Source of the DNA: Candidatus Lustribacter sp.
GTDB lineage: Bacteria; Vulcanimicrobiota; Vulcanimicrobiia; Vulcanimicrobiales; Vulcanimicrobiaceae
DNA: 64,000 nt
Direction: 5' to 3'
Assembly: GCA_965277805.1 (NCBI GenBank)
Contig: OZ255842.1
Location: 4,992,001 to 5,056,000, forward strand
Shown piece by piece: positions 1-64,000 of this stretch (position 1 is the first letter of the stretch; each line of letters begins with the position of its first letter). Both the position numbers and the translations under genes were made by a program. A model generated the notes under the pieces. It was not told the DNA's origin and made no database searches. It saw nothing but the letters and a program-made list of their open reading frames with translations.

Positions 1-309
1 ACCGACGCCCTCTTCCAGCACGAGATCGTTCGCTCCGGAATCGCCGCGCAAAACGAACGCCGTGCCGACGGTCGGGTGACCGGCAAACGGGAGCTCGCTG
101 CGCGGCGTGAAGATGCGCACCTGCGCGGTGTTTTCCGGATCGGCCGGCGGGAAAATGAACGTCGTCTCGGAGAGGTTCAGCTCGGCGGCGATGCGCTGCA
201 TCTGATCGGTTTCGAGCCCGCGCGCGTCGGTGAACACGGCGAGCGGATTGCCTTCGAACGCGATCGTCGTGAAGACGTCAACCTTCACGAACTGGTAGGG
301 CTGCGCCAC
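1..309 (-). CDS. PhzF-family isomerase (partial; runs off the window start)
   Basis: Not in the ORF track. My translation from GTG at 309: [56 protein letters not shown], which carries the PhzF signature motifs. Confidence 0.9.
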
Positions 310-310
310 G

Positions 311-550
311 TTACTTCGCTTTCGGGATGTAGGAAGACGACGGCGTCGACCACTCGCACACGCTGCCGTCGTTCATCACGAACGTTTCGCAGCCGTCGAC
401 TTCGGGGTTGAAGTCATCGTTGCGCGCTTTGGTAGCGGACCAGTTGACGTTGCCGTCTTGCCGGGCCGCCGCGCGGGCCTTGCTGTAATTGAATTGCGGT
501 GATTTCGAGCCGGTGTTGAGGGCTTTCGCCAGCGTTTGTGCCTGTGTCAT
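311..550 (-). CDS. Small hypothetical protein (79 aa)
   Basis: ATG-start ORF packed with 1-nt gaps between the MFS gene and the PhzF gene on the same strand; no recognisable motif. Confidence 0.6.
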
Positions 551-551
551 G

Positions 552-1979
552 TCAGGTGCGTGCCTCCGCGCGCTCGCGCGCTTTTGCGTGCAGTCCGAGA
601 GTGACCAGCGCCGCGACGATCGCGATGCCGGTGAACCACAGATACGCGATATGATAGCCCTCGACCGGCGTCGCTTGCGAGCCGATCACGCCGCCGGCCA
701 GCGAACCGCCGAGAATCTGTCCGAGAATCAGGCAGACCGAGAGCAGTCCCACCGCGGCCGAACGTTCTTTCGAGCCGGCCCGGTTGGTGACGATGTAGCG
801 CGTCGGCGCACCGAGCAGCGCGCCGAAACCGCAGCCGGCCACGACCATCGCGCCGATCGCGATCCACACGTTGCCGAAGCCGTACGCGAAGATCGCGAGC
901 CCGGCTGCGGTCAGCGTCGTGCCGGCCGTCAGCACGACGCGGCTGCCGGCTGCATCGAGCGCGCGACCTGCGCCGGGAATCACGACGACGAACATCACCG
1001 CGCCGACCGCGGCCACGGCGCCCGCGGCGGCGTACGAGAGGTGTTCGGCGGCCACCAGCGCCGCCGGGATGAAGAACAGCGCACCCTCGAGGATGCCGAT
1101 CAGGATTTCCAGCCCGTAGACGAGCGTGAGCTGCCGGTCGGTGAAGAAGCGCGGCGGGATCACCGGTTCCTTCGCCGTCCGTTCGGCGAACACGAACGCG
1201 ATCAGCGCGACGATGCCGCCGGTCAACCAAAGGCGCGCGTTCAGGTTGCCGGCTCCGCCGTTGACGTTGTACTGCGTGAGGCCGAACATCAGCCCGAGCA
1301 ATCCGATCGAGAGCAGCGCGATCCCCGGCACGTCGAGCGGACCGCGCACGTTGGCCACCGTCACCGGCAGCGTGGTGCGGGCCAGATAGATCACGACGAT
1401 CGCGAGCGGCACGTTGGCGACGAAGATCCAGTGCCAAGAGAGGAAGTGCGTGAACAATCCGCCGACCAGCGGGCCGACGATCGCCGCTACGCCCCACGTT
1501 GCGGCCACGAGCCCGAGCGCGGCACCGCGCCGTTCGGGCGGAATGCGGTCGGCGATCGCCGCGGTCGCCACCGGGAAGATGCCGCCCGCGCCAAAGGCTT
1601 GGATCGCGCGCGCGGTCAGGAACATCGGAAAATTCTGCGAGAAGATCGCGAGCAGCGAACCGAGCGCGAAGATCGAGACGCACGCGATGTACACGGGCCG
1701 GCGGCCGTTGCGATCGGCGAGCTTGGTCATGATCGGGATGCTGACGACGTTCGCCAGCAGGTAGAGCGTGAAGATCCACGGCAGGTCGCGCGGGCCCGCG
1801 CCGAACGCGATGCCGAGGGCCGGCAGCGCCGGCGAGAGCACGCCGAGATCGAGCGCGCCGGCAAACACGCCAAGACCCAGCGTCAACAGCAGCGGGATCG
1901 TGCTCGGATCGAGGTTGTGCCCGGCAACGCTCGTCGTTGCGCTGGGCGCGGGTTGTGCGGTGTCCACGGTATCGGTCAC
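552..1979 (-). CDS. MFS transporter, DHA2 (14-TM) drug:H+ antiporter type
   Basis: Highly hydrophobic; motif A-like LADRNGRR, ARAIQAFGAG and motif C-like GPLVGG..SWHWIF. Confidence 0.9.
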   Translation of the reverse strand: MTDTVDTAQPAPSATTSVAGHNLDPSTIPLLLTLGLGVFAGALDLGVLSPALPALGIAFGAGPRDLPWIFTLYLLANVVSIPIMTKLADRNGRRPVYIACVSIFALGSLLAIFSQNFPMFLTARAIQAFGAGGIFPVATAAIADRIPPERRGAALGLVAATWGVAAIVGPLVGGLFTHFLSWHWIFVANVPLAIVVIYLARTTLPVTVANVRGPLDVPGIALLSIGLLGLMFGLTQYNVNGGAGNLNARLWLTGGIVALIAFVFAERTAKEPVIPPRFFTDRQLTLVYGLEILIGILEGALFFIPAALVAAEHLSYAAAGAVAAVGAVMFVVVIPGAGRALDAAGSRVVLTAGTTLTAAGLAIFAYGFGNVWIAIGAMVVAGCGFGALLGAPTRYIVTNRAGSKERSAAVGLLSVCLILGQILGGSLAGGVIGSQATPVEGYHIAYLWFTGIAIVAALVTLGLHAKARERAEART

Positions 1980-1999
1980 GGCGCCACGCTACCGCGCCA

Positions 2000-2920
2000 C
2001 TAAAAAACCACGCGATCGATGACGGCGGCGAGGCACATCAGCGCGAGATAGACCAGCGAGAACTTGAACATCCCGCGCGCGAACGTTTGCGATTCGTTTT
2101 GCAACACGCGGATCGCGTCGAAGAGAAACCAGCCGCCCACGATCAGCGCCGCGGCAAGGAAGATCGGCCCGAACACGTGCAGCGGCACGAGCGCGACGCA
2201 AAACACGAACAGCACGATCGTGTAGACGAGCATCTCGCGCTTGGTGCGCGCGACGCCCTTCACGTTGGGCAGCATCGGGATGCCCGCTTTGTGATAGTCG
2301 GTTTCGGTCATCAGCGCGAGCGCCCAGAAGTGCGGCGGCGTCCAGAGGAAGATCAGCAGCGCGAGGCCGATCGCGGGCGCGCCGATCGTACCGGTCACCG
2401 CGGCCCAGCCGACGAGCGGCGGAATCGAGCCGGCAAATCCGCCGATCACGATGTTCTGCGGCGTCGAGCGTTTGAGCCACATCGTGTACACGAAGACGTA
2501 GTACGCGTTGCCGCCGAGCGAAAGCCACGCCGCCAGCGGGTTGACCAGATAATTCAGCAGCAGAAACGACGTGATTCCGAGGACCATCGCGAAGGCGAGC
2601 GCGCGATTGGGCGAGATCGCGCCGCGCGGTACCGGCCGCGTCATCGTGCGCCGCATCTTGCCGTCGATATCGGAGTCGTAGACGCAGTTGAATGCGCCGG
2701 CCGATGCTGCGGCCAATGCGCCGCCGAGCAGGGTCCAGAACGTCAGCGCGAGCGGCGGAATCCCGCGCGCGGCCATGATCATTGCGGCCAGCGTCGTGAT
2801 CAGCAGCAGCACGATGATGCGCGGCTTGGTCAGTTCGAGATAATCGTCGAATGCGGCGCGCAGGCCGCCGCGGGCAAACGCGCGGGCCGCGCCTTCAACG
2901 CGCGAGAGGGTCGAGCTCAT
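2000..2920 (-). CDS. ctaB: Protoheme IX farnesyltransferase (heme O synthase)
   Basis: YLELTKPRI, N..YDSDIDGKMRRT..RP, YTMWLKR..PQNIVIGG, WTPPHFWAL. Start taken as ATG 2920, overlapping the ctaA stop. Confidence 0.95.
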   Translation of the reverse strand: MSSTLSRVEGAARAFARGGLRAAFDDYLELTKPRIIVLLLITTLAAMIMAARGIPPLALTFWTLLGGALAAASAGAFNCVYDSDIDGKMRRTMTRPVPRGAISPNRALAFAMVLGITSFLLLNYLVNPLAAWLSLGGNAYYVFVYTMWLKRSTPQNIVIGGFAGSIPPLVGWAAVTGTIGAPAIGLALLIFLWTPPHFWALALMTETDYHKAGIPMLPNVKGVARTKREMLVYTIVLFVFCVALVPLHVFGPIFLAAALIVGGWFLFDAIRVLQNESQTFARGMFKFSLVYLALMCLAAVIDRVVF

Positions 2921-3840
2921 CGGGCCCGCGCCGTCGCGCTCGAGGGCACACGGCCGGACGCGGCGCTTTCGCGCACCGTGCCGTCGATCGATGCGAAGAC
3001 GATCGCGCACACGAACACGATGAACGTGGCGGCGGCGTTGGCGGCGTGCGCTTCACGCAAACCGAGCGGCAACTGCCAGACGACGTTTGCCATACCGAGC
3101 ATGACTTGCAGCACGATCAGTGCATAGCCGCCGAGTGCGGCCGCGCGCACGCGCAGCGTGGTGGCCAGCGACGACCAGTACGCCACGATCGTGGCGATGA
3201 TGAAGAAGACGGCGGCCAAGATGCGGTGCGTCATCTGTGCGGTCTCGGCCGCATTCGTGCCGCCAAAGGAACCGCTTTCGCAGCCCGGCAGCGACGAGCA
3301 CGCGAGACCCGCGCCGCTCGAACTCACGTACGCCCCGGCGCACATCGCAACGAACGCGCCGAAGACGGTCAGGGCGAGCAGCGGGTAGAGGCCGCTCTGG
3401 GGACGTGCGACGCCTGGTCGCGGCTGAACGATCGCCACGATGGCGAGTGCGGTCAGCGCGGCGAGCAGCAGCATTCCCGTGCCCCAGTGGAGGACGACCG
3501 ACCACGGGCTGTTGGCGACGGCCACGGTCGCGGCCCCAAAGGCCACCTGCAGGACGAAGATCCCGCCTAGGGCCATCAGGATCGGCGTGACTCCGGCAAT
3601 CGAGCGTCGGGCACGCCAGCCGGTCACGATGGCGCCCACCAGCAGCACCCCGACGAGCAAGGCAAGCATGCGGTGAGACCACTCGAGCACGACCGACCCG
3701 TCGAGGGCCGGGACGACGGCCCCATGGCACAGCGGCCAATCCGGGCAGGTCATCCCCGCACCGTTGATCCGGATCCAACTGCCAAGGACGGCCAACGCGA
3801 AGGCCGCGATCGCGGCGGCCAATGAGAACGCGCGGAACAT
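2917..3840 (-). CDS. ctaA: Heme A synthase, COX15/CtaA family
   Basis: GMTCPDWPLCHG, EWSHR, second-half GLAC..C and HR; about 8 TM segments; directly upstream of ctaB. Confidence 0.9.
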   Translation of the reverse strand: MFRAFSLAAAIAAFALAVLGSWIRINGAGMTCPDWPLCHGAVVPALDGSVVLEWSHRMLALLVGVLLVGAIVTGWRARRSIAGVTPILMALGGIFVLQVAFGAATVAVANSPWSVVLHWGTGMLLLAALTALAIVAIVQPRPGVARPQSGLYPLLALTVFGAFVAMCAGAYVSSSGAGLACSSLPGCESGSFGGTNAAETAQMTHRILAAVFFIIATIVAYWSSLATTLRVRAAALGGYALIVLQVMLGMANVVWQLPLGLREAHAANAAATFIVFVCAIVFASIDGTVRESAASGRVPSSATARAR

Positions 3841-3954
3841 CCCTCCGAGCGTACCTTCCCACGGACCCCGCCACAACGACATTCGTGGTGATTTTTAACC
3901 CCGGCCGGGACGCACCTCGGGGAATCGCCGGGTTATCTCGAAGAGTCGCATTCG

Positions 3955-4389
3955 ATGCGGCGCGTAGTGCTGGTCCTCGTGGCGTTTGTCGCGCTCGTCG
4001 GTTGCCGGGAAGTGCGCGTCAACCGGGTCGGCACCGGTATCACTAAAGTCGCCGGCCCCAACCAAATCGTGGTCGTTCGGGACAAGCGCGAGCTGGAGGC
4101 GCTGGGCATCAGCGGCACGCCGAACTTCCGCCGGGAGTTCGCCGTTGTGTTGTTGATGGGACCGCACCGCGAGACCGGGTACGTGCAAATCACCGAGTCC
4201 ATTCGCGCCAATGCCGACCGCGAGCGCATCGTGGCGTTCGAGAAGGCCCCGATCGACGGCGGCGAGCCGACGGCCCCTTACCGCACCTATACAATGTGGT
4301 ATGTGCCGATCATCGCTTACCGGGCAGGTGTCGGTGTCGACGTGGTCACACCATCGGGCGAGCCCATAACGGCAACGACGCTGCGCTAA
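3955..4389 (+). CDS. Putative lipoprotein with PrcB C-terminal-like domain
   Basis: Signal peptide with lipobox LVGC; FAVVLLMGPHRETGY resembles the PrcB_C pattern. Confidence 0.6.
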   Translation: MRRVVLVLVAFVALVGCREVRVNRVGTGITKVAGPNQIVVVRDKRELEALGISGTPNFRREFAVVLLMGPHRETGYVQITESIRANADRERIVAFEKAPIDGGEPTAPYRTYTMWYVPIIAYRAGVGVDVVTPSGEPITATTLR

Positions 4390-4423
4390 AGAATTTGATG
4401 ACTTCACCGATAGTTGTGCGGTA

Positions 4424-5509
4424 ATGACGAACGCGATGGCGCGATTCGATGCCACCGTGTCTCGTCTGGGCACGGTCCTGGAATCCGACGGTAGTCCGGC
4501 CGAAGCCGAAGGCGTCCTGAACCCGGCGTGCGCCCGCGCACCGGGCGGCGAACTGCTGCTCTATCCGCGCGTCGTCGCAGCGGGCAACGTGTCGCGCGTC
4601 GGTTTGTTCCGCGGCACCGAAGTCGGCGACAGCGTCCGCTTCGAAAATTTGGGTTTCGCGCTCGAACCCAGTGCGCCGTACGAAACGCGTCCGCCCAAGA
4701 GCGGCGGCATGGGCTGCGAGGATCCGCGCGTGACCTACGTGCCGGCGCTCGAACGCTACGTGATGGTGTACACCGGGTTCGGACCCGAGGGTCCGCGCGT
4801 AGCGTTCGCTCTCTCGACCGACGGCTATCACTGGGACCGTTTGGGCCTGGTGGATTTCAAAACGCACGGTCTTGCGTGCGGCGATGATAAAGACGGCGTC
4901 TTCTTTCCCGAACCCGTCCGCTCGCCGGCCGGCGTGCTTTCGTTTGCTTTCTTTCACCGTCCGATGAAAGAGCTCTCGACGCTGGACGGTCATGCCGTGA
5001 TCCCGCAGCTGCTCGAACTTCCACCGATCGAGCGCGAGTCGACGTGCATCGCCTACATTCCGGTCGACGCGGTGCGCGCCGACATGCGCAATCTCCTCGT
5101 GCCGCACGAGAGCGTGATCGTGCTCGCGCCCGACGGCCCGTGGGGCCGGCTGAAAACGGGCGGCGGCACGCCGCCGGTGCGCATCGCCGAGGGCTGGTTT
5201 TCGCTCTATCACGCGGTCGACGCCGTCGAGATCGACGGGCGTTACGCGATGACGTACAGCGCCGGCATCGTGATCCTCGATATCGACAGCCCGCACATCG
5301 TGCTCTATCGCTCGCCCGTTCCCGTGCTCTCGCCCGAACATCCGGATGAAATGCACGGCGTCGTCAACAACGTCGTGTTTCCGACCGGCATCGACGTGCG
5401 GGGCGAACGCAACTTCGACGTCTACTACGGCATGGCCGACGCGCGGATCGGACGCGCAGCGATCGCGTTACCGCCGGCGGCGGTGGCCGGAAAAACGGCC
5501 GCGGCCTAA
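4424..5509 (+). CDS. Glycoside hydrolase family 130-like (mannoside phosphorylase/hydrolase)
   Basis: GVLNPA, GCEDPRV, DKDGVFFPE, GGGTPP, YHAV, NNVVFPTG, YYGMAD motifs. Confidence 0.85.
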   Translation: MTNAMARFDATVSRLGTVLESDGSPAEAEGVLNPACARAPGGELLLYPRVVAAGNVSRVGLFRGTEVGDSVRFENLGFALEPSAPYETRPPKSGGMGCEDPRVTYVPALERYVMVYTGFGPEGPRVAFALSTDGYHWDRLGLVDFKTHGLACGDDKDGVFFPEPVRSPAGVLSFAFFHRPMKELSTLDGHAVIPQLLELPPIERESTCIAYIPVDAVRADMRNLLVPHESVIVLAPDGPWGRLKTGGGTPPVRIAEGWFSLYHAVDAVEIDGRYAMTYSAGIVILDIDSPHIVLYRSPVPVLSPEHPDEMHGVVNNVVFPTGIDVRGERNFDVYYGMADARIGRAAIALPPAAVAGKTAAA

Positions 5510-6543
5510 ACCCGGTCGCGCAGCAGGTCGCCGAGTTCGCCGGCTTCGGCGAGAAATGCGTCGTGCCCGTGATCGCTGTGCATCAAGCGGAATGCGGAAT
5601 CCCAGCCGGCCGCCGCCCAGCGCTCCGACACCGCTCGGATATGATCGGCGAAGAACAGCTGGTCGCCGGTCACGCCGACGAACGTGAGGCGCGTGCGTTC
5701 GGGATTCGCTTCGGCGCCGCGCAGGTCGAACAAATCCATCGCGCGCGTGAGGATGCGATACGTGTTCGCATCCATGCGCGCGGCGAAACGCACGCCCTGG
5801 TACGCGAGATAGCCGTCGACGTCGAAGCGGTCGTCGAGCGTCTGTTTCGGATCGCCGCCGGCGCGATCGGGCCGGTTGGCGAAACGGCGCTCGAACAGTT
5901 CTTCGCTCTTGTAGGTGAGCGTCGCGATCGCGCGCGCCAACTTGAGCCCGGCTGCGGGCTGTTCGTCGTACCAGCCGTCGCGAAACTTCGGATCGAGGCG
6001 GATCGCTTCGCGCGCTAAGCTGTTCTGCGCGATCGCTTGCGCGCGCAGATGATCGTGGGCCGCCACGACGATCGCGTGGCTGACCGAACCGCCGTAGCGC
6101 CGCGCCCACGACAGCGCTTGAAAACCGCCCAGCGAACCGCCGACGACGACCGCCAGGCGTTCGATGCCGAGCGCCCGCAGCGCGCGGCGCTGCACGTCGA
6201 CCATGTCTTCGACCGTGACGATCGGGAAACGCGGACCCCAAATCCGGCCGTCCGGCGCGAGCGACGGCGGACCGGTCGAGCCGTAACATCCGCCGAGCGC
6301 GTTGACCCCGACGACACACCAGCGCGCGGTGTCGAAGAGCGCGCCCGAACCGACGAGCCCGTTCCACCACTCCGCGACGCGCGACGAACCGGTGAGCGCG
6401 TGCGGTGCGAACACCACGTTGGCACCGCCGTCGCGCGGCGTTCCGTAGATCGTGACCCGCGCGGTGACGCCGGGCAGCGTCGTTCCGCCGCTGAGCGGAA
6501 CGTCACCCAGCGCCACATCGTGGTCGACGACCGAGTCGAGCAA
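5506..6543 (-). CDS. metX: Homoserine O-acetyltransferase
   Basis: HALTG, NALGGCYGSTGP, nucleophile GGSLGG, FDVDGYL.YQG, HGHDAFL; directly downstream of metY. Confidence 0.9.
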   Translation of the reverse strand: MLDSVVDHDVALGDVPLSGGTTLPGVTARVTIYGTPRDGGANVVFAPHALTGSSRVAEWWNGLVGSGALFDTARWCVVGVNALGGCYGSTGPPSLAPDGRIWGPRFPIVTVEDMVDVQRRALRALGIERLAVVVGGSLGGFQALSWARRYGGSVSHAIVVAAHDHLRAQAIAQNSLAREAIRLDPKFRDGWYDEQPAAGLKLARAIATLTYKSEELFERRFANRPDRAGGDPKQTLDDRFDVDGYLAYQGVRFAARMDANTYRILTRAMDLFDLRGAEANPERTRLTFVGVTGDQLFFADHIRAVSERWAAAGWDSAFRLMHSDHGHDAFLAEAGELGDLLRDRV

Positions 6544-7824
6544 CTAAACCGCCTTGAACGCAGTTTCGAGGTCGCCGATGATGTCGTCGATCGACTCGAT
6601 GCCCACCGACAGGCGGATCGTGTCTTCGGTGATGCCGCTGAGAATGCGCTCTTCGGGCGAGAGTTGCTGGTGCGTGGTCGACGCCGGGTGGATGACGAGC
6701 GATTTCGAATCGCCCACGTTCGCGAGCAGCGAGAAGAGCTTCAGTTTGTCGATGAACGCCTTGGCATTCGGAAGTTCGAATGTGACGATCGCGCCCGCGC
6801 CCTTGGGCAGATATTTGCGCGCGGCCTCGTAAGCCGGGTCTTCGCGCAGTCCGGGATAGCGCACCGAAGCGACCTTGTCGTGCTTCTCGAGATACTCGGC
6901 CACGGCGAGGGCATTCGAGCAGTGGCGCTCCATGCGCAAGCCCAGCGTCTCCATTCCTTGAATTAGCAGAAACGCGTTGAACGGCGAGAGCGCGGCGCCG
7001 ACGTCGCGCAGCAGCTGCACGCGCATCTTCAAGATGTACGCCAGCGGGCCGAACGACGCGACGTACTGCGCGCCGTGGTAGGACGGATCGGGCTCGATCA
7101 GTTCGGGAAACCGGCCGTTGCTCCAGTCGAACTTTCCGCCGTCGACGACCAAGCCGCCGATCGACGTACCGTGTCCGCCGATAAATTTCGTCGCCGAGTG
7201 CACGACCACGTCGGCGCCGTATTCAATCGGGCGCAGCAGCATCGGCGTCGGCAGCGTGTTGTCGACGATGAGCGGTACGCCCGCGGCGTGCGCCGCATCG
7301 GCGACGGCCTTGACGTCGAGGACGTCGACTTTGGGATTGCCGAGGGTTTCGGCGAAGAACGCTTTGGTGTTGGGTTTGACCGCAGCTTTCCATTGCGCGA
7401 GGTCGCCCGGTTCGACGAACGTCGTCGTGATGCCGAACTTCGGCAGCGTGTGGAAGAACGCGTTGTAGGTTCCGCCGTAGAGCGAACTCGAGCTGACGAT
7501 GTGATCGCCCGAACGCGCGATGTTGAGCACGGAATACACGACCGCCGCCTGACCGCTGGCGAGAGCCAAGGCCCCGACGCCGCCTTCGAGCGCTGCGATC
7601 CGCTGCTCGAGCACGTCGGTGGTCGGGTTCATGATGCGCGTGTAGATGTTGCCGAATTCTTCGAGCGCGAACAGGCGCGCAGCTTGGCCGGTATCGTCGA
7701 AGACGTAGGACGTGGTCTGATAGATGGGAACGGCGCGCGCCTTCGTCGCGGGATCGACGTTCTGGCCGCCGTGCAGGGCGATCGTGTCGAGTCCGGGCTT
7801 GGGCTGGTCTTGGGTCGTGCTCAT
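6544..7824 (-). CDS. metY: O-acetylhomoserine aminocarboxypropyltransferase (sulfhydrylase)
   Basis: [24 protein letters not shown] lysine [36 protein letters not shown] 7824 preceded by AGGAG. Confidence 0.95.
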
Positions 7825-7902
7825 CGGGCTTCTCCTGGAGGCAAACTGCCGCATTCGTTCGGTACAGGGCCGAGAACCTACGGCGGCGACAAAAAGCGCC
7901 AA

Positions 7903-8364
7903 GTGATCCGATACTATATCATCGCGACGGCGATCGTCGTCATATTCGGAAGCATCGTCTTCGCGCACCGCCTCGCCCCGCCCAACCTGCGGATCTCGGC
8001 CCAGCCCAGCGGCACGCCGACGGTCGAGACCCGCGTCGCCGAAGCACCGTCGACGGCCCCGCCCTTCAGCGGTCAGGGTCCGTGGGTGCTCTCGGCGCTG
8101 CCGGATTGCTTCGACGAACAGTCGCGCGTGAGCGGTCCGGCTGCGGCACTCGAGGCGAAGCTGCCGCCGGCCGGCGACCGCATCGCCGCCGGGACCACGC
8201 TGCGCGTCGCAGGGTGCACGCTGCTCGTGCGTCCGCGTGACATCTGGGTCGACCGCGGTTCGGACCGGCTGCGCGTTCCGCCGGATGCGGCGCTGTACCG
8301 GGTCGGCGGGCGCTTGGTTCTTACCGTGCGCACCGGCGCGCAGCTCGAGATCCGGAGCTACTGA
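7903..8364 (+). CDS. Hypothetical membrane-anchored protein
   Basis: GTG start, N-terminal hydrophobic helix ([19 protein letters not shown]); fills the gap between metY and the aldo-keto reductase. Confidence 0.6.
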
Positions 8365-8403
8365 GCGCAGGGTTCGCCCCACGCGGAGGAAAGTGCGCAC
8401 GCA

Positions 8404-9336
8404 ATGGCTTCAGTGATCTCTGCGGTCCCCACGCGGCGGCTGGGGCGCACCGACGAGAACGTATCGATGGTGGCACTGGGCGGGGGACACCTCGGCACCA
8501 GTGTCCTCAGCGACATCGAGGCCGTGCATCTCATCCACCGCGGCATCGATCAGGGCGTCACGTTCCTCGACAACAGTTGGGACTACGGCGACGGGCGCAG
8601 CGAAGAACGGATGGGCGCAGCGATCGGGCGCGGCGGCTACCGGCGGCGCGTGTTTCTGGCGACGAAGTTCGACGGCCGCGATCGCCAGACGGCGACGAAA
8701 CAGCTCGACGAATCGTTACGGCGCTTGCAGACCGATCACGTCGACCTCTGGCAGCTCCACGAAAACATCCGCCCCGATGATGCCGATCGCGTCTTCGCGC
8801 CCGGCGGTGCGATCGAAGCGATGATCGCGGCGCGCGATGCCGGCAAAGTGCGGTTTCTCGGCTTTACCGGCCACAAGGATCCGGCCTATCACGTGCACAT
8901 GTTCGAGGTCGCGGCGAACAACGGCTTCGTGTTCGATACCGTTCAGATGCCGCTCAACATCATGGATCCGCACTTCCGCAGTTTCCAGCACGGCGTCATT
9001 CAGCTGGCGCAGAAAACCGACACCGGGATCATCGCGATGAAGACGTTCGGCGATCGCGGCGTACTCGAAACGCGCATCGCGACGCCGCTGCAAATGCTGC
9101 ACTACAGCATGAGCTTGCCGGTCGCGAGCGTCGTCAACGGCGTGAACTCGATCTACACGCTCGATGAAGCCGTGACCGCGGCCGTGTCGTTCCGGCCCCT
9201 GTCGGAAGCGCAGGTCGCCGCACTGCTCGCGCGCAGCGCGACGCAATCGGCCGGCGGCGCGCTCGAACGCTACAAGATCAGCGACGATTTCGACGCGACG
9301 GCCCAGCACCCCGAATGGATGGGCGCGCTCGACTAA
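8404..9336 (+). CDS. Aldo/keto reductase
   Basis: [51 protein letters not shown]. Confidence 0.92.
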
Positions 9337-10286
9337 GCGAGTTCGCTGCCCACGGCCGGCTTGCCGCGCGTGGGCGTGAGCGCAAGCGCGAGGGCGATCG
9401 CCAAGAGGCCGCTCGCGAGGTAGCCGGTCGGCGCGATCGTTTCGTGCAGCAGCACGACGGCGCCGATGCCGCCGAGAATCAGCGCGCCGTAAGAGGTGAT
9501 GAAGCTGACCGTTCCGGCACCGAGGTGGCGCAGACCGTACGCCTGCGCGATCTGGCCGTAGATCGAGAGCCCGATGACGATCTCGCCGAAGAACCACGCA
9601 TAGATCGTGCTGCTCGGCACCAGCGTCTGTGCGATCGACGGGCCGAGCCGGCCGGTTACGATCCCGAAGAGCAGCAGCAATCCCATGCCGATCGTGCCGT
9701 AGGCCCCGCCGACGAAGAGCGCGGAGAAGCGCGTTCCGAGCCGGCGCGTCAGCACGAACATGACGGCGAGCGAGACGACTTGCACGAGTTCGAGCAGATC
9801 GCCGAAGAGCGTCGACCCGGTTGCCGAGCGCGTGAACGTGAGCAGCAGCGCGCCCCCGATCCCGACCACGAGTGCGGCGATGCGCAGCGGGTCGACGCGT
9901 TCGCGCAGCACCAGCGCCGCGAGCACGGCGGTTACCGACGGCGTCAGGCTCATCAGCAAGACGACGTGCGCGCCGCTCGTGTATTGGGCCGCGAGCGCGA
10001 GAAAGCCGCAGGCGCCGGGGCCGAAGGCGATGCCGATCCCGATCAGATAGCGCCAATCCCGGGCACTCGGCGCCGTTTTCGGGCGCGCGAGCAGCGCGAT
10101 GAGCAGAAAGAGCGGTAACGACCAGGCGGCCCGGGCCACGAAGAGCCCCGGCGCATCGAAGTGGGTGTCGCCGGGCCGGTAGAGGATCTTTGAGGCGATT
10201 GCGTTGCCCGCCCAAAAAACCGTCGCCGAGAAGATCGCGAGGTAGGCAAAGGTCGTGCGCAGCGCCGTCGAATTTCGCACGGTCAT
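9333..10286 (-). CDS. DMT/EamA-family transporter
   Basis: About 10 TM segments, FWAGNAIASK, L..LVLRERV, VLLHETI. Start is ATG 10286 or GTG 10280. Confidence 0.85.
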   Translation of the reverse strand: MTVRNSTALRTTFAYLAIFSATVFWAGNAIASKILYRPGDTHFDAPGLFVARAAWSLPLFLLIALLARPKTAPSARDWRYLIGIGIAFGPGACGFLALAAQYTSGAHVVLLMSLTPSVTAVLAALVLRERVDPLRIAALVVGIGGALLLTFTRSATGSTLFGDLLELVQVVSLAVMFVLTRRLGTRFSALFVGGAYGTIGMGLLLLFGIVTGRLGPSIAQTLVPSSTIYAWFFGEIVIGLSIYGQIAQAYGLRHLGAGTVSFITSYGALILGGIGAVVLLHETIAPTGYLASGLLAIALALALTPTRGKPAVGSELA

Positions 10287-11895
10287 GGATTTACGCGCCG
10301 AAGTCGAGAATCGCCGGACGTTTGCGATTATCTCGCACCCCGACGCCGGCAAGACGACGCTCACCGAGAAGCTGTTGCTCTACGGCGGAGCGATCGTGAC
10401 CGCCGGTCAAGTTGCGGCGCGCAAGCGGGCCCGCTCGGCGACCTCCGACTGGATGGAATTGGAGCGGGAACGGGGCATTTCGATCACGTCAACGGTCCTC
10501 CAATTCCCCTATCACGGCCGGACGATCAATCTCCTCGATACGCCGGGCCATCAAGATTTCGGCGAGGATACCTATCGAACGCTCCTGGCGGCCGACAGTG
10601 CGGTCATGCTGATCGACGCGGCCAAGGGCGTAGAACCGCAGACCCGCAAATTGTTTGCGATCTGCCGCGCGCGGCGCATTCCGCTCTTCACGTTCATCAA
10701 CAAGATGGACCGGCCGACGCGCGACCCGCTCGAGCTGCTCGACGAACTCGAGAACGTGCTCGGCATCGGCGCCTATCCGGTGAACTGGCCGCTCGGCGGC
10801 GGCGAAACGTTCCGCGGTGTGTACGACCGTGAGACGCACGAGCTGCACACCTTCGAGCGCACCGAGCACGGCGCGAAGCGCGCGCCGGTCTCGGTGGCCG
10901 GCGTGCACGACGAGAAGATCCGCGCGCTGGTCGATGAGGGCACGTACCGCGAGTTTCTCGACGGCATCGAATTGCTGGAAGGCGCGGGCGCGGCGTTCGA
11001 CCCCGCCGCCATGCTGCGCGGCGACGTGACGCCGGTGTTCTTCGGCAGCGCGATGACGAACTTCGGCGTGGGACTCTTCCTCGACCGGTTCGTGAAGATG
11101 GGTCCGCCGCCGAGCGCGCGGCTCGACGCGGCCGGCACGCCGATCGAACCCGCGGACGAACACTTCTCGGCCTTCATCTTCAAGATTCAAGCGAACATGG
11201 ATCCGCGCCACCGCGATCGCGTCGCGTTCGCGCGCATCTGTTCGGGCAAGTTCGAACGCGACATGACCGTGCGTAACGTGCGTACCGGCAAGGACGTGCG
11301 CTTGACGCGCGCGATGAAGCTCTTCGCGAACGACCGCGAGTCGATCGAGGTTGCGTTTGCGGGCGACGTGGTGGGCCTCGCCAATCCGGGCACCTTCGCG
11401 ATCGGCGATACGCTGGCGGATTCCAGCGACGTACGCTTCGATCCGATCCCGGCGTTCGAGCCGGAACATTTCGCCCTTGTGCGGAGTATCGACACCGCGA
11501 GCTACAAATCGTTTCAGAAGGGGATCGCTCAATTGCGAGAAGAGGGCGCGATTCAAGTCCTGTACCCGTTCGGCCAAACGCGCATCGAACCGATCCTCGC
11601 GGCCGTCGGCGCCCTGCAGTTCGAGGTGGTGAAATACCGCCTCGAATCGGAGTATAACGTGAAGACGCAGATGACGACCTTGCCGTTCACGCTGGCGCGG
11701 AACGTCGCCGGCGATGCGGATGCCGTCGCATCGGCGCAGTTGCCGTCGAATGCAAAACTCGTCGAGGATTGGGACGGCGCGCCGCTGGGTCTGTTCGAGA
11801 GCGAGTGGAGCATGCGGCTTGCCGCCGAGTGGAACCCGCGCCTGACGTTCGAACCCTTCGGCGTGCGCGGCCTCGCCGCAGTGGTGCCCTCGTGA
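10285..11895 (+). CDS. prfC: Peptide chain release factor 3
   Basis: RRTFAIISHPDAGKTTLTEKLLL, SDWMELERERGISI, LLDTPGHQDF, FKIQANMDPRHRDR. Confidence 0.97.
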   Translation: MDLRAEVENRRTFAIISHPDAGKTTLTEKLLLYGGAIVTAGQVAARKRARSATSDWMELERERGISITSTVLQFPYHGRTINLLDTPGHQDFGEDTYRTLLAADSAVMLIDAAKGVEPQTRKLFAICRARRIPLFTFINKMDRPTRDPLELLDELENVLGIGAYPVNWPLGGGETFRGVYDRETHELHTFERTEHGAKRAPVSVAGVHDEKIRALVDEGTYREFLDGIELLEGAGAAFDPAAMLRGDVTPVFFGSAMTNFGVGLFLDRFVKMGPPPSARLDAAGTPIEPADEHFSAFIFKIQANMDPRHRDRVAFARICSGKFERDMTVRNVRTGKDVRLTRAMKLFANDRESIEVAFAGDVVGLANPGTFAIGDTLADSSDVRFDPIPAFEPEHFALVRSIDTASYKSFQKGIAQLREEGAIQVLYPFGQTRIEPILAAVGALQFEVVKYRLESEYNVKTQMTTLPFTLARNVAGDADAVASAQLPSNAKLVEDWDGAPLGLFESEWSMRLAAEWNPRLTFEPFGVRGLAAVVPS

Positions 11896-12347
11896 GCACG
11901 CCTGCAATCGCCGGGGGCACCGGACCGAGCGCGACGCGCGGTCCGGCCGGCAAGACCACGCGCTGGCTCTTGATCGCCGTCGTGCTGATCATCGTCTTCG
12001 GGCTCGTGCGCGGGCTGTTCGCGCATCATGAGACGAATTACGAGCGCATCGCGCGCGAGATGACAGTCGACTTGCAGAACAACGATCTCAAGGGCGTGCA
12101 GAGTTTCCAGAACGCCGAGACGGCCACGCTCGTGACGCACGCCGTCGTCGGCCGTGACGCCGATGCCTTTGCGCCGCTCGGTAAACTGCAGCGCGTGCTC
12201 GAAACGCCCGGAACGCCGGAAGAGACGACGCGCCGCGTGCACGAGTTCAACGCGACCTTCGATAAGGGCGTCGTGCACGAGACGATCCGCTTCGACCCCG
12301 ACAACAAGGTCGTCGGCTTCAAGTACGATCTGCCGCAGTCGAAGTAG
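11892..12347 (+). CDS. Hypothetical single-TM protein
   Basis: GTGA overlap with the prfC stop; one TM helix (WLLIAVVLIIVFGLV) followed by a soluble domain. Confidence 0.7.
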   Translation: MSTPAIAGGTGPSATRGPAGKTTRWLLIAVVLIIVFGLVRGLFAHHETNYERIAREMTVDLQNNDLKGVQSFQNAETATLVTHAVVGRDADAFAPLGKLQRVLETPGTPEETTRRVHEFNATFDKGVVHETIRFDPDNKVVGFKYDLPQSK

Positions 12348-13310
12348 ATGCCCGCGTTAGCTGTGACGTTCGACGACGTCGCGCGCGCCGCCGAGCGTTT
12401 GCGCGGCGTCGCGCATCGCACGCCCGCAATCACCTCGGCAACCCTCGACGAACGTACCGGCGCGCAGGTGTTCCTCAAAGCCGAGAACTTGCAGCGCATG
12501 GGCGCGTTCAAGTTTCGCGGCGCCTATAACCGCCTCGTGCAACTCGACCCGGCGGCGCGAGCGCGCGGCGTCGTGGCGTTTTCGAGCGGCAACCACGCGC
12601 AGGGCGTCGCGCTGGCGGCGAAACTGCTCGGTATTCCGGCCGCGATCGTCATGCCCACCGACGCGCCGGCGGCGAAACTCGCAGCCACCCGCGGCTACGG
12701 CGGCGAGGTCGTGCTCTACGACCGCTTCACGATGAACCGCGCGGAGATCGCGCAGTCGATTGCGGTCGAGCGCGGCGCAACGCTGGTGCCGCCCTACGAC
12801 GATCCCGCGATCATCGCGGGCCAGGGCACGACTGCGCTCGAATTGATCGAGGACGTGGGCCCGCTCGACCTGCTGCTGGTGTGCACCGGCGGCGGCGGAT
12901 TGCTCTCCGGCTGCGCGCTCGCGGCGACGAAGCTCTCGCCCGGGATCGCCGTGTACGGCGTCGAGCCGGAAGCGGGCGACGATTGGGTGCAGTCGCTGGC
13001 ACGAAACGAACGCGTGACGATCCCCGTCCCCGATACGATTGCCGACGGCATGCAAACGCAGTCGCCGGGCGAGTTGACGTTTCCGATCGTGCAGGCACTG
13101 TGCGCCGGCATCGTCACGGTGAGCGACCAGGAGTTGCGCGACGCGATGCGCTTTGCGTTCGAGCGGCTGAAACTCGTGATCGAACCGAGCGGCGTCGCCG
13201 GGCTCGCCGCCGCACTCACCAGGCGCGTCGACGTGCGCGGGAAACGCGTCGGCGTGACGCTGAGCGGCGGCAACGTCGACGCCGCCACGTTCGCGCGTTT
13301 GATCGCGTGA
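12348..13310 (+). CDS. PLP-dependent Ser/Thr dehydratase family (threo-3-hydroxyaspartate ammonia-lyase/serine racemase-like)
   Basis: KAENLQRMGAFKFRGA, FSSGNHAQG, GQGT, GGGGLLSG, SGGNVD; no ACT domain. Confidence 0.9.
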   Translation: MPALAVTFDDVARAAERLRGVAHRTPAITSATLDERTGAQVFLKAENLQRMGAFKFRGAYNRLVQLDPAARARGVVAFSSGNHAQGVALAAKLLGIPAAIVMPTDAPAAKLAATRGYGGEVVLYDRFTMNRAEIAQSIAVERGATLVPPYDDPAIIAGQGTTALELIEDVGPLDLLLVCTGGGGLLSGCALAATKLSPGIAVYGVEPEAGDDWVQSLARNERVTIPVPDTIADGMQTQSPGELTFPIVQALCAGIVTVSDQELRDAMRFAFERLKLVIEPSGVAGLAAALTRRVDVRGKRVGVTLSGGNVDAATFARLIA

Positions 13311-14011
13311 TCTTCGCCGAGCGGGAGCGCTTCGCGCGCGACGGTTTTGCCGACATGACGGAACTGATCCCGGCGAACGTGCGATCGGGCATCTCAGCCG
13401 AGGTTAGCGCTGCGCTCGATGCGCATTCCGTGCGGCGCGACGTGCGCATCGCCGTCACGGGGGGAACGCCGCGCCGGTATCGCGTCGTCGATCGCGACAC
13501 GCTCGCGGCGGCGTGTCCGAAAACGGCGGCGTTGTACCGCTCACCGCATCTGCTCACCCTCATCGGTCTCGTCGCGGGTCAGCCGGTCGTGCCCGTGCCG
13601 TACGTTGCCGAAGAACTGATCGCGACGCGCCTCGAGCGCGCCGGGGACACGCACGGCTGGCACTGGGACGACTACGCTTTCGCGCTCGTCTGGGTGTTGC
13701 GCGCGCCGGCCGCCTGCGACGGCGCAACGCTCGAATACATCACCGGCGTGCCGTGGCGCAAAACCGACCCTGCGGTGGAATCCATCCTCGCCGAACGCGA
13801 GCCCGCTCGCAGGCACGTCGCATCCGGCACGCTCTATCTGCTGCGCACCGACACGACGCTGCACCGCGTCACACCGTTATTGCGTGACGTCCGCCGCGAC
13901 GCGCTCTGTTTCAGTTACGCCGCCGTGGCGGACATTCACCGCACCGTCACCCACGAATCCCTCGAGATGATCCTCGATCCGCGTCCCGAGCTTGTCGAGG
14001 GACCGCCCTAA
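13307..14011 (+). CDS. BesD/HalD-family 2-oxoglutarate/Fe(II) oxygenase, HxD (hydroxylase-type) variant
   Basis: GTGA overlap; GDTHGWHWDDYAFALVWVL and YLLRTDTTLHRV match the BesD-family core as I recall it. Confidence 0.8.
   Translation: MIFAERERFARDGFADMTELIPANVRSGISAEVSAALDAHSVRRDVRIAVTGGTPRRYRVVDRDTLAAACPKTAALYRSPHLLTLIGLVAGQPVVPVPYVAEELIATRLERAGDTHGWHWDDYAFALVWVLRAPAACDGATLEYITGVPWRKTDPAVESILAEREPARRHVASGTLYLLRTDTTLHRVTPLLRDVRRDALCFSYAAVADIHRTVTHESLEMILDPRPELVEGPP
13984..14002. repeat. REP-like palindrome, left copy
   Basis: TCCCGAGCTTGTCGAGGGA is the exact reverse complement of 14482-14500. Confidence 0.75.
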
Positions 14012-14021
14012 ATCGTCGCCT

Positions 14022-14426
14022 TTACTTCGCTTTGGGGATGTTGCCGCAGGCGTAGTAGGTGGGGACGTCCGAGGTCGAGTGGTGGATGTTGATCGCAAAT
14101 CCGCCCGTCTCGAGATCGGCGAGCTGCATGTTCTTGAGGGTCGTGGTCGACGTGCCTTTTTGCAGCGTGGCCAGCGGATACGTGGGCTTCGGATCGAGCG
14201 TATCGCAAGTGCCCTTGTGAATGTGGATCGGTTGCGCGACGTCCGGCGCGTATTGTGTGGTGACGTCGACGACCACGTTGTCGCCGTCTTGGGTCATAAC
14301 GACGTTGCCGATTTCGCCCGAACCGTTCTGCGGATGGAGCGTGAACTTCACCGGCCCGCTGGCGAGGGCGAACGTCGAGGTCGCGAGGACGAGTGCGGCC
14401 GTTGCCGCCGCGATGCGAAAAGACAT
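14022..14426 (-). CDS. Secreted CHRD/Cu-Zn-SOD-like fold protein
   Basis: Signal peptide; QNGSGEIG, PIHIHKGTC, AINIH, ACGNI; TACACT -10 box and GGAGGTG SD upstream. Confidence 0.7.
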   Translation of the reverse strand: MSFRIAAATAALVLATSTFALASGPVKFTLHPQNGSGEIGNVVMTQDGDNVVVDVTTQYAPDVAQPIHIHKGTCDTLDPKPTYPLATLQKGTSTTTLKNMQLADLETGGFAINIHHSTSDVPTYYACGNIPKAK

Positions 14427-14476
14427 AGAGACACCTCCGGAACGAGTGTACGGAACCCTTCGCAGAAGGGCCGCCG

Positions 14477-14505
14477 TGTCATCCCTCGACAAGCTCGGGA
14501 TGACA
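14477..14505. repeat. REP-like palindrome, right copy
   Basis: TGTCATCCCTCGACAAGCTCGGGATGACA hairpin with TGTCAT/ATGACA ends. Confidence 0.75.
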
Positions 14506-14512
14506 GTGGGAG

Positions 14513-16042
14513 TCACGTTAGCAAGGAAGTCTGAGGATTTTCTTTGCGGTCGGCGATGACGGCGTGGGCGGCGCGGCGGCCGGGGAAGCCGCTGACGCAG
14601 CCGCCGGGATGCGTTCCGGAACCGCAGAGGTAGAGCCCGTCGATCCCGGTGCGCACGCCGAAGCGCTGGCCATACAGCTGGCCGGGCAGCAGTTCGCCGT
14701 GGAAGATGTGGCCGCCGGCAAGGCCGAGCGTCGCTTCGAGGTCGGGAGGCGCTAGGACCTGACGGTGCTCGATCGCGCCCGGCAGGTTCGGCGCGTAGGC
14801 GGCGAGCTGCGCGACGATCCGATCCGCGATCGCGTCGCGATCGCCGGGCTCCCACGGGCGATCGCTGCGATCGTAGGGGAAGTACTGCGCGAAGATCGAG
14901 AGGATGTGTTTGCCGGCCGGAGCGAGTGACGGATCGGTCGGCGTTTGCATGAAGCACTCGAGCATCGGTTCGCGCGACGTACCGAGTTCGCGCGCGTCGT
15001 CGTACGCATGCTGTAAGAAATCGATCGAGGGTGCAACGTGAATCGTAGCGCGATGATGCGGCTGCTCGTTCGTGCCGGGACGCGCGCGAAAATCGGGTAG
15101 TTCGCCCAGACCAAGGTTGATCTTGAGCGAGACGCCGTTGGAACGCCAAGCCGCGGCGCGCGCGTGCAGTTCGGGCGGCACATCGCTGCGTTCGAGCAAC
15201 TGCAAGAAGAGCGTTTTCGGATCGGCGTTGACGAGGATCGCCCCGGCGTCGATCGTCGTGCCGTCGCGCAATTCGATGCGCCCGGCGCGGCCGTTGCGCA
15301 GCGCGATGCGTTCGACGGTGCTCCCCGCGCGCAATTCGGCGCCGGCCGCGCGGGCCGCGGAGGCGGCGGCCGCCGAGACCGCGCCCATGCCGCCGCGCAC
15401 GAAGCCCCACGCGCCCTGCACTCCGAGCGCGCGGCCGGCGTAGTGATGCGCGAGCACGTAGGCGGTGCCGGGATCGCGCGGACCGGCGCCGGTGCCGATC
15501 AGCCCGTCGGTGGCGAGCGTCGCCTGCAGCACGGGCGTGCGTACGTAGCGCTCGACGAGATCCGCGACGGAGCCCTCGAGCGTCGTGCGCGTCGCGGCGT
15601 CGAAACGCGACCACGCCGGCGTTTCATCGGCGAACGATTCGAACAGCGCGCTGCCGAGACGCAGCGCCTCCGTCTCGAACGCCGCGAAGCCCGCCACGTC
15701 GCGTTCGTCGAAGGCGGCGATTTCGCGCGCATTCGCCACCTCGTCCGAACCGAGCAGGAGCGAGCGTCCATCGCCGAGCGGCGTGAACGACGCCGGCTCC
15801 TTGCGATAGGCGTTGTAGCCGTGCGCGGCGAGGTCGAGGTCGGCGATGACCTGCGGATCGAGCAGGCTGCACACGTAGGATGCGAGCGACACCTTGTAGC
15901 CCGGCCAGACGGGTTCCGTGACCGCCGCGCCGCCGAGCACGTCGCGCCGTTCGAGCACGAGCGTGCGCAAACCGGCGCGCGCGCAATACGCGGCGGCGAT
16001 CAGCCCGTTGTGACCGCCGCCGACGATGACAACGTCGGCCGT
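14513..16042 (-). CDS. Phytoene desaturase-like FAD-dependent oxidoreductase
   Basis: Rossmann DVVIVGGGHNGL..A, VLERR..LGGA, GGMG, GGHIFHGE, LYLCGSGTHPGG. No ATG/GTG/TTG near the N-terminus; in-frame ACG at 16042 proposed as start. Confidence 0.85.
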   Translation of the reverse strand, partial: TADVVIVGGGHNGLIAAAYCARAGLRTLVLERRDVLGGAAVTEPVWPGYKVSLASYVCSLLDPQVIADLDLAAHGYNAYRKEPASFTPLGDGRSLLLGSDEVANAREIAAFDERDVAGFAAFETEALRLGSALFESFADETPAWSRFDAATRTTLEGSVADLVERYVRTPVLQATLATDGLIGTGAGPRDPGTAYVLAHHYAGRALGVQGAWGFVRGGMGAVSAAAASAARAAGAELRAGSTVERIALRNGRAGRIELRDGTTIDAGAILVNADPKTLFLQLLERSDVPPELHARAAAWRSNGVSLKINLGLGELPDFRARPGTNEQPHHRATIHVAPSIDFLQHAYDDARELGTSREPMLECFMQTPTDPSLAPAGKHILSIFAQYFPYDRSDRPWEPGDRDAIADRIVAQLAAYAPNLPGAIEHRQVLAPPDLEATLGLAGGHIFHGELLPGQLYGQRFGVRTGIDGLYLCGSGTHPGGCVSGFPGRRAAHAVIADRKENPQTSLLT

Positions 16043-16731
16043 TAGCGTTTCTGGGGTCTCCGCTTCGGTTTGAACGGATCGCCGACCGCATACTTGCCGC
16101 GTTTGGGCAAGTCTTCGTCGACGTCGTCGCAGCCGATCGGCGTGAACGCGCCGCAGTCGTGCGGGCGCGCTTCGTAAATCCCGCAGTAGTAGTGACCGGA
16201 ACGCCCGCCCTTGAGAAAGACGCACTTGGACGCGATGTCTTCGTCGACTTTCTTCAGCCAGCCGACGTTGTAACCGTCGGCCGACTCGCGCTCGTTCACG
16301 TACTCTTTCATCACTTCTTCGTACGTCCAGCCGAAGTGATCGGCGATGCGTTGCACGTCGGCTTTGTTGACGAAGGGTTCGTAACCGCCGCAGCATTCGG
16401 CGCAGCCCGGCGGGCACGCGACGTTGTTCGGCAGATCGTAGAGGTGCTTGCGCGCCAGCTCGATCACGCCGCGGACGGCCAGCACCATTTCGGGATCGTC
16501 GTTGTACTTATAGACCCATTCGCGATGCGTGATCGTGTTGGAGTTGTAGTACCGCTCGATCTTTTCGTTGTACTTGATCGTGATGTGTTCTTCATCGATC
16601 TCGATGTTTTGGACCATGTTCATGGTCTCGAGATCGAGTTGGTTGAGGGAAGTTGGTTGCCCGGTGTCGCGCGTGAATTTCTTGAGATTGCGCAGTTCAC
16701 GGTGGGCGATCAGATCGATCGTCTCTTGCAT
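16042..16731 (-). CDS. YkgJ-family (CxxxCxxCC) cysteine-cluster protein with N-terminal extension
   Basis: CPPGCAECC, CVFL, CGIYEARPHDC. Confidence 0.8.
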   Translation of the reverse strand: MQETIDLIAHRELRNLKKFTRDTGQPTSLNQLDLETMNMVQNIEIDEEHITIKYNEKIERYYNSNTITHREWVYKYNDDPEMVLAVRGVIELARKHLYDLPNNVACPPGCAECCGGYEPFVNKADVQRIADHFGWTYEEVMKEYVNERESADGYNVGWLKKVDEDIASKCVFLKGGRSGHYYCGIYEARPHDCGAFTPIGCDDVDEDLPKRGKYAVGDPFKPKRRPQKR

Positions 16732-16791
16732 GGATGTCCCTTTCGCGGGTTACGGCGGATCGACCCGGCCCCGGCGCGAAAGGCCTGCCGC

Positions 16792-17742
16792 ATGGGGCAA
16801 GCAATCGGCGTAGACCTGGGTGGATCGCACGTGATGGCGACCGTCGTCGACGAAACCGGCGAGACCAAAGCCAAGCACGAGCGCGACATCGTCGATCACG
16901 CGCCGGCGGCGGTCTTCGCAGCCGTCGAGAAAGTCATCGCCGAAGCGCTCGGCGACGCCAAAGAGAAGCAGATCGTCGGGATCGGCATCGGGGCGCCGGG
17001 CAACATCGACCTCGAGACCGGCACGATCCGCTACTCGCCCAACTTCGGCTGGAAGGATGTCGCGCTCGGCGATCACGTCCGGGGCGCGTTCAAGTTCCCG
17101 GTGTTCGTCGGCAACGACGCGCGCTGCGCGACGCTCGGCGAGCACACCTTCGGCGCGGGTAAAGGCGTGCCGGACTTCGTTCTGCTCACGCTCGGCACCG
17201 GGATCGGCGGCGGAATCGTTTCCGGCGGAAAGCTCCTGGTCGGAGGGCGCGCCAGCGCCGGTGAGGTGGGCCACCATCAGATCCGCCCGCACGACGGGTT
17301 CGTCTGCGGCTGCGGTAAGATCGGCTGCTTCGAAGCACAGTGTTCGGGCACGGGCCTGATTCGTCACGCACTCGCGCTTCAGCCGTCGTTTCCGCGCAGC
17401 ACGCTGCTCGATGCGCCCAAAGAGAAGCTCGGCTCGAAGGCGATCCGCCGCGCGGCGCAAGCCGGCGACGGGCACGGGCTCGCGGCCTGGAACAACTGGA
17501 TCGACGATTTGGGCTACGGCCTCGCCAACATCGTGGCATTCGTGAATCCCACGATGATCGCGCTCGGCGGCGGGGTGGCCAGTGCCGGCGCGTTCATCAT
17601 CGATAAGGTCGCACCGCTGGTCGAAGCGCGGTCGACGATGGTGCCGCCCGGCTCGACGACGATCGTCACCGCCACCCTCGGCAACGATGCCGGCGCGATC
17701 GGCGCCGCCACCATGGCGCTGCGCGGCGGCCTTACGGCTTAG
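16792..17742 (+). CDS. ROK-family sugar kinase (glucokinase-like)
   Basis: GVDLGGS, VGNDA, TLGTGIGGG, GEVGH, CGCGKIGCFE, LGNDAGAIGA; no HTH domain. Confidence 0.92.
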   Translation: MGQAIGVDLGGSHVMATVVDETGETKAKHERDIVDHAPAAVFAAVEKVIAEALGDAKEKQIVGIGIGAPGNIDLETGTIRYSPNFGWKDVALGDHVRGAFKFPVFVGNDARCATLGEHTFGAGKGVPDFVLLTLGTGIGGGIVSGGKLLVGGRASAGEVGHHQIRPHDGFVCGCGKIGCFEAQCSGTGLIRHALALQPSFPRSTLLDAPKEKLGSKAIRRAAQAGDGHGLAAWNNWIDDLGYGLANIVAFVNPTMIALGGGVASAGAFIIDKVAPLVEARSTMVPPGSTTIVTATLGNDAGAIGAATMALRGGLTA

Positions 17743-17745
17743 TCA

Positions 17746-18042
17746 TTATTCGTCGATCGAGAGGCCGTCGAGGGGCGCCGGATAGATCGTGTCGATGTCG
17801 ACGAGCGGAATGCGTTCTTCTTCGATCTTCAGACCGAGGCGCGAAACGGCTTGGCCGGGCGCAGTCGACGGCTGCTTCGGCGAGAGCGAGAACGGCTGCA
17901 GATAGAGATACGTGTCGTCGACGCGCAGCACGCGGCCGCCGCTGTTGGTCGGCATCTTCGGAAGTCCCTCGATCACGGCCGCTTTCCAATCGAGAACGAT
18001 GAATTTGCCGACCCATGGCGCAGCGTCGCTTTGGTAAATCAC
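17746..18042 (-). CDS. Small hypothetical protein (98 aa)
   Basis: GTG overlapping the amidohydrolase TAG (TAGTG); protein-like composition. Confidence 0.55.
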   Translation of the reverse strand: MIYQSDAAPWVGKFIVLDWKAAVIEGLPKMPTNSGGRVLRVDDTYLYLQPFSLSPKQPSTAPGQAVSRLGLKIEEERIPLVDIDTIYPAPLDGLSIDE

Positions 18043-19220
18043 TAGGGTGCCATTTCCGGCGCGTTGAGCGCCAGTGCCGTCATCATGCGAACGCCGGTTT
18101 CGAGCGCGCGTTCGTCGATGTCGAATTTTGCATGATGGTGGGGAAACGACGTGGACGGCCCGCCGTTGCAGCCGACCGAGTAGAAACACGCCGGGACGCG
18201 TTCGGCGAAGAACGAGAAATCTTCCGCGCCCATCAGCTTCGGCGCCTCGATCACGCGCGTTGCGCCGATTTCGCGCTCGGCCAGCGCGCGAACCCAGCGC
18301 GTTTGTTCGGCATCGTTCGAGGTGACCGGATAGCGGCGCAAATAATCGAAGGTGTACGTCGCGCCCGAACTCTCGCACACCCCGCGCAAGACGCGCTCGA
18401 TGCGCTCGGCGAGCGCGTTGCGCACGTCGGCGTCGAACGCGCGCACGGTGCCGAGCAGCGTCGCGCGCGATGGAATCACGTTGTGAATCGTGCCCGCATG
18501 CACGGCGCCGATCGTCACGACGGCCGGTGCGAGCGGATCGATTTGGCGCGCGACGATCTGCTGCACGGCCACGATGAATGCGCCCGCGACGTAGATCGGA
18601 TCGATCGAGAGGTGCGGCGCGGCGCCGTGTCCGCCCGCGCCTTCGATCGTGATCTCGATCGAATCGCTCGACGCATAGAACGCGCCCTCGCGCAGGCCGA
18701 TGATGCCGGTGGGAAATGCCGAAGCCAGGTGCAGCCCGTAGGCCCGCTCGATGCCGAAGCGTTCGAAGAGGCCGTCCTCGACCATCGCCTTCGCGCCGCC
18801 GCGGCCTTCCTCGGCGGGCTGGAAGCACAACACGATCGTGCCGGCCAGTTCCGCCTGCCGGCGCGCGATCAGCGTCGCGGCGCCGAGCAGCATCGCGACG
18901 TGGCCGTCGTGTCCGCAGGCGTGCATCGTGCCGCGCGTTTGCGAGGCGTAGTCGACGGCGTTCTCTTCCTCGATCGGCAACGCGTCCATGTCGGCGCGCA
19001 GCATGATTGTCTTGCCGGGACGCGTTCCGCGCATCACGCCGACGACGCCCGTGACGCCGATGCCTTCGGTGACGTCGTAGCCGAGTGCGCGCAAACGCGC
19101 AGCGGCGAGCGCTGCCGTGCGCCGTTCTTCAAAGCCGAGTTCGGGATGCTGGTGCAGATCGCGCCGGGTCGCGATGACGTCGGCGATGACGTCTTCGGGC
19201 AGGGGCGCGAGCGCGGTCAA
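18042..19220 (-). CDS. M20D amidohydrolase
   Basis: RRDLHQHPELGFEE, LRADMDALPI, MHACGHDGH, FQPAEE, GGHGA, AEDFS; TTG start overlaps the upstream stop. Confidence 0.92.
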   Translation of the reverse strand: MTALAPLPEDVIADVIATRRDLHQHPELGFEERRTAALAAARLRALGYDVTEGIGVTGVVGVMRGTRPGKTIMLRADMDALPIEEENAVDYASQTRGTMHACGHDGHVAMLLGAATLIARRQAELAGTIVLCFQPAEEGRGGAKAMVEDGLFERFGIERAYGLHLASAFPTGIIGLREGAFYASSDSIEITIEGAGGHGAAPHLSIDPIYVAGAFIVAVQQIVARQIDPLAPAVVTIGAVHAGTIHNVIPSRATLLGTVRAFDADVRNALAERIERVLRGVCESSGATYTFDYLRRYPVTSNDAEQTRWVRALAEREIGATRVIEAPKLMGAEDFSFFAERVPACFYSVGCNGGPSTSFPHHHAKFDIDERALETGVRMMTALALNAPEMAP

Positions 19221-20395
19221 ACGGCGGCGGCGGAAACCGGGACGCGCGGCGTCGGTTTGCGGCCGTCCTGTGCGACTTGCGCGATCAGTTCGGCGATGCG
19301 GCGTGATGAACCGCGCGGGGCGATGCCGGTCAGTTGCGCGCGCATCGTGGCGAGGCGTTCGCTGTTCTCGACGATACGTTTCACCGATTGGACGACTTCG
19401 GCGGTCGTCAGCGCCACGACACCGATGCCGTTGGTGCGCACCCAATCGAGATTGCCGCGTTCTTGGCCCGGCACGTAATCGTAGACCACGACCGGCACTT
19501 CGGCGACGCTGGCTTCGGCGAGCGTGCCCGGTCCGGCTTTGGTGACCAGCAGATCGGCGGCGCGCATCAGTTCGGGAACGTCGTTGCGGAAGCCGAGCAC
19601 GGTGATCGGCGTCGGCAGCGTGGGCGCGAGTTCTTCGAGCTTTGCTTTGAGCGCGGCGTTGCGGCCGGTGACGACGACGAGATGGAACGGCAAGTTCGTC
19701 TTCGCGAGCGCCAGCGTGGTCGGCAGCAGTTTTCCGCCGCCTTCGCCGCCGGCCATCAGCAGCGCGATCGTTTGTTCTTGCGGCAAACCGAGTTTGCTGC
19801 GGATCTCGCTCTTGGTGGCCGATACGTCTTCGAATTTCGGATGGATCGGATGACCGATCAGGCGCAAGCGGCTCGGCGGCACGCCCCGTTCGATCGCGCG
19901 GTTGTACACTTCGCGCGCCGGCACGATGGTGAGATCGGCCTCGGGCAAGAGCCAGCCTTCGTGCACGCGTCCGAGATCGGTGATCACGGTGACGATCGGC
20001 ACGTGATCCATGCCGGCGTCGGCCCGGGCGCGCAAGGCCGCGTGGTTGAGCAGCGGATGGACCGAGACGATGACGTCGGGATTGTACTGGGTGAAGACGT
20101 CCTTGAGCCGTTCGCGGTAGAGCGGTTCGCAGAAGCGCACGATCGTGCGGTAGCGGCGGCGTCCGTTGGTCGCGTGGTAGAGCGCGCCGTAGATCGGCGG
20201 GGCAAAGCGGAGGGCCGCGCTGTAGGCCGGCCCCAGTTTGGAGAGTGGGAACGTGCAGTGGGCAGCGATGTCGTCGATGCGCCACTCGAGCCGCGTCCCC
20301 TTATCGATCTCATCCAGCGCGGCACCGATGGCCATCGCTCCGGCGCGATGCCCGCCGCCGGTATCTGAGATGAGGAAGAGGACGCGTTTGGTCAT
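19217..20395 (-). CDS. MGDG synthase/UgtP-like diacylglycerol glycosyltransferase (GT28)
   Basis: SDTGGGH, VSVHPL, TVITD, MAGGEG, LVTKAGPGT..EA, PGQE.GN. Confidence 0.9.
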   Translation of the reverse strand: MTKRVLFLISDTGGGHRAGAMAIGAALDEIDKGTRLEWRIDDIAAHCTFPLSKLGPAYSAALRFAPPIYGALYHATNGRRRYRTIVRFCEPLYRERLKDVFTQYNPDVIVSVHPLLNHAALRARADAGMDHVPIVTVITDLGRVHEGWLLPEADLTIVPAREVYNRAIERGVPPSRLRLIGHPIHPKFEDVSATKSEIRSKLGLPQEQTIALLMAGGEGGGKLLPTTLALAKTNLPFHLVVVTGRNAALKAKLEELAPTLPTPITVLGFRNDVPELMRAADLLVTKAGPGTLAEASVAEVPVVVYDYVPGQERGNLDWVRTNGIGVVALTTAEVVQSVKRIVENSERLATMRAQLTGIAPRGSSRRIAELIAQVAQDGRKPTPRVPVSAAAV

Positions 20396-20997
20396 CCGGT
20401 GGGTGACTTTCGTTGCTTCAAGGCGCGCAGGGCGGCGGCACTCTGGCGATTGCGGGTTCGCATCACGCGCAGTGCCACAGCGCGACGGCGCCGAGGCGAG
20501 ATCGCGCGAAGCCACGCGATCGTAGAACGAGCCGGCAGGTCATAGAAACGGAAAATGTCGCCGAACTCGATCTCAGGGTTTACGTGGTGACCGTTATGGT
20601 CCTCCGGCAGCACGAGGCCGCTCACCCGGGCAACGCGGACGAGCCACGCCGGGCTCCTCCAGCCCAGCTCCGACGTATGTCGCCACCAAACGTGCAGTTG
20701 TCCCAGCACGAGCCCGACGGCCGCGCCGGCCACCGATATCTGCGTGCACAGAATCGCGATCGCGATATACGGCAGCGCGCCGAGGAGACCGTCGAGCAGC
20801 ACTTCCGGGCTGCGCGAAAGCACCGCGTGATCCCAGTACGAACGCTTGCGATCGTGATGCGTCCGCAGGTGCAATTTGCCCCACATATGCTGCGGAACGT
20901 GATAGAAGAAGGTGGAAGCGAAATCTCCAACCACGAGGACGATGAGCGTCGCCACAATTCCTGATATCAGCGGCGAGCCCAGCACGATCGAATTCAC
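20392..20997 (-). CDS. Fatty acid hydroxylase/sterol desaturase family membrane protein
   Basis: His boxes YHVPQH, HLRTHH, HVWWRH, HNGHH with TM segments. Confidence 0.8.
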   Translation of the reverse strand: MNSIVLGSPLISGIVATLIVLVVGDFASTFFYHVPQHMWGKLHLRTHHDRKRSYWDHAVLSRSPEVLLDGLLGALPYIAIAILCTQISVAGAAVGLVLGQLHVWWRHTSELGWRSPAWLVRVARVSGLVLPEDHNGHHVNPEIEFGDIFRFYDLPARSTIAWLRAISPRRRRAVALRVMRTRNRQSAAALRALKQRKSPTG

Positions 20998-21035
20998 GCG
21001 TTTCCTTCGTTTGACGTACGGCCGTTAACGGAGCG

Positions 21036-21680
21036 TTGGGTTTGCGCGCACGAAAACCTCTCCGGGCAACCCTGCTAGCGGCCTCCATGGTGTTCAACCC
21101 CGGCATGGTCCGGATCGACGTTCTGCGCGACGCCGCGCTGTCGTGGCATATACCCGTCCCGGCACCCCTCACGCGCGGTGCCCGGATGTATATGGATGCC
21201 CCGGTCCGGAGCGGCCAGTTGAGCGCCACGGTGCGGAGCATCATGCGCACGAACCCGCGCCTGTCGGCCTTCGACGCCCTGCTTCTCGCCGACCGTACCT
21301 TGCGTGCGGCGGCCGTGAACGGCCTCGACCCCGGCTTCCTGGCAGCGACGCTCCTTCAGGAGTCGGCCTACAATCCGGACGCACTCTCGTGGGCCGGCGC
21401 CGTGGGCATCGGCCAGTTCATGGTCGACACGGCCGACGGCTACGGCATCGACCCGTTCGACCCCGAGCCCGCCATCGATGCCACCGCCCGGCTGCTCGGC
21501 GCCTACGTGGCCCGCTATCGTGCGCTCGGCGCCGCCGACCCGTTTGCGCTGGCCCTGGCCGCCTACAACGCGGGGCCGGCTGCGGTGGAACGCTACGGCG
21601 GGATCCCGCCGTACGCTGAAACGATCGAATACATCAGCGATATCCGCGAACGCTGGTCCCGGATCGTGCGCGACCGCTGA
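21036..21680 (+). CDS. Lytic transglycosylase (SLT domain)
   Basis: QESAYNP.A.S.AGA.G..QFM..T, ALAAYNAG, GGIPPYAET..Y. Start uncertain. Confidence 0.88.
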   Translation: MGLRARKPLRATLLAASMVFNPGMVRIDVLRDAALSWHIPVPAPLTRGARMYMDAPVRSGQLSATVRSIMRTNPRLSAFDALLLADRTLRAAAVNGLDPGFLAATLLQESAYNPDALSWAGAVGIGQFMVDTADGYGIDPFDPEPAIDATARLLGAYVARYRALGAADPFALALAAYNAGPAAVERYGGIPPYAETIEYISDIRERWSRIVRDR

Positions 21681-21770
21681 GGCGCTTGGTTTAGGGGCTG
21701 GACCGGAGGGTACGGCCCGAGTGCGATGCTTGAAAACATTCCTTCGGACCGCGGGGTTCGGTACGGCATA

Positions 21771-22775
21771 ATGGGTCCCACGAATCCCGTTGCCGGCGCG
21801 GGGAGATTTGCGCTCCACCGCGATCCGCATCCGGCGCGGGTGGCAACGTTTGCGGAAGACGTGGGACGCGGTTTGAGCATGCGCCCGTACACGCTGATGC
21901 CCAAGTATTTTTATGACGACTTGGGCTCGGCGCTGTTCGAAGCGATCACCTATTTGCCCGAGTACTACCTCACGCGCGTCGAGCGCGATCTGCTCGCGAC
22001 GTACGGCACGCAGATCGTAGGGGCATTCGACGAACCGCTCGAGCTGGTCGAACTCGGCAGCGGCAGCGCGACGAAGACGCGCTTGATCATCGATGCAATT
22101 CTCGAGCGTCAGAATACGCTGACATATCATCCGATCGACATCTCGCCCGACGCGCTGATCGAATCTTCGCAAGCGCTCGTGGCGAAGCTCGAGGCGCTGC
22201 ACGTGCGCGCCTATGCCGGCGACTACTTCACGCTGTTGCGCGCGAAGCGCATCGAGACGCGCGAGCGCGTGCTGGCCCTTTATCTCGGGTCGAACATCGG
22301 CAATTTCGAACCGGCGCAGGCGCGCGAACTCTTCGGGTTGCTCAGCGAGATGCTGGCGCCGGGCGACGGGCTCTTGATCGGCTACGATCTGAAAAAAGAA
22401 GCGTCGATTCTGGAACTGGCGTACAACGATCCGACCGGTGTGACGGCGGCCTTCAACAAGAATTTGCTGGCACGCATCAACCGCGAACTGGGCGGCGACT
22501 TCAACCTGGACGACTTTACGTTCTTCGCCCGTTACGACGACCGCGACGGTGTCGTGCGCTCGTTCTTGCGTGCCGAGCGCGCGCTGACCGCGCACATCCC
22601 CGGAGCCGGCATCACGGCGGAATTCGACGCCGGCGAAACGATCCACATGGAATCGTCGTACAAGTTCCAACGCGAAGAAATGATCGCTCTCGTGATGCCC
22701 TTCGGCTTCACCGAACGCCGCACGTTCAGCGACACCGCCGGCCGCTACGCCCTCTCGCTCTTAATCCGCACCTAG
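21771..22775 (+). CDS. egtD: L-histidine N-alpha-methyltransferase
   Basis: PKYFYDD.GS.LFEAIT.LPEYY.TR.E, VELGSGS..KT, LGSNIGN, AYND..GVTAAFNKN.L, IH.E.SYK. Confidence 0.92.
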   Translation: MGPTNPVAGAGRFALHRDPHPARVATFAEDVGRGLSMRPYTLMPKYFYDDLGSALFEAITYLPEYYLTRVERDLLATYGTQIVGAFDEPLELVELGSGSATKTRLIIDAILERQNTLTYHPIDISPDALIESSQALVAKLEALHVRAYAGDYFTLLRAKRIETRERVLALYLGSNIGNFEPAQARELFGLLSEMLAPGDGLLIGYDLKKEASILELAYNDPTGVTAAFNKNLLARINRELGGDFNLDDFTFFARYDDRDGVVRSFLRAERALTAHIPGAGITAEFDAGETIHMESSYKFQREEMIALVMPFGFTERRTFSDTAGRYALSLLIRT

Positions 22776-22825
22776 CCTCAGGTGGCAGTTGTCACGCTGC
22801 CGGCACTCATTTGTCATTTGTGATT

Positions 22826-23029
22826 TGTCATTCCGAGTGGAGCGCCGAAGGCGCGCAATCGAGGAACGCGCCACCATCCGAGCTATTGAGTGTGACCGCG
22901 AAGGCGGGAGCAGTGGTGACAAACAACGGTACAAATGATCCACTGCTCCCGCCTTCGCGGTCGCACTCTACATATGAGGTTGCTCTCCGGTTCCTCGTCG
23001 ACGCGCCTCCGGCGCTGCTCGGAATGACA
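22826..23029. repeat. Nested REP-like inverted-repeat element
   Basis: Outer arms 22826-22867 and 22990-23029 (TGTCATTCCGAG...CTCGGAATGACA); inner arms 22888-22916 and 22940-22968 match at 28 of 29 positions. Confidence 0.85.
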
Positions 23030-23399
23030 TGAGGTGCGCTAGAACTGTTGCGCGCGGGTGGCGTGATAGCGTGCCGGGGTCGATGCGTTCGCGTGATGCT
23101 GTTGGACGTACGTAGACGAAAGCAAGCACGGCGCCCGTAGCGTCGTGCGCTTCAACAGTGACCCGTTTGTAATCGACGTCTTCCCACGCGTCCGCCAACG
23201 TGAGTTGCTGCTCATCGAGCGTGATGATGTCGCCGGCAACTGTTTCGCCGGGCGCACGAAGGATCGTGAAGTATCCCGTCTCGGCCACGACGGCGAGCCA
23301 GCCATCCAAGGTCGCGGGGCGCATTGGGACTTCGTGGCCGAACAGTTCGCGTTGGTACTCCCGGTCGCGCAGCGTTCCGTAGACGAACAGCTCGGTCAC
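22968..23399 (-). CDS. Gamma-glutamylcyclotransferase (AIG2-like)
   Basis: LFVYGTLR and LADAWE..DY; GTGA overlap with the permease. The 3' end runs into the repeat. Confidence 0.8.
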   Translation of the reverse strand: MTELFVYGTLRDREYQRELFGHEVPMRPATLDGWLAVVAETGYFTILRAPGETVAGDIITLDEQQLTLADAWEDVDYKRVTVEAHDATGAVLAFVYVRPTASRERIDPGTLSRHPRATVLAHLMSFRAAPEARRRGTGEQPHM

Positions 23400-24010
23400 G
23401 CTCGCGCGGTCCACCGTTCGGCGGCGCGCAGGATGCCGTCGGCGATGAGGGCGAGGACGACGGCGGCGAGGCTACCGGCGACGATTTTGTCGGGATCGTC
23501 TTGGTGCAGGCCTTCGAAGACCAGCGCGCCGAGGCCGCCGGCGTCGATCCATGCAGCCACCGTCGCGATCCCGATCAGCGAGACCGTCGCGATGCGGATG
23601 CCGCCGACGATCGCCGGCAGCGCGAGCGGGATCTCGACGCGCATGAGCCGGCCGAAGGGCGTGAAGCCGAGACCGTCGGCGGCGTCGAGCGCGGCCGGCG
23701 AAACGCCGCGCAAGCCTTCGGCCACATTGCGCACCAAGATCATCTGCGCGTAGGCGACCAGCGCGACGATCGCGGTCGGCGTGCCGAGGCCGAAGATCGC
23801 CACCAAGATCCCGAGCAGCGCGAGGCTCGGAATCGTGTAGATCACGTTGAGGATGCCGAGCGTGATCGCGCCGGCGCGCGGACGGCGCGCGGCCAGCACG
23901 CCGAGCGGAAACGCGATCGCGAGCGCAATCGCGAGCGAGACGAACGTCAACAGCAGATGTTCGCCGAACCGCGCGGCAACGATGTCGGGATGGCGGAAGA
24001 TGTAGCTCAT
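23396..24010 (-). CDS. Osmoprotectant-type ABC transporter permease
   Basis: YTIPSLAL, EAA-like DAADGLG, EIPLALPAIVGGIR, AGGLG. Confidence 0.92.
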   Translation of the reverse strand: MSYIFRHPDIVAARFGEHLLLTFVSLAIALAIAFPLGVLAARRPRAGAITLGILNVIYTIPSLALLGILVAIFGLGTPTAIVALVAYAQMILVRNVAEGLRGVSPAALDAADGLGFTPFGRLMRVEIPLALPAIVGGIRIATVSLIGIATVAAWIDAGGLGALVFEGLHQDDPDKIVAGSLAAVVLALIADGILRAAERWTARA

Positions 24011-24828
24011 CGCGGTTCGTGATCGAGCAGCGGTCGCGCGACCGCGAACTCGCGGCTCTCCGCATCGATGCCGACCAGCGAGCGCACCGTGTCGTTTGCC
24101 GGCGCCGCAAGCACACGCGCGGGCGTGTCAGCCTGGGCGATGTCGCCCCCGGCGATCACCACCACGCGGTCGGCCAGACGCAACGCTTCATCGACGTCGT
24201 GCGTGACGAAGACGATCGTCGTGCCGAGGTCGCGGTGAATGCGCCGGATCTCGTCTTGCAGCGACGCGCGCACGATCGCGTCGACGGCCCCGAACGGCTC
24301 GTCCATCAGCAGCACGTGCGGCTCCGCGGCCAGCGCGCGTGCCACGCCGGCGCGCTGCTGCTCGCCGCCTGAGAGTTGGCGCGGATAGCGGTCGCGATAC
24401 GTGGCGGGCTCGAGGCGCACGAGCGCGAGCAACTCATCGACGCGCCGCGCGATGCGCGCGCGATCCCAGCCCAACAGCTCGGGCACGACGCCGACGTTGG
24501 TGCCGATCGTCAAGTGCGGGAACAGGCCCACCGCCTGAATCACGTAGCCGATGCCGCGGCGCAGCGTCACCGCGTCGAGCGTGCGCACGTCGACGCCGTC
24601 GATCAGCACGGTTCCGCTCGTCGGTTCGATCAAGCGATTGATCGTGCGCAAGAGCGTGCTCTTCCCCGAACCCGAGGGTCCGAGGAATACCGCGAACTCG
24701 CCCGCCGCGATGTCGAGGTCGACGTCGCGCACCGCAATCGAACCGCCGGGGTACGTGACGCCGACGCCGCGCAGTTCGATCCGCGCGCCTCCCGTAGGGG
24801 AGAGGCTGCTAGAGGCTGACGAGGCCAT
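24007..24828 (-). CDS. Osmoprotectant-type ABC transporter ATP-binding protein
   Basis: GPSGSGKS, LSGGEQQR, LLMDEPF, FVTHD; no CBS domains. Confidence 0.93.
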   Translation of the reverse strand: MASSASSSLSPTGGARIELRGVGVTYPGGSIAVRDVDLDIAAGEFAVFLGPSGSGKSTLLRTINRLIEPTSGTVLIDGVDVRTLDAVTLRRGIGYVIQAVGLFPHLTIGTNVGVVPELLGWDRARIARRVDELLALVRLEPATYRDRYPRQLSGGEQQRAGVARALAAEPHVLLMDEPFGAVDAIVRASLQDEIRRIHRDLGTTIVFVTHDVDEALRLADRVVVIAGGDIAQADTPARVLAAPANDTVRSLVGIDAESREFAVARPLLDHEPR

Positions 24829-25699
24829 GCGCCTTGATGAAATCGCGCGCGACGTCGGCCGGCTCGCGCTTCTGCGTTCCGTCGATCTCGTTGTTGAGCG
24901 TGCGCATCACGGTGTCGGTCAGCAGCGGCGCGACGCGGTTGAGGATGCCGGCGAGTTCCGGCCGCGCCTTGAGCGCGTCCAAGCGAATGACCGGCGCGAC
25001 TTGATAGGGCGGAAAGAGATGCCGGTCGTCGATCATGACGACGAGGTTGTCGGCGACGATCGCGCCGTCGGTGCCGAACGCCACGACGATGTCGACGTCG
25101 CCGTCGAGCAGCGCCTTATACTTCAGCCCGAAATCGACCAGGCTGATCTTCTGGAAGTTGAAGCCGCCGTACGCGCGCTGCAGGCCGGGCAGTCCGTCGC
25201 TGCGCTTGACGAACTCGGGCACCGCGCCGAGGCGCAGTTGCGGCGCCTTCTTCGCAACGTCGCTGAGCGTGCGCAAACCGTAGCGCGCGGCGAGCGCGCG
25301 CGTGGTCGCCAGCGCTTGCGTGTTGTTCATCGGCGCCGGATCGAGCCACGTGGCGCCGTACAGCCGTTCGTACTCGCTCTTGACGTAGTCGAACGTCTGC
25401 ACGGCGTCGCCTTGCGGTTGCGCTTTGAGGACGACCAGCAGGGCCGTTCCGGTGTACTCCGGATAGAGATCGATCTCACCGCGCCTCAGCGCGGCCATCG
25501 CGATGTCGGTGCCGCCGAGATCGAGCCGGCGGCGCACGGCGTGATTGTTGTCCTCGATGAGTTGCGCGTAGAGTTCGCCGAGCAACAGCGCTTCGGTGAA
25601 GTTTTTCGAGCCGATGGCGACGGCATCGTGGTGCATCCCGCACGCGGGCAATGCGAGGCCGGCGGCGAGCAGTCCGAGCGCGTGGGCGCGGGTCGACAC
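24809..25699 (-). CDS. Glycine-betaine/osmoprotectant-type ABC substrate-binding lipoprotein
   Basis: Lipobox LPAC, GSKNFTE, YPEYTGT, NNT.AL, DD..LFPPY. Confidence 0.92.
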   Translation of the reverse strand: MSTRAHALGLLAAGLALPACGMHHDAVAIGSKNFTEALLLGELYAQLIEDNNHAVRRRLDLGGTDIAMAALRRGEIDLYPEYTGTALLVVLKAQPQGDAVQTFDYVKSEYERLYGATWLDPAPMNNTQALATTRALAARYGLRTLSDVAKKAPQLRLGAVPEFVKRSDGLPGLQRAYGGFNFQKISLVDFGLKYKALLDGDVDIVVAFGTDGAIVADNLVVMIDDRHLFPPYQVAPVIRLDALKARPELAGILNRVAPLLTDTVMRTLNNEIDGTQKREPADVARDFIKAHGLVSL

Positions 25700-26305
25700 T
25701 TAGGCGAGTCCTTTCGGGCGGATACGGCGATCGATGCGGCCGAGGACGGCATCGACGATGAGGGCCAGGAGCGCGACCGAACACGCTCCGAGGAAGAGTT
25801 CGCCCACGTCGTCGGTGGCCAAACCGTCGACGATGAAATCGCCCAGACCGCCGCCGCCGATGAACGAGGCGAGGGTGGCGCTCGCGATGACCTCGATCGA
25901 CGCCGTCCGGAAGCCGGCGAACACCAGCGGCACCGCGAGCGGCCACTCGACCCGGTTGCGGACCTGGCGGCCGGTCATGCCCATGCCGAGCGCGGCGTCG
26001 ATGGCGGCCGGCGGGGCCGACCGCAGGCCGAGCTCGGTATTGATGATGATCGGCGGCAGGCCGAGCGCGATCAGCGCCAGGAGCGCCGGCCGGAAACCCA
26101 GCCCGAGATAGGGCAACGTTAAGGTAAGCACGGCTATACTCGGGACGACGCGGAGCGCGCCGGCCCCGAAGAGGGTCAGGGCGCGAGCGATCGGCCGGCC
26201 GGCGGAAAAGCCCGCCAGCGGAACGCCGATCACGACCGCCGCGATCAGAGCCGAAAGCGAGAGGCCGACGTGCGTACCGAGGTGAGCGAAGAAGGTGGGG
26301 ATCAT
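25700..26305 (-). CDS. Osmoprotectant-type ABC transporter permease
   Basis: VPSIAVL, DAALGMGMT, VEWPLA.P, GGGGLG. Confidence 0.9.
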   Translation of the reverse strand: MIPTFFAHLGTHVGLSLSALIAAVVIGVPLAGFSAGRPIARALTLFGAGALRVVPSIAVLTLTLPYLGLGFRPALLALIALGLPPIIINTELGLRSAPPAAIDAALGMGMTGRQVRNRVEWPLAVPLVFAGFRTASIEVIASATLASFIGGGGLGDFIVDGLATDDVGELFLGACSVALLALIVDAVLGRIDRRIRPKGLA

Positions 26306-26323
26306 CCGCCGAACTCAGGCACG

Positions 26324-28429
26324 ATGATCACCGATTCGGAGGCCGCCGAGCAGGTCCGCCCCGAAGCGCCCGTCTCGCTCGACGACCCTGCGCTCTACAT
26401 CAACCGCGAACTCTCGTGGCTGGCCTTCAACGACCGGGTCCTCGAAGAGGCGCTCGATGCGCGCAACCCGCTGCTCGAGCGGCTCAAGTTCATTGCGATC
26501 TACGGGACCAACCTCGACGAGTTCTTCATGATCCGGGTCGCGGGTCTGAAGCAGCTGATCGAGGCGGAGGTCCACACCCGGTCGGAAGACGGCCTGATGC
26601 CCGAAGAGCAGCTCGAAGCGGTCGCGGCCCGGCTGCGCCCCTCGCTGCGGGTGATGACGAGCTGCCTCGATGAGGATCTGCTGCCGGCGCTGGCCGGGCA
26701 CGGCATCAAGATCGTCGACTACGAACAGCTCGAAACTCCGACGCGCCTCGCGATGGAACAGTACTTCAACGAGCGCGTGTTCCCGGTGCTCACGCCGCTG
26801 GCGATCGATGCCGGCCATCCGTTCCCCTACATCTCGACCTTGTCGCTCTCGCTCGCGGTCGAGCTGCGCGAGCGGCGAACGGGCGGCGACGTCGACTACG
26901 TTGCCCGCGTGAAGGTGCCGCCGAGTCTGCCGCGCTTCGTGCCGATCGACGCGCCGGCCGGTCACCGCTGGTTCGTGCTGGTCGAAGATCTGATCGCGCA
27001 CAACCTGCAGTCGCTCTTCCCCGGCATGACGATCGTCGGCTCGTACGCGTTCCGCGTGACGCGCGATGCCGACCTCGATCTGCAAGAAGATGAAGCCGAC
27101 GATCTGCTGCGCGCGATCGAATCGGAATTGCGCAAACGCCGCTTCGGCGAGCCGGTGCGCCTGGAGTGCGAGAGCGGCATGCCCGAGGGGTTGCGTGCGA
27201 TGCTGCGCGACGCGCTCTCGCTGACCGACTTCGACGTTTACGACATCGACGGCATGATGGCCACCTCGGCGCTGTGGACGCTGGTCGGCATCGACGAACC
27301 GGCGCTGCACGATCCGCCCTTCACGCCGTCGATTCCGCGGCGCCTGCGCGGTGCGACCGATCTCTTCGCGGTGATCCGTGAAGGCGATCTGATGCTGCAC
27401 CATCCCTATCAGTCGTTCGATCCGGTGGTGCAGTTCGTGCGCCAAGCGGCCTCCGATCCCGACGTGCTCGCGATCAAACAAACGCTCTACCGCACGTCGG
27501 GTAATTCACCTGTGGTCGGCGCGCTGATCGACGCCGCCGAAGCGGGCAAACAAGTCGCGACGCTGATCGAACTGAAAGCGCGCTTCGACGAAGAGAACAA
27601 CATCCTGTGGGCTCGTAATCTGGAGCGCGTGGGCGCGCACGTCGTGTACGGCTTGGCCGGACTCAAGACGCACGCCAAGGTCACGCTGGTCGTGCGCAAC
27701 GAGCCCGAAGGCATTCGGCGCTACATGCACTTCGGCACCGGCAACTACAACGACAAGACGGCGAAGCTCTACACCGACTTGAGCCTCTTCACGTGCCGCG
27801 CGGATCTCGGCGCCGACGTCACGCAGCTGTTCAATTCGCTAACGGGCTTTTCGAAAGCCGAGACCTACGAGCGGCTGCTGGTCGCGCCGACCGGTTTGCG
27901 CACCGGCTTCATGAACTTGATCGAGCGCGAAACCGAACACGCGCGCGCCGGGCGGCCCTGCGGCATCACCGCGAAGCTCAACGCCGTCAACGATCAGCGG
28001 ATCGCCGCCGCCCTCTACCGGGCTTCGCAAGCCGGCGTGCCGATCGAATTGGTCGTGCGCGGCATGTGCGTTCTGCGGCCGGGGATTCCCGGTGTGAGCG
28101 AGACGATTCACGTCAGCAGTATCGTTAGCAGCTTCCTCGAGCACTCGCGCATCTTCGTGTTCAACAATGCCGGCGAACGCGAGGTCTACATCGGCAGCGC
28201 CGACTGGATGGGGCGCAATCTCGACCGGCGCGTCGAAACGGTGGTGCCGGTGCTCGATCCGGTGCTGCAAGAAATCATCTGCGATGACATCATCGACGTC
28301 TACGTGCGGGACAACGTGAAGGCGCGCGTGCTGCACGCCGACGGCACCTACGAACTGCGCACACCGCGCGGCGGCGAGCCCCGCATCGACGCCCAGCAGA
28401 TCTTCCTGAGCCGCTACCGCGCGGTCTGA
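26324..28429 (+). CDS. ppk1: Polyphosphate kinase 1
   Basis: YINRELSWLAFN.RVL, NLDEFFMIRVAGL, HPFP, HHPY.SF, LKARFDEENN, KTHAK, GSADWM.RN. Confidence 0.97.
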   Translation: MITDSEAAEQVRPEAPVSLDDPALYINRELSWLAFNDRVLEEALDARNPLLERLKFIAIYGTNLDEFFMIRVAGLKQLIEAEVHTRSEDGLMPEEQLEAVAARLRPSLRVMTSCLDEDLLPALAGHGIKIVDYEQLETPTRLAMEQYFNERVFPVLTPLAIDAGHPFPYISTLSLSLAVELRERRTGGDVDYVARVKVPPSLPRFVPIDAPAGHRWFVLVEDLIAHNLQSLFPGMTIVGSYAFRVTRDADLDLQEDEADDLLRAIESELRKRRFGEPVRLECESGMPEGLRAMLRDALSLTDFDVYDIDGMMATSALWTLVGIDEPALHDPPFTPSIPRRLRGATDLFAVIREGDLMLHHPYQSFDPVVQFVRQAASDPDVLAIKQTLYRTSGNSPVVGALIDAAEAGKQVATLIELKARFDEENNILWARNLERVGAHVVYGLAGLKTHAKVTLVVRNEPEGIRRYMHFGTGNYNDKTAKLYTDLSLFTCRADLGADVTQLFNSLTGFSKAETYERLLVAPTGLRTGFMNLIERETEHARAGRPCGITAKLNAVNDQRIAAALYRASQAGVPIELVVRGMCVLRPGIPGVSETIHVSSIVSSFLEHSRIFVFNNAGEREVYIGSADWMGRNLDRRVETVVPVLDPVLQEIICDDIIDVYVRDNVKARVLHADGTYELRTPRGGEPRIDAQQIFLSRYRAV

Positions 28430-28863
28430 AGGATCGCGTTCCAGTACCGCTCTTCGACCGGCTGGACGCTGAGGCGGCCGCGGCTGAGCAGGGTCATGCC
28501 CTCGAGTTCGGGGCGCTTCCGCAGGTCCTCGAGGGTGATGATGGCGGGGAATTTCTCGACGAAGCCCACGTCGACCATCTTCCATTTCGGACGCTCCGGG
28601 TTGGACGTCGGATCGTAGTAGTCGCTCGTGGGATCGAACTGGGTGAAGTCGGGGTAGGCCTCGCGCAGGACCTTGCAGAGGCCCACGATGCCGGCCGGCT
28701 TGGTACTCGAGTGGTAGAAAAAGCCCAGATCGCCGGTCTTCATGGCGACCATGTTGTTGCGGGCTTGGAAATTTCGCACGCCCGACCACTCGGTCTTGCC
28801 CTCACGCTCGAGGCGGTCGATGCCGTAGGCATCCGGTTCACTCTTGAAGAGCCAGTACTGCAT
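28414..28863 (-). CDS. EVE-domain protein
   Basis: YWLFKSEP, WSGVRNFQARN, GD..FFYHS, RLSVQPV; convergent 16-nt overlap with ppk1. Confidence 0.92.
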   Translation of the reverse strand: MQYWLFKSEPDAYGIDRLEREGKTEWSGVRNFQARNNMVAMKTGDLGFFYHSSTKPAGIVGLCKVLREAYPDFTQFDPTSDYYDPTSNPERPKWKMVDVGFVEKFPAIITLEDLRKRPELEGMTLLSRGRLSVQPVEERYWNAILQTAR

Positions 28864-28914
28864 ACGCGTCCCTTCGGCGCTTCACGCTATCGCTGCCCGC
28901 TAACATTAACGATG

Positions 28915-29095
28915 CCTTAACTTCCTCAAATGGCCACCGTCCGAGGCAAAATGTATTAACAAAGTTTGAGGATCTGCGGCAGGCACGGTCAGACTTTTTT
29001 AATAAGTTTGAGTCCTGGCTCCCTCGTCTTTTCGAGGTGTCCTGGACGCCTCTTAAGCGTCCAAGGCTTTGCCATATTTTCCACTTAGGAGCATC
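28915..29095 (+). promoter_or_regulatory. AT-rich control region upstream of the TBDR island
   Basis: Markedly lower GC; direct repeat AAGTTTGAG at 28962 and 29004; leader hairpin 29041-29066; AGGAG SD. Confidence 0.5.
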
Positions 29096-29098
29096 TAC

Positions 29099-32000
29099 GT
29101 GCGCACATTTATCCGTGCTGCGCTCGCCTCGATGATCGCAGTGGCCTTTTTCGTCGGACCCGTTAGCGCGGCGACGACTTCGGCCATCACGGTTGCCCAG
29201 GCGAACTCAACGGGGACGGTTTCCGGTCAAGTGCTCGGCGATAACGGCAATGCCGTTAGCGGCGCGAACGTCTTGTTCGACGGACCCCAGCGGCAAACGA
29301 CAACCACCGACGACTCCGGAAATTTCACCGTTTCGGTGGCCCCGGGTCTCTACACCGTTACCGTCACGAAGGGCGGCTTTCAAACCGGCTCTTCGCAGGT
29401 AACGGTCGCCCCCGGCACCACGACCAACGTGAACGTCGCGTTGACCGCGGCGAACTTGAGCAACCTCAACGTCATCGGCCGGACCTCGGCAACCGGCGGC
29501 GGCAACGCAGCGCGGTTCAACATTTCTTCATCACAGCAACAGGTGGTCACTCAGCAGCAAATCATCGAGCGCAACACGCCCGATCTGACATCCGTGCTGC
29601 AAGAGCTGCCCGGCGTCACGATCCCGCGCGCGACGTCGAACCCCAACCAAAGCTTCATCATTCATGGCCTGCGCTATGAAACGAAGACGGAAATCGACGG
29701 CCATCCGGTTTCATCCGGCACCGCGGGTACGTTCTTGACGAACTACACGGCAGCTCCGATCTTCGGCGGCGTCGACGTTTTGAGCGGCATGGGTCTCAAC
29801 GGTCCGACGGCGGCTGAAGCCGGCGCCGGCATCGTCAACCTGCGCACGCCGAACTTCACGGCGAAGGATTCCGGCTTCTTGCAGGGCGGCCTAGACAACT
29901 ACGGCGGCTCGATCTATACCGCGCTCGCCGATATCAACATCGGCAACAAGGTCTCGGTCATTCTCGGGCGGTCGTTCAGCGGCTACCGCGGGCCCACGTA
30001 TGCAACGCAACAAGCCGACTACACCGGGGCGACGCCCGCTTACGGCACGTACGGACCGGCGAGCCTCGCCAACGGCATCGTGCAGTACATCGGCGACTTC
30101 AGCAACACGTACATGCTGAATTCGGAGCTCGCGAAGGCGCGCTTCTCGTTCTCGGACGCAACCTCGTTGACGCTCGAATTCCTGGGCCTGCAAGGCGGAT
30201 TCAACCCGCAGGGCGGAGCTTACGGCCAGTACATCGGCATGCTCACCGTGCCGACGTGTATCAATAGCAACAGGGCCGCGAACGGCGCGGGCTGCAGCAA
30301 CCTTTCGCAATATAACAGCCCGGGAGCTCAAAGCCTCATCGGCAGCACGATTCCCGTCTACGGATTCTATCCGGGTTCGTTCGTCGCGCAGAATCAGCCG
30401 AACTTCAACGCCGACTTCAAGACGACGATCGGCAACGACACGCTGCTGTTCCGTCCCTACACGGCGGCGATCAACCGCCTCATCGACGGCACGCAAGAAA
30501 GCAACATCCCCGGAGACGCCGGCGGCGGCTGGTATCAGGTGACCAACACCGCAAACTGCCAAGCGACCTTCGTGAAGCCGGCGGGCAACTCGTTCGCCTC
30601 CGGCCCGTGTTTCGCAGCGAATGCGACGCCGATTGCGGCGTACGTCGGCACCGCCAACACGACTCCGGTGACGTTCGCAACGACCACCACGGCGCCGGTT
30701 TGCACGGTTACGACGCCGTGCTACACCACGGCCACCGGCCTCAACAACTCGGGTCAAACCGGTTTCGGTTCGCCGTACACGACCCTCGAGATCGACAAGC
30801 TGGCCGGTTACACGTTCAGCTACATCCATCCGGTTGGAGCGAATACGTATAACCTCAGTTTCGACCACTACTACGATGATACGACCGATTACATCAACGA
30901 CGACTCGCCGCTTACGGCGGGATGTACGTTCGTGCTCGGCAGCGGGATCGCGAACACGCCCGGCGCACCGGGATATCAAGCGTCGTGTCCGCTCTCCACG
31001 CTGCGGCCTTCACCGATCAGCGTGCCGGAGACGTTCACGTCGGTCAGCTCCTTGGCGGCAACCGGCCAGTTCCAGTTGACGTCGAAGCTTGAATTCGACG
31101 CCGGTCTGTATTTCACGCACTATCTGATCAACGCGCAGCAACTCAATCCGGCCGTCTACGCGGCTTACCTCGCAACCATCACGCCCGCGACCAGCGCGTA
31201 TGCCGGCGGCGTGCCGATCGTCCTCAGCGGCATCCAAAATTCCGCTTCGCACTTCGATCCGCGCGTCGGTCTCGTGTTCCGCCCCGATCGCGACTGGAGT
31301 ATCCGCTTCTCGGCCGGCTCGGCCTTGTCGATCCCGTACGCGCAGCTCGTCTCGGGCTTCGCGACCTATCAGCAAGGCTCGACGAGCATCACCCAGCAAA
31401 CGCCCAACCCGAACCTGCTTCCGGAAGAAATCGTGACGATGGACCTCGGTTCGAGTCTGCGGTTGCCCGACGGCACGATCTTGGACGGCGATATCTATAA
31501 CACGGTCGTCCACAACCCGTGGATCAACCCGCACGTCCAGGTTTGCAATAGCCAACCCTCGTGCGCGGTCGCGTTCCCGGGGCTCGAGCAGACCTCGCTC
31601 GGGTACACCTCGCTCTTTGTCAACGGCGCGCAACAGTACGCGCAAGGCATCGACTTCTCCATCACCAACGAGCCGAAAGTCGGCTTTGGTTACCGGGTAA
31701 ACTCCTCATTCGAGCGTCTGTACTATCTCGGTACCAACCCGGCGTACCTCGCAACGCCGCAGCCGTACTTCAACGGCAATCAGTTCCAGAGCACGGGTTC
31801 GACGAGCACGTCGGTTCCCTACGCGAAAGCCTATGCCGAAATCCAGTACGCCGGTCCGGATCAGTCACTGTTCCGCATCGGCACCGACTTCGAAGGCAAG
31901 AACAACGAGTACAACGCTCCGCCGTTCTTTATCTTTGACGCCGGTTTCCAGGTCAACACCGGCTTCCACGGCGTCCTGTTCGGGGCGTCCGCGGAGAACT

Positions 32001-32173
32001 TGTTCAATACGAACCAAGCCCTCCTCGGCCGCGGCATCGAGTATGCCGGTACGCAACCGATCAACGGAACCGCTGCTCCGGGTGGCTACACCTACTCGGT
32101 CGGCACTTACAATACGGCTCTCGTTGCGCCCCCGCCGTTCACGGTGCGGGCAACGCTCACGAAGAAGTTCTAG
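29099..32173 (+). CDS. TonB-dependent-receptor-like outer membrane protein 1
   Basis: Signal peptide; carboxypeptidase-regulatory-like domain (GTVSG.V....G.AV.GA.V); plug-like L.ELPGV and IDG.PV; LLPEE; C-terminal Phe (TKKF). GTG start after AGGAG. Confidence 0.8.
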   Translation: MRTFIRAALASMIAVAFFVGPVSAATTSAITVAQANSTGTVSGQVLGDNGNAVSGANVLFDGPQRQTTTTDDSGNFTVSVAPGLYTVTVTKGGFQTGSSQVTVAPGTTTNVNVALTAANLSNLNVIGRTSATGGGNAARFNISSSQQQVVTQQQIIERNTPDLTSVLQELPGVTIPRATSNPNQSFIIHGLRYETKTEIDGHPVSSGTAGTFLTNYTAAPIFGGVDVLSGMGLNGPTAAEAGAGIVNLRTPNFTAKDSGFLQGGLDNYGGSIYTALADINIGNKVSVILGRSFSGYRGPTYATQQADYTGATPAYGTYGPASLANGIVQYIGDFSNTYMLNSELAKARFSFSDATSLTLEFLGLQGGFNPQGGAYGQYIGMLTVPTCINSNRAANGAGCSNLSQYNSPGAQSLIGSTIPVYGFYPGSFVAQNQPNFNADFKTTIGNDTLLFRPYTAAINRLIDGTQESNIPGDAGGGWYQVTNTANCQATFVKPAGNSFASGPCFAANATPIAAYVGTANTTPVTFATTTTAPVCTVTTPCYTTATGLNNSGQTGFGSPYTTLEIDKLAGYTFSYIHPVGANTYNLSFDHYYDDTTDYINDDSPLTAGCTFVLGSGIANTPGAPGYQASCPLSTLRPSPISVPETFTSVSSLAATGQFQLTSKLEFDAGLYFTHYLINAQQLNPAVYAAYLATITPATSAYAGGVPIVLSGIQNSASHFDPRVGLVFRPDRDWSIRFSAGSALSIPYAQLVSGFATYQQGSTSITQQTPNPNLLPEEIVTMDLGSSLRLPDGTILDGDIYNTVVHNPWINPHVQVCNSQPSCAVAFPGLEQTSLGYTSLFVNGAQQYAQGIDFSITNEPKVGFGYRVNSSFERLYYLGTNPAYLATPQPYFNGNQFQSTGSTSTSVPYAKAYAEIQYAGPDQSLFRIGTDFEGKNNEYNAPPFFIFDAGFQVNTGFHGVLFGASAENLFNTNQALLGRGIEYAGTQPINGTAAPGGYTYSVGTYNTALVAPPPFTVRATLTKKF

Positions 32174-32198
32174 AACTTCTAGAGTCCTAGTCCAGCGG

Positions 32199-32230
32199 AA
32201 AGCCCGCCGTCATTGCGACGGCGGGCTTTT
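32199..32230 (+). terminator. Intrinsic terminator
   Basis: AAAGCCCGCCGTC-attgc-GACGGCGGGCTTTT. Confidence 0.85.
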
Positions 32231-32384
32231 CGAGTTAAGAAAGCCATAATGGCCTTCAGGCAATTCGTACGTCTGCTCTATATGGTACCGACAGAGTTCA
32301 GAAATTGCACAGTAGCGGCGCCTTCTTTGGGCCTCGCTGTGTTTCCGTACTCCTTCACTCACTTCGTACCATCAAGGAGCATTC

Positions 32385-35300
32385 GTGCGCACCTTCATTC
32401 GTGCGGCACTCGCTTCGCTCGTATCTTTGGTCATGCTCGCCGGACCCGTTAGCGCGGCGACGAGCCAGACCGTCACCGTAGCGCAAGCGATCCAAACGGG
32501 AACCCTTACCGGCAATGTTGCCGGCGACACCGGCGCGGCCATTGCGAACGCGCAAGTCGTCATCGACGGCGCGGGACAGCATCAGACCGTCACCACCGAC
32601 GACAGCGGCAATTTCACGGCGAACCTGCCGGCCGGTCTGTATACGGTCACCGTCGCCAAGGGCGGCTATCAGACCGGTTCGAGTGACGTCACCGTTGCAC
32701 CGGGCACGTCCGTCAGCGTTAACGTCGCGCTGACCCCGGCCACACTCAGCAACCTCGGCGTCATCGGCCGGACGAGTTCGACTGCGGGCGCCGCAGCGAA
32801 GTTCGACATCTCATCGACGCCGACGCAAACGATCACTCAAGATCAGATCCTCGAGCGCGATACGCCCGACCTGACGGCGGTGCTGCAAGAGCTGCCGGGC
32901 GTCACGATCCCGCGCGCGACCTCGAATCCCAACCAAAGCTTCGTCGTGCGCGGCATGCGGTTCGAAACGAAGACGACGCTCGACGGTCACCCGGTTTCGT
33001 CGGGTACCCTCGGCGCGTTCTTGACGAACTATACGGCGTCGGGCATTTTCAGCAGCGTCGACGTCGTGAAGGGTGCCGGTTTGACCGGTGCCCTCGGCGG
33101 CGAATCGGGCATCGGTACCGTCAACTTGCACACGCCGGACTTCGGTAAGAACAGTGCGTACTTGCAAGGCGGCTTCGATAATTACGGCGGTACGACGTAC
33201 AACGCGATCGTCAAGCTGAACTTTTTACAGAACGACAAGCTCTCGTTCGTGTTCGGCCGCACCTTCGACGGTTATCGCGGACCGACGTACGGCGTCAACG
33301 AGCCCAACTTCACCGGCGGCACGCCGGCACTGGGAACGTTCAGTCCGCCGTCGGGTTTGACCAACGACATCATCTCGTACTACACCGACTTCAGCGACAC
33401 GTACAGCCTCAACGCCGAACTCGCAAAAATGCGCTACAAGTTCTCCGATGCGACGTCGCTGGCGTTCGAGTACTTGGGACTGCAAGGGCGTTTCGATCCG
33501 CAAGGCGGCGCCTACGGCCAATTCCTCGGCTACGCCAACGTGCCGCTCTGTCTCAACGGCGCGAGCGCGACTGCCACGACGTTCACGGTTCCCGGCACCA
33601 CCGCCGCGGCATGCGGTGCGGCGTCGGAATACAACACACCGGCCGCCGGAGCGCTCGGCCTGATCGGTGCGGGAAACACGCCGCTCTACGCGTTCTTCCC
33701 CGGTTCCGACGTGCGGCAGAACGCGCCGAACTTCAATGCGGAGTTCAAGACGACGCTCGGCAACGACACGATCCTGTTCCGTCCCTACACGGCGGCGATC
33801 AACCGTCTGATCGACGGCACGCAAGAAAACCAAGTCCCCGGCGACGCCGGCGCGTGGTTCGAAGTCACGAACTCGGCCAACTGTACGGCGGCATCGCATC
33901 TCCCCGGCGCCAACGGCACCATTCCCGCCGGCGGAACGACCGGGCCGTGTTTTGCTTCGAACGTTCTTCCTGGCGCGGCATACATCGTCGATCCGAATAC
34001 GCCGCACGTGTTCGCGACGACGGCTACACCGCTGGTCTGCACCGTTGCGACGCCGTGTTTCACGACGTCGACCGCGCAGAACAACGTCGGCCAGTATGGG
34101 TATGGCGCACCCTTCACGACGCTCGAGGTCGACAAGCTGTTCGGCTATACGTTCAGCTACATCCACCCCGTCGGCGCGAACGTCTTCAGCGCGACCTTCG
34201 ACCATTATCTCGATGACGCGACCGACCTCATCAACGACACCTCGCCGCTTGCGCCCGGTTGTTCGTTCGTGATCGGTTCGGGCGTCGCAAATACGCCCGG
34301 CGCGCCGGGTTCACAGGCGACCTGTCCGCTGACGGCGCTGCGTCCTTCACCGATCAGCGTACCGGAAACGCTCTCGTCGGTCAGCTCGCTCTCGCTGAGC
34401 GCGCAGATCCAGGTCACCTCGAAACTCGAGGCCGATTTCGCGGGCTACTTCACCTACTACAATATCGGCGCACAGCAAGAGAACCCCGCGGTGGCAGCGA
34501 TGTTCAACGCGCTCTTGGCGCCGTCGGGCCGCACCGGTGCGACACCGATCGTGCTATCGCCCGTCGTCAACTCGGCGTCGCACTTCGATCCGCACTTCGG
34601 CCTCGAGTACCGCCCGAACCGCGACCTCGCGTTCCGTTTTACGGCGGGTTCGTCGATGTCGATTCCCTATGCCTCGCTCGTATCGGGTTTCACCACGTAC
34701 GCGCAAGGTTCAACCAGCACGACGGTGACGACGCCGAATGCGGCGCTGCTGCCGGAGAAATCGTCAGCCTCGACCTCGGTGCCGATTGGCGCACGCCCGA
34801 CGGCACCGTGCTCTCGGGCGACATCTATAACGACGTGATCCACAACCCGTGGGTTCAGCCGAAAGTGCTGATCTGCCCGGGCGGCCCGGGCTGCAACGGT
34901 GGCGCGCTGGCCGGTCTCGAGCCGTCGCTCGCGACCTATACTCAGCAGACCGTCAACGGCGCACAACAGTACGCGCAAGGCATCGAGTTCTCGATCACGC
35001 ACGAACCCGCGGTCGGTTTCGGCTATCGCATCAACACCGCGTTCGAACGCAACTACTACTTGGACATGTCGCCGTCGTTCTTCCCGGCCGGCACGCCGGC
35101 GGTGGGCGCGACTCCGGCCGTTCCGGGTGCACCCCAGACGTTCTTCGACGGCAACCAATTCCAAAGCACGGGTTCGGGCAGCACGTCGGTCCCCTATGCC
35201 AAGGGATACGCCGAAATTCAGTACGCCACCAGCAACAAGGGACTGATCCGCTTCGGTGCCGACTACGAAGGCAACAACAACGAGTACAACGCGCCGGCGT

Positions 35301-35551
35301 TCTTCATCTTCGATGCGGGCGCCCGAGTGAACACCGGGTTCCATGACGTGCTCGCGGGCGTTGCCATCGAGAACCTCACGAACATGAACTTCGGCGCACA
35401 ACTGGGCCGCGGCGTTGAATTCCAAGGCGTCACGCCGATCGTGGCAGTCGCAACCCCCACCGGCTACGCCTACAGCAAGGGAACGTTCAACACGGCAATC
35501 GTCTCGCCGGGACCGTTCACGATGCGCTTCACGCTTACCAAGCAGTTCTAG
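32385..35551 (+). pseudogene. TBDR-like protein 2, paralogue of TBDR1, split by a 1-nt deletion near 34756 (pseudogene or sequencing error)
   Basis: Colinear with TBDR1 through ORF 32385-34838 and then ORF 34259-35551; reads CCG GAGAAATCGTC where TBDR1 has CCG GAA GAA ATC GTG; ends TKQF. Confidence 0.8.
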
Positions 35552-35575
35552 TTACCGGCGTTTCGCTCAGGAGAA

Positions 35576-35616
35576 GATGGGCTCGTCGCACCTCGGTGCG
35601 GCGGGCCTGTTCTTTT
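35576..35616 (+). terminator. Probable intrinsic terminator
   Basis: GGGCTCGTCGCACC/GGTGCGGCGGGCCT stem (with G-U pairs) followed by TTCTTTT. Confidence 0.65.
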
Positions 35617-35809
35617 GTCCAATCGCCGCTTCTCCACAGATTCACTAAGATTGCCGACGTTAGCAGGCTCTAAGTAGCTGTGGAAAAAAGCCGGGCAAGG
35701 GCCGTTCCCTGGGACGTTCCTTAAACTGCTATTCACCTTACTCCAGCATCATTGCGAACGGTCCGGCAGCCGGCCGGACATTCGCCCTTATGCTTTCCGA
35801 GGATTCTCG

Positions 35810-37078
35810 ATGCGCTTTCCCTTCGCGCTATCTGCCGCAGCCGTTGTTGCCATTGCAATCGCTGCATGTTCTGGTGGACAGCAGGTCCCCTACACTGCCC
35901 CGCCGTCCGGTAGCGCCGTTGCCTCGCCCGGACCGCTTGCGCTGACGGGCTATGGGCAAGCGCAGTCGGTCGGAACGGCGAGCGGCATTACCGGCACGCT
36001 GACGTATGTCGGCGGCACGGGCACCGTGACCGCGTCATCAAGCGCGACGGCGCCCGCGGGAACGACGACTGTTTCTCCGGTCGACAGAATTCGCGTCGAA
36101 GCGACGACGAGTCCCACGAGCCCGAACGTCTACTACGTGACGATTTCGAGCACGGCGGGTGCTACGCTGAACGGGCTGCCCCAAGTCAATTTGATGCTGG
36201 CATCGCCGGCGGTCGGGACGTTCCAAGAGGCCCAATTCAGCGGCGGCACCTGGGCGAATATCGCAGGTGCGACGCCCACGACGAACTCTGCCGGAACGGC
36301 CGTAACATTTCCGGCAACCACGAAGCCGGTTACGATTCCAGCGGGCGGATCGATTTATCTCGCTTTCTATCAAGGAACGTATCCGCAAGCGACGCCGGCC
36401 GGACAGCTCGCTAACAACGTTCTCGCTGATCCCGGCTTCGAGAATACGGCCGGCGCGTATGGCTCTGCGGTGACGTCGACGGGGTGGACCGTTTGCTCGA
36501 TCACCGCGGCGGCAGGCACCGCAGCGCCTCCGGCAAGCCGGCCGTTCTCGACCTTTACGCCAATTCCGGGCTCCGCGCCGGGCGCCGCCATCGAAGCAAA
36601 CGGCACGTCGGTTCCGCAAGGGACGGGGACCCCGCATCCGACGCAGACGACCGTACCGGTTCATAGCGGTAACAGTGCCGCTGTATTCGGCGGCGTGTTC
36701 TCGACGTATGCGATGGCAGACTACGCCTACAACGGGCTTTGCCAACAAGTGAAGATTCCGAGTAATCCGGCTGCATCGCTCTATGTATGGGCCAACGGAA
36801 CGGAAAACTCGCTGGCCTACCTTGGCTTCGATGTAGACGTGCTCGACACGACCGGCAAATTCATGGCCAATCTCGTGGATGAAAATCAGATCGCCCTGAC
36901 GCCGCCCGGCGATTCCGCGTGGCGCCAGCTCACGATTCCCACCAGTTCGTTGTCGGCCTATAGCGGACAAACCGTCGAGATATTCGTCGGCATCTGGACC
37001 AAGGCGGGCAGCACATCGAACTCGACGACGTTTAGCGGTCTCTACTTCGTCGATGACTTCAATATCACGGGATCCTAA
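35810..37078 (+). CDS. Ser/Thr/Pro-rich lipoprotein with C-terminal carbohydrate-binding-like domain
   Basis: Lipobox IAAC; NVLADPGFE..GW..HSG...CQQV.IP...FVDD resembles CBM4/9-like jelly-roll domains. Confidence 0.65.
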   Translation: MRFPFALSAAAVVAIAIAACSGGQQVPYTAPPSGSAVASPGPLALTGYGQAQSVGTASGITGTLTYVGGTGTVTASSSATAPAGTTTVSPVDRIRVEATTSPTSPNVYYVTISSTAGATLNGLPQVNLMLASPAVGTFQEAQFSGGTWANIAGATPTTNSAGTAVTFPATTKPVTIPAGGSIYLAFYQGTYPQATPAGQLANNVLADPGFENTAGAYGSAVTSTGWTVCSITAAAGTAAPPASRPFSTFTPIPGSAPGAAIEANGTSVPQGTGTPHPTQTTVPVHSGNSAAVFGGVFSTYAMADYAYNGLCQQVKIPSNPAASLYVWANGTENSLAYLGFDVDVLDTTGKFMANLVDENQIALTPPGDSAWRQLTIPTSSLSAYSGQTVEIFVGIWTKAGSTSNSTTFSGLYFVDDFNITGS

Positions 37079-37116
37079 TCGTGGCCATTAACGCACCTCG
37101 CCCTCAAGGAACGCTC

Positions 37117-39939
37117 GTGCAAAAACTCTCTCGCATCATCGGTATCGTGATGCTCGCGGTGATGATCGGTCAGCCGATCGCCGTCATCCCGGCCTTCGCT
37201 CAGGAAACCGCCACCCTGTCGGGCGTCGTTCTCGACGCGGCGAGTAACCCGATCGCGGGCGCGACGATCATTATCAGCGGCCCGGCGACGGTTACGACGA
37301 AATCCGATACCGACGGACACTACACGGCGACCGTGCCCGAAGGCATCTACCGGATTCTCGTCCGCTCGGCCGGCTATTCCGACTCGACCGATGACGGCGT
37401 CACGGTGACGGCGGACGGGTTGAAGCTCGACGTGCGCCTGGCCCGGCCGACGCTCTCGAGCTTGCAGACGATCGGCACCGTGCGCAGCGCCGGCGGTCAG
37501 GGCGGCGGCCCGGCGTTCAACCCGACGGCGGTCGCGCAGAGCAACATCGGCGCGCCGACCTTTGAGAACCAGGGCGACGTCGGCGTGCGCGATATCCTCG
37601 ATGAAACGCCCGGTATCGTTGATTCAGCTTCCAACGGCTCGGCCAACGGCGGCGTGCGCGGTGCGATCACGTACCCCACGATTCGCGGCGGCCTCTCGTA
37701 CGAAACGGCATCGCTGATCGACGGCCACCCGGTCTCGGTCGGTAAATTCGGCGACTACGTCACGACGTTCCTCAACCGCTACATGTTCGAGTCGATCGAG
37801 GTCGCAAAGGGCCCCGGCTCAATGCCCAACCAGATCACGCGTTCGGTCAACGGTACCGTGAACTTCAAAACGTGGGATCCGACGCGCGACCTGAGCGGCA
37901 ACGCAGAATTCGGTGTCGACGGCTTCGGGGGCAAGTACGGCACCTTCCGCGTTTCCGACACCGTGCTCAACGGCAAGCTCGGCTTCGTGGTCGCGTACGC
38001 CGGTGAAGGTACGCCCGGCGCGGCCGGCGTCGCCAATCCCAGCGACTTCATCGCAGCGCTGAGCAACGTGAGCTACACCAATTCAGCCGGAGTGCCGGTG
38101 ACGGTCGGCGGCACGACGGCAACCCATCCGCCGAATGCATTCAACACGACGGCGACCAGCCAGACCACCAGCACGATCGGCTGCTGTATCTCAATGCCGA
38201 CGTTCTACCATAACAACAGCGAACTCGCCAAACTGCGGTTCAATTTCTCCGACGTCACGTCGTTTACGGCCACGATGCTCGCGAGCCAAACGACCGCCTC
38301 GCAAAACGGCAACGTCCAGAACCTCAACAACGTCAACTTTACCCCGGCGATTCCGAATGCGTCGATCGCGAGCGGCCATCAGCTTGCGTTCTTCCCGTTC
38401 AACGACAACTTCGCCCAAGATTACGAAGTCAACAACGAGCCGTTCTTCTCCGGCGAGTTGCGTACGCAGTGGAAGAACGACAACATCCTGGGGCGCTTTT
38501 ACAGCGCGTCGATCAACCGGCTGCAGACAAATGGCGATCCGACCAACACACCTTTCTCGCTGCCGGTATACCTCTACGGTACCGATGCGGCGGGCGCGCC
38601 CCTCAACGGCGTCGACTCCTTCGGTAATCCCTACATCGCGACGATCTCGAGCCCGCTCTTCACGACCGACGAGCAGGACAACCTGATCGGCTATACGTTC
38701 GAATACGATCACTCGCTCGGCACTTCCGGAAACGTTATCTCGTTCGCGGTCGACGAGAACTATTCGTGGACGCACGTGTACACGCCGGGTATGCCCGACT
38801 CGTCGAGCACGAGCAACATTCCGGCCGGTTCCGCGCAGAACACCGGCACCTATTCGCTGAAGGGAAATTTTCAGATCGGCTCGCGCCTCACGGCGACCGC
38901 AGCGTACTATATGACGCGGTTCGACACGCATTATCCGATCTTTACCGGTGGGGCCAACACGATCTCGTTCAACGACAACATCTTCTGGCATGACGACGAA
39001 CGGCTCGGCCTCGCATATCGGATCAACCACGATGCAAGCCTGCGCTTCTCGGCCGGCTCCGCGCTCGTGCCGCCCTTCCTCGGCATCCTCGCGGGCGCGG
39101 CCGGAAACCCGGCGCTATGCACGGCATCGACGTGTCCGGCGGGTATTCAGCCCGGGGCCGCGGCCGTCAACTCCGTGGGCGGCGTCAACGTCGTGCCTGA
39201 GACATCGTTTGGTTACGACCTCGGTGCGGATTGGCGCCTGGGATCCTACATGCCCGACACCGTCGTCAGCGGCGATGTCTACCTCACGAACCTGCATAAC
39301 CAGTTCTTGAAGTCGATCTTCCCGAACGGCACCGTCCCGCTAGGACCGGGCGGGGCGGCGATTCCGCTCTACACGACGGCGTTCGGTAACCTCGCCGACG
39401 CGCGGTATGAAGGCATCGAGCTCAAGATCGAACACGCGCCGCGGACGGGTGTCGGTTACGCCGTCCAAGGCGCGCTGCTGCGCGGTTACCCGTATAACGT
39501 TCCGCCGAGCATCTATCAGTTCAACGCCGCCGGCCAGGCGACGTCGAACGCCAGCGTTGTTTCGGGCGTGAACTTCGGCCCGACGACGTTGCTCTCATCG
39601 GGCGGTTCGGCGATTCCGTACTCGCAGGGTTACGTGGAACTCAACTACCACGCGAACGGCGGCTGGTATGCCAACGCCGGCATGATCTACTACGGCCCGA
39701 ACAACACGTTCAACGAGCCGGCCTTCGAGATCACGCGCGGCACGATTCGGGTTCCGCTCCACAACAAGAACTCGTACGTTCAGCTCGCGGTCGACAACAT
39801 CTTCAACATCAACGCGGAGATCTTCGACGTCGCGGGTTCGGGCGTCGTGAGCCCGGCCATCAACGGCCAGTTCGTCACGACCAACCTCAAGGGCTACGGT
39901 CCGCGCAACATCCATTTGGTGCTCGCCCACAACTTCTAG
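37117..39939 (+). CDS. TonB-dependent-receptor-like outer membrane protein 3
   Basis: Signal peptide, carboxypeptidase-regulatory-like domain, ILDETPGI, IRGG, IDGHPV, IEVAKGP, GTVNF, PETS.GYDLG, C-terminal HNF. Confidence 0.85.
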   Translation: MQKLSRIIGIVMLAVMIGQPIAVIPAFAQETATLSGVVLDAASNPIAGATIIISGPATVTTKSDTDGHYTATVPEGIYRILVRSAGYSDSTDDGVTVTADGLKLDVRLARPTLSSLQTIGTVRSAGGQGGGPAFNPTAVAQSNIGAPTFENQGDVGVRDILDETPGIVDSASNGSANGGVRGAITYPTIRGGLSYETASLIDGHPVSVGKFGDYVTTFLNRYMFESIEVAKGPGSMPNQITRSVNGTVNFKTWDPTRDLSGNAEFGVDGFGGKYGTFRVSDTVLNGKLGFVVAYAGEGTPGAAGVANPSDFIAALSNVSYTNSAGVPVTVGGTTATHPPNAFNTTATSQTTSTIGCCISMPTFYHNNSELAKLRFNFSDVTSFTATMLASQTTASQNGNVQNLNNVNFTPAIPNASIASGHQLAFFPFNDNFAQDYEVNNEPFFSGELRTQWKNDNILGRFYSASINRLQTNGDPTNTPFSLPVYLYGTDAAGAPLNGVDSFGNPYIATISSPLFTTDEQDNLIGYTFEYDHSLGTSGNVISFAVDENYSWTHVYTPGMPDSSSTSNIPAGSAQNTGTYSLKGNFQIGSRLTATAAYYMTRFDTHYPIFTGGANTISFNDNIFWHDDERLGLAYRINHDASLRFSAGSALVPPFLGILAGAAGNPALCTASTCPAGIQPGAAAVNSVGGVNVVPETSFGYDLGADWRLGSYMPDTVVSGDVYLTNLHNQFLKSIFPNGTVPLGPGGAAIPLYTTAFGNLADARYEGIELKIEHAPRTGVGYAVQGALLRGYPYNVPPSIYQFNAAGQATSNASVVSGVNFGPTTLLSSGGSAIPYSQGYVELNYHANGGWYANAGMIYYGPNNTFNEPAFEITRGTIRVPLHNKNSYVQLAVDNIFNINAEIFDVAGSGVVSPAINGQFVTTNLKGYGPRNIHLVLAHNF

Positions 39940-39951
39940 ACGGGCGTCGCC

Positions 39952-39990
39952 GAAAAGAAGAAGAGACGGTCTCGCGACCGTCTCTTTTTT
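39952..39990. terminator. Bidirectional intrinsic terminator
   Basis: AAGAGACGGTC-tcgc-GACCGTCTCTTTTTT between convergent genes. Confidence 0.85.
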
Positions 39991-40009
39991 CGCGCTTTGC
40001 TCTCAGCGT

Positions 40010-40363
40010 TTAATGCAGCTGGATCGTCGGCTTGACGCTCGTACCGCTGAACGCTTCTTCGAGCACGGTTTGCAGCTCGCCGTTTTGCGCCATCGGCGCG
40101 AGGATGTCCGTGTCGCCGAAGAACTGGCCTTTGATGAACACCTTGGGCAGCGTCGGCCAGTCGGTCATTTCGGCCAGGGCCGCGCGCTTGGGCATGTTCT
40201 CGAGCACGTTCACCACTTCGAACGGGTAGCCGAAGTGATTGAAGAACTGGATCGTCTCGAGCGTGAAGCCGCACAACGGCGCGTCTTTGGTGCCTTTGCC
40301 GTAGACGAGAATGGTGTTGTCGGCGATTTCACGTTCGATCTCGCTGCGGATCGGGTCGGACAT
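40010..40363 (-). CDS. grxD: Monothiol glutaredoxin (Grx4 type)
   Basis: KGT...P.CGFT, WPT.P.VFI.G.F.G..D; adjacent to bolA. Confidence 0.88.
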   Translation of the reverse strand: MSDPIRSEIEREIADNTILVYGKGTKDAPLCGFTLETIQFFNHFGYPFEVVNVLENMPKRAALAEMTDWPTLPKVFIKGQFFGDTDILAPMAQNGELQTVLEEAFSGTSVKPTIQLH

Positions 40364-40600
40364 TTAAGTCTCCAGTAGGTCGGTGCGAATGGCCAAGGCG
40401 TGGATGCGCCCATCGTCGCGTGCCGGTTTGAGCGTCTTCTCGACCAGCCGGTGCCGGTCGAGGAGCGACTTCCCCGCAAACGCGTTCGACCGTATCAACA
40501 CATCGAAATGGTCCATGGTGCCGGTCCGGTCCCAGATCTGGACCTCGGCGTCGGGCAGGGCTGCGCGGATCATGGCGACCATCGTCGCTTCCTCGATCAT
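40364..40600 (-). CDS. BolA/IbaG family protein
   Basis: DHF.V.I.S.AFAGKSLLDRHRLV...IHAL.I.T. Confidence 0.9.
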   Translation of the reverse strand: MIEEATMVAMIRAALPDAEVQIWDRTGTMDHFDVLIRSNAFAGKSLLDRHRLVEKTLKPARDDGRIHALAIRTDLLET

Positions 40601-40605
40601 ATGCC

Positions 40606-40827
40606 CTAGGGTTTGAGGGTGCGGGCATCGCGACCCGCATCGACCAGGTTCTTGAGCTCGCGGATCGTCTCCGGAAGCATGGGGGCGATCGTCCGGAACG
40701 AGCGCGCCACGCCCGTCGCCAGCACGATGCTCGCTACGCCGAAGAGGATCGCCGGGACGCCCATGGCGCGGACGCGCCCGATTCGCAGCCGTGAGGCCCG
40801 CAAAACGCGCGCCGCATCGAATTCCAT
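40606..40827 (-). CDS. Small hypothetical membrane protein (73 aa)
   Basis: ATG ORF upstream of bolA with one hydrophobic segment (GVPAILFGVASIVLATGVA). Confidence 0.5.
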   Translation of the reverse strand: MEFDAARVLRASRLRIGRVRAMGVPAILFGVASIVLATGVARSFRTIAPMLPETIRELKNLVDAGRDARTLKP

Positions 40828-40866
40828 AGCGGCGGGTGCGTCGGGGCGGCCTGCGAATCCTCGCGC

Positions 40867-42480
40867 ATGACGAAAACGGATGCTTTCCGATGGGACGTGC
40901 CGGCGGCATTCAATTTCACGCGCGACGTGATCGACACGCTCGCGGCGAGCGACCGGCGCGGCTTGCTCTTCGTCGATGCCGCCGGGGTGCGGCACGAGTA
41001 TACGTTCGCTGAGATTGCCGATCTGTCGGGGCGCTGGGCGGCGGCGCTGCGCGACCAAGGCATCGGTCACGGCGATCACGTGATCGTGGTTTTGCCGAAG
41101 ACGCCGCAGTGGCTGTTCGCTATGCTCGCGCTGCTGCGTTTGGGCGCGGTGGCGATTCCGGGCGCGGAACAGCTGCGGGCCAAGGACTTGCTCTATCGCG
41201 CCGTGCACGGCGACGCGACGGCGGTGATCGCGCAACTCGCCAATGCCGATGAAGTCGACGCAATCCGCGCGCAGGCGCCCAACGTGATGCGCTATCTCCT
41301 CGTCGGCGGCGAGTGCGAGGGCTGGACGGCGATGCACCCGCTCGTTGCGAGCGCGCAGTTCTTCGCCGGCCATCCGACGGCCGCGACCGACGATGCGTAC
41401 ATCGTCTACACCAGCGGCACGACGAAGGATCCCAAAGGCGTGGTGCACCGCGTTGCGTACACGTTCGCGAAGCGCTCGCAAGCGGCGATCTGGTTCGATT
41501 GCACGCCGGACGATCTCGTATGGAGCACGGCCGGTACGGGCTGGGCGAAGTCGCTGTGGAACGTGCTGCTCGGACCGTGGTCGTGCGGGTCGTGCATCGT
41601 GCTGCACGAAGGCGCATTCGTACCCGAAGAGCGCATGAACCTCATTCGCGACCTCGAGGTCACGGTGCTGTGCCAAGCGCCGACCGAGTACCGGCTCGAA
41701 GCGAAGCTGCCCGACCTCGGCACGCGCTGGAAGCTGCCGAAGCTGCGCCACTGCGTCTCGGCCGGCGAGCCGCTCAATCCCGAGGTGCTCGCGCGCTGGC
41801 GCGATGCGTTCGGGCTGACGATTCTCGACGGCTACGGTCAAACCGAGAACTCGCTGCTCGTTGCGAACGTGCGCGGCATGGACGTGCGGCCGGGCTCGAT
41901 GGGCAAGCCCACGCCGGGGCACGACGTCGCGGTGATCGACGCCGAGGGCAATCCCTGCGAAATCGGCGTGGTCGGCGACATCGCGCTGCGCGGCGCGCCG
42001 CCGACGCAATTCACCGGCTACTACAAGAACGACGAGGAGACGCGCGCGGCGCACCGCGGCGAGTGGTACCTCACCGGCGATCGCGCGCAGCTCGACGACG
42101 ACGGCTACTTCTGGTTCGTCGGCCGTTCGGACGACGTGATCTCATCGGGCGCGTATCGCATCGGGCCATTCGAAGTGGAGAGCGCGCTGCTCGAGCATCC
42201 GGCCGTGCTCGAATCCGCCGTCGTCGGATCGCCCGACGCGGATCGCGGCAACGTCGTCAAAGCGTTCGTCGTGCTGCGTCCGGGTTATAGCGGCGACGCG
42301 GCGCTGGTGCGCGAACTGCAGGATCATTGCAAGCGCGTGACCGCGCCGTACAAGTACCCGCGCGAAATCGAGTTCATCGACGAACTTCCGAAGACGCGCT
42401 CGGGTAAGATCCGGCGGATCGAATTGCGCCAAGCGGAATTGTTCAAAAAAGGCGCCACCGCCGCCAGCGGTTTCGTGTAA
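40867..42480 (+). CDS. Acyl-CoA synthetase (medium-chain ACSM-like)
   Basis: YTSGTT..PKGV.H, SAGEPLNP, DGYGQTE, YLTGD, GRSDDVI, PKTRSGKI. Confidence 0.93.
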   Translation: MTKTDAFRWDVPAAFNFTRDVIDTLAASDRRGLLFVDAAGVRHEYTFAEIADLSGRWAAALRDQGIGHGDHVIVVLPKTPQWLFAMLALLRLGAVAIPGAEQLRAKDLLYRAVHGDATAVIAQLANADEVDAIRAQAPNVMRYLLVGGECEGWTAMHPLVASAQFFAGHPTAATDDAYIVYTSGTTKDPKGVVHRVAYTFAKRSQAAIWFDCTPDDLVWSTAGTGWAKSLWNVLLGPWSCGSCIVLHEGAFVPEERMNLIRDLEVTVLCQAPTEYRLEAKLPDLGTRWKLPKLRHCVSAGEPLNPEVLARWRDAFGLTILDGYGQTENSLLVANVRGMDVRPGSMGKPTPGHDVAVIDAEGNPCEIGVVGDIALRGAPPTQFTGYYKNDEETRAAHRGEWYLTGDRAQLDDDGYFWFVGRSDDVISSGAYRIGPFEVESALLEHPAVLESAVVGSPDADRGNVVKAFVVLRPGYSGDAALVRELQDHCKRVTAPYKYPREIEFIDELPKTRSGKIRRIELRQAELFKKGATAASGFV

Positions 42481-42489
42481 GGAGCCCGT

Positions 42490-43497
42490 ATGAAGGCGAT
42501 CGTTTTACGCGAACTGGGCGGCCCCTCGAAGTTGCACGTCGAGGAGTTCGAAACGCCGGTGGCCGGGCCGGGGGAGATGTTGATCGCGGTAAACTTCGCG
42601 GCGTTCAACCGCCGCGACGTGTTCATCACGCACGGTCAGTATCCGGGGATCGTGCTGCCCGTGATTCCGGGCTCCGACGGCTGCGGCGTTGTGGCCGCGC
42701 ATGGACCGGACGCCGCCGGTCCGCCCGTCGGTGCGAGCGTGGTGATCAACCCGATGTTCGGCTGGGGCAACAATCCGCGCGTCTGGAATGCCGATAGCAA
42801 CCTGCTCGGCATGCCGCGGCACGGCACGTTTGCCGAATACGTGACGGCGCCGGCGGAAAACGTGCACCTGCGACCCGCGCGCTTGAGCGAACAGCAAGCC
42901 GCAGCGATTCCGCTCGGCGGCCTGACTGCGTATCGCGCAGTCTTCACGCGCGGTCAGTGCACGCAGGACGACGTCGTGCTGTTGCCCGGAATCGGCGGCG
43001 GCGTGCAGACGCTCGCGCTGCTTTTTGCGAAATCGGTGGGCGCACGCGTGATCGTGACGTCGTCGAGCGATGCGAAACTCGAGCGTGCCAAGGCGCTCGG
43101 CGCCGATGTTGCTATCAACTACAAAACGAGCGAGAACTGGTCGAAGGACGTGCGCGCGGCGAGCAACGGCGGCCCGACGCTGATCGTCGATTCGGTCGGC
43201 GGCGAAACGTTCGCCAAAGCGCTCGACATCGCACGCCCCGGCGCCCGCGTCGTGATGTACGGCGGCACGACCGGCGACGCGAAAATCCGCCCGTTCTCCG
43301 TTTTCTGGAAACAACTCGACATCCTCGGCACCTCAATGGGCAGCCCCGCCGACTTTGCCGCCATGCTCAAGCTCTTCACCGACACAACGATCGAGCCGGC
43401 CATCGACGAAGTCGTCCCCCTCACCGAAGTCCCCGCCGCCGCCCAACGCATCCTAGACGCCGAGCAATTCGGCAAAGTCGTGGTCTCAATCCACTAA
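42490..43497 (+). CDS. MDR-family NAD(P)H quinone oxidoreductase/alcohol dehydrogenase-like
   Basis: NRRD, PGSDG.G, GTFAEY, LTAYRA, GIGGGV, FGKVV. Confidence 0.9.
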   Translation: MKAIVLRELGGPSKLHVEEFETPVAGPGEMLIAVNFAAFNRRDVFITHGQYPGIVLPVIPGSDGCGVVAAHGPDAAGPPVGASVVINPMFGWGNNPRVWNADSNLLGMPRHGTFAEYVTAPAENVHLRPARLSEQQAAAIPLGGLTAYRAVFTRGQCTQDDVVLLPGIGGGVQTLALLFAKSVGARVIVTSSSDAKLERAKALGADVAINYKTSENWSKDVRAASNGGPTLIVDSVGGETFAKALDIARPGARVVMYGGTTGDAKIRPFSVFWKQLDILGTSMGSPADFAAMLKLFTDTTIEPAIDEVVPLTEVPAAAQRILDAEQFGKVVVSIH

Positions 43498-43545
43498 GCG
43501 CGCCCGCGAATTGTCATTAGCGGCAACGTCATTGGACGTGCGCTG

Positions 43546-44478
43546 CTATGGGGAGAGGGCGTACTTGACGAGGCGTGGGGGTTCGGTAGTGAAGCCGAGT
43601 TCGGCGGTGACGACGGCGAGGTCGCGTTCGTGGACGATGCGGCGCAGGTCGGGGGCGAGCAGGGCGTGTTGTTCGGGGGTGAGTTCGGCGTCGAGCGGCG
43701 TGGCGGTGATGCGGCCCTCGCGTTCGAGCGCGATCAGGTAGGCGAGGACCTGGCGAGCCGCGGCGGGCCACAGGCGGCGGTCGACGTCGCGGTAGATCGC
43801 GGCGACCATGTCGGGAATGTTTGCCGGTCCGGCGGCGAGGATCGCGAGGATCTCCGCTTCGCGGCGTTCGCGGTGCGCGATGTACTCGTCGATCTTCGCG
43901 CGTGCGTCGTGCATTTCGGGCCCGTGGCCGCCGTAGATCACCGATGCATCGGCGTACTCGTCGCGCAGCCGGTGCAGCGTGCGCTGGTAGACGCGCATGT
44001 CGCCGTTGGGCGGTGCGATCGCGACCGTGCCGGTACCGATGATCACGTCGCCGGTGAAGAGCGCGCGCTCGCCTTCGAGGACGTAGACGAGATGATCGCG
44101 CGCGTGTCCGGGCGTGTGCAGCGCGAGCAGCGATGCGTTGCCGGCGCGCACGCGTTCGCCCTCGGCGAGCTTACGATCGTGCGGGAAGAGCGCGCTCGTA
44201 TGCGCGTATACGGGCGCACCGGTCGCGCGCGACAGCGGCGCGGCGGCGGGATAGTGGTCGGGATGACCGTGCGTGATCAGGATGGCGTCGTAGTGCGCGC
44301 GGGCCGCATTCGCCGCGTCGACGAACGCGGCGATGTGTTCGGGCGCGTCGGGTCCGGGATCGATCGCGATCCACGCGCCGTCGCCGCCGTCGACGACGTA
44401 GCCGTTGGTGCCGTCGAGCGTCATCGCCGACGGATTAGGCGCGCGCAGCCGTGAGACGCGCGGGCCGACCGCTACCAC
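43546..44478 (-). CDS. Metallo-beta-lactamase-fold hydrolase (LACTB2-like)
   Basis: APNP..MT..GTN, THGHPDH, TPGH..DH, FTGD, GHG, Y..HR..RE. Confidence 0.9.
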   Translation of the reverse strand: MVAVGPRVSRLRAPNPSAMTLDGTNGYVVDGGDGAWIAIDPGPDAPEHIAAFVDAANAARAHYDAILITHGHPDHYPAAAPLSRATGAPVYAHTSALFPHDRKLAEGERVRAGNASLLALHTPGHARDHLVYVLEGERALFTGDVIIGTGTVAIAPPNGDMRVYQRTLHRLRDEYADASVIYGGHGPEMHDARAKIDEYIAHRERREAEILAILAAGPANIPDMVAAIYRDVDRRLWPAAARQVLAYLIALEREGRITATPLDAELTPEQHALLAPDLRRIVHERDLAVVTAELGFTTEPPRLVKYALSP

Positions 44479-45191
44479 GTATTCTCGAATTGCGGCGGCA
44501 GCGCATAGGTCGGTCCGGGCCGCACTTCCGGCGTTACGGGGATCGTCTTCTTCGTTTCGGTGTAGGCCAGCAGATCGTACACGTTCGCAAAACCGCCGAC
44601 GCGCTCGAGGTGCTTGATCGTCGGAAAGATCATCTGCACTTCGTTGCGCTCGACCTCGCCCAAAATGTCGGCCGGGCGCACCCAGCGCCCGTGGTAGGTC
44701 TCCAACTCGTCGGCTTCGGCGATCTGATCCTTCGGAGCGCGCGCGATGAAGAAGCGCGCATCGAAGCGGTGCGGGTTGACCGTCGGCGTGATCCAGCGCG
44801 AGAAGTAACGCACCGCGCGCGCATCGAGCCGCACGCCGAGGTCGATCAGCGTGTCGCTGAACGAGCGATCGCCCTTCAGCATTTTCGTGCGCGCTGCGCG
44901 CAACGCGCTCTGCTCAACCGGCTCGACCGAGAACAGCAACCCGCACTCTTCGAACGTCTCGCGAATCGCCGCGTACGTGAATGCCGGCTCGGCCGGCCGC
45001 CACTGACCCACCATTCGCATTCTCGCTTGCGGTGAGTAGTCGGCTTTGTCGACGGTGCCGCCCGGGAAGACGTAGGCGTCGGGAAATCCGGGCGCGGTGG
45101 AACCGCGCCGCAAAAGGTAGACCTCGATTCCCGCGTCCGTGTCGCGGCAGACGACGACGGTTGATGCATCGCGCGGGGAAGGCACACTCAC
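44472..45191 (-). CDS. NUDIX hydrolase (NUDT19-like)
   Basis: PRDASTV, VFPGG.VD..D, AAIRETFEECG, WITP, RFDARFF. Start uncertain. Confidence 0.85.
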   Translation of the reverse strand: MSVPSPRDASTVVVCRDTDAGIEVYLLRRGSTAPGFPDAYVFPGGTVDKADYSPQARMRMVGQWRPAEPAFTYAAIRETFEECGLLFSVEPVEQSALRAARTKMLKGDRSFSDTLIDLGVRLDARAVRYFSRWITPTVNPHRFDARFFIARAPKDQIAEADELETYHGRWVRPADILGEVERNEVQMIFPTIKHLERVGGFANVYDLLAYTETKKTIPVTPEVRPGPTYALPPQFENTW

Positions 45192-45207
45192 CCGACCCAC
45201 ATTCTGC

Positions 45208-45241
45208 AAAAAAAGAATGGACCCCGGTGGGAGCCCATTCT
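45208..45241 (-). terminator. Intrinsic terminator (minus strand)
   Basis: AGAAUGGGCUCC-cacc-GGGGUCCAUUCU followed by a U run on the minus strand. Confidence 0.8.
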
Positions 45242-45480
45242 CAAATCTTCTGGATTTGGTCGGTGCGCACTCGTAGCGTAGGCTACGAGTTCACGACCTT
45301 CGGTGGATCTTGCGGTTCCAAACTGGTACCGCCCTCCTTCCGCTGTCGATGAGTGTAGAGGCGTCGGACCTCACCAAAACGGCGAGCAAATCAGCCGTTT
45401 CGGTGCTCAGTACCCAGGTGGATCTTGCGACGTAGGCCGCCCTCCTTGGGTCGAATGTGCGGTGTGTGTACCTCGAGGTG
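45208..45480 (-). ncRNA. Candidate structured non-coding RNA or cis-regulatory leader (family not recognised)
   Basis: TACGAT -10 at 45491-45486, several hairpins, two copies of AAGGAGGGCGG-N-CGCAAGAUCCACC, and a terminator. Confidence 0.6.
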
Positions 45481-45585
45481 CACGCATCGTACACCCCCCG
45501 GGCGGGGGCCGCAATAGGGCAAAATCGCACCTACTTTTCCACCACATTATCCACCGGGCGGAAGCTTGATCGCGGAGGCCTCGGG

Positions 45586-46269
45586 GTGGCACCCGCAAAG
45601 AAGCCGTGGGTGAAGCCCGGTTTTGCGGTGCTGCTGCAGCGGCTTGAGGCGGCGCTCATTTTCGCCGTATCCTTCGCCATCGCGGCCTTCGTCGTCGCTA
45701 AAAAGCCCGAAGTCGAGCACCTCCTCGGCGTGCTGGGGTTCAGCCGTTTTCCGTTGGCGGTGCTGATCTTCGCGGTCGTGGCGTCGGCGCCGTTTTCCGT
45801 GACCGACGCGCTTGCCGTCATGAACGGCGTGATCTTCGGCCCGTGGCTCGGCTCGCTCGTCAACGCGGCCGGAATCGTCGTTGCGGCCATCATCGGCTAC
45901 GCCGTGGCGCTGCGCACCTCGAAGCTGCTCGACATCGAGGGCACCGTGCAGCGGCTGCCGGCCTGGGTGCGGCACTTCAAGATCGGCTCGCCGATGTTTC
46001 TGATCGTCGTGCGCATCATTCCGGGGCTCGGCGGAACGATCGCGACCCAAACGGCCGCGGCCCTGCGGGTGCCGCTCTGGCGTCAGATCTATACGATGTC
46101 CGCGATCGCGATCCCGATCTGCACGGCGCTGGCCCTCGGCGGCGACGCTCTCTCGAACTATATCGACGCCCGGTGGGAACAGGCGAGCGCCTACGCAGAA
46201 CGCCACCACGTGCACTTTCCGCATCGGCACCACGCCGTTCCGAGCCCGTCGCCGGCCGTCTCACCTTGA
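45586..46269 (+). CDS. VTT/TVP38 (DedA-superfamily) membrane protein
   Basis: NGVIFGPWLG...N..G...AA...Y and VRIIPG; GGAGG before GTG 45586. Confidence 0.75.
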   Translation: MAPAKKPWVKPGFAVLLQRLEAALIFAVSFAIAAFVVAKKPEVEHLLGVLGFSRFPLAVLIFAVVASAPFSVTDALAVMNGVIFGPWLGSLVNAAGIVVAAIIGYAVALRTSKLLDIEGTVQRLPAWVRHFKIGSPMFLIVVRIIPGLGGTIATQTAAALRVPLWRQIYTMSAIAIPICTALALGGDALSNYIDARWEQASAYAERHHVHFPHRHHAVPSPSPAVSP

Positions 46270-47465
46270 ACGTCGAGGTCATCACCGAACCGGCCGCCCT
46301 CACCGCCCTATGCGAGCGCATTGCCGCCGCCCCGCGGATCGGGCTCGACACCGAATTCCATACCGAGAAACACTTCACGCCCAAATTGATGGTCGTGCAA
46401 GTCGCCTTCAATGATGCGGTCGCGATCGTCGATCCGCTGGCGCTGCCCGATCTGCGCCCGCTGGCCGATGCATTGACCGGCGCAACCGTCGTCGGCCACG
46501 CGCTCTCGAGCGACTTGCGCATTCTCGAAGACGCGTTTCAAACGTTGCCGCGCGACGCATACGACACGCAGGTCGCGGCGGCATTTTGCGGCTACGGCAT
46601 GTCGATTTCGCTGCTGGATCTCGTGCGCGACGTCGCCGGCGTAACGCTGTTGAAGTCGCAAACGGTCAGCGATTGGAGTACGCGTCCGTTCACGCCGCGC
46701 CAAGTCGACTACCTCGTCGACGACGTGCGCTACCTCTTCGCCGTTGCGGATAAGCTCAACGAAAAACTGGCGGCGCGCGGCCGCCAAACGTGGGCGCTCG
46801 AAGAGATGCGCACGCTGGTCGATCCGCGCACGTACCGTTCCGACAAGCGGCGGCTGTACTTGCGCGTCGCCGGAAACGCGCGCATGAACCGCCGCGAACT
46901 CGGCGTGCTCAACGAGCTGGCGCTGTTGCGCGAAGCGATCGCGCGCGAGCGCAACATCCCGCTGAAGTACGTGCTGCCCGACGACGTATTGGTGGGCCTC
47001 GTCGGTCTGCGGCCCACCACGATCGAGGAGTTGAGCCAGTTGCGACGGCTCGATGCCGGCATGCGCAAGCATATCGGGACGCGCATCCTCGCCGCCGTCG
47101 CGGCGGGTGAGGCCATTCCCGAAGACGAGCTGCCGCCGCGCGCGCCCCGGCCGCTCGGGGCTCAGCGCGATGCCCTGGTGGCCGCCATCGCCCTCCTGAT
47201 CAACGCCGTCGCGGCGGCCAACGACCTGCCGGCGGCGATGCTCGTCTCCCGGGCCGAGATCGAGCGGATCGCGCGCGACCTCCCGCAGTCGCCGGACGAG
47301 CTCACGGCCCTCTTGAACCTCACCCCCTGGCGGCGCGATCTGGTCGTCGGGCCCCTGTGGGAGTTCCTGGGCGGGGAGCGCCAGCTGCGGGTCAGCGGCT
47401 ACCGTGACGGGCTGCCGAAGACCACGTGGGAAACCCGGCTCGAGGAGAGCCTGGCGTCGGAGTAG
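46266..47465 (+). CDS. rnd: Ribonuclease D (DEDDy exonuclease + HRDC)
   Basis: GLDTEF, VGHA...D, DTQVAA, SDWSTRP....Y..DDV, RE..A..RN.P. Confidence 0.9.
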
Positions 47466-47496
47466 CCCCCACAACATGCGGCGAAGGCAGGTCAAT

Positions 47497-50274
47497 GTGA
47501 ACACGCCTGCCCACCCCAACTCATTCGGCGCCCGCGACACCCTGCGCGTCGGCGATCGCAGCTACACCTATTTCCGCCTCGATGCGCTCGCCGCTAAAGG
47601 CTACGATCTCGCGACCTTGCCGTTTTCGTTCAAGGTTCTGCTCGAGAACTTACTGCGCTTCGAAGACGCCCGATCCGTCACCGCCGCCGACGTCGCGGCC
47701 CTGGCCGGCTGGAAGCCCGGCTCGACCGAAGACAAAGAGATTGCCTATCGCCCGGCCCGCGTGCTGCTGCAAGACTTCACCGGGGTTCCTTGTGTTGTCG
47801 ACCTGGCAGCCATGCGCGACGCGATCGCCGAGATGGGCGGCAAGCCGTCGAAGATCAACCCGCTGCAGCCGGTCGAGATCGTCATCGATCACTCGGTGCA
47901 AGTCGACTCGTTCGGCACCGCGGGTTCCTTCGAAGCCAACGCCAAGCTCGAGTTCGAACGCAACGGCGAGCGCTACGGCTTCCTCAAGTGGGGCCAGAAC
48001 GCGCTGGACGATTTCCGCGCGGTGCCGCCCGATACCGGGATCGTGCATCAGGTCAACATCGAGTATCTCTCGCGCATCATCTTCGGAGCCGGCGGCGCGG
48101 GTGAACCGCATCCGACCGAGGCATCGCCGATGGCCTATCCGGACTCGGTTGTCGGGACCGACTCACACACCCCGATGGCCAACGGTGTCGGCGTACTCGC
48201 CTGGGGCGTCGGCGGTATCGAGGCCGAAGCTGCGATGCTCGGGCAGCCGGTAACGATGCTGATTCCCGAAGTGATCGGTTTCCGGCTGAACGGAAAATTG
48301 CGCGAAGGCATCACCGCGACCGACCTCGTGCTGCAGATCACGCAAATGCTGCGCAAGAAGGGCGTCGTCGGAAAATTCGTCGAGTTTTACGGACAGGGAC
48401 TGTCGAATTTGCCGGTGGCCGTCCGCACGACGATCGGCAACATGTCGCCGGAATACGGCTCGACGATCTCGATCTTCCCGATCGACGAACAAACGCTCAC
48501 GTATCTGCGCCTCACCGGCCGCAGTGCCGAACAGATCGCGCTGGTCGAGGCCTACGCCAAAGCGCAGGGCATGTTCCGCACCGACGCCTCGCCCGAACCG
48601 CGTTTCACCGACACCCTCGAACTCGATCTCTCGATCGTCGAACCGAATCTCTCCGGCCCGCGCTTGCCGCAGCAGCGCGTTCCGTTACGTGACGGCGGCA
48701 AATCGTTCGAGGCCGCGCTCAAGGAATGGCGTTCGGCAGCGACCGTTGCGCCGGCCGCGGTCGCACGGCTCGAAAATGAAGGCGGCGGCGGAACGGCCGT
48801 CGCGGCGGAAGTTGCGGTCGAAGAACACTCGCCGTCCTCCAAGCATGCGGACGAACTGCGCGATGGTTCGGTCGTGATCGCGGCGATCACGTCGTGCACG
48901 AACACCTCGAACCCGGCGGTCCTGATCGGCGCCGGTCTCTTAGCGAAAAAAGCCGTAGAAAAAGGCCTCAAACGCAAGCCGTGGGTGAAAACCTCGCTCG
49001 CACCCGGTTCAAAAGTCGTCACCGATTATCTGCTCAAGGCCGGTTTGACGCAGTATCTCGATGCGCTCGGCTTCAATCTCGTTGGTTACGGCTGCACGAC
49101 CTGCATCGGCAACAGCGGACCGCTGCCCGATGACGTCGCCGAAAAGGTGCAAGCGGAAGAATTGATCGTCGCTGCGGTGCTCTCCGGTAATCGCAACTTC
49201 GATGGCCGCATCCATCCGCAAGTGCAGGCAAACTACATCGCCTCGCCGCCGCTCGTCGTCGCATATGCACTGGCCGGCTGCATGGACATCGATATCACGA
49301 CCTACTCGCTCGGCAAAGATCAAGCGGGCAACGATGTGTTCCTCAAAGACATCTGGCCCACCGATGCCGAGATCGAGGCCGTGACCGCGGCGTCGCTCAC
49401 CGAAAAACTCTTCCGCGACCGCTATGCCGACGTGTTCGCCGGCGACGAGCGCTGGAGCAATTTGCCGGCGCCGTCGGGCGAACGTTTCGCCTGGGATCCG
49501 AAGAGCGAGTACATCAAACGCCCGCCGTATTTCGACGGCATGCCCAAACAGCCGGCGCCGCTCCAAGACATCAAGGGCGCGCGTGTGCTGGCGGTACTCG
49601 GCGATTCGGTGACCACCGATCACATCTCGCCGGCCGGCGACATCGCGAAGACCTCACCCGCCGCGAAATATCTGCTCGAGCACGGCGTACAGACCAGCGA
49701 CTTCAATTCCTACGGCGCGCGGCGCGGCAATCACGAAGTCATGGTCCGCGGCACGTTTGCCAACACCCGGCTGCGCAACATGCTGGTACCCGGGGTGTCG
49801 GGCGGCATGACGCGGTTCTTGCCGACGGGCGAGCAGATGTCGATCTTCGATGCCTCGGAGTTGTATCGCAAAGCGGGTACGCCGCTGATCATTCTCGCCG
49901 GCCAAGAGTACGGCTCGGGTTCGTCGCGCGACTGGGCGGCGAAGGGCCCGATGCTGCTCGGCGTGCGCGCGGTGATCGCGGAATCGTTCGAACGCATTCA
50001 CCGGTCCAACCTGATCGGCATGGGCATTCTGCCGATCGAGTTCCAGCCTGGTGAGAAGATCGCCACCCACGGTCTCACGGGTGAGGAGACGTTTGCGATC
50101 ACCGGTATCGCGGCCGAACTGCGTCCGCGCATGACGGTCGTCGTCACGGCAACCGGCGCCGACGGCAAAGCGATCTCGTTCAATGGCGTCGTGCGTATCG
50201 ACACGCCGGATGAAGCCGACTACTACCGGCATGGTGGGATCCTCCAGTACGTACTGCGTCAACTTGCAACGTGA
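47497..50274 (+). CDS. acnA: Aconitate hydratase A
   Basis: [62 protein letters not shown]. Confidence 0.97.
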
Positions 50275-50327
50275 AGAAAAAGAAAGCGGCGGCACTAGCT
50301 GCCGCTGCAGAAGGTAGAGTGTCACCC

Positions 50328-51584
50328 GTGGAGCTACCCCATCGCGTCGCCATCCTGGCCTTTGAGGGCCCCGACCGCTACGCGTCGATCGGCGGGTTGG
50401 GGACGCGCGTGTCGCAGATGGCCACCGCGCTCGGCGCGATCGGCTGCATCGTCGATCTGATCTTCGTCGGCGATCCGGCCGCGCAGGCCGTCGAGACCAA
50501 GGGTAACGTGACGTTGCGCCGCTGGTCGCAGTGGATCTCCGCCCACTTCCCGCGCAACGCCTACGACGGCGAGAGCGAAAAGATCGCCGACTGGGAATCG
50601 AGCCTGCCGGGCTTCATCGTCGATCAGATCGTCGTGCCGACGGCACAGTCGAACGAACGCACGCTGGTGATCTGCGAAGAGTGGCAAACGGCCGGCGTGG
50701 CCGTGGCGATCGATCAGCTGGCGCGGCTGCGCGGGGTGCGCAACGCGTTCACGCTGATTTGGAACGCCAACAACACCTACGGGTGGGAGCACGTCAACTT
50801 TCCGGCGCTGCAAGCGGCCGCGGCGATCACCGCCGTCAGCAAGTACATGAAGTTCGAGCTGGCGCGCGTCGGCGTGCCGTCGCTCGTGATTCCGAACGGC
50901 ATCGAGACGCGGCTGCTCAGCGGCGCGGATCCGAAGCTGTTGGCGGAGATGAAGCAGGCGCTGGCCGGGCGACCGACGCTGGTGAAAGTGGGCCGCTTCG
51001 ATCCCGACAAGAACTGGCTGCAGGCCATCGATGCGCTCGCCGAACTGCACGCCTCCGGAATCAACGCGCGCCTGATCGTGCGCGGCGGACGCGATGCGTA
51101 CGCCGACGTCGTGTTCGCGCGCGCGCACGAACGCGGGCTCAACGTCGAGCGCATCGGCTACGAAGGTTCCGACGGCCACAAGGTTATCGACGGCATCGCG
51201 CTCGCCGACGGGCCGATCGTACACTTGCGCGCGTTCCTCGACGATGCGACGCTCTACGCGCTCTATGCCGCGGCCGACGCCGTGCTGGCGAACAGCGGCA
51301 AGGAGCCGTTCGGTCTGGTCGGGCTCGAAGTGATGGCGGCCGGCGGCATCGCGGTATGCGGCGCAACCGGTGAAGAGTACGCGGAGCCGTTCGTCAACGC
51401 GATCGTCTGCGATACCTCGGACGGCCGTGAGCTTGCGACCTACCTGCGCGCGCTGTTCGCCAATCCCGGCATCGGTGACGAGATGCGCCGTGCGGGCGCC
51501 GAAACCGTCGGACGGTACACCTGGGGGCACGCGCTGGCGGCCCTCGAGCGAAAGATCGCTTACATTGACGACGTCATGAGCTGA
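50328..51584 (+). CDS. GT4-family glycosyltransferase
   Basis: GGLG, IPNG, VGR..P.K, EPFGLVGLE. Start GTG 50328 preferred over 50271 because a hairpin (50285-50306) and a -10-like TAGAGT lie between. Confidence 0.85.
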   Translation: MELPHRVAILAFEGPDRYASIGGLGTRVSQMATALGAIGCIVDLIFVGDPAAQAVETKGNVTLRRWSQWISAHFPRNAYDGESEKIADWESSLPGFIVDQIVVPTAQSNERTLVICEEWQTAGVAVAIDQLARLRGVRNAFTLIWNANNTYGWEHVNFPALQAAAAITAVSKYMKFELARVGVPSLVIPNGIETRLLSGADPKLLAEMKQALAGRPTLVKVGRFDPDKNWLQAIDALAELHASGINARLIVRGGRDAYADVVFARAHERGLNVERIGYEGSDGHKVIDGIALADGPIVHLRAFLDDATLYALYAAADAVLANSGKEPFGLVGLEVMAAGGIAVCGATGEEYAEPFVNAIVCDTSDGRELATYLRALFANPGIGDEMRRAGAETVGRYTWGHALAALERKIAYIDDVMS

Positions 51585-51598
51585 CGCCGGAGGATCGC

Positions 51599-52312
51599 TT
51601 GGCTAAACTCAAACCCCTGGCCGACGAACTGGTCGAAGACCTGCTGATCGGCAACAAGATCCTCTTCAAGTACGGCGTCGTCGACGCGTTCGGTCACCTC
51701 AGCGTGCGTCACGACAAAGATCCGGAAAAGTACGTGATGTCGCGGCACCTTGCGCCGGCGCTGGTCACCGAAAAGGATCTGCTGACCTACAACCTCGACA
51801 GCGAGCCGGTGCCGGCGACGAAGCATCGCCTCTACAGCGAGCGTTTCATTCACGGCGAGATCTACAAAGTGCGGCCCGACGTGCAGTCGATCGTGCACTG
51901 CCACGCGGCCGCGCTGATCCCGTTCGGGATCACGAAAGCCGAATTGCAGCCGGTCTATCACGTGAGCGCGTTCCTCGGCCGCGGCGTGCCGAAATTCGAC
52001 ATCCGCGATAAGGCCGGCATGACGAACATGCTGGTGCGCACGCCGCAACTCGGCCAGGATCTCGCGGCGTCGCTCGGCGACAAAGAGGTCGTGCTGATGC
52101 GCGGTCACGGCGCAACGATGGTCGCCGCGACGATCAAAGGCGCCGTTTATCGCGCGATGTACTCGATGTCGAACGCGCAGATTCAGCTCGAAGCGATGCG
52201 CCTGGGCGAAGTGACGTATCTCGCGCCCGAAGAAGCCGAACTCCACGCCGCCTACAGCGACGAGGTGGTGTTCCGGCCGTGGAACCTCTGGAAGCGCGAG
52301 GTCGAGGAATAG
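51599..52312 (+). CDS. Class II aldolase/adducin family protein
   Basis: FGHLSVR, ERFIH.EIY..RPDV..IVHCH, LMRGHG. Confidence 0.9.
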   Translation: MAKLKPLADELVEDLLIGNKILFKYGVVDAFGHLSVRHDKDPEKYVMSRHLAPALVTEKDLLTYNLDSEPVPATKHRLYSERFIHGEIYKVRPDVQSIVHCHAAALIPFGITKAELQPVYHVSAFLGRGVPKFDIRDKAGMTNMLVRTPQLGQDLAASLGDKEVVLMRGHGATMVAATIKGAVYRAMYSMSNAQIQLEAMRLGEVTYLAPEEAELHAAYSDEVVFRPWNLWKREVEE

Positions 52313-52315
52313 CGG

Positions 52316-53476
52316 ATGGAGCCGAACGCGCTCGAACCGCCCGCGCTGACCCCGCCCACGCCGGTCGCGGCGATCGCGCCGCAAGAGGCCGCCAATCGCG
52401 TGCCGCTGCCGGTCGAAGAAACGACGCGGCTCGACGGGCAAGTCGGTGAATTCATCGGCGACCTGACGACGCTCGATCCGCAGAGTCCCGCCTTCAAGAC
52501 GCGCGTCGATGCGATCCTCGGCCTCGGCGAAGGCGACATTCGCGCGTCGGCGAGCGTCGCAAATCGCATGCTCGAACGCCCGATGAACGCGATGAAGAAG
52601 GGCGTCTACGACGGCTCGTCGCCCGTTTCAAAAGCGCTCGGCGATCTGCGCAACACGGTCGAGTCGCTCGATCCGTCGAAGACGGGCGACCTGCTCTCGC
52701 CCCGCAAGCTGCTCGGCATCGTGCCGTTCGGCAACAAGCTCAAGGCCTATTTCGACGGCTACCGTTCGGCGCAGAACCACCTCAACGCGATCATCGAGAC
52801 GCTCTACCGCTCGAAAGACGAGCTGCAGCGCGACAACGCATCGATCGAACAAGAGAAGGCCGCGATGTGGGCGCTGATGCAGAAGCTCGAGGGCTTCGCC
52901 TATCTGGCGAAAAAGCTCGACGCCGAAATCGATTCGCGCCTGGCGGTGCTCGATACGAGCGATCCGGCGCGGGCCAAGATCTTGCGCGAAGACGTACAGT
53001 TCTACGCGCGCCAAAAAGTGCAAGACCTGCTCACCCAGATGGCGGTCAACGTGCAGGGCTACCTGGCACTCGATCTGATCAAGAAGAACAACATCGAGTT
53101 GATCAAGGGCGTCGAACGCGCGACCACGACGACGGTCTCCGCCTTGCGAACGGCGGTAGTCGTGGCGCAAGCGCTGGCCAACGAGAAGCTCGTGCTCAAC
53201 CAGATCGGCGCGCTGAACACGACGACCGGCAACATGATCGAATCGACGTCAGCGATGCTCAAGCAGCAGAGCGCGGGCGTGTACGAGCAGGCCGCATCGG
53301 CGACCATCGACGTCGACAAGCTCAAGGCCGCATTCAAGAACGTCTACGACGCGATGGATTCGGTCAGCACGTACAAGGCTGCGGCGCTGACGAGCATGCA
53401 GCAGACCGTCACCGCGCTCGAGGGCGAGGTGCAGACCGCTTCTGCCTACTTGGAGCGAACGAAGACCGACCGCTAA
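52316..53476 (+). CDS. Toxic anion (tellurite) resistance protein, TelA family
   Basis: Coiled-coil protein with L.DLR..VE.LDP, DEL.RDNA, NN.ELI.GV.RA..TT..AL. Confidence 0.85.
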   Translation: MEPNALEPPALTPPTPVAAIAPQEAANRVPLPVEETTRLDGQVGEFIGDLTTLDPQSPAFKTRVDAILGLGEGDIRASASVANRMLERPMNAMKKGVYDGSSPVSKALGDLRNTVESLDPSKTGDLLSPRKLLGIVPFGNKLKAYFDGYRSAQNHLNAIIETLYRSKDELQRDNASIEQEKAAMWALMQKLEGFAYLAKKLDAEIDSRLAVLDTSDPARAKILREDVQFYARQKVQDLLTQMAVNVQGYLALDLIKKNNIELIKGVERATTTTVSALRTAVVVAQALANEKLVLNQIGALNTTTGNMIESTSAMLKQQSAGVYEQAASATIDVDKLKAAFKNVYDAMDSVSTYKAAALTSMQQTVTALEGEVQTASAYLERTKTDR

Positions 53477-54786
53477 TGGACGCCGACGTTATCGTGATCG
53501 GTGCCGGCGCCGCGGGCCTTGCTGCCGCGCGCAGCTTGGCGCGCGCCTCGCTGCGTACGATCGTGCTCGAGGCCCGCGACCGCGTCGGCGGACGCGTACT
53601 CTCCGAGCCGACGGCGCGTGCGGTGTTGCCGGCCGAACTCGGCGCGGAGTTCATCCACGGTCCGGCGCCCGAGACGATGGCCCTTCTGCGCGAGATCGGG
53701 TTGGCCGCGATCGCCACCGGCGGCGAATCGTGGGTCGCCAACGACGCGGGCCTTCTCGAGCACGACGACCGTGACTTCGGTTCTTCTGCGGGGATTTTCG
53801 GCGGCGCCCGCGAGCTGGCGGAAGACGAAACGGTCGAGCGCTATCTGCGCCGGTTCGCGGAAGATCCGGTGCAGCGGCACGCGGCGAGCGAAGCCCTGAT
53901 GTTTGCCGAGGGCTTCGATGCGGTCGATCCCACGATCGCGAGCGTGCGCGGGATCGCCGATGAATGGGGCTCCGGCGTCGACGCGACGAGCGCGCGGCCG
54001 ATCGGCGGCTATCCGCCGATATTCGAGCATCTGCTCGAGCTCTGCGTCGATGCCGGCGTGGATATCAGGTTGGAGTGCATCGTGGAACGCGTATCGTGGC
54101 GTCGCGGCGCAGTCACCGTCGAGGCGGGTGACGCATCCGGCGATGCCGTCACGCTGCAGGCACGTGCGGTGATCGTAACGCTGCCGGCGGGCGTGCTGAA
54201 CGATCCGGCCGGCGTTGCATTCGAGCCCGCTCTTCCGGGCCCCAAGCGCGACGCGCTGGCGAAGCTGCCGATGGGCGAGGTCGTGAAGGTCGTGCTCGAA
54301 TTCCGCACGGCGTTCTGGGAACGGCTGCGCGACGGACAGTTTGCCGAGACGTCGTTCTTTCGTCCGTACGGTTCGGCGTTCGCGGCGTACTGGGTGCAGT
54401 ATCCGGTCCACGGCGAGATCGTGTGCGCGTGGGCGGGCGGACCGAGGGCGATCGCGATGCGCGATCTTTCGGCAGCGGATCGCATCGAGCGCGCGCTGCA
54501 CGGGTTCGGGACGCTCTTCGATGAGCCCGCGACGCTGCGGTCGGAGTTCGTGCGCGGGTACGTGCACGATTGGCTGCACGACCCCTTCGCCCGCGGCGCC
54601 TACACGTATCTCGCCGTGGGCGGCGGCGACGCGCGCGTCGTGCTTTCCGCGCCGGTCGACGATACGCTGTTCTTCGCCGGTGAAGCGTGCGCGAACGACG
54701 GCCAAGGCGGGACGGTCAACGGCGCGCTCGAAACGGGGGAACGTGCCGCCCGCGAAGCGGCAGCAGCGCTGAACGGAGCGCGATGA
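53476..54786 (+). CDS. Flavin monoamine oxidase family protein
   Basis: VIGAGAAGL, LEARDRVGGR, ELGAEFIHG, W..DP...GAY, FFAGEA, GTV.GA..TG; TAATG overlap with telA. Confidence 0.9.
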   Translation: MDADVIVIGAGAAGLAAARSLARASLRTIVLEARDRVGGRVLSEPTARAVLPAELGAEFIHGPAPETMALLREIGLAAIATGGESWVANDAGLLEHDDRDFGSSAGIFGGARELAEDETVERYLRRFAEDPVQRHAASEALMFAEGFDAVDPTIASVRGIADEWGSGVDATSARPIGGYPPIFEHLLELCVDAGVDIRLECIVERVSWRRGAVTVEAGDASGDAVTLQARAVIVTLPAGVLNDPAGVAFEPALPGPKRDALAKLPMGEVVKVVLEFRTAFWERLRDGQFAETSFFRPYGSAFAAYWVQYPVHGEIVCAWAGGPRAIAMRDLSAADRIERALHGFGTLFDEPATLRSEFVRGYVHDWLHDPFARGAYTYLAVGGGDARVVLSAPVDDTLFFAGEACANDGQGGTVNGALETGERAAREAAAALNGAR

Positions 54787-55346
54787 TGCACGAGAGCGCA
54801 GCGTCGATGCTGAGCACGTGGGCGAACTTCTACGTGATGATCGGTGGTGCCGCGGCCGCGCTGACCGGCTTGATGTTCGTCGTGATCACGCTGGTCTCGG
54901 GCGTCGAACGCACGCTCCCGAGCCACGACGGCATCGGCACGTTCAGCACGCCGACCGTGCTGTATTTTTGCACCGCCCTCGTCATCGCGGCGACGTTCTG
55001 CGCACCGTGGCACGAACTGCTCGTTCCGGGCATCCTCACGGCCCTCGCCGGCTTCGTCGGGAGCTGCTACGTGGTGCGCACGATGCAACGCGCGACCCGC
55101 CTTCAGAGCTACAAACCGGATCTCGAAGACTGGACCTGGTTCTGGTGCTTGCCGTTCGTCGCGTTCGCAACGCTGCTGGCTGCAGGCATCGAGCTGCCGC
55201 ACAAAGCGCACCCCTCGCTCTTCGCCATCGGCGCCGCCGTCGTGCTGCTGATCTTCATCGGCATCCGCAACTCCTGGGACGTCGTAACCTACCTCGCCAT
55301 CAGCTCCATCGAAGAAGAAAACAAAACCGGCTCCGCCGACAGCTAG
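54783..55346 (+). CDS. Hypothetical multi-pass membrane protein
   Basis: W.NFY...GGAAAALTGL.FV..., about 5-6 TM segments; ATGA overlap with the upstream gene. Confidence 0.75.
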   Translation: MMHESAASMLSTWANFYVMIGGAAAALTGLMFVVITLVSGVERTLPSHDGIGTFSTPTVLYFCTALVIAATFCAPWHELLVPGILTALAGFVGSCYVVRTMQRATRLQSYKPDLEDWTWFWCLPFVAFATLLAAGIELPHKAHPSLFAIGAAVVLLIFIGIRNSWDVVTYLAISSIEEENKTGSADS

Positions 55347-55421
55347 AATTCGGCCGTAGGGCCGAGGCGTCTTCTTCCCTAGATTAATACGAATTCAGAG
55401 AACACTGCGTCGCGCGGTTCG

Positions 55422-57929
55422 TTAGCCGGTTGCGATTAGGTGCATGATGTGGTTGGCCATGTTTACGGCGGTGCCCTCAGCGCTTTCGTCGCTCGTGCTT
55501 TCGGCGATGACGTTGACGGCGGCTTCCGAGGCGTCGGGGAGGACGAGGACCCAGCCGCCGTTTTCCGAGATGCGGATGCCGTCGATCATTTGGACGTTGT
55601 TGCCGTTGCGCGACTCGTCGTGGAGCGCGCGCATGACGAGGCCCTTGCGATCCCACGGGCAGGGCACCGCGCGGCTTGCCATGTGCCAGCGCGGTAATTG
55701 GTCGACGAGTTCGCTCGCGCGCTGGTGCTCGGAGGCGAGCAGTTCCATCACTTTCGCCGCGCCGTAGAGGCCGTCGAAGGCGGGCTGGAATTCCGGGAAG
55801 ATCAGCTCGTAGTCGGCGCCGCCGGCGAACGCGAGCGTTTTTCCGTCTTGTTCGGCCAGTGCCATCAGCGAACGGCGGTCGCTGCGCGTGCGCACGATCG
55901 TGGCGCCGTTCTGTTCGGCGATGCGTTCGACGGCATCCGGCACGGTCACCGGCATCGCGATGCGCGCGCCCGGCGTCGCGCGTGCGATCAGCAGCGTGAG
56001 CAACGCGAAGAGCCGGTTGCGGCCGACGATGCGGCCGCGGTCGTCGACCAGCGTGAACGTCTCGCCGTCGGCGTCGATCAGCAGGCCGAGATCTGCCTCG
56101 AGCGAGGTGACGACGGTGGCGAGTTGTTCGAGGTGGCGTTCGCGGTCGTCGCGGAAATTGCGCGCGCGCTGCGCGTCGAAGTACGCGTTGAGCGAGATCT
56201 GGTCGACCCCGAGGCCGCCGAGCAGCTGCGGCAGCACGATCGACGCGTTGCCCCACGCGTAGTCGATCACGACCTTGAAGCCGGCTTCCTTGACCGCGTG
56301 CGCGGAAAGCGCTTCGAGAAACGCGCCCGTGTAGCGTTCGAGCATGCGCGAGGGAAAATCGAGCAGCCCGACGTCGTCCATTCCGGTGCGCCGGAAGTCT
56401 TCGCGAAAGAATAGGTTTTCGATCTTGCGCTCGGTGCCCTTATCGGTCGTGATTCCTTGCGAGTCGAAGAACTCCATGATCAACGCGTTGGGATCGTTGG
56501 GCGCGACGCGGATGTGCACGCCGCCGTCGCCGCCGATGCGTACGGCGTAGCGGGCCAGCGGCAGCGGGTAGGAGCGCAGGTCGAGCACGTGGATGCCGAC
56601 GCTGAGCAGACCCGAGATCACGCAGCGGTTCATCACGCGCGTGGCCGGATGGGTATCGCGGCTCGTCATCACCGATTGGCCCGGCTTCAGATACGAGCCG
56701 AACGCCTGGCCGAGCTTGAGCGCGAACTCGGGCGTGAACTCGAGGTTCGCGAGACCGCTGATGCCGACCGAACCGAACAGCGAACCCGGCCACTTCTGGC
56801 CGTAGATCAGCGACATCGATACGATCGAACCCGAGGTGACCCACTTGTCGGGCCACAGCTTCAGGTTGGCGTTGACGATCGCGTTGGAACCGATCGTGCA
56901 GCCGCGGCCGATGACCGTCGATTCGCTGATCGTGGCGTTGCGTTCGATCGTGTTGCGGTCCGCGACGGTGCAGTCGCGGATCGCCGCGTCCTCGCCGACG
57001 TAACAGTCTTCCCACAGCACGCCGTGTTCGATGCGCGCGCCGCGCTCGATGATCGAGCCGTTGCCGATCGTCGTCGGGCCGACGATCTCGACGCCGCCTG
57101 CAATGCGCACGTGATCGCCGAGCACGATCGGCCCATGCAGCTTGGCCGACGGATCGATGCGGCAGCCCTCACCGGCGAGGACGCCGGGCGCAATCTCGGT
57201 GCCGAGCGAGTCGAGGTGCACCTTGCCCTCGAGCGCGTCGTAGTTGGCCTGCTGATACTGCTCGAGGTTGCCGATATCGGTCCAGTACGCGTCGATGATG
57301 TACCCGCCGAGCTTCGCGCCGTCGCGCAGCATCTCGGGGAAGAGATCCTTGGAGAAGTCGTAGTTGCGCCCACGGATCATGCGCTCGAGAATGCCCGGCT
57401 CGAGCACGTAGATGCCGGTGTTGATCGTGTCGGAGAACACCTCGCCCCACGACGGCTTCTCGAGGAAACGCGTGATGCGGCCGCTTTCGTCGGTGACGAC
57501 GACGCCGAATTCCAGCGGGTTCGTCACGCGCTGCAGGGCGATGGTGACGTCGTTCTGTTCGCGTTTGTGGTGTTCGATCAGCGCGGTCAAATCGATGTCG
57601 GTGAGGGCGTCGCCCGAGATAACGATGAACGTTTCGCCGGCCAGCAGCTTGTCGGCCATCTTCACCGCACCGGCGGTGCCGAGCGGGGTGTCCTCGACGA
57701 CGTATTCCATCGTCACGCCGAAGTCGGCGCCGCTGTCGAAGTACGATTCGACTTCGTCGGCGAGATAATGCAACGTGGCGACGATCTCGGTGATCCCGTG
57801 CCGTCGCAGTAAGGCGATGATATGCTCCATCACCGGTTTACCGGCGACCGGTGCGAGCGGCTTCGGCCGGCGTGAGGTGAGGGGGCGTAAACGCGATCCC
57901 TCTCCCCCGGCCATCAGAACGCCTTTCAT
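55422..57929 (-). CDS. Sugar-1-phosphate nucleotidyltransferase (GDP-mannose pyrophosphorylase-like) fused to a phosphohexomutase-like domain
   Basis: MAGGEGSRLRPLT..RPKP, PLGTAG, FLEKP, INTGIY, hexapeptide repeats, then PGM/PMM domains (LFG..G, DADGE, DG.R). Confidence 0.9.
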   Translation of the reverse strand: MKGVLMAGGEGSRLRPLTSRRPKPLAPVAGKPVMEHIIALLRRHGITEIVATLHYLADEVESYFDSGADFGVTMEYVVEDTPLGTAGAVKMADKLLAGETFIVISGDALTDIDLTALIEHHKREQNDVTIALQRVTNPLEFGVVVTDESGRITRFLEKPSWGEVFSDTINTGIYVLEPGILERMIRGRNYDFSKDLFPEMLRDGAKLGGYIIDAYWTDIGNLEQYQQANYDALEGKVHLDSLGTEIAPGVLAGEGCRIDPSAKLHGPIVLGDHVRIAGGVEIVGPTTIGNGSIIERGARIEHGVLWEDCYVGEDAAIRDCTVADRNTIERNATISESTVIGRGCTIGSNAIVNANLKLWPDKWVTSGSIVSMSLIYGQKWPGSLFGSVGISGLANLEFTPEFALKLGQAFGSYLKPGQSVMTSRDTHPATRVMNRCVISGLLSVGIHVLDLRSYPLPLARYAVRIGGDGGVHIRVAPNDPNALIMEFFDSQGITTDKGTERKIENLFFREDFRRTGMDDVGLLDFPSRMLERYTGAFLEALSAHAVKEAGFKVVIDYAWGNASIVLPQLLGGLGVDQISLNAYFDAQRARNFRDDRERHLEQLATVVTSLEADLGLLIDADGETFTLVDDRGRIVGRNRLFALLTLLIARATPGARIAMPVTVPDAVERIAEQNGATIVRTRSDRRSLMALAEQDGKTLAFAGGADYELIFPEFQPAFDGLYGAAKVMELLASEHQRASELVDQLPRWHMASRAVPCPWDRKGLVMRALHDESRNGNNVQMIDGIRISENGGWVLVLPDASEAAVNVIAESTSDESAEGTAVNMANHIMHLIATG

Positions 57930-57963
57930 GCTGCCTCCACCTCCGGATTTGCCCCCACCAACT

Positions 57964-59991
57964 TCATGCGCGCGGGCGTAACTCCCGCAACGCACGTGCA
58001 AATCGTTCGAACCTTCCATCGGTCGCGATCGTGTCGAGATCGTCGCGAAGTTTGCGCCGCCAGTTAGGATACTGCAGGTTCGTACCCGGAATGTTGACGG
58101 GCGAATGCTCGCCGAGCGCATCCTCGATCTGCAGCATGACGATTCGCGCCGGGGAGCGGGCGAGATAGCGGTACGCGCCGATAACGACCGCCTCGGTGTC
58201 CGGCTCAAGCTCGCGGAGGTCACCGCGCGATACCAGTGCGGCGCGCAATTGCGCCACGCCGCCTTCGCGTGCGATCCGTGTCTGCCGCGCTTCTTCGGCG
58301 CTGATCAAGCCCAACCGCTCCTGGAGCCCGATGTCGTCGCCTTCGAGCCAGCCGGCGAGCGGCGGCAAATCGTGGGTACCGGCGGTGGCAAGTGCCAGCT
58401 CGGGATACTCTTCCGGCGGCACAAACGCGCCGGTTCCATCGCGCTCGAAGAGCAGGATGCGGTAGGAGAGGATGTGGTTCGCGGCCATCTTATCGCGAAA
58501 GCCCGGCGGCACCGTCCCGAGGTCTTCGCCGATGACGATGCAGTGCGCGCGGGTACTTTCCCGCGCCACGATCGCAAGCAGGTCGTCGAACGGATAGCTG
58601 ACGTACGCCCCGTCGACGGGCCGGTCGCCGCGCGGAATCCAAAACAGGCGCATCAACGACATCGCGTGATCGATGCGCAACGCGCCGGCGTCGTACATGT
58701 TGTCGGCGAGCAGCCCCGCAAACGTTGCGTAGGCGTCGCGTTCCAGCGTTGCCGGCGAGAGCGGCGGCAAGCCCCAGTCTTGACCCTGCGTGTTGAGCAG
58801 ATCGGGGGGACAGCCGACGCTCGCCGCCGGCAGATAATCATCGCTGCCCCAGGCCTCGGCGCCGCCCGATTCGACCCCGACCGCCAGATCGCGATAGAGC
58901 GCGACGCCGTACTCGCGGGCGGCGGCGGCGACCGCGTCGAGCTGCTGGCGCGCGCACCACTGCAGATACATCGAGAAATCGATCGCGCGGGTCTCTTCGC
59001 GCGCGAAGGCGTCGAGCGCGGCGGCCTGGCCGGCGCGCAGCTCAGCGGGCCAATTGGCGTTGTTGCGCCCGTAGCGCACGACCAGGGCCTCGTGGATGGC
59101 AAAGCGCCGCAACGCCTCGCCGCCGTCGGTCACGTACGACCCGAAGGCTTCGGTGCGCGCGCCGCTGAGGGCCGCGAAACACAACTTGAGCGCCGGCGCT
59201 TTGACCATTGCGACGCCGGTGTAGTCGACGAACGCCTTACGCCGCAGCGCGACGAGGTCGTCGCTGATCGAGGCGATGTAGTGCTGTACGTCGGGATCAC
59301 CGGCCTCGGGAATCGCTTCGATGTCGATTGCAAGCCAATTCAGGAACCGGCGTGACGTCGGCGCGTAGGGACTCGCGGCTTCGGGGTCGCTGCGATGCGA
59401 GGCGTGCAGCGGGTTGATGCCGACCAGCGACGCGCCGCCGGCACCGGCCAGCCGGCAGACCCGTTTCAGATCGGTGAAGTCGCCGATGCCCCAGTTGGTC
59501 TGCGAGCGCAGCGTGTACAGCTGAACCGCGAGACCCCAGACGCGCGCATCGCCGGGCGGAAGATAGGCGTGCGGCGGCGCGACGAGGATGTCGACTCCGG
59601 CGTGACCGTAGGTGGCCACGTCGAGCGTGAGGCGATACGCGCTGGCGGCCACGCTGAACGGCAACGTGACGCGGCGCGTTTCGACCGTCGTCCCGCCGCG
59701 TTGAATGAAGCGGCCGGGAGGCGCATCGCGCAACGCGAGCGTTCCCGCTTTGACGGTTCCGTGATCGTCGCTGATCGTGTAGAGCAGCGTCGCTTCCCAG
59801 TGATCCGCGGAGAGGGTGATGTCGATCGTTAGCGGATCGCCTTCGCGTAGCACGCGCGTCGGCGGGGCGATGCTCCGGCTGGGCGGCACGGTCAGCGCGG
59901 CGATGAACGCTTCGCGCGTCGCAGCCGGCACGATACGTTCGAGGCCGAGCGCGTCGGTGTAGCGGTCGGCAACCAGCTCGCGCGGCGTCAC
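57964..59991 (-). CDS. malQ: 4-alpha-glucanotransferase (GH77)
   Basis: WG..VQLY.LRS..NWGIGDF, SPY.P.SR, DLAVG, GQDWGLPP, LRIDH, GEDLG, THD, NIPGT..YPNW. Confidence 0.95.
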   Translation of the reverse strand: MTPRELVADRYTDALGLERIVPAATREAFIAALTVPPSRSIAPPTRVLREGDPLTIDITLSADHWEATLLYTISDDHGTVKAGTLALRDAPPGRFIQRGGTTVETRRVTLPFSVAASAYRLTLDVATYGHAGVDILVAPPHAYLPPGDARVWGLAVQLYTLRSQTNWGIGDFTDLKRVCRLAGAGGASLVGINPLHASHRSDPEAASPYAPTSRRFLNWLAIDIEAIPEAGDPDVQHYIASISDDLVALRRKAFVDYTGVAMVKAPALKLCFAALSGARTEAFGSYVTDGGEALRRFAIHEALVVRYGRNNANWPAELRAGQAAALDAFAREETRAIDFSMYLQWCARQQLDAVAAAAREYGVALYRDLAVGVESGGAEAWGSDDYLPAASVGCPPDLLNTQGQDWGLPPLSPATLERDAYATFAGLLADNMYDAGALRIDHAMSLMRLFWIPRGDRPVDGAYVSYPFDDLLAIVARESTRAHCIVIGEDLGTVPPGFRDKMAANHILSYRILLFERDGTGAFVPPEEYPELALATAGTHDLPPLAGWLEGDDIGLQERLGLISAEEARQTRIAREGGVAQLRAALVSRGDLRELEPDTEAVVIGAYRYLARSPARIVMLQIEDALGEHSPVNIPGTNLQYPNWRRKLRDDLDTIATDGRFERFARALRELRPRA

Positions 59992-62059
59992 GCCGGAATC
60001 CCGTTGAACACGGCGATCGAGCGTGCGTGCACCGTGAACGTCGTCGCGGGACCGTCGGGCGGCGCGTCGTGGCCCGGCTGGTCGAACGCGGTGTCGAGCA
60101 AGAGGTGCCATTGCACGGCGGCTGCGTCCGGCAGTACGAACTCCACGTCGTTATCGGCCGCGTTGAAGAGCACGGCGAACACCGGCCGATCGCCGAAATA
60201 CACGCCGATCGAGCGGCCGTCGCCGCGCCAATCGTCGTCGTTCATCTCGGTGCCCGCGGGCGTATACCAGGCGATGTCCTTGCGATCGCTGCCCGGTTGA
60301 GGCCTACCGGTGAGGAAAGCGTCGCGTTGAAACGCCGGGTGCTCGCGGCGCAAGCGCAGCACGGTTTTCACGAAGTGCTGAAAGGCCACGTCGCGCTCGC
60401 TGCGATTCCAATCGACCCACGAGATCTCGTTGTCCTGACAGTAGGCGTTGTTGTTGCCGCGCTGTGAATGCCCGAACTCGTCACCGGCCAGCAGCATCGG
60501 TACCCCGAGCGAGAGGAAGAGCGTGGAAATGAGATTGCGCTTTTGCCGTTCGCGCAGCACGAGGACCGCGGGATCGTCCGTCGGTCCTTCGATGCCGCAG
60601 TTCCAGCTTGCGTTGTCGTCGGTGCCGTCGCGATTGTCTTCGAGATTGGCTTCGTTGTGCTTCTCGTTATACGAAACGAGGTCGGTCAGCGTGAAGCCGT
60701 CGTGAACCGTGACGAAGTTGATGCTCGCGCGCGGCCGGCGGCCGTGCCGGTTGAAGAGATCGCTCGAGCCCGCGAGGCGCGAGGCGAACTCGGGCAGCAG
60801 CCCGCCGTTGCCCTGCCAGAAACGCCGCACGGTATCGCGATACTTGCCGTTCCACTCCGACCATCCGGGCGGGAAACCGCCGACCTGGTAACCGCCCATC
60901 CCGACGTCCCACGGCTCCGCGATCAGCTTGGCGCGGGCCAGAACCGGATCTTGTTTGAGCACTTTGAAGAATGCGGCGTTGTAGGTATAGCCGTCGTCCT
61001 CGCGCGCGAGCGTCGTTGCGAGATCGAAGCGGAACCCGTCGACGTGCATCTCTTCGACCCAGTAGCGCAGCGAGTCGGTGACCATCTGCAGCACGCGCGG
61101 ATGCCTCAGGTTGAGCGTGTTGCCGCAGCCCGTCGTGTCTTCGTAGTAGCGGCGGTCACCGGCGAGGCGATAGTACGAAGCGTTGTCGATGCCGCGGAAC
61201 GACAGCGTCGGACCGAGCTGATTGCCCTCGGCCGTGTGGTTGTAGACGACGTCGAGGACGACTTCGAGCCCGGCCTCGTGGAGGTTCTTCACCATCGTCT
61301 TGAACTCGTCGTGATGGGTCGCGAGATAGCGCGGCTCGGGCGCGAAAAAACCGATCGAGTTGTAGCCCCAATAGTTGCGCAGCCGGTTCTCGACGAGGCG
61401 CCGGTCGTCGACGAACGCGTGAACGGGCAACAGCTCGACGGTCGTGACGCCCAGATCGACTAAGTGCTCGATCACACGCGGCGACGAGAGCCCCAAGAAC
61501 GTGCCGCGCATCTGCGGCGGCACATCGGGATGCAGCATCGTGTAGCCGCGCACGTGCGTTTCGTAAAACACGCGGCGCATCCACGGCACGTCCGGCGGCC
61601 GGTCGTGGCCCCACATGAACGACGGATCGACGACGACCGACTTCGGCATCGCCGCGGCGTTGTCGCGGCGGTCGAAGGTGAGGTCGGTGCGCGGGGCGCC
61701 AATGCGGTAGCCGTAGTGCGCGTCGCTCCAGCGGAGCGGCCCGTGCAGCGCCTTGGCATACGGATCGATCAACAGTTTGTGGTGGTTGAAGCGGTGGCCG
61801 TTGGCCGGATCGTACGGACCGTAAACGCGAAAACCATAGAGCGCGCCGGGGCGCAAATCGGGCAAATAGCCGTGCCAGACTTCGTCGGTGAATTCCGGCA
61901 GCGTGTAGCGCGCGATCTCGCGCCGGCCGCGCGAATCGAAGATGCACACGTCGACGCGTTCGGCATGAGCCGAGAAGAGCGCAAAGTTCACGCCCGTTCC
62001 GTCCCACGTCGCGCCCATCGGATAGGCACTCCCGGGTTCGATGTGCTTGGGGTTCGGCA

Positions 62060-62060
<1 letters not shown>
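59988..62060 (-). CDS. glgX: Glycogen debranching enzyme
   Basis: GVNFALFS, NYWGY, DVVYNHT.EG, DGFRFDLA, IAEPWD, NF.TVHDGFT, QRGNNNAYCQD. Confidence 0.96.
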
Positions 62061-63964
<1,904 letters not shown>

Positions 63965-64000
63965 GTCAGCATACTTTCAACCCGTCACATACCCGCTGAA

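Follow-up and report, generated by a model that had tools for sequence, protein, structure and literature searches.

We find that positions 45208–45491 on the minus strand of the window, the 64,000-nucleotide stretch of Candidatus Lustribacter sp. DNA analysed here, are a genuine small RNA gene that has not previously been described. Read along the minus strand, the gene comprises a conserved promoter, two Shine-Dalgarno (SD) hairpin modules, three further hairpins and an intrinsic terminator, and in the genus of the window the RNA additionally heads a NUDIX-MBL operon. From its sequence patterns we tentatively favour a stand-alone, translated regulatory RNA that would act as a self-masked mini-mRNA, its own Pro-Pro codons forming the anti-SD strand. 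On this provisional reading the transcript would be abundant and ~260–270 nt long, with its own promoter and terminator, and would double as a pair of mini-mRNAs.

Results

A duplicated SD hairpin in a conserved, covarying RNA

The window contains exactly two copies of the motif GGAGGGCGG-N-CGCAAGATCCACC, at 45445–45417 and 45337–45302 on the minus strand, and the remainder of the 5.53-Mb genome has none; none of 100 shuffles matches the motif, which gives the chance expectation of an exact duplicate and bears out the two copies reported in an initial annotation made from the sequence. Each copy lies in a module defined by the exact repeat and by folding. Module 1 (45417–45447, minus strand; −17.4 kcal/mol) contains the SD AAGGAGG, an inner stem GCGGC/GUCGC, an internal loop, and a UCC-ACC stretch that holds the Pro-Pro codons and pairs back onto the SD. 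Module 2 (45302–45339, minus strand; −17.7 kcal/mol, z −3.1) contains the SD AAGGAGG, a stem GCGGU/ACCGC, an extra apical stem and UCC-ACC. As a hairpin the module is small (~31–38 nt), and beyond its 2-by-4 internal loop it has no covarying pocket; 98% of cells pair over 51 variants, and the pair 14–31 is represented by GC (30), AU (14) and GU (5). Between the modules lies a 12-bp hairpin (45372–45405, minus strand; −20.3 kcal/mol, z −4.2) that forms in 19/19 tandem units, each folded singly, and module 2 is followed by an extended hairpin (45258–45298, minus strand; −22.9 kcal/mol, z −6.1), the 5' arm of which contains the stop codon of a mini-ORF described below. These folds uphold two hairpins of the initial annotation; its small hairpin, at 45257–45243, is not conserved.

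The initial annotation had proposed that covariation be used as a check, and the helices do covary. In 19 tandem units from several genera, 80.6% of the cells of the helices pair, compared with 35.6–46.9% in a control in which the partners are slid, and both sides change in 25 pairs, compared with 11–14 in the control. Both-side changes are found in 5/12 pairs of the 12-bp hairpin, in 5/9 pairs of the inner helix of the extended hairpin, where 87.4% of cells pair, and in 11/13 pairs of the terminator stem across relatives; rimP-type units show covariation in every stem. The fold z-score of the whole region is nearly equal on the two strands (−4.98 and −4.96), so that fold energy does not choose the strand. 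The minus strand had been favoured on the basis of G-U wobbles, and G-U pairs are indeed frequent in the conserved helices, with the T run and the promoter in agreement. The element is conserved more strongly at the nucleotide level than the neighbouring proteins: a 32-nt core is identical between genera with RimP proteins that are only ~60% identical. The ORF at 45291–45530, for which coding-type conservation would have told against a structured RNA, has no Pfam match and its frame is broken between close relatives by indels that are not multiples of three in length, and thus it lacks such conservation. The conserved, minus-strand structured RNA with a duplicated module that was first read from the sequence is confirmed, with nearly all of its features where they had been placed.

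No Rfam family matches the element, in line with the earlier failure to recognise one. A search of the whole window with Rfam 15 at gathering thresholds returns zero matches, and at E values of up to 10 the interval 45000–45750 yields one chance-level match, to flg-Rhizobiales (18.5 bits against 55), which lies inside the NUDIX coding region. The loci of eight relatives give only two weak Leu_leader matches (27.1 and 24.8 bits against 50), both on a terminator of one of them. The multi-hairpin shape does not fit 6S RNA; the Rfam 6S model finds none in the genome, but detects one in only 5/14 control genomes. Several other motifs were considered and dropped on reading the variants: a K-turn, as the strand without the bulge does not have the letters that sheared pairs require; a CsrA-type GGA-loop sponge, as only rimP-type and some copy-2 modules place GGA in the loop; a T-box-like loop, which is missing from copy-1 loops; and a mimic of the 16S 3' end.

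Promoter, terminator and presence in RNA libraries

A −35-like hexamer TTGCGG (45509–45514, minus strand) lies 17 nt upstream of the −10 box TACGAT (45486–45491, minus strand). The TTG is invariant in 13/13 aligned tandem units, TAnnAT is conserved in 13/13 relatives, as is the complete TTG-N17-TAnnAT arrangement, and rimP-type units are preceded by the equivalent boxes TACAAT or TAGAAT. A strict sigma-70 promoter scan calls no promoter here, and it is this conservation on which the promoter assignment rests and which bears out the −10 box of the initial annotation. At the predicted transcript start is a conserved palindrome, ACCTCGAGGT (45470–45479, minus strand), which folds weakly (−1.8 kcal/mol); its CCTCGAGG is invariant among tandem units, and other unit types have in its place GTCTCGAGAC, with loops that differ in length, or else unrelated hairpins.

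The intrinsic terminator (45208–45242, minus strand), found by a terminator scan, consists of a 13-bp stem (45242–45213) and seven T (−19.6 kcal/mol, z −4.7). Its T run stops at 45208, which leaves 16 nt to the NUDIX GTG at 45191, much as had been noted from the sequence (~17 nt). This conserved GTG was placed from an alignment of genus relatives and opens the NUDIX hydrolase gene (44472–45191, minus strand), downstream of which is an MBL-fold gene (43546–44478, minus strand); the Pfam matches of the pair are NUDIX, Lactamase_B and BLACT_WH.

Seventeen runs recorded as RNA contain 15–26% of the sampled words of 45100–45600. Four metatranscriptomes from four studies have contigs on 45257–45466 with a summed word depth of up to 5277; such contigs show neither strand, true ends nor expression level, and DNA can occur in RNA libraries. 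In three of the four runs Illumina adapter adjoins the ends of contigs, at 45461, 45462, 45465 and 45466, and these ends fall 4–9 nt downstream of the palindrome. The four runs have no contig on 44900–45240, which spans the NUDIX side and the terminator, and a single depth-5 contig, in run X1, on 45489–45800; the uncovered parts are not evidence for an end of the RNA there or for a silent NUDIX gene. One contig of run X1 extends beyond 45257, where its letters diverge and include 13 consecutive A (RNA strand).

Mostly one element per genome, with changing neighbours

The distribution of the element was followed with R1, a covariance model of the module. R1 matches 143/151 genomes of the family that are at least 90% complete, in 53/55 genera, and 0/56 genomes from 16 other families of the phylum; the family is Baltobacteraceae, of the Eremiobacterota, as named in the sequence records. 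Genuine matches in a global scan belong to records of Eremiobacteraeota, Vulcanimicrobiota, Baltobacteraceae, Velthaea, Lustribacter and Tumulicola, together with three records under other taxa, and matches from other phyla lie inside coding sequence and are due to chance. R1 is a specific marker for Baltobacteraceae, and it flagged those three records named as other taxa. Pattern matches in 15/104 genomes from outside the family were discarded: a reversed-pattern control matched there too, and the five such matches that were listed all lack the hairpin. There is mostly one locus per genome, and most relatives have a single module.

The neighbours of this single locus vary, and include rimP-nusA, NUDIX-MBL, amt, TetR, weak AurF-like matches, a tRNA-Pro/Arg/His cluster and, at some loci, an apparent convergent gene. 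The initial annotation had asked if homologues always precede NUDIX/MBL genes. They do not: over 51 instances, the gene after the motif is rimP-nusA in 35, NUDIX in eight and neither in eight. A tandem unit stands upstream of NUDIX on the matching strand in 15/71 loci examined (8 + 7), in genera g1, g14, g63, g75 and g77. In genera other than that of the window the NUDIX gene is 185–1415 nt from the unit, in some cases with a convergent gene apparently between the two; the distance is ~970–1390 nt at three of these loci (L082, L083 and L086), two of which (L083 and L086) include the apparent end of a convergent gene. Within the genus of the window, G005 has VTT/DedA as its downstream gene, and in other lineages TetR genes begin ~40 nt past the terminator of the unit. 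Some units are followed by the apparent end of a convergent gene.

At rimP loci the unit ends in a terminator, and a second promoter and the general rimP-leader hairpin follow; where the unit is lacking (13/22 rimP upstream regions), only this second promoter and hairpin remain. The rimP gene of the window's own genome has neither a unit nor any leader. With a conserved promoter, a covarying terminator, neighbours that vary, mostly one locus per genome, and contigs from RNA libraries (which carry no strand or true ends), the element best fits the stand-alone sRNA that the initial annotation had offered as its alternative. Both tmRNA and EF-P are encoded elsewhere in the genome.

Module loops hold the starts of predicted mini-ORFs that would read the masking strand as Pro-Pro

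In relatives, the apical loop of each module holds a start codon in frame with CCN-CCN, and the resulting mini-ORFs follow the pattern M-x-x-Q-D-P-P-G, with copy 2 ending in -K. In 62 distinct module variants, which are not phylogenetically independent, the Pro-Pro frame has a start in 62/62 (53 canonical and nine near-cognate) and no in-frame stop, compared with a start or near-cognate codon in 11/62 (3 + 8) and 13/62 (0 + 13) for the other two frames, and stops in 26 of the 62 in frame +1. The loop start codons are mostly UUG, and otherwise AUG, GUG, CUG, AUU, AUC or ACG; weak and near-cognate starts are tolerated, yet one is always present. The spacing from SD to start is variable (4 to 14 nt), and the distance from start to Pro stays in frame despite separate indels, namely a six-codon insert (g14), one codon fewer (g25) and a +3 insertion (G195). 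A fixed geometry of loop, stem and bulge could by itself hold the frame, and the Pro-Pro pair may be a by-product of reading the C-rich anti-SD strand in that frame.

Mini-ORF 1 (45407–45433, minus strand) has lost its canonical start in the window, where it reads ACG-TCG-CAA-GAT-CCA-CCT-GGG-TAC-TGA. Relatives have TTG/ATG/CTG-ACG-TCG-CAA-GAT-CCA-CCN-GGN, followed in the genus of the window by a stop within 0–2 codons; loss of the copy 1 start is confined to the window and one relative (L005), through a 1-nt deletion that leaves ACG and keeps the hairpin intact. The stop of mini-ORF 1 comes 1 nt before the 12-bp hairpin. Mini-ORF 2 (45283–45321, minus strand) reads TTG GAA CCG CAA GAT CCA CCG AAG GTC GTG AAC TCG TAG (MEPQDPPKVVNS), its TTG (45321–45319) lying 11 nt after GGAGG. 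The initial annotation saw SD sequences with no start codon after them, which this TTG and the TTG, ATG or CTG of copy 1 in relatives contradict. It also took an inner stem that changes and still pairs under unrelated loops for the mark of a bulge element; the changing letters are instead the start codon and two variable codons of a mini-ORF kept in frame. In 17/24 tandem units exactly four variable codons separate the Lys codon of mini-ORF 2 from its stop. The exceptions are L008, where TAG has become CAG and a TAA follows four codons further on, L009, where a deletion gives Ala and then a stop, and the five g14 units, in which the frame is longer by six codons and stops two codons past Pro-Pro. 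Beyond Pro-Pro-Gly the peptide tails are not conserved.

Selection at the RNA level is visible at supposedly synonymous sites. CAA and GAU are kept despite the high G+C content of the genome, GAC occurring once among the matches listed in a pattern scan, and the residue before Pro-Pro may be D, N or T with the paired U always retained. In L010, a compensatory change from G-C to A-U in the module 2 stem occurs together with a change from CAA to TTA; the codon formed is TTA and not TAA, and a stop codon is thereby avoided.

Discussion

Alternative readings of the element

Somewhat unlikely, in our estimate, is an untranslated structured sRNA in which the SD-plus-start hairpins would serve as a decoy or docking site for the 30S subunit, an initiation factor or another RNA-binding protein, the mini-ORFs being incidental; variants of this proposal have the RNA protecting its own 5' end, as a parked-ribosome or STAB-SD-like stabiliser, or titrating its partner. 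It is consistent with a nucleotide constraint that exceeds the peptide constraint, since CAA and GAU are kept, the U opposite the A of GGAGG is invariant and nearly all module cells (98%) pair, and with the fold of copy 1 in the window, which persists without a canonical start; a single locus per genome with its own promoter and terminator suits an sRNA gene, as do RNA-library contigs of high word depth. A decoy that needs only the SD, however, leaves unexplained the in-frame starts or near-cognates in all 62 variants and the lack of in-frame stops against 26 in frame +1, and it does not account for a frame kept across indels, the conserved stop of mini-ORF 2 or the TTA in place of TAA in L010; a 30S decoy that must recognise the start but does not elongate would account for the starts, though not for the stops. 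At the other extreme, the elements may encode small peptides with a function of their own (MxxQDPPG..), for whose expression alone the RNA structure would exist. This idea fits the SD, the start codon and the conserved N-terminal octapeptide pattern, but we find it highly improbable: the ORFs range from 8 to 22 codons with tails that vary in length and sequence, residues 2, 3, 4 and 5 change (T/E/S/N; S/P/L/T; Q/E/L/T; D/N/T) with the paired bases kept, rare codons are fixed, and ~200 nt, most of the conserved RNA, lie outside the ORFs.

The position of the element in the window suggests a role purely in cis, as a leader-peptide attenuator of NUDIX-MBL in which translation of the two leader ORFs would decide termination at 45242–45208. 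The 5' RNA does contain a short ORF with an SD and a start, the terminator ends only 16 nt before NUDIX, which leaves no room for an intervening promoter, and both the 15/71 NUDIX loci in five genera and the TetR genes that start just past the terminator in other lineages are compatible with it. We judge this explanation improbable, as the single element adjoins unrelated genes in different genera rather than one constant operon, a separate promoter comes after the terminator at rimP, the NUDIX gene is remote at L082, L083 and L086, behind the apparent end of a convergent gene at the latter two, and VTT/DedA is downstream in G005 within the genus itself. Alignments read by eye reveal no antiterminator and no conserved complementarity between the arms of the ORF-proximal hairpins and those of the terminator, so that regulated read-through is without structural support. 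Two similar bulged stem-loops in tandem, ahead of hydrolase genes and ending in a terminator, had also led the initial annotation to a tandem-aptamer riboswitch or attenuator for the NUDIX/MBL genes. This is not supported, the NUDIX link not being general and no antiterminator being visible, and a riboswitch for CoA, a nucleotide derivative or another metabolite is barely credible, given that its gene association is not conserved and points to no one pathway, that most relatives have a single module, that the conserved letters are those of the SD, start codon and Pro-Pro codons with their frame bias, and that a ~31–38-nt module with a 2-by-4 internal loop shows no further covarying pocket.

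Relation to known systems

Leader-peptide transcription attenuators with proline codons, such as Salmonella mgtL/mgtP and EF-P-sensitive leaders (cf. Elgamal et al., mBio 2016, PMC5021804), resemble the element in the window in their parts: a short 5' ORF with an SD and a start, proline codons as the slow step (here a predicted one), and a terminator before the next gene. They differ from it in that here no antiterminator is found, the Pro-Pro codons are the anti-SD of their own start, and a single element per genome has unrelated neighbours and, at rimP, is followed by a separate promoter. In Sinorhizobium meliloti, rnTrpL/peTrpL is a dual-function sRNA and leader peptide derived from an attenuator (PMC7968998), and judging from the available text of that report it shares with our element a short terminated transcript, a translated leader ORF and accumulation as an sRNA (both predicted here), and the ability to precede a gene; on the same text, the two have no sequence or structural likeness, the codons here are Pro-Pro and not Trp, and no trans target is known for our element.

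The rimP-leader of Naville and Gautheret (2010, PMC2965389) is a GGGc..gCCC hairpin and U stretch directly upstream of rimP, and neither a leader ORF nor a larger conserved element is described in the available text of that paper. The unit likewise precedes rimP-nusA in relatives, and directly before rimP there too is a terminator-like GGGc..gCCC hairpin with a U-rich tail; compared with the leader as that text presents it, this hairpin is separate from the unit, downstream of it, and persists in unit-less genomes. The element of the window is itself not beside rimP, and we do not assign it to the rimP-leader.

A parked ribosome or 30S subunit can also stabilise an RNA from its 5' end, as with the cryIIIA STAB-SD and in the ermC leader, where the ribosome is stalled. 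Our element also has a strong SD near the 5' end of what would be a stable RNA, and a short ORF able to hold a ribosome; it differs in having two modules and an SD masked by its own ORF, and any stabilisation here is hypothetical. ROSE and fourU are RNA thermometers built on SD/anti-SD hairpins, and like them the module masks an SD with an imperfect hairpin that has a conserved internal loop or mismatch opposite. Thermometers, unlike this module, control a full-length downstream gene; here the ORF has 8–12 codons and lies inside an sRNA.

A proposed self-masked mini-mRNA

In the mechanism that we tentatively prefer, each module would be a self-masked translation start, in which the SD pairs with ..U-CCN-CC.., the apical loop carries a weak start codon, and the masking strand would be read as Pro-Pro codons 6–7 of the ORF that starts in that same hairpin. 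Breathing of the hairpin would allow a ribosome to load, and after four or five codons it would reach D/N-P-P-G or D/N-P-P-K, a context in which peptide-bond formation is slow and EF-P-dependent. The dwell time at Pro-Pro, and termination at stops against or inside the next hairpins, might then set the fold and fate of the RNA, the output being the amount and shape of the short RNA. In the genus of the window, transcription through the terminator into NUDIX-MBL, 16 nt downstream, could be a second output. The RNA might sense EF-P activity, the supply of Pro/Gly/Lys-tRNA, initiation capacity or temperature. A bolder and quite unlikely extension of this self-masked mini-mRNA is a housekeeping 'test mRNA', one abundant RNA that nearly every Baltobacteraceae genome would keep, with one or two self-masked mini-ORFs ending in an EF-P-dependent Pro-Pro stall as its sole coding content, and whose ribosome occupancy would gauge translation (initiation at weak starts, Pro-Pro bonds), with the result relayed in trans via the 3' hairpin domain and in cis to the operon behind it.

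Eremiobacterota (WPS-2), a phylum with hardly any cultured members, abound in peat, permafrost and polar soils. We know of no described element in which an SD mask is read as the Pro-Pro codons of its own ORF, and a strand that masks the SD and also encodes Pro-Pro in a mini-ORF beginning in the same hairpin is an unusual design. A cultured Baltobacteraceae relative is named in the abstract of PMC10582173. Our literature search found no regulatory RNA described for Eremiobacterota, and as far as that search shows, the element, near-universal in the largest family of the phylum, is the first candidate. If ribosome pausing is real, the modules would form a compact natural sensor that reports on EF-P or translation status, and if the 'test mRNA' proposal holds, they would represent a new class of riboregulator that senses ribosomes and whose stall site is the anti-SD itself.

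A probable two-module small RNA gene in the window

The element at 45514-45208 of the minus strand is most likely a stand-alone small RNA gene and pair of self-masked mini-mRNAs. Sequence inspection places a promoter (TTGCGG, 17 nt, then TACGAT at 45491-45486), a palindrome, ACCTCGAGGT (45479-45470), and, between the final two hairpins, a small hairpin; inspection and folding together define module 1 (45447-45417), a 12-bp hairpin (45405-45372), module 2 (45339-45302) and an extended hairpin (45298-45258), and a terminator scan calls a 13-bp stem followed by seven T (45242-45208), all on the minus strand. Each module is a Shine-Dalgarno (SD) hairpin whose apical loop holds the start position of a Pro-Pro mini-ORF. 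The duplicated motif of the initial annotation is borne out, as GGAGGGCGG-N-CGCAAGATCCACC occurs exactly, twice in the window, with 0 matches in 100 shuffles and no further copy in the rest of the 5.53-Mb genome. The single hairpins are far better than shuffles (z of -3.1 to -6.1), with module 1 alone weaker (z of -1.7). The assembly (G000) is a single 5.53-Mb contig rated 95% complete with 5.9% contamination; genomes of this genus are unusually large (3.4-5.8 Mb; the family mostly 2-4 Mb).

By Pfam, the element is followed on its own strand by a NUDIX gene and, after it, an MBL-fold gene that includes a BLACT_WH domain; a divergent VTT/DedA-like gene lies on the other flank. Coding-type conservation of a 79-codon ORF at 45291-45530 had been named as evidence against an RNA; the ORF has no Pfam match, and 1-nt indels among close relatives disrupt its frame. 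The suspected novelty also stands, with no Rfam family matching the region and nothing comparable to the element found in a literature search. The NUDIX coding region contains a weak flg-Rhizobiales match at 45049-45160 on the plus strand (18.5 bits, gathering score 55, E 0.24), which is taken as chance.

Conserved fold and covariation

A common fold is adopted by the genuine module variants among 70 folded: the SD GGA pairs with UCC, followed by a 2-by-4 internal loop and an inner stem, GCGGN/NCCGC, that presents the start codon in its loop. Across 51 variants, 98% of cells pair, versus at most 47% with slid partners, and pair 14-31 is GC in 30, AU in 14 and GU in 5. The window's nine helices, evaluated over 19 tandem (two-module) units, pair in 80.6% of cells versus 35.6-46.9% when slid, with 25 pairs changed on both sides versus 11-14. 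Promoter and terminator are conserved, and such two-sided changes affect 11 of 13 terminator pairs, 5 of 9 in the hairpin that holds the second stop codon and 5 of 12 in the 12-bp hairpin, which forms in 19/19 units folded singly. Single-module units upstream of rimP covary in their own stems. A doubly compensated stem, GCAA/UUGC, is seen in unpublished genomes alone (locus L093, genome G254).

Distribution within the family

When 61 related genomes were searched at the DNA level, the whole region was recovered from all 7 other members of the genus, and just the 30-40-nt module from 12 more genera of the family (Baltobacteraceae by record titles, phylum Eremiobacterota). A degenerate pattern finds the module in 224/348 family genomes and 59/78 genera, versus 0 for a reversed-pattern control; 9 of 22 rimP upstream regions from pattern-negative genomes also hold a unit, with altered codons (QNPPG, EDPPG, QTPPG) or another SD. 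R1, a covariance model built from the 51 module variants, matches 143 of 151 family genomes at least 90% complete (53/55 genera) and none of 56 genomes from 16 other families of the phylum. A single locus per genome is usual, and a few genomes have two; two R1 matches in a genome are usually a tandem pair 110-125 nt apart. The counts from the 61-genome search, from the degenerate pattern inside and outside the family and from R1 within the family include up to 14 unpublished genomes, and alignment A2 and R1 include loci from them (L014, L021, L084, L094); no conclusion rests on observations made in unpublished genomes alone.

In a scan of all prokaryotes, one genome per species, the hairpin-bearing matches among those listed are in records titled Candidatus Eremiobacteraeota, Vulcanimicrobiota, Baltobacteraceae, Velthaea, Lustribacter and Tumulicola, plus three titled otherwise. 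These three public records (L117, L139 and L153; titled Rhodospirillales, Alphaproteobacteria and "bacterium") contain a genuine module, and the element could act as a marker for re-checking the taxon labels of such records. The matches in other phyla among those listed fall within coding sequence, lack the hairpin and were rejected.

Start codons and an open Pro-Pro frame

In every relative from the 61-genome search, the apical "loop" contains TTG or ATG, 4-5 nt past GGAGG and in frame with CAA GAT CCA CCN GGN, giving M-[T/E]-[S/P]-Q-D-P-P-G and then either a stop or a short tail that is not conserved. Module 2 of the window reads TTG GAA CCG CAA GAT CCA CCG AAG GTC GTG AAC TCG TAG (45321-45283), so the initial annotation erred in seeing no start codon after either SD. 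For module 1 that reading stands in part: the window has no canonical start there, and the ACG at that position was left by a one-base loss, shared with relative L005; CTG is found in the 99% identical L004 and TTG elsewhere in the genus.

Family loci supply 62 distinct module variants. Every one has a start in the Pro-Pro frame, canonical in 53 and near-cognate in 9 (TTG 39, ATG 7, GTG 7, ACG 4, ATC 3, ATT 1, CTG 1), and none contains a stop in that frame. In frame +1, starts are canonical in 3 variants, near-cognate in 8 and absent from 51, and 26 have stops; in frame +2, the variants with a canonical, a near-cognate and no start number 0, 13 and 49. The SD lies 4 to 14 nt from the start, and the start and Pro-Pro codons nonetheless stay in frame through separate indels. 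A compensatory G-C to A-U stem change in L010 would turn CAA into TAA; the codon found there is TTA. The second mini-ORF (ORF2) has exactly four very variable codons from Lys to stop in 17/24 tandem units. The stop of ORF1 falls 1 nt ahead of the 12-bp hairpin, and that of ORF2 within the extended hairpin. Unpublished genomes alone provide an ATT-ATC start variant (L094, G262) and one (L084, G236) of five distinct sequences with six extra codons in genus g14.

These frame counts are not independent, since the variants are related, and hairpin geometry alone could keep the frame. CCNCC is also the expected look of any anti-SD strand. CAA and GAU are fixed despite a high-G+C genome, and the residue ahead of Pro-Pro varies among D, N and T while its paired U never varies, both of which show selection at the RNA level; the missing canonical start in module 1 of the window and the freely varying peptide tails likewise argue against translation. 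Weighing these patterns, we conclude that selection probably acts on start-codon recognition and on an open frame through Pro-Pro, and probably not on the peptide as a product.

Three forms beside unrelated genes

The initial annotation asked whether homologues always precede NUDIX/MBL genes; they do not, with NUDIX downstream in 8 of 51 motif instances examined, rimP-nusA 225-350 nt downstream in 35 and neither in 8. The rimP-type unit has a single module (MEPQDPPG..) and aligns as promoter, 5' hairpin, module, four more hairpins and a GC-rich terminator with U4-5. Past this terminator come a second promoter and then a hairpin, AAGCGUGGGCAGGUCCCGCGCUU, with a U-rich tail, immediately 5' of rimP. 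The 13 rimP upstream regions without a unit retain just this second promoter and hairpin; because these persist where the unit is absent, the unit is a separate module and not a rimP leader. AAGCGUGGGCAGGUCCCGCGCUU and its tail are near-invariant before rimP across the family, unit present or not, with a conserved -10 box ~25 nt upstream (L013-L053, L060-L081). The hairpin fits the rimP-leader, GGGc..gCCC, that Naville and Gautheret (PMC2965389) describe for Firmicutes and Gammaproteobacteria, a match that would extend the motif to Eremiobacterota. The window genome's own rimP (L054) starts ~20 nt after the preceding gene's stop, and its upstream region has no unit, no leader and no rimP-leader hairpin, unlike most of the family.

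The tandem form of the window is represented by 24 distinct units from several genera. A co-directional NUDIX gene lies downstream, at a distance of +175 to +350 nt in g14 and the window's own genus and of +656 to +1415 nt in three further genera; one member of the window's genus has a VTT gene there instead. In both L083 and L086, what comes after the unit's terminator reads like the end of a convergent gene, similar in the two loci, and the terminator would then act in both directions; that of L012 also looks bidirectional, with an opposite-strand ORF after it. A third form, with stem GCGA/UCGC, precedes an ammonium transporter gene (6 loci), a TetR gene (2 loci by Pfam, two more alike by eye only), weak AurF-like matches under the Pfam cut-off (2 loci) or a tRNA-Pro(UGG)-Arg-His cluster (1 locus). 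In this single case (L098, 350-724) the cluster lies within ~170 nt of the unit, and tRNA-Pro(UGG) would decode the CCA codon of the mini-ORF.

Presence in RNA libraries

Of sampled words from 45100-45600, 15-26% are present in 17 runs recorded as RNA. Four metatranscriptomes (X1, X2 and X4 among them) from four studies (permafrost, rhizosphere, soil, peat) were compared with 44900-45800; they yield 3, 34, 42 and 6 contigs within 45257-45466, at a summed word depth of up to 5277, in contigs that reveal neither strand nor level and from RNA libraries that can contain DNA. X1 adds one contig of depth 5 on 45475-45626, and 25 of the 42 contigs placed in X4 are at least 99% alike. Several contigs end directly against adapter sequence, at 45461 and 45462 in X2, 45465 in X1 and 45466 in X4, and these ends hint that the RNA begins just beyond the palindrome, 13-18 nt downstream of the start that the -10 box predicts. 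Past 45257, one X1 contig continues in sequence that differs from the window and has 13 consecutive A on the RNA strand; possible sources are an A-tailed decay intermediate, the divergent 3' part of a relative and a chimera.

Proposed mechanism

Contexts of the D/N-P-P-G/K type slow peptide-bond formation and are EF-P-dependent. We propose that opening of a module would let a ribosome load and initiate at the weak codon; four or five codons later it would read the SD-masking strand as Pro-Pro in such a context. Since the ORF1 and ORF2 stops sit against or inside hairpins, a pausing or terminating ribosome must melt these. The output would be the short RNA's conformation and lifetime and, in the window's genus, may include read-through into NUDIX-MBL, which begins 16 nt past the T run; no antiterminator was found in the element, which makes regulated read-through the weakest link.

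Singly, the parts are of known kinds: a proline-codon leader ORF, an SD/anti-SD hairpin and an attenuator-derived sRNA. As far as can be told, what is new is their combination, in which the anti-SD strand doubles as Pro-Pro stall codons and near-cognate starts are tolerated, at one locus per genome, beside unrelated genes and throughout the family.
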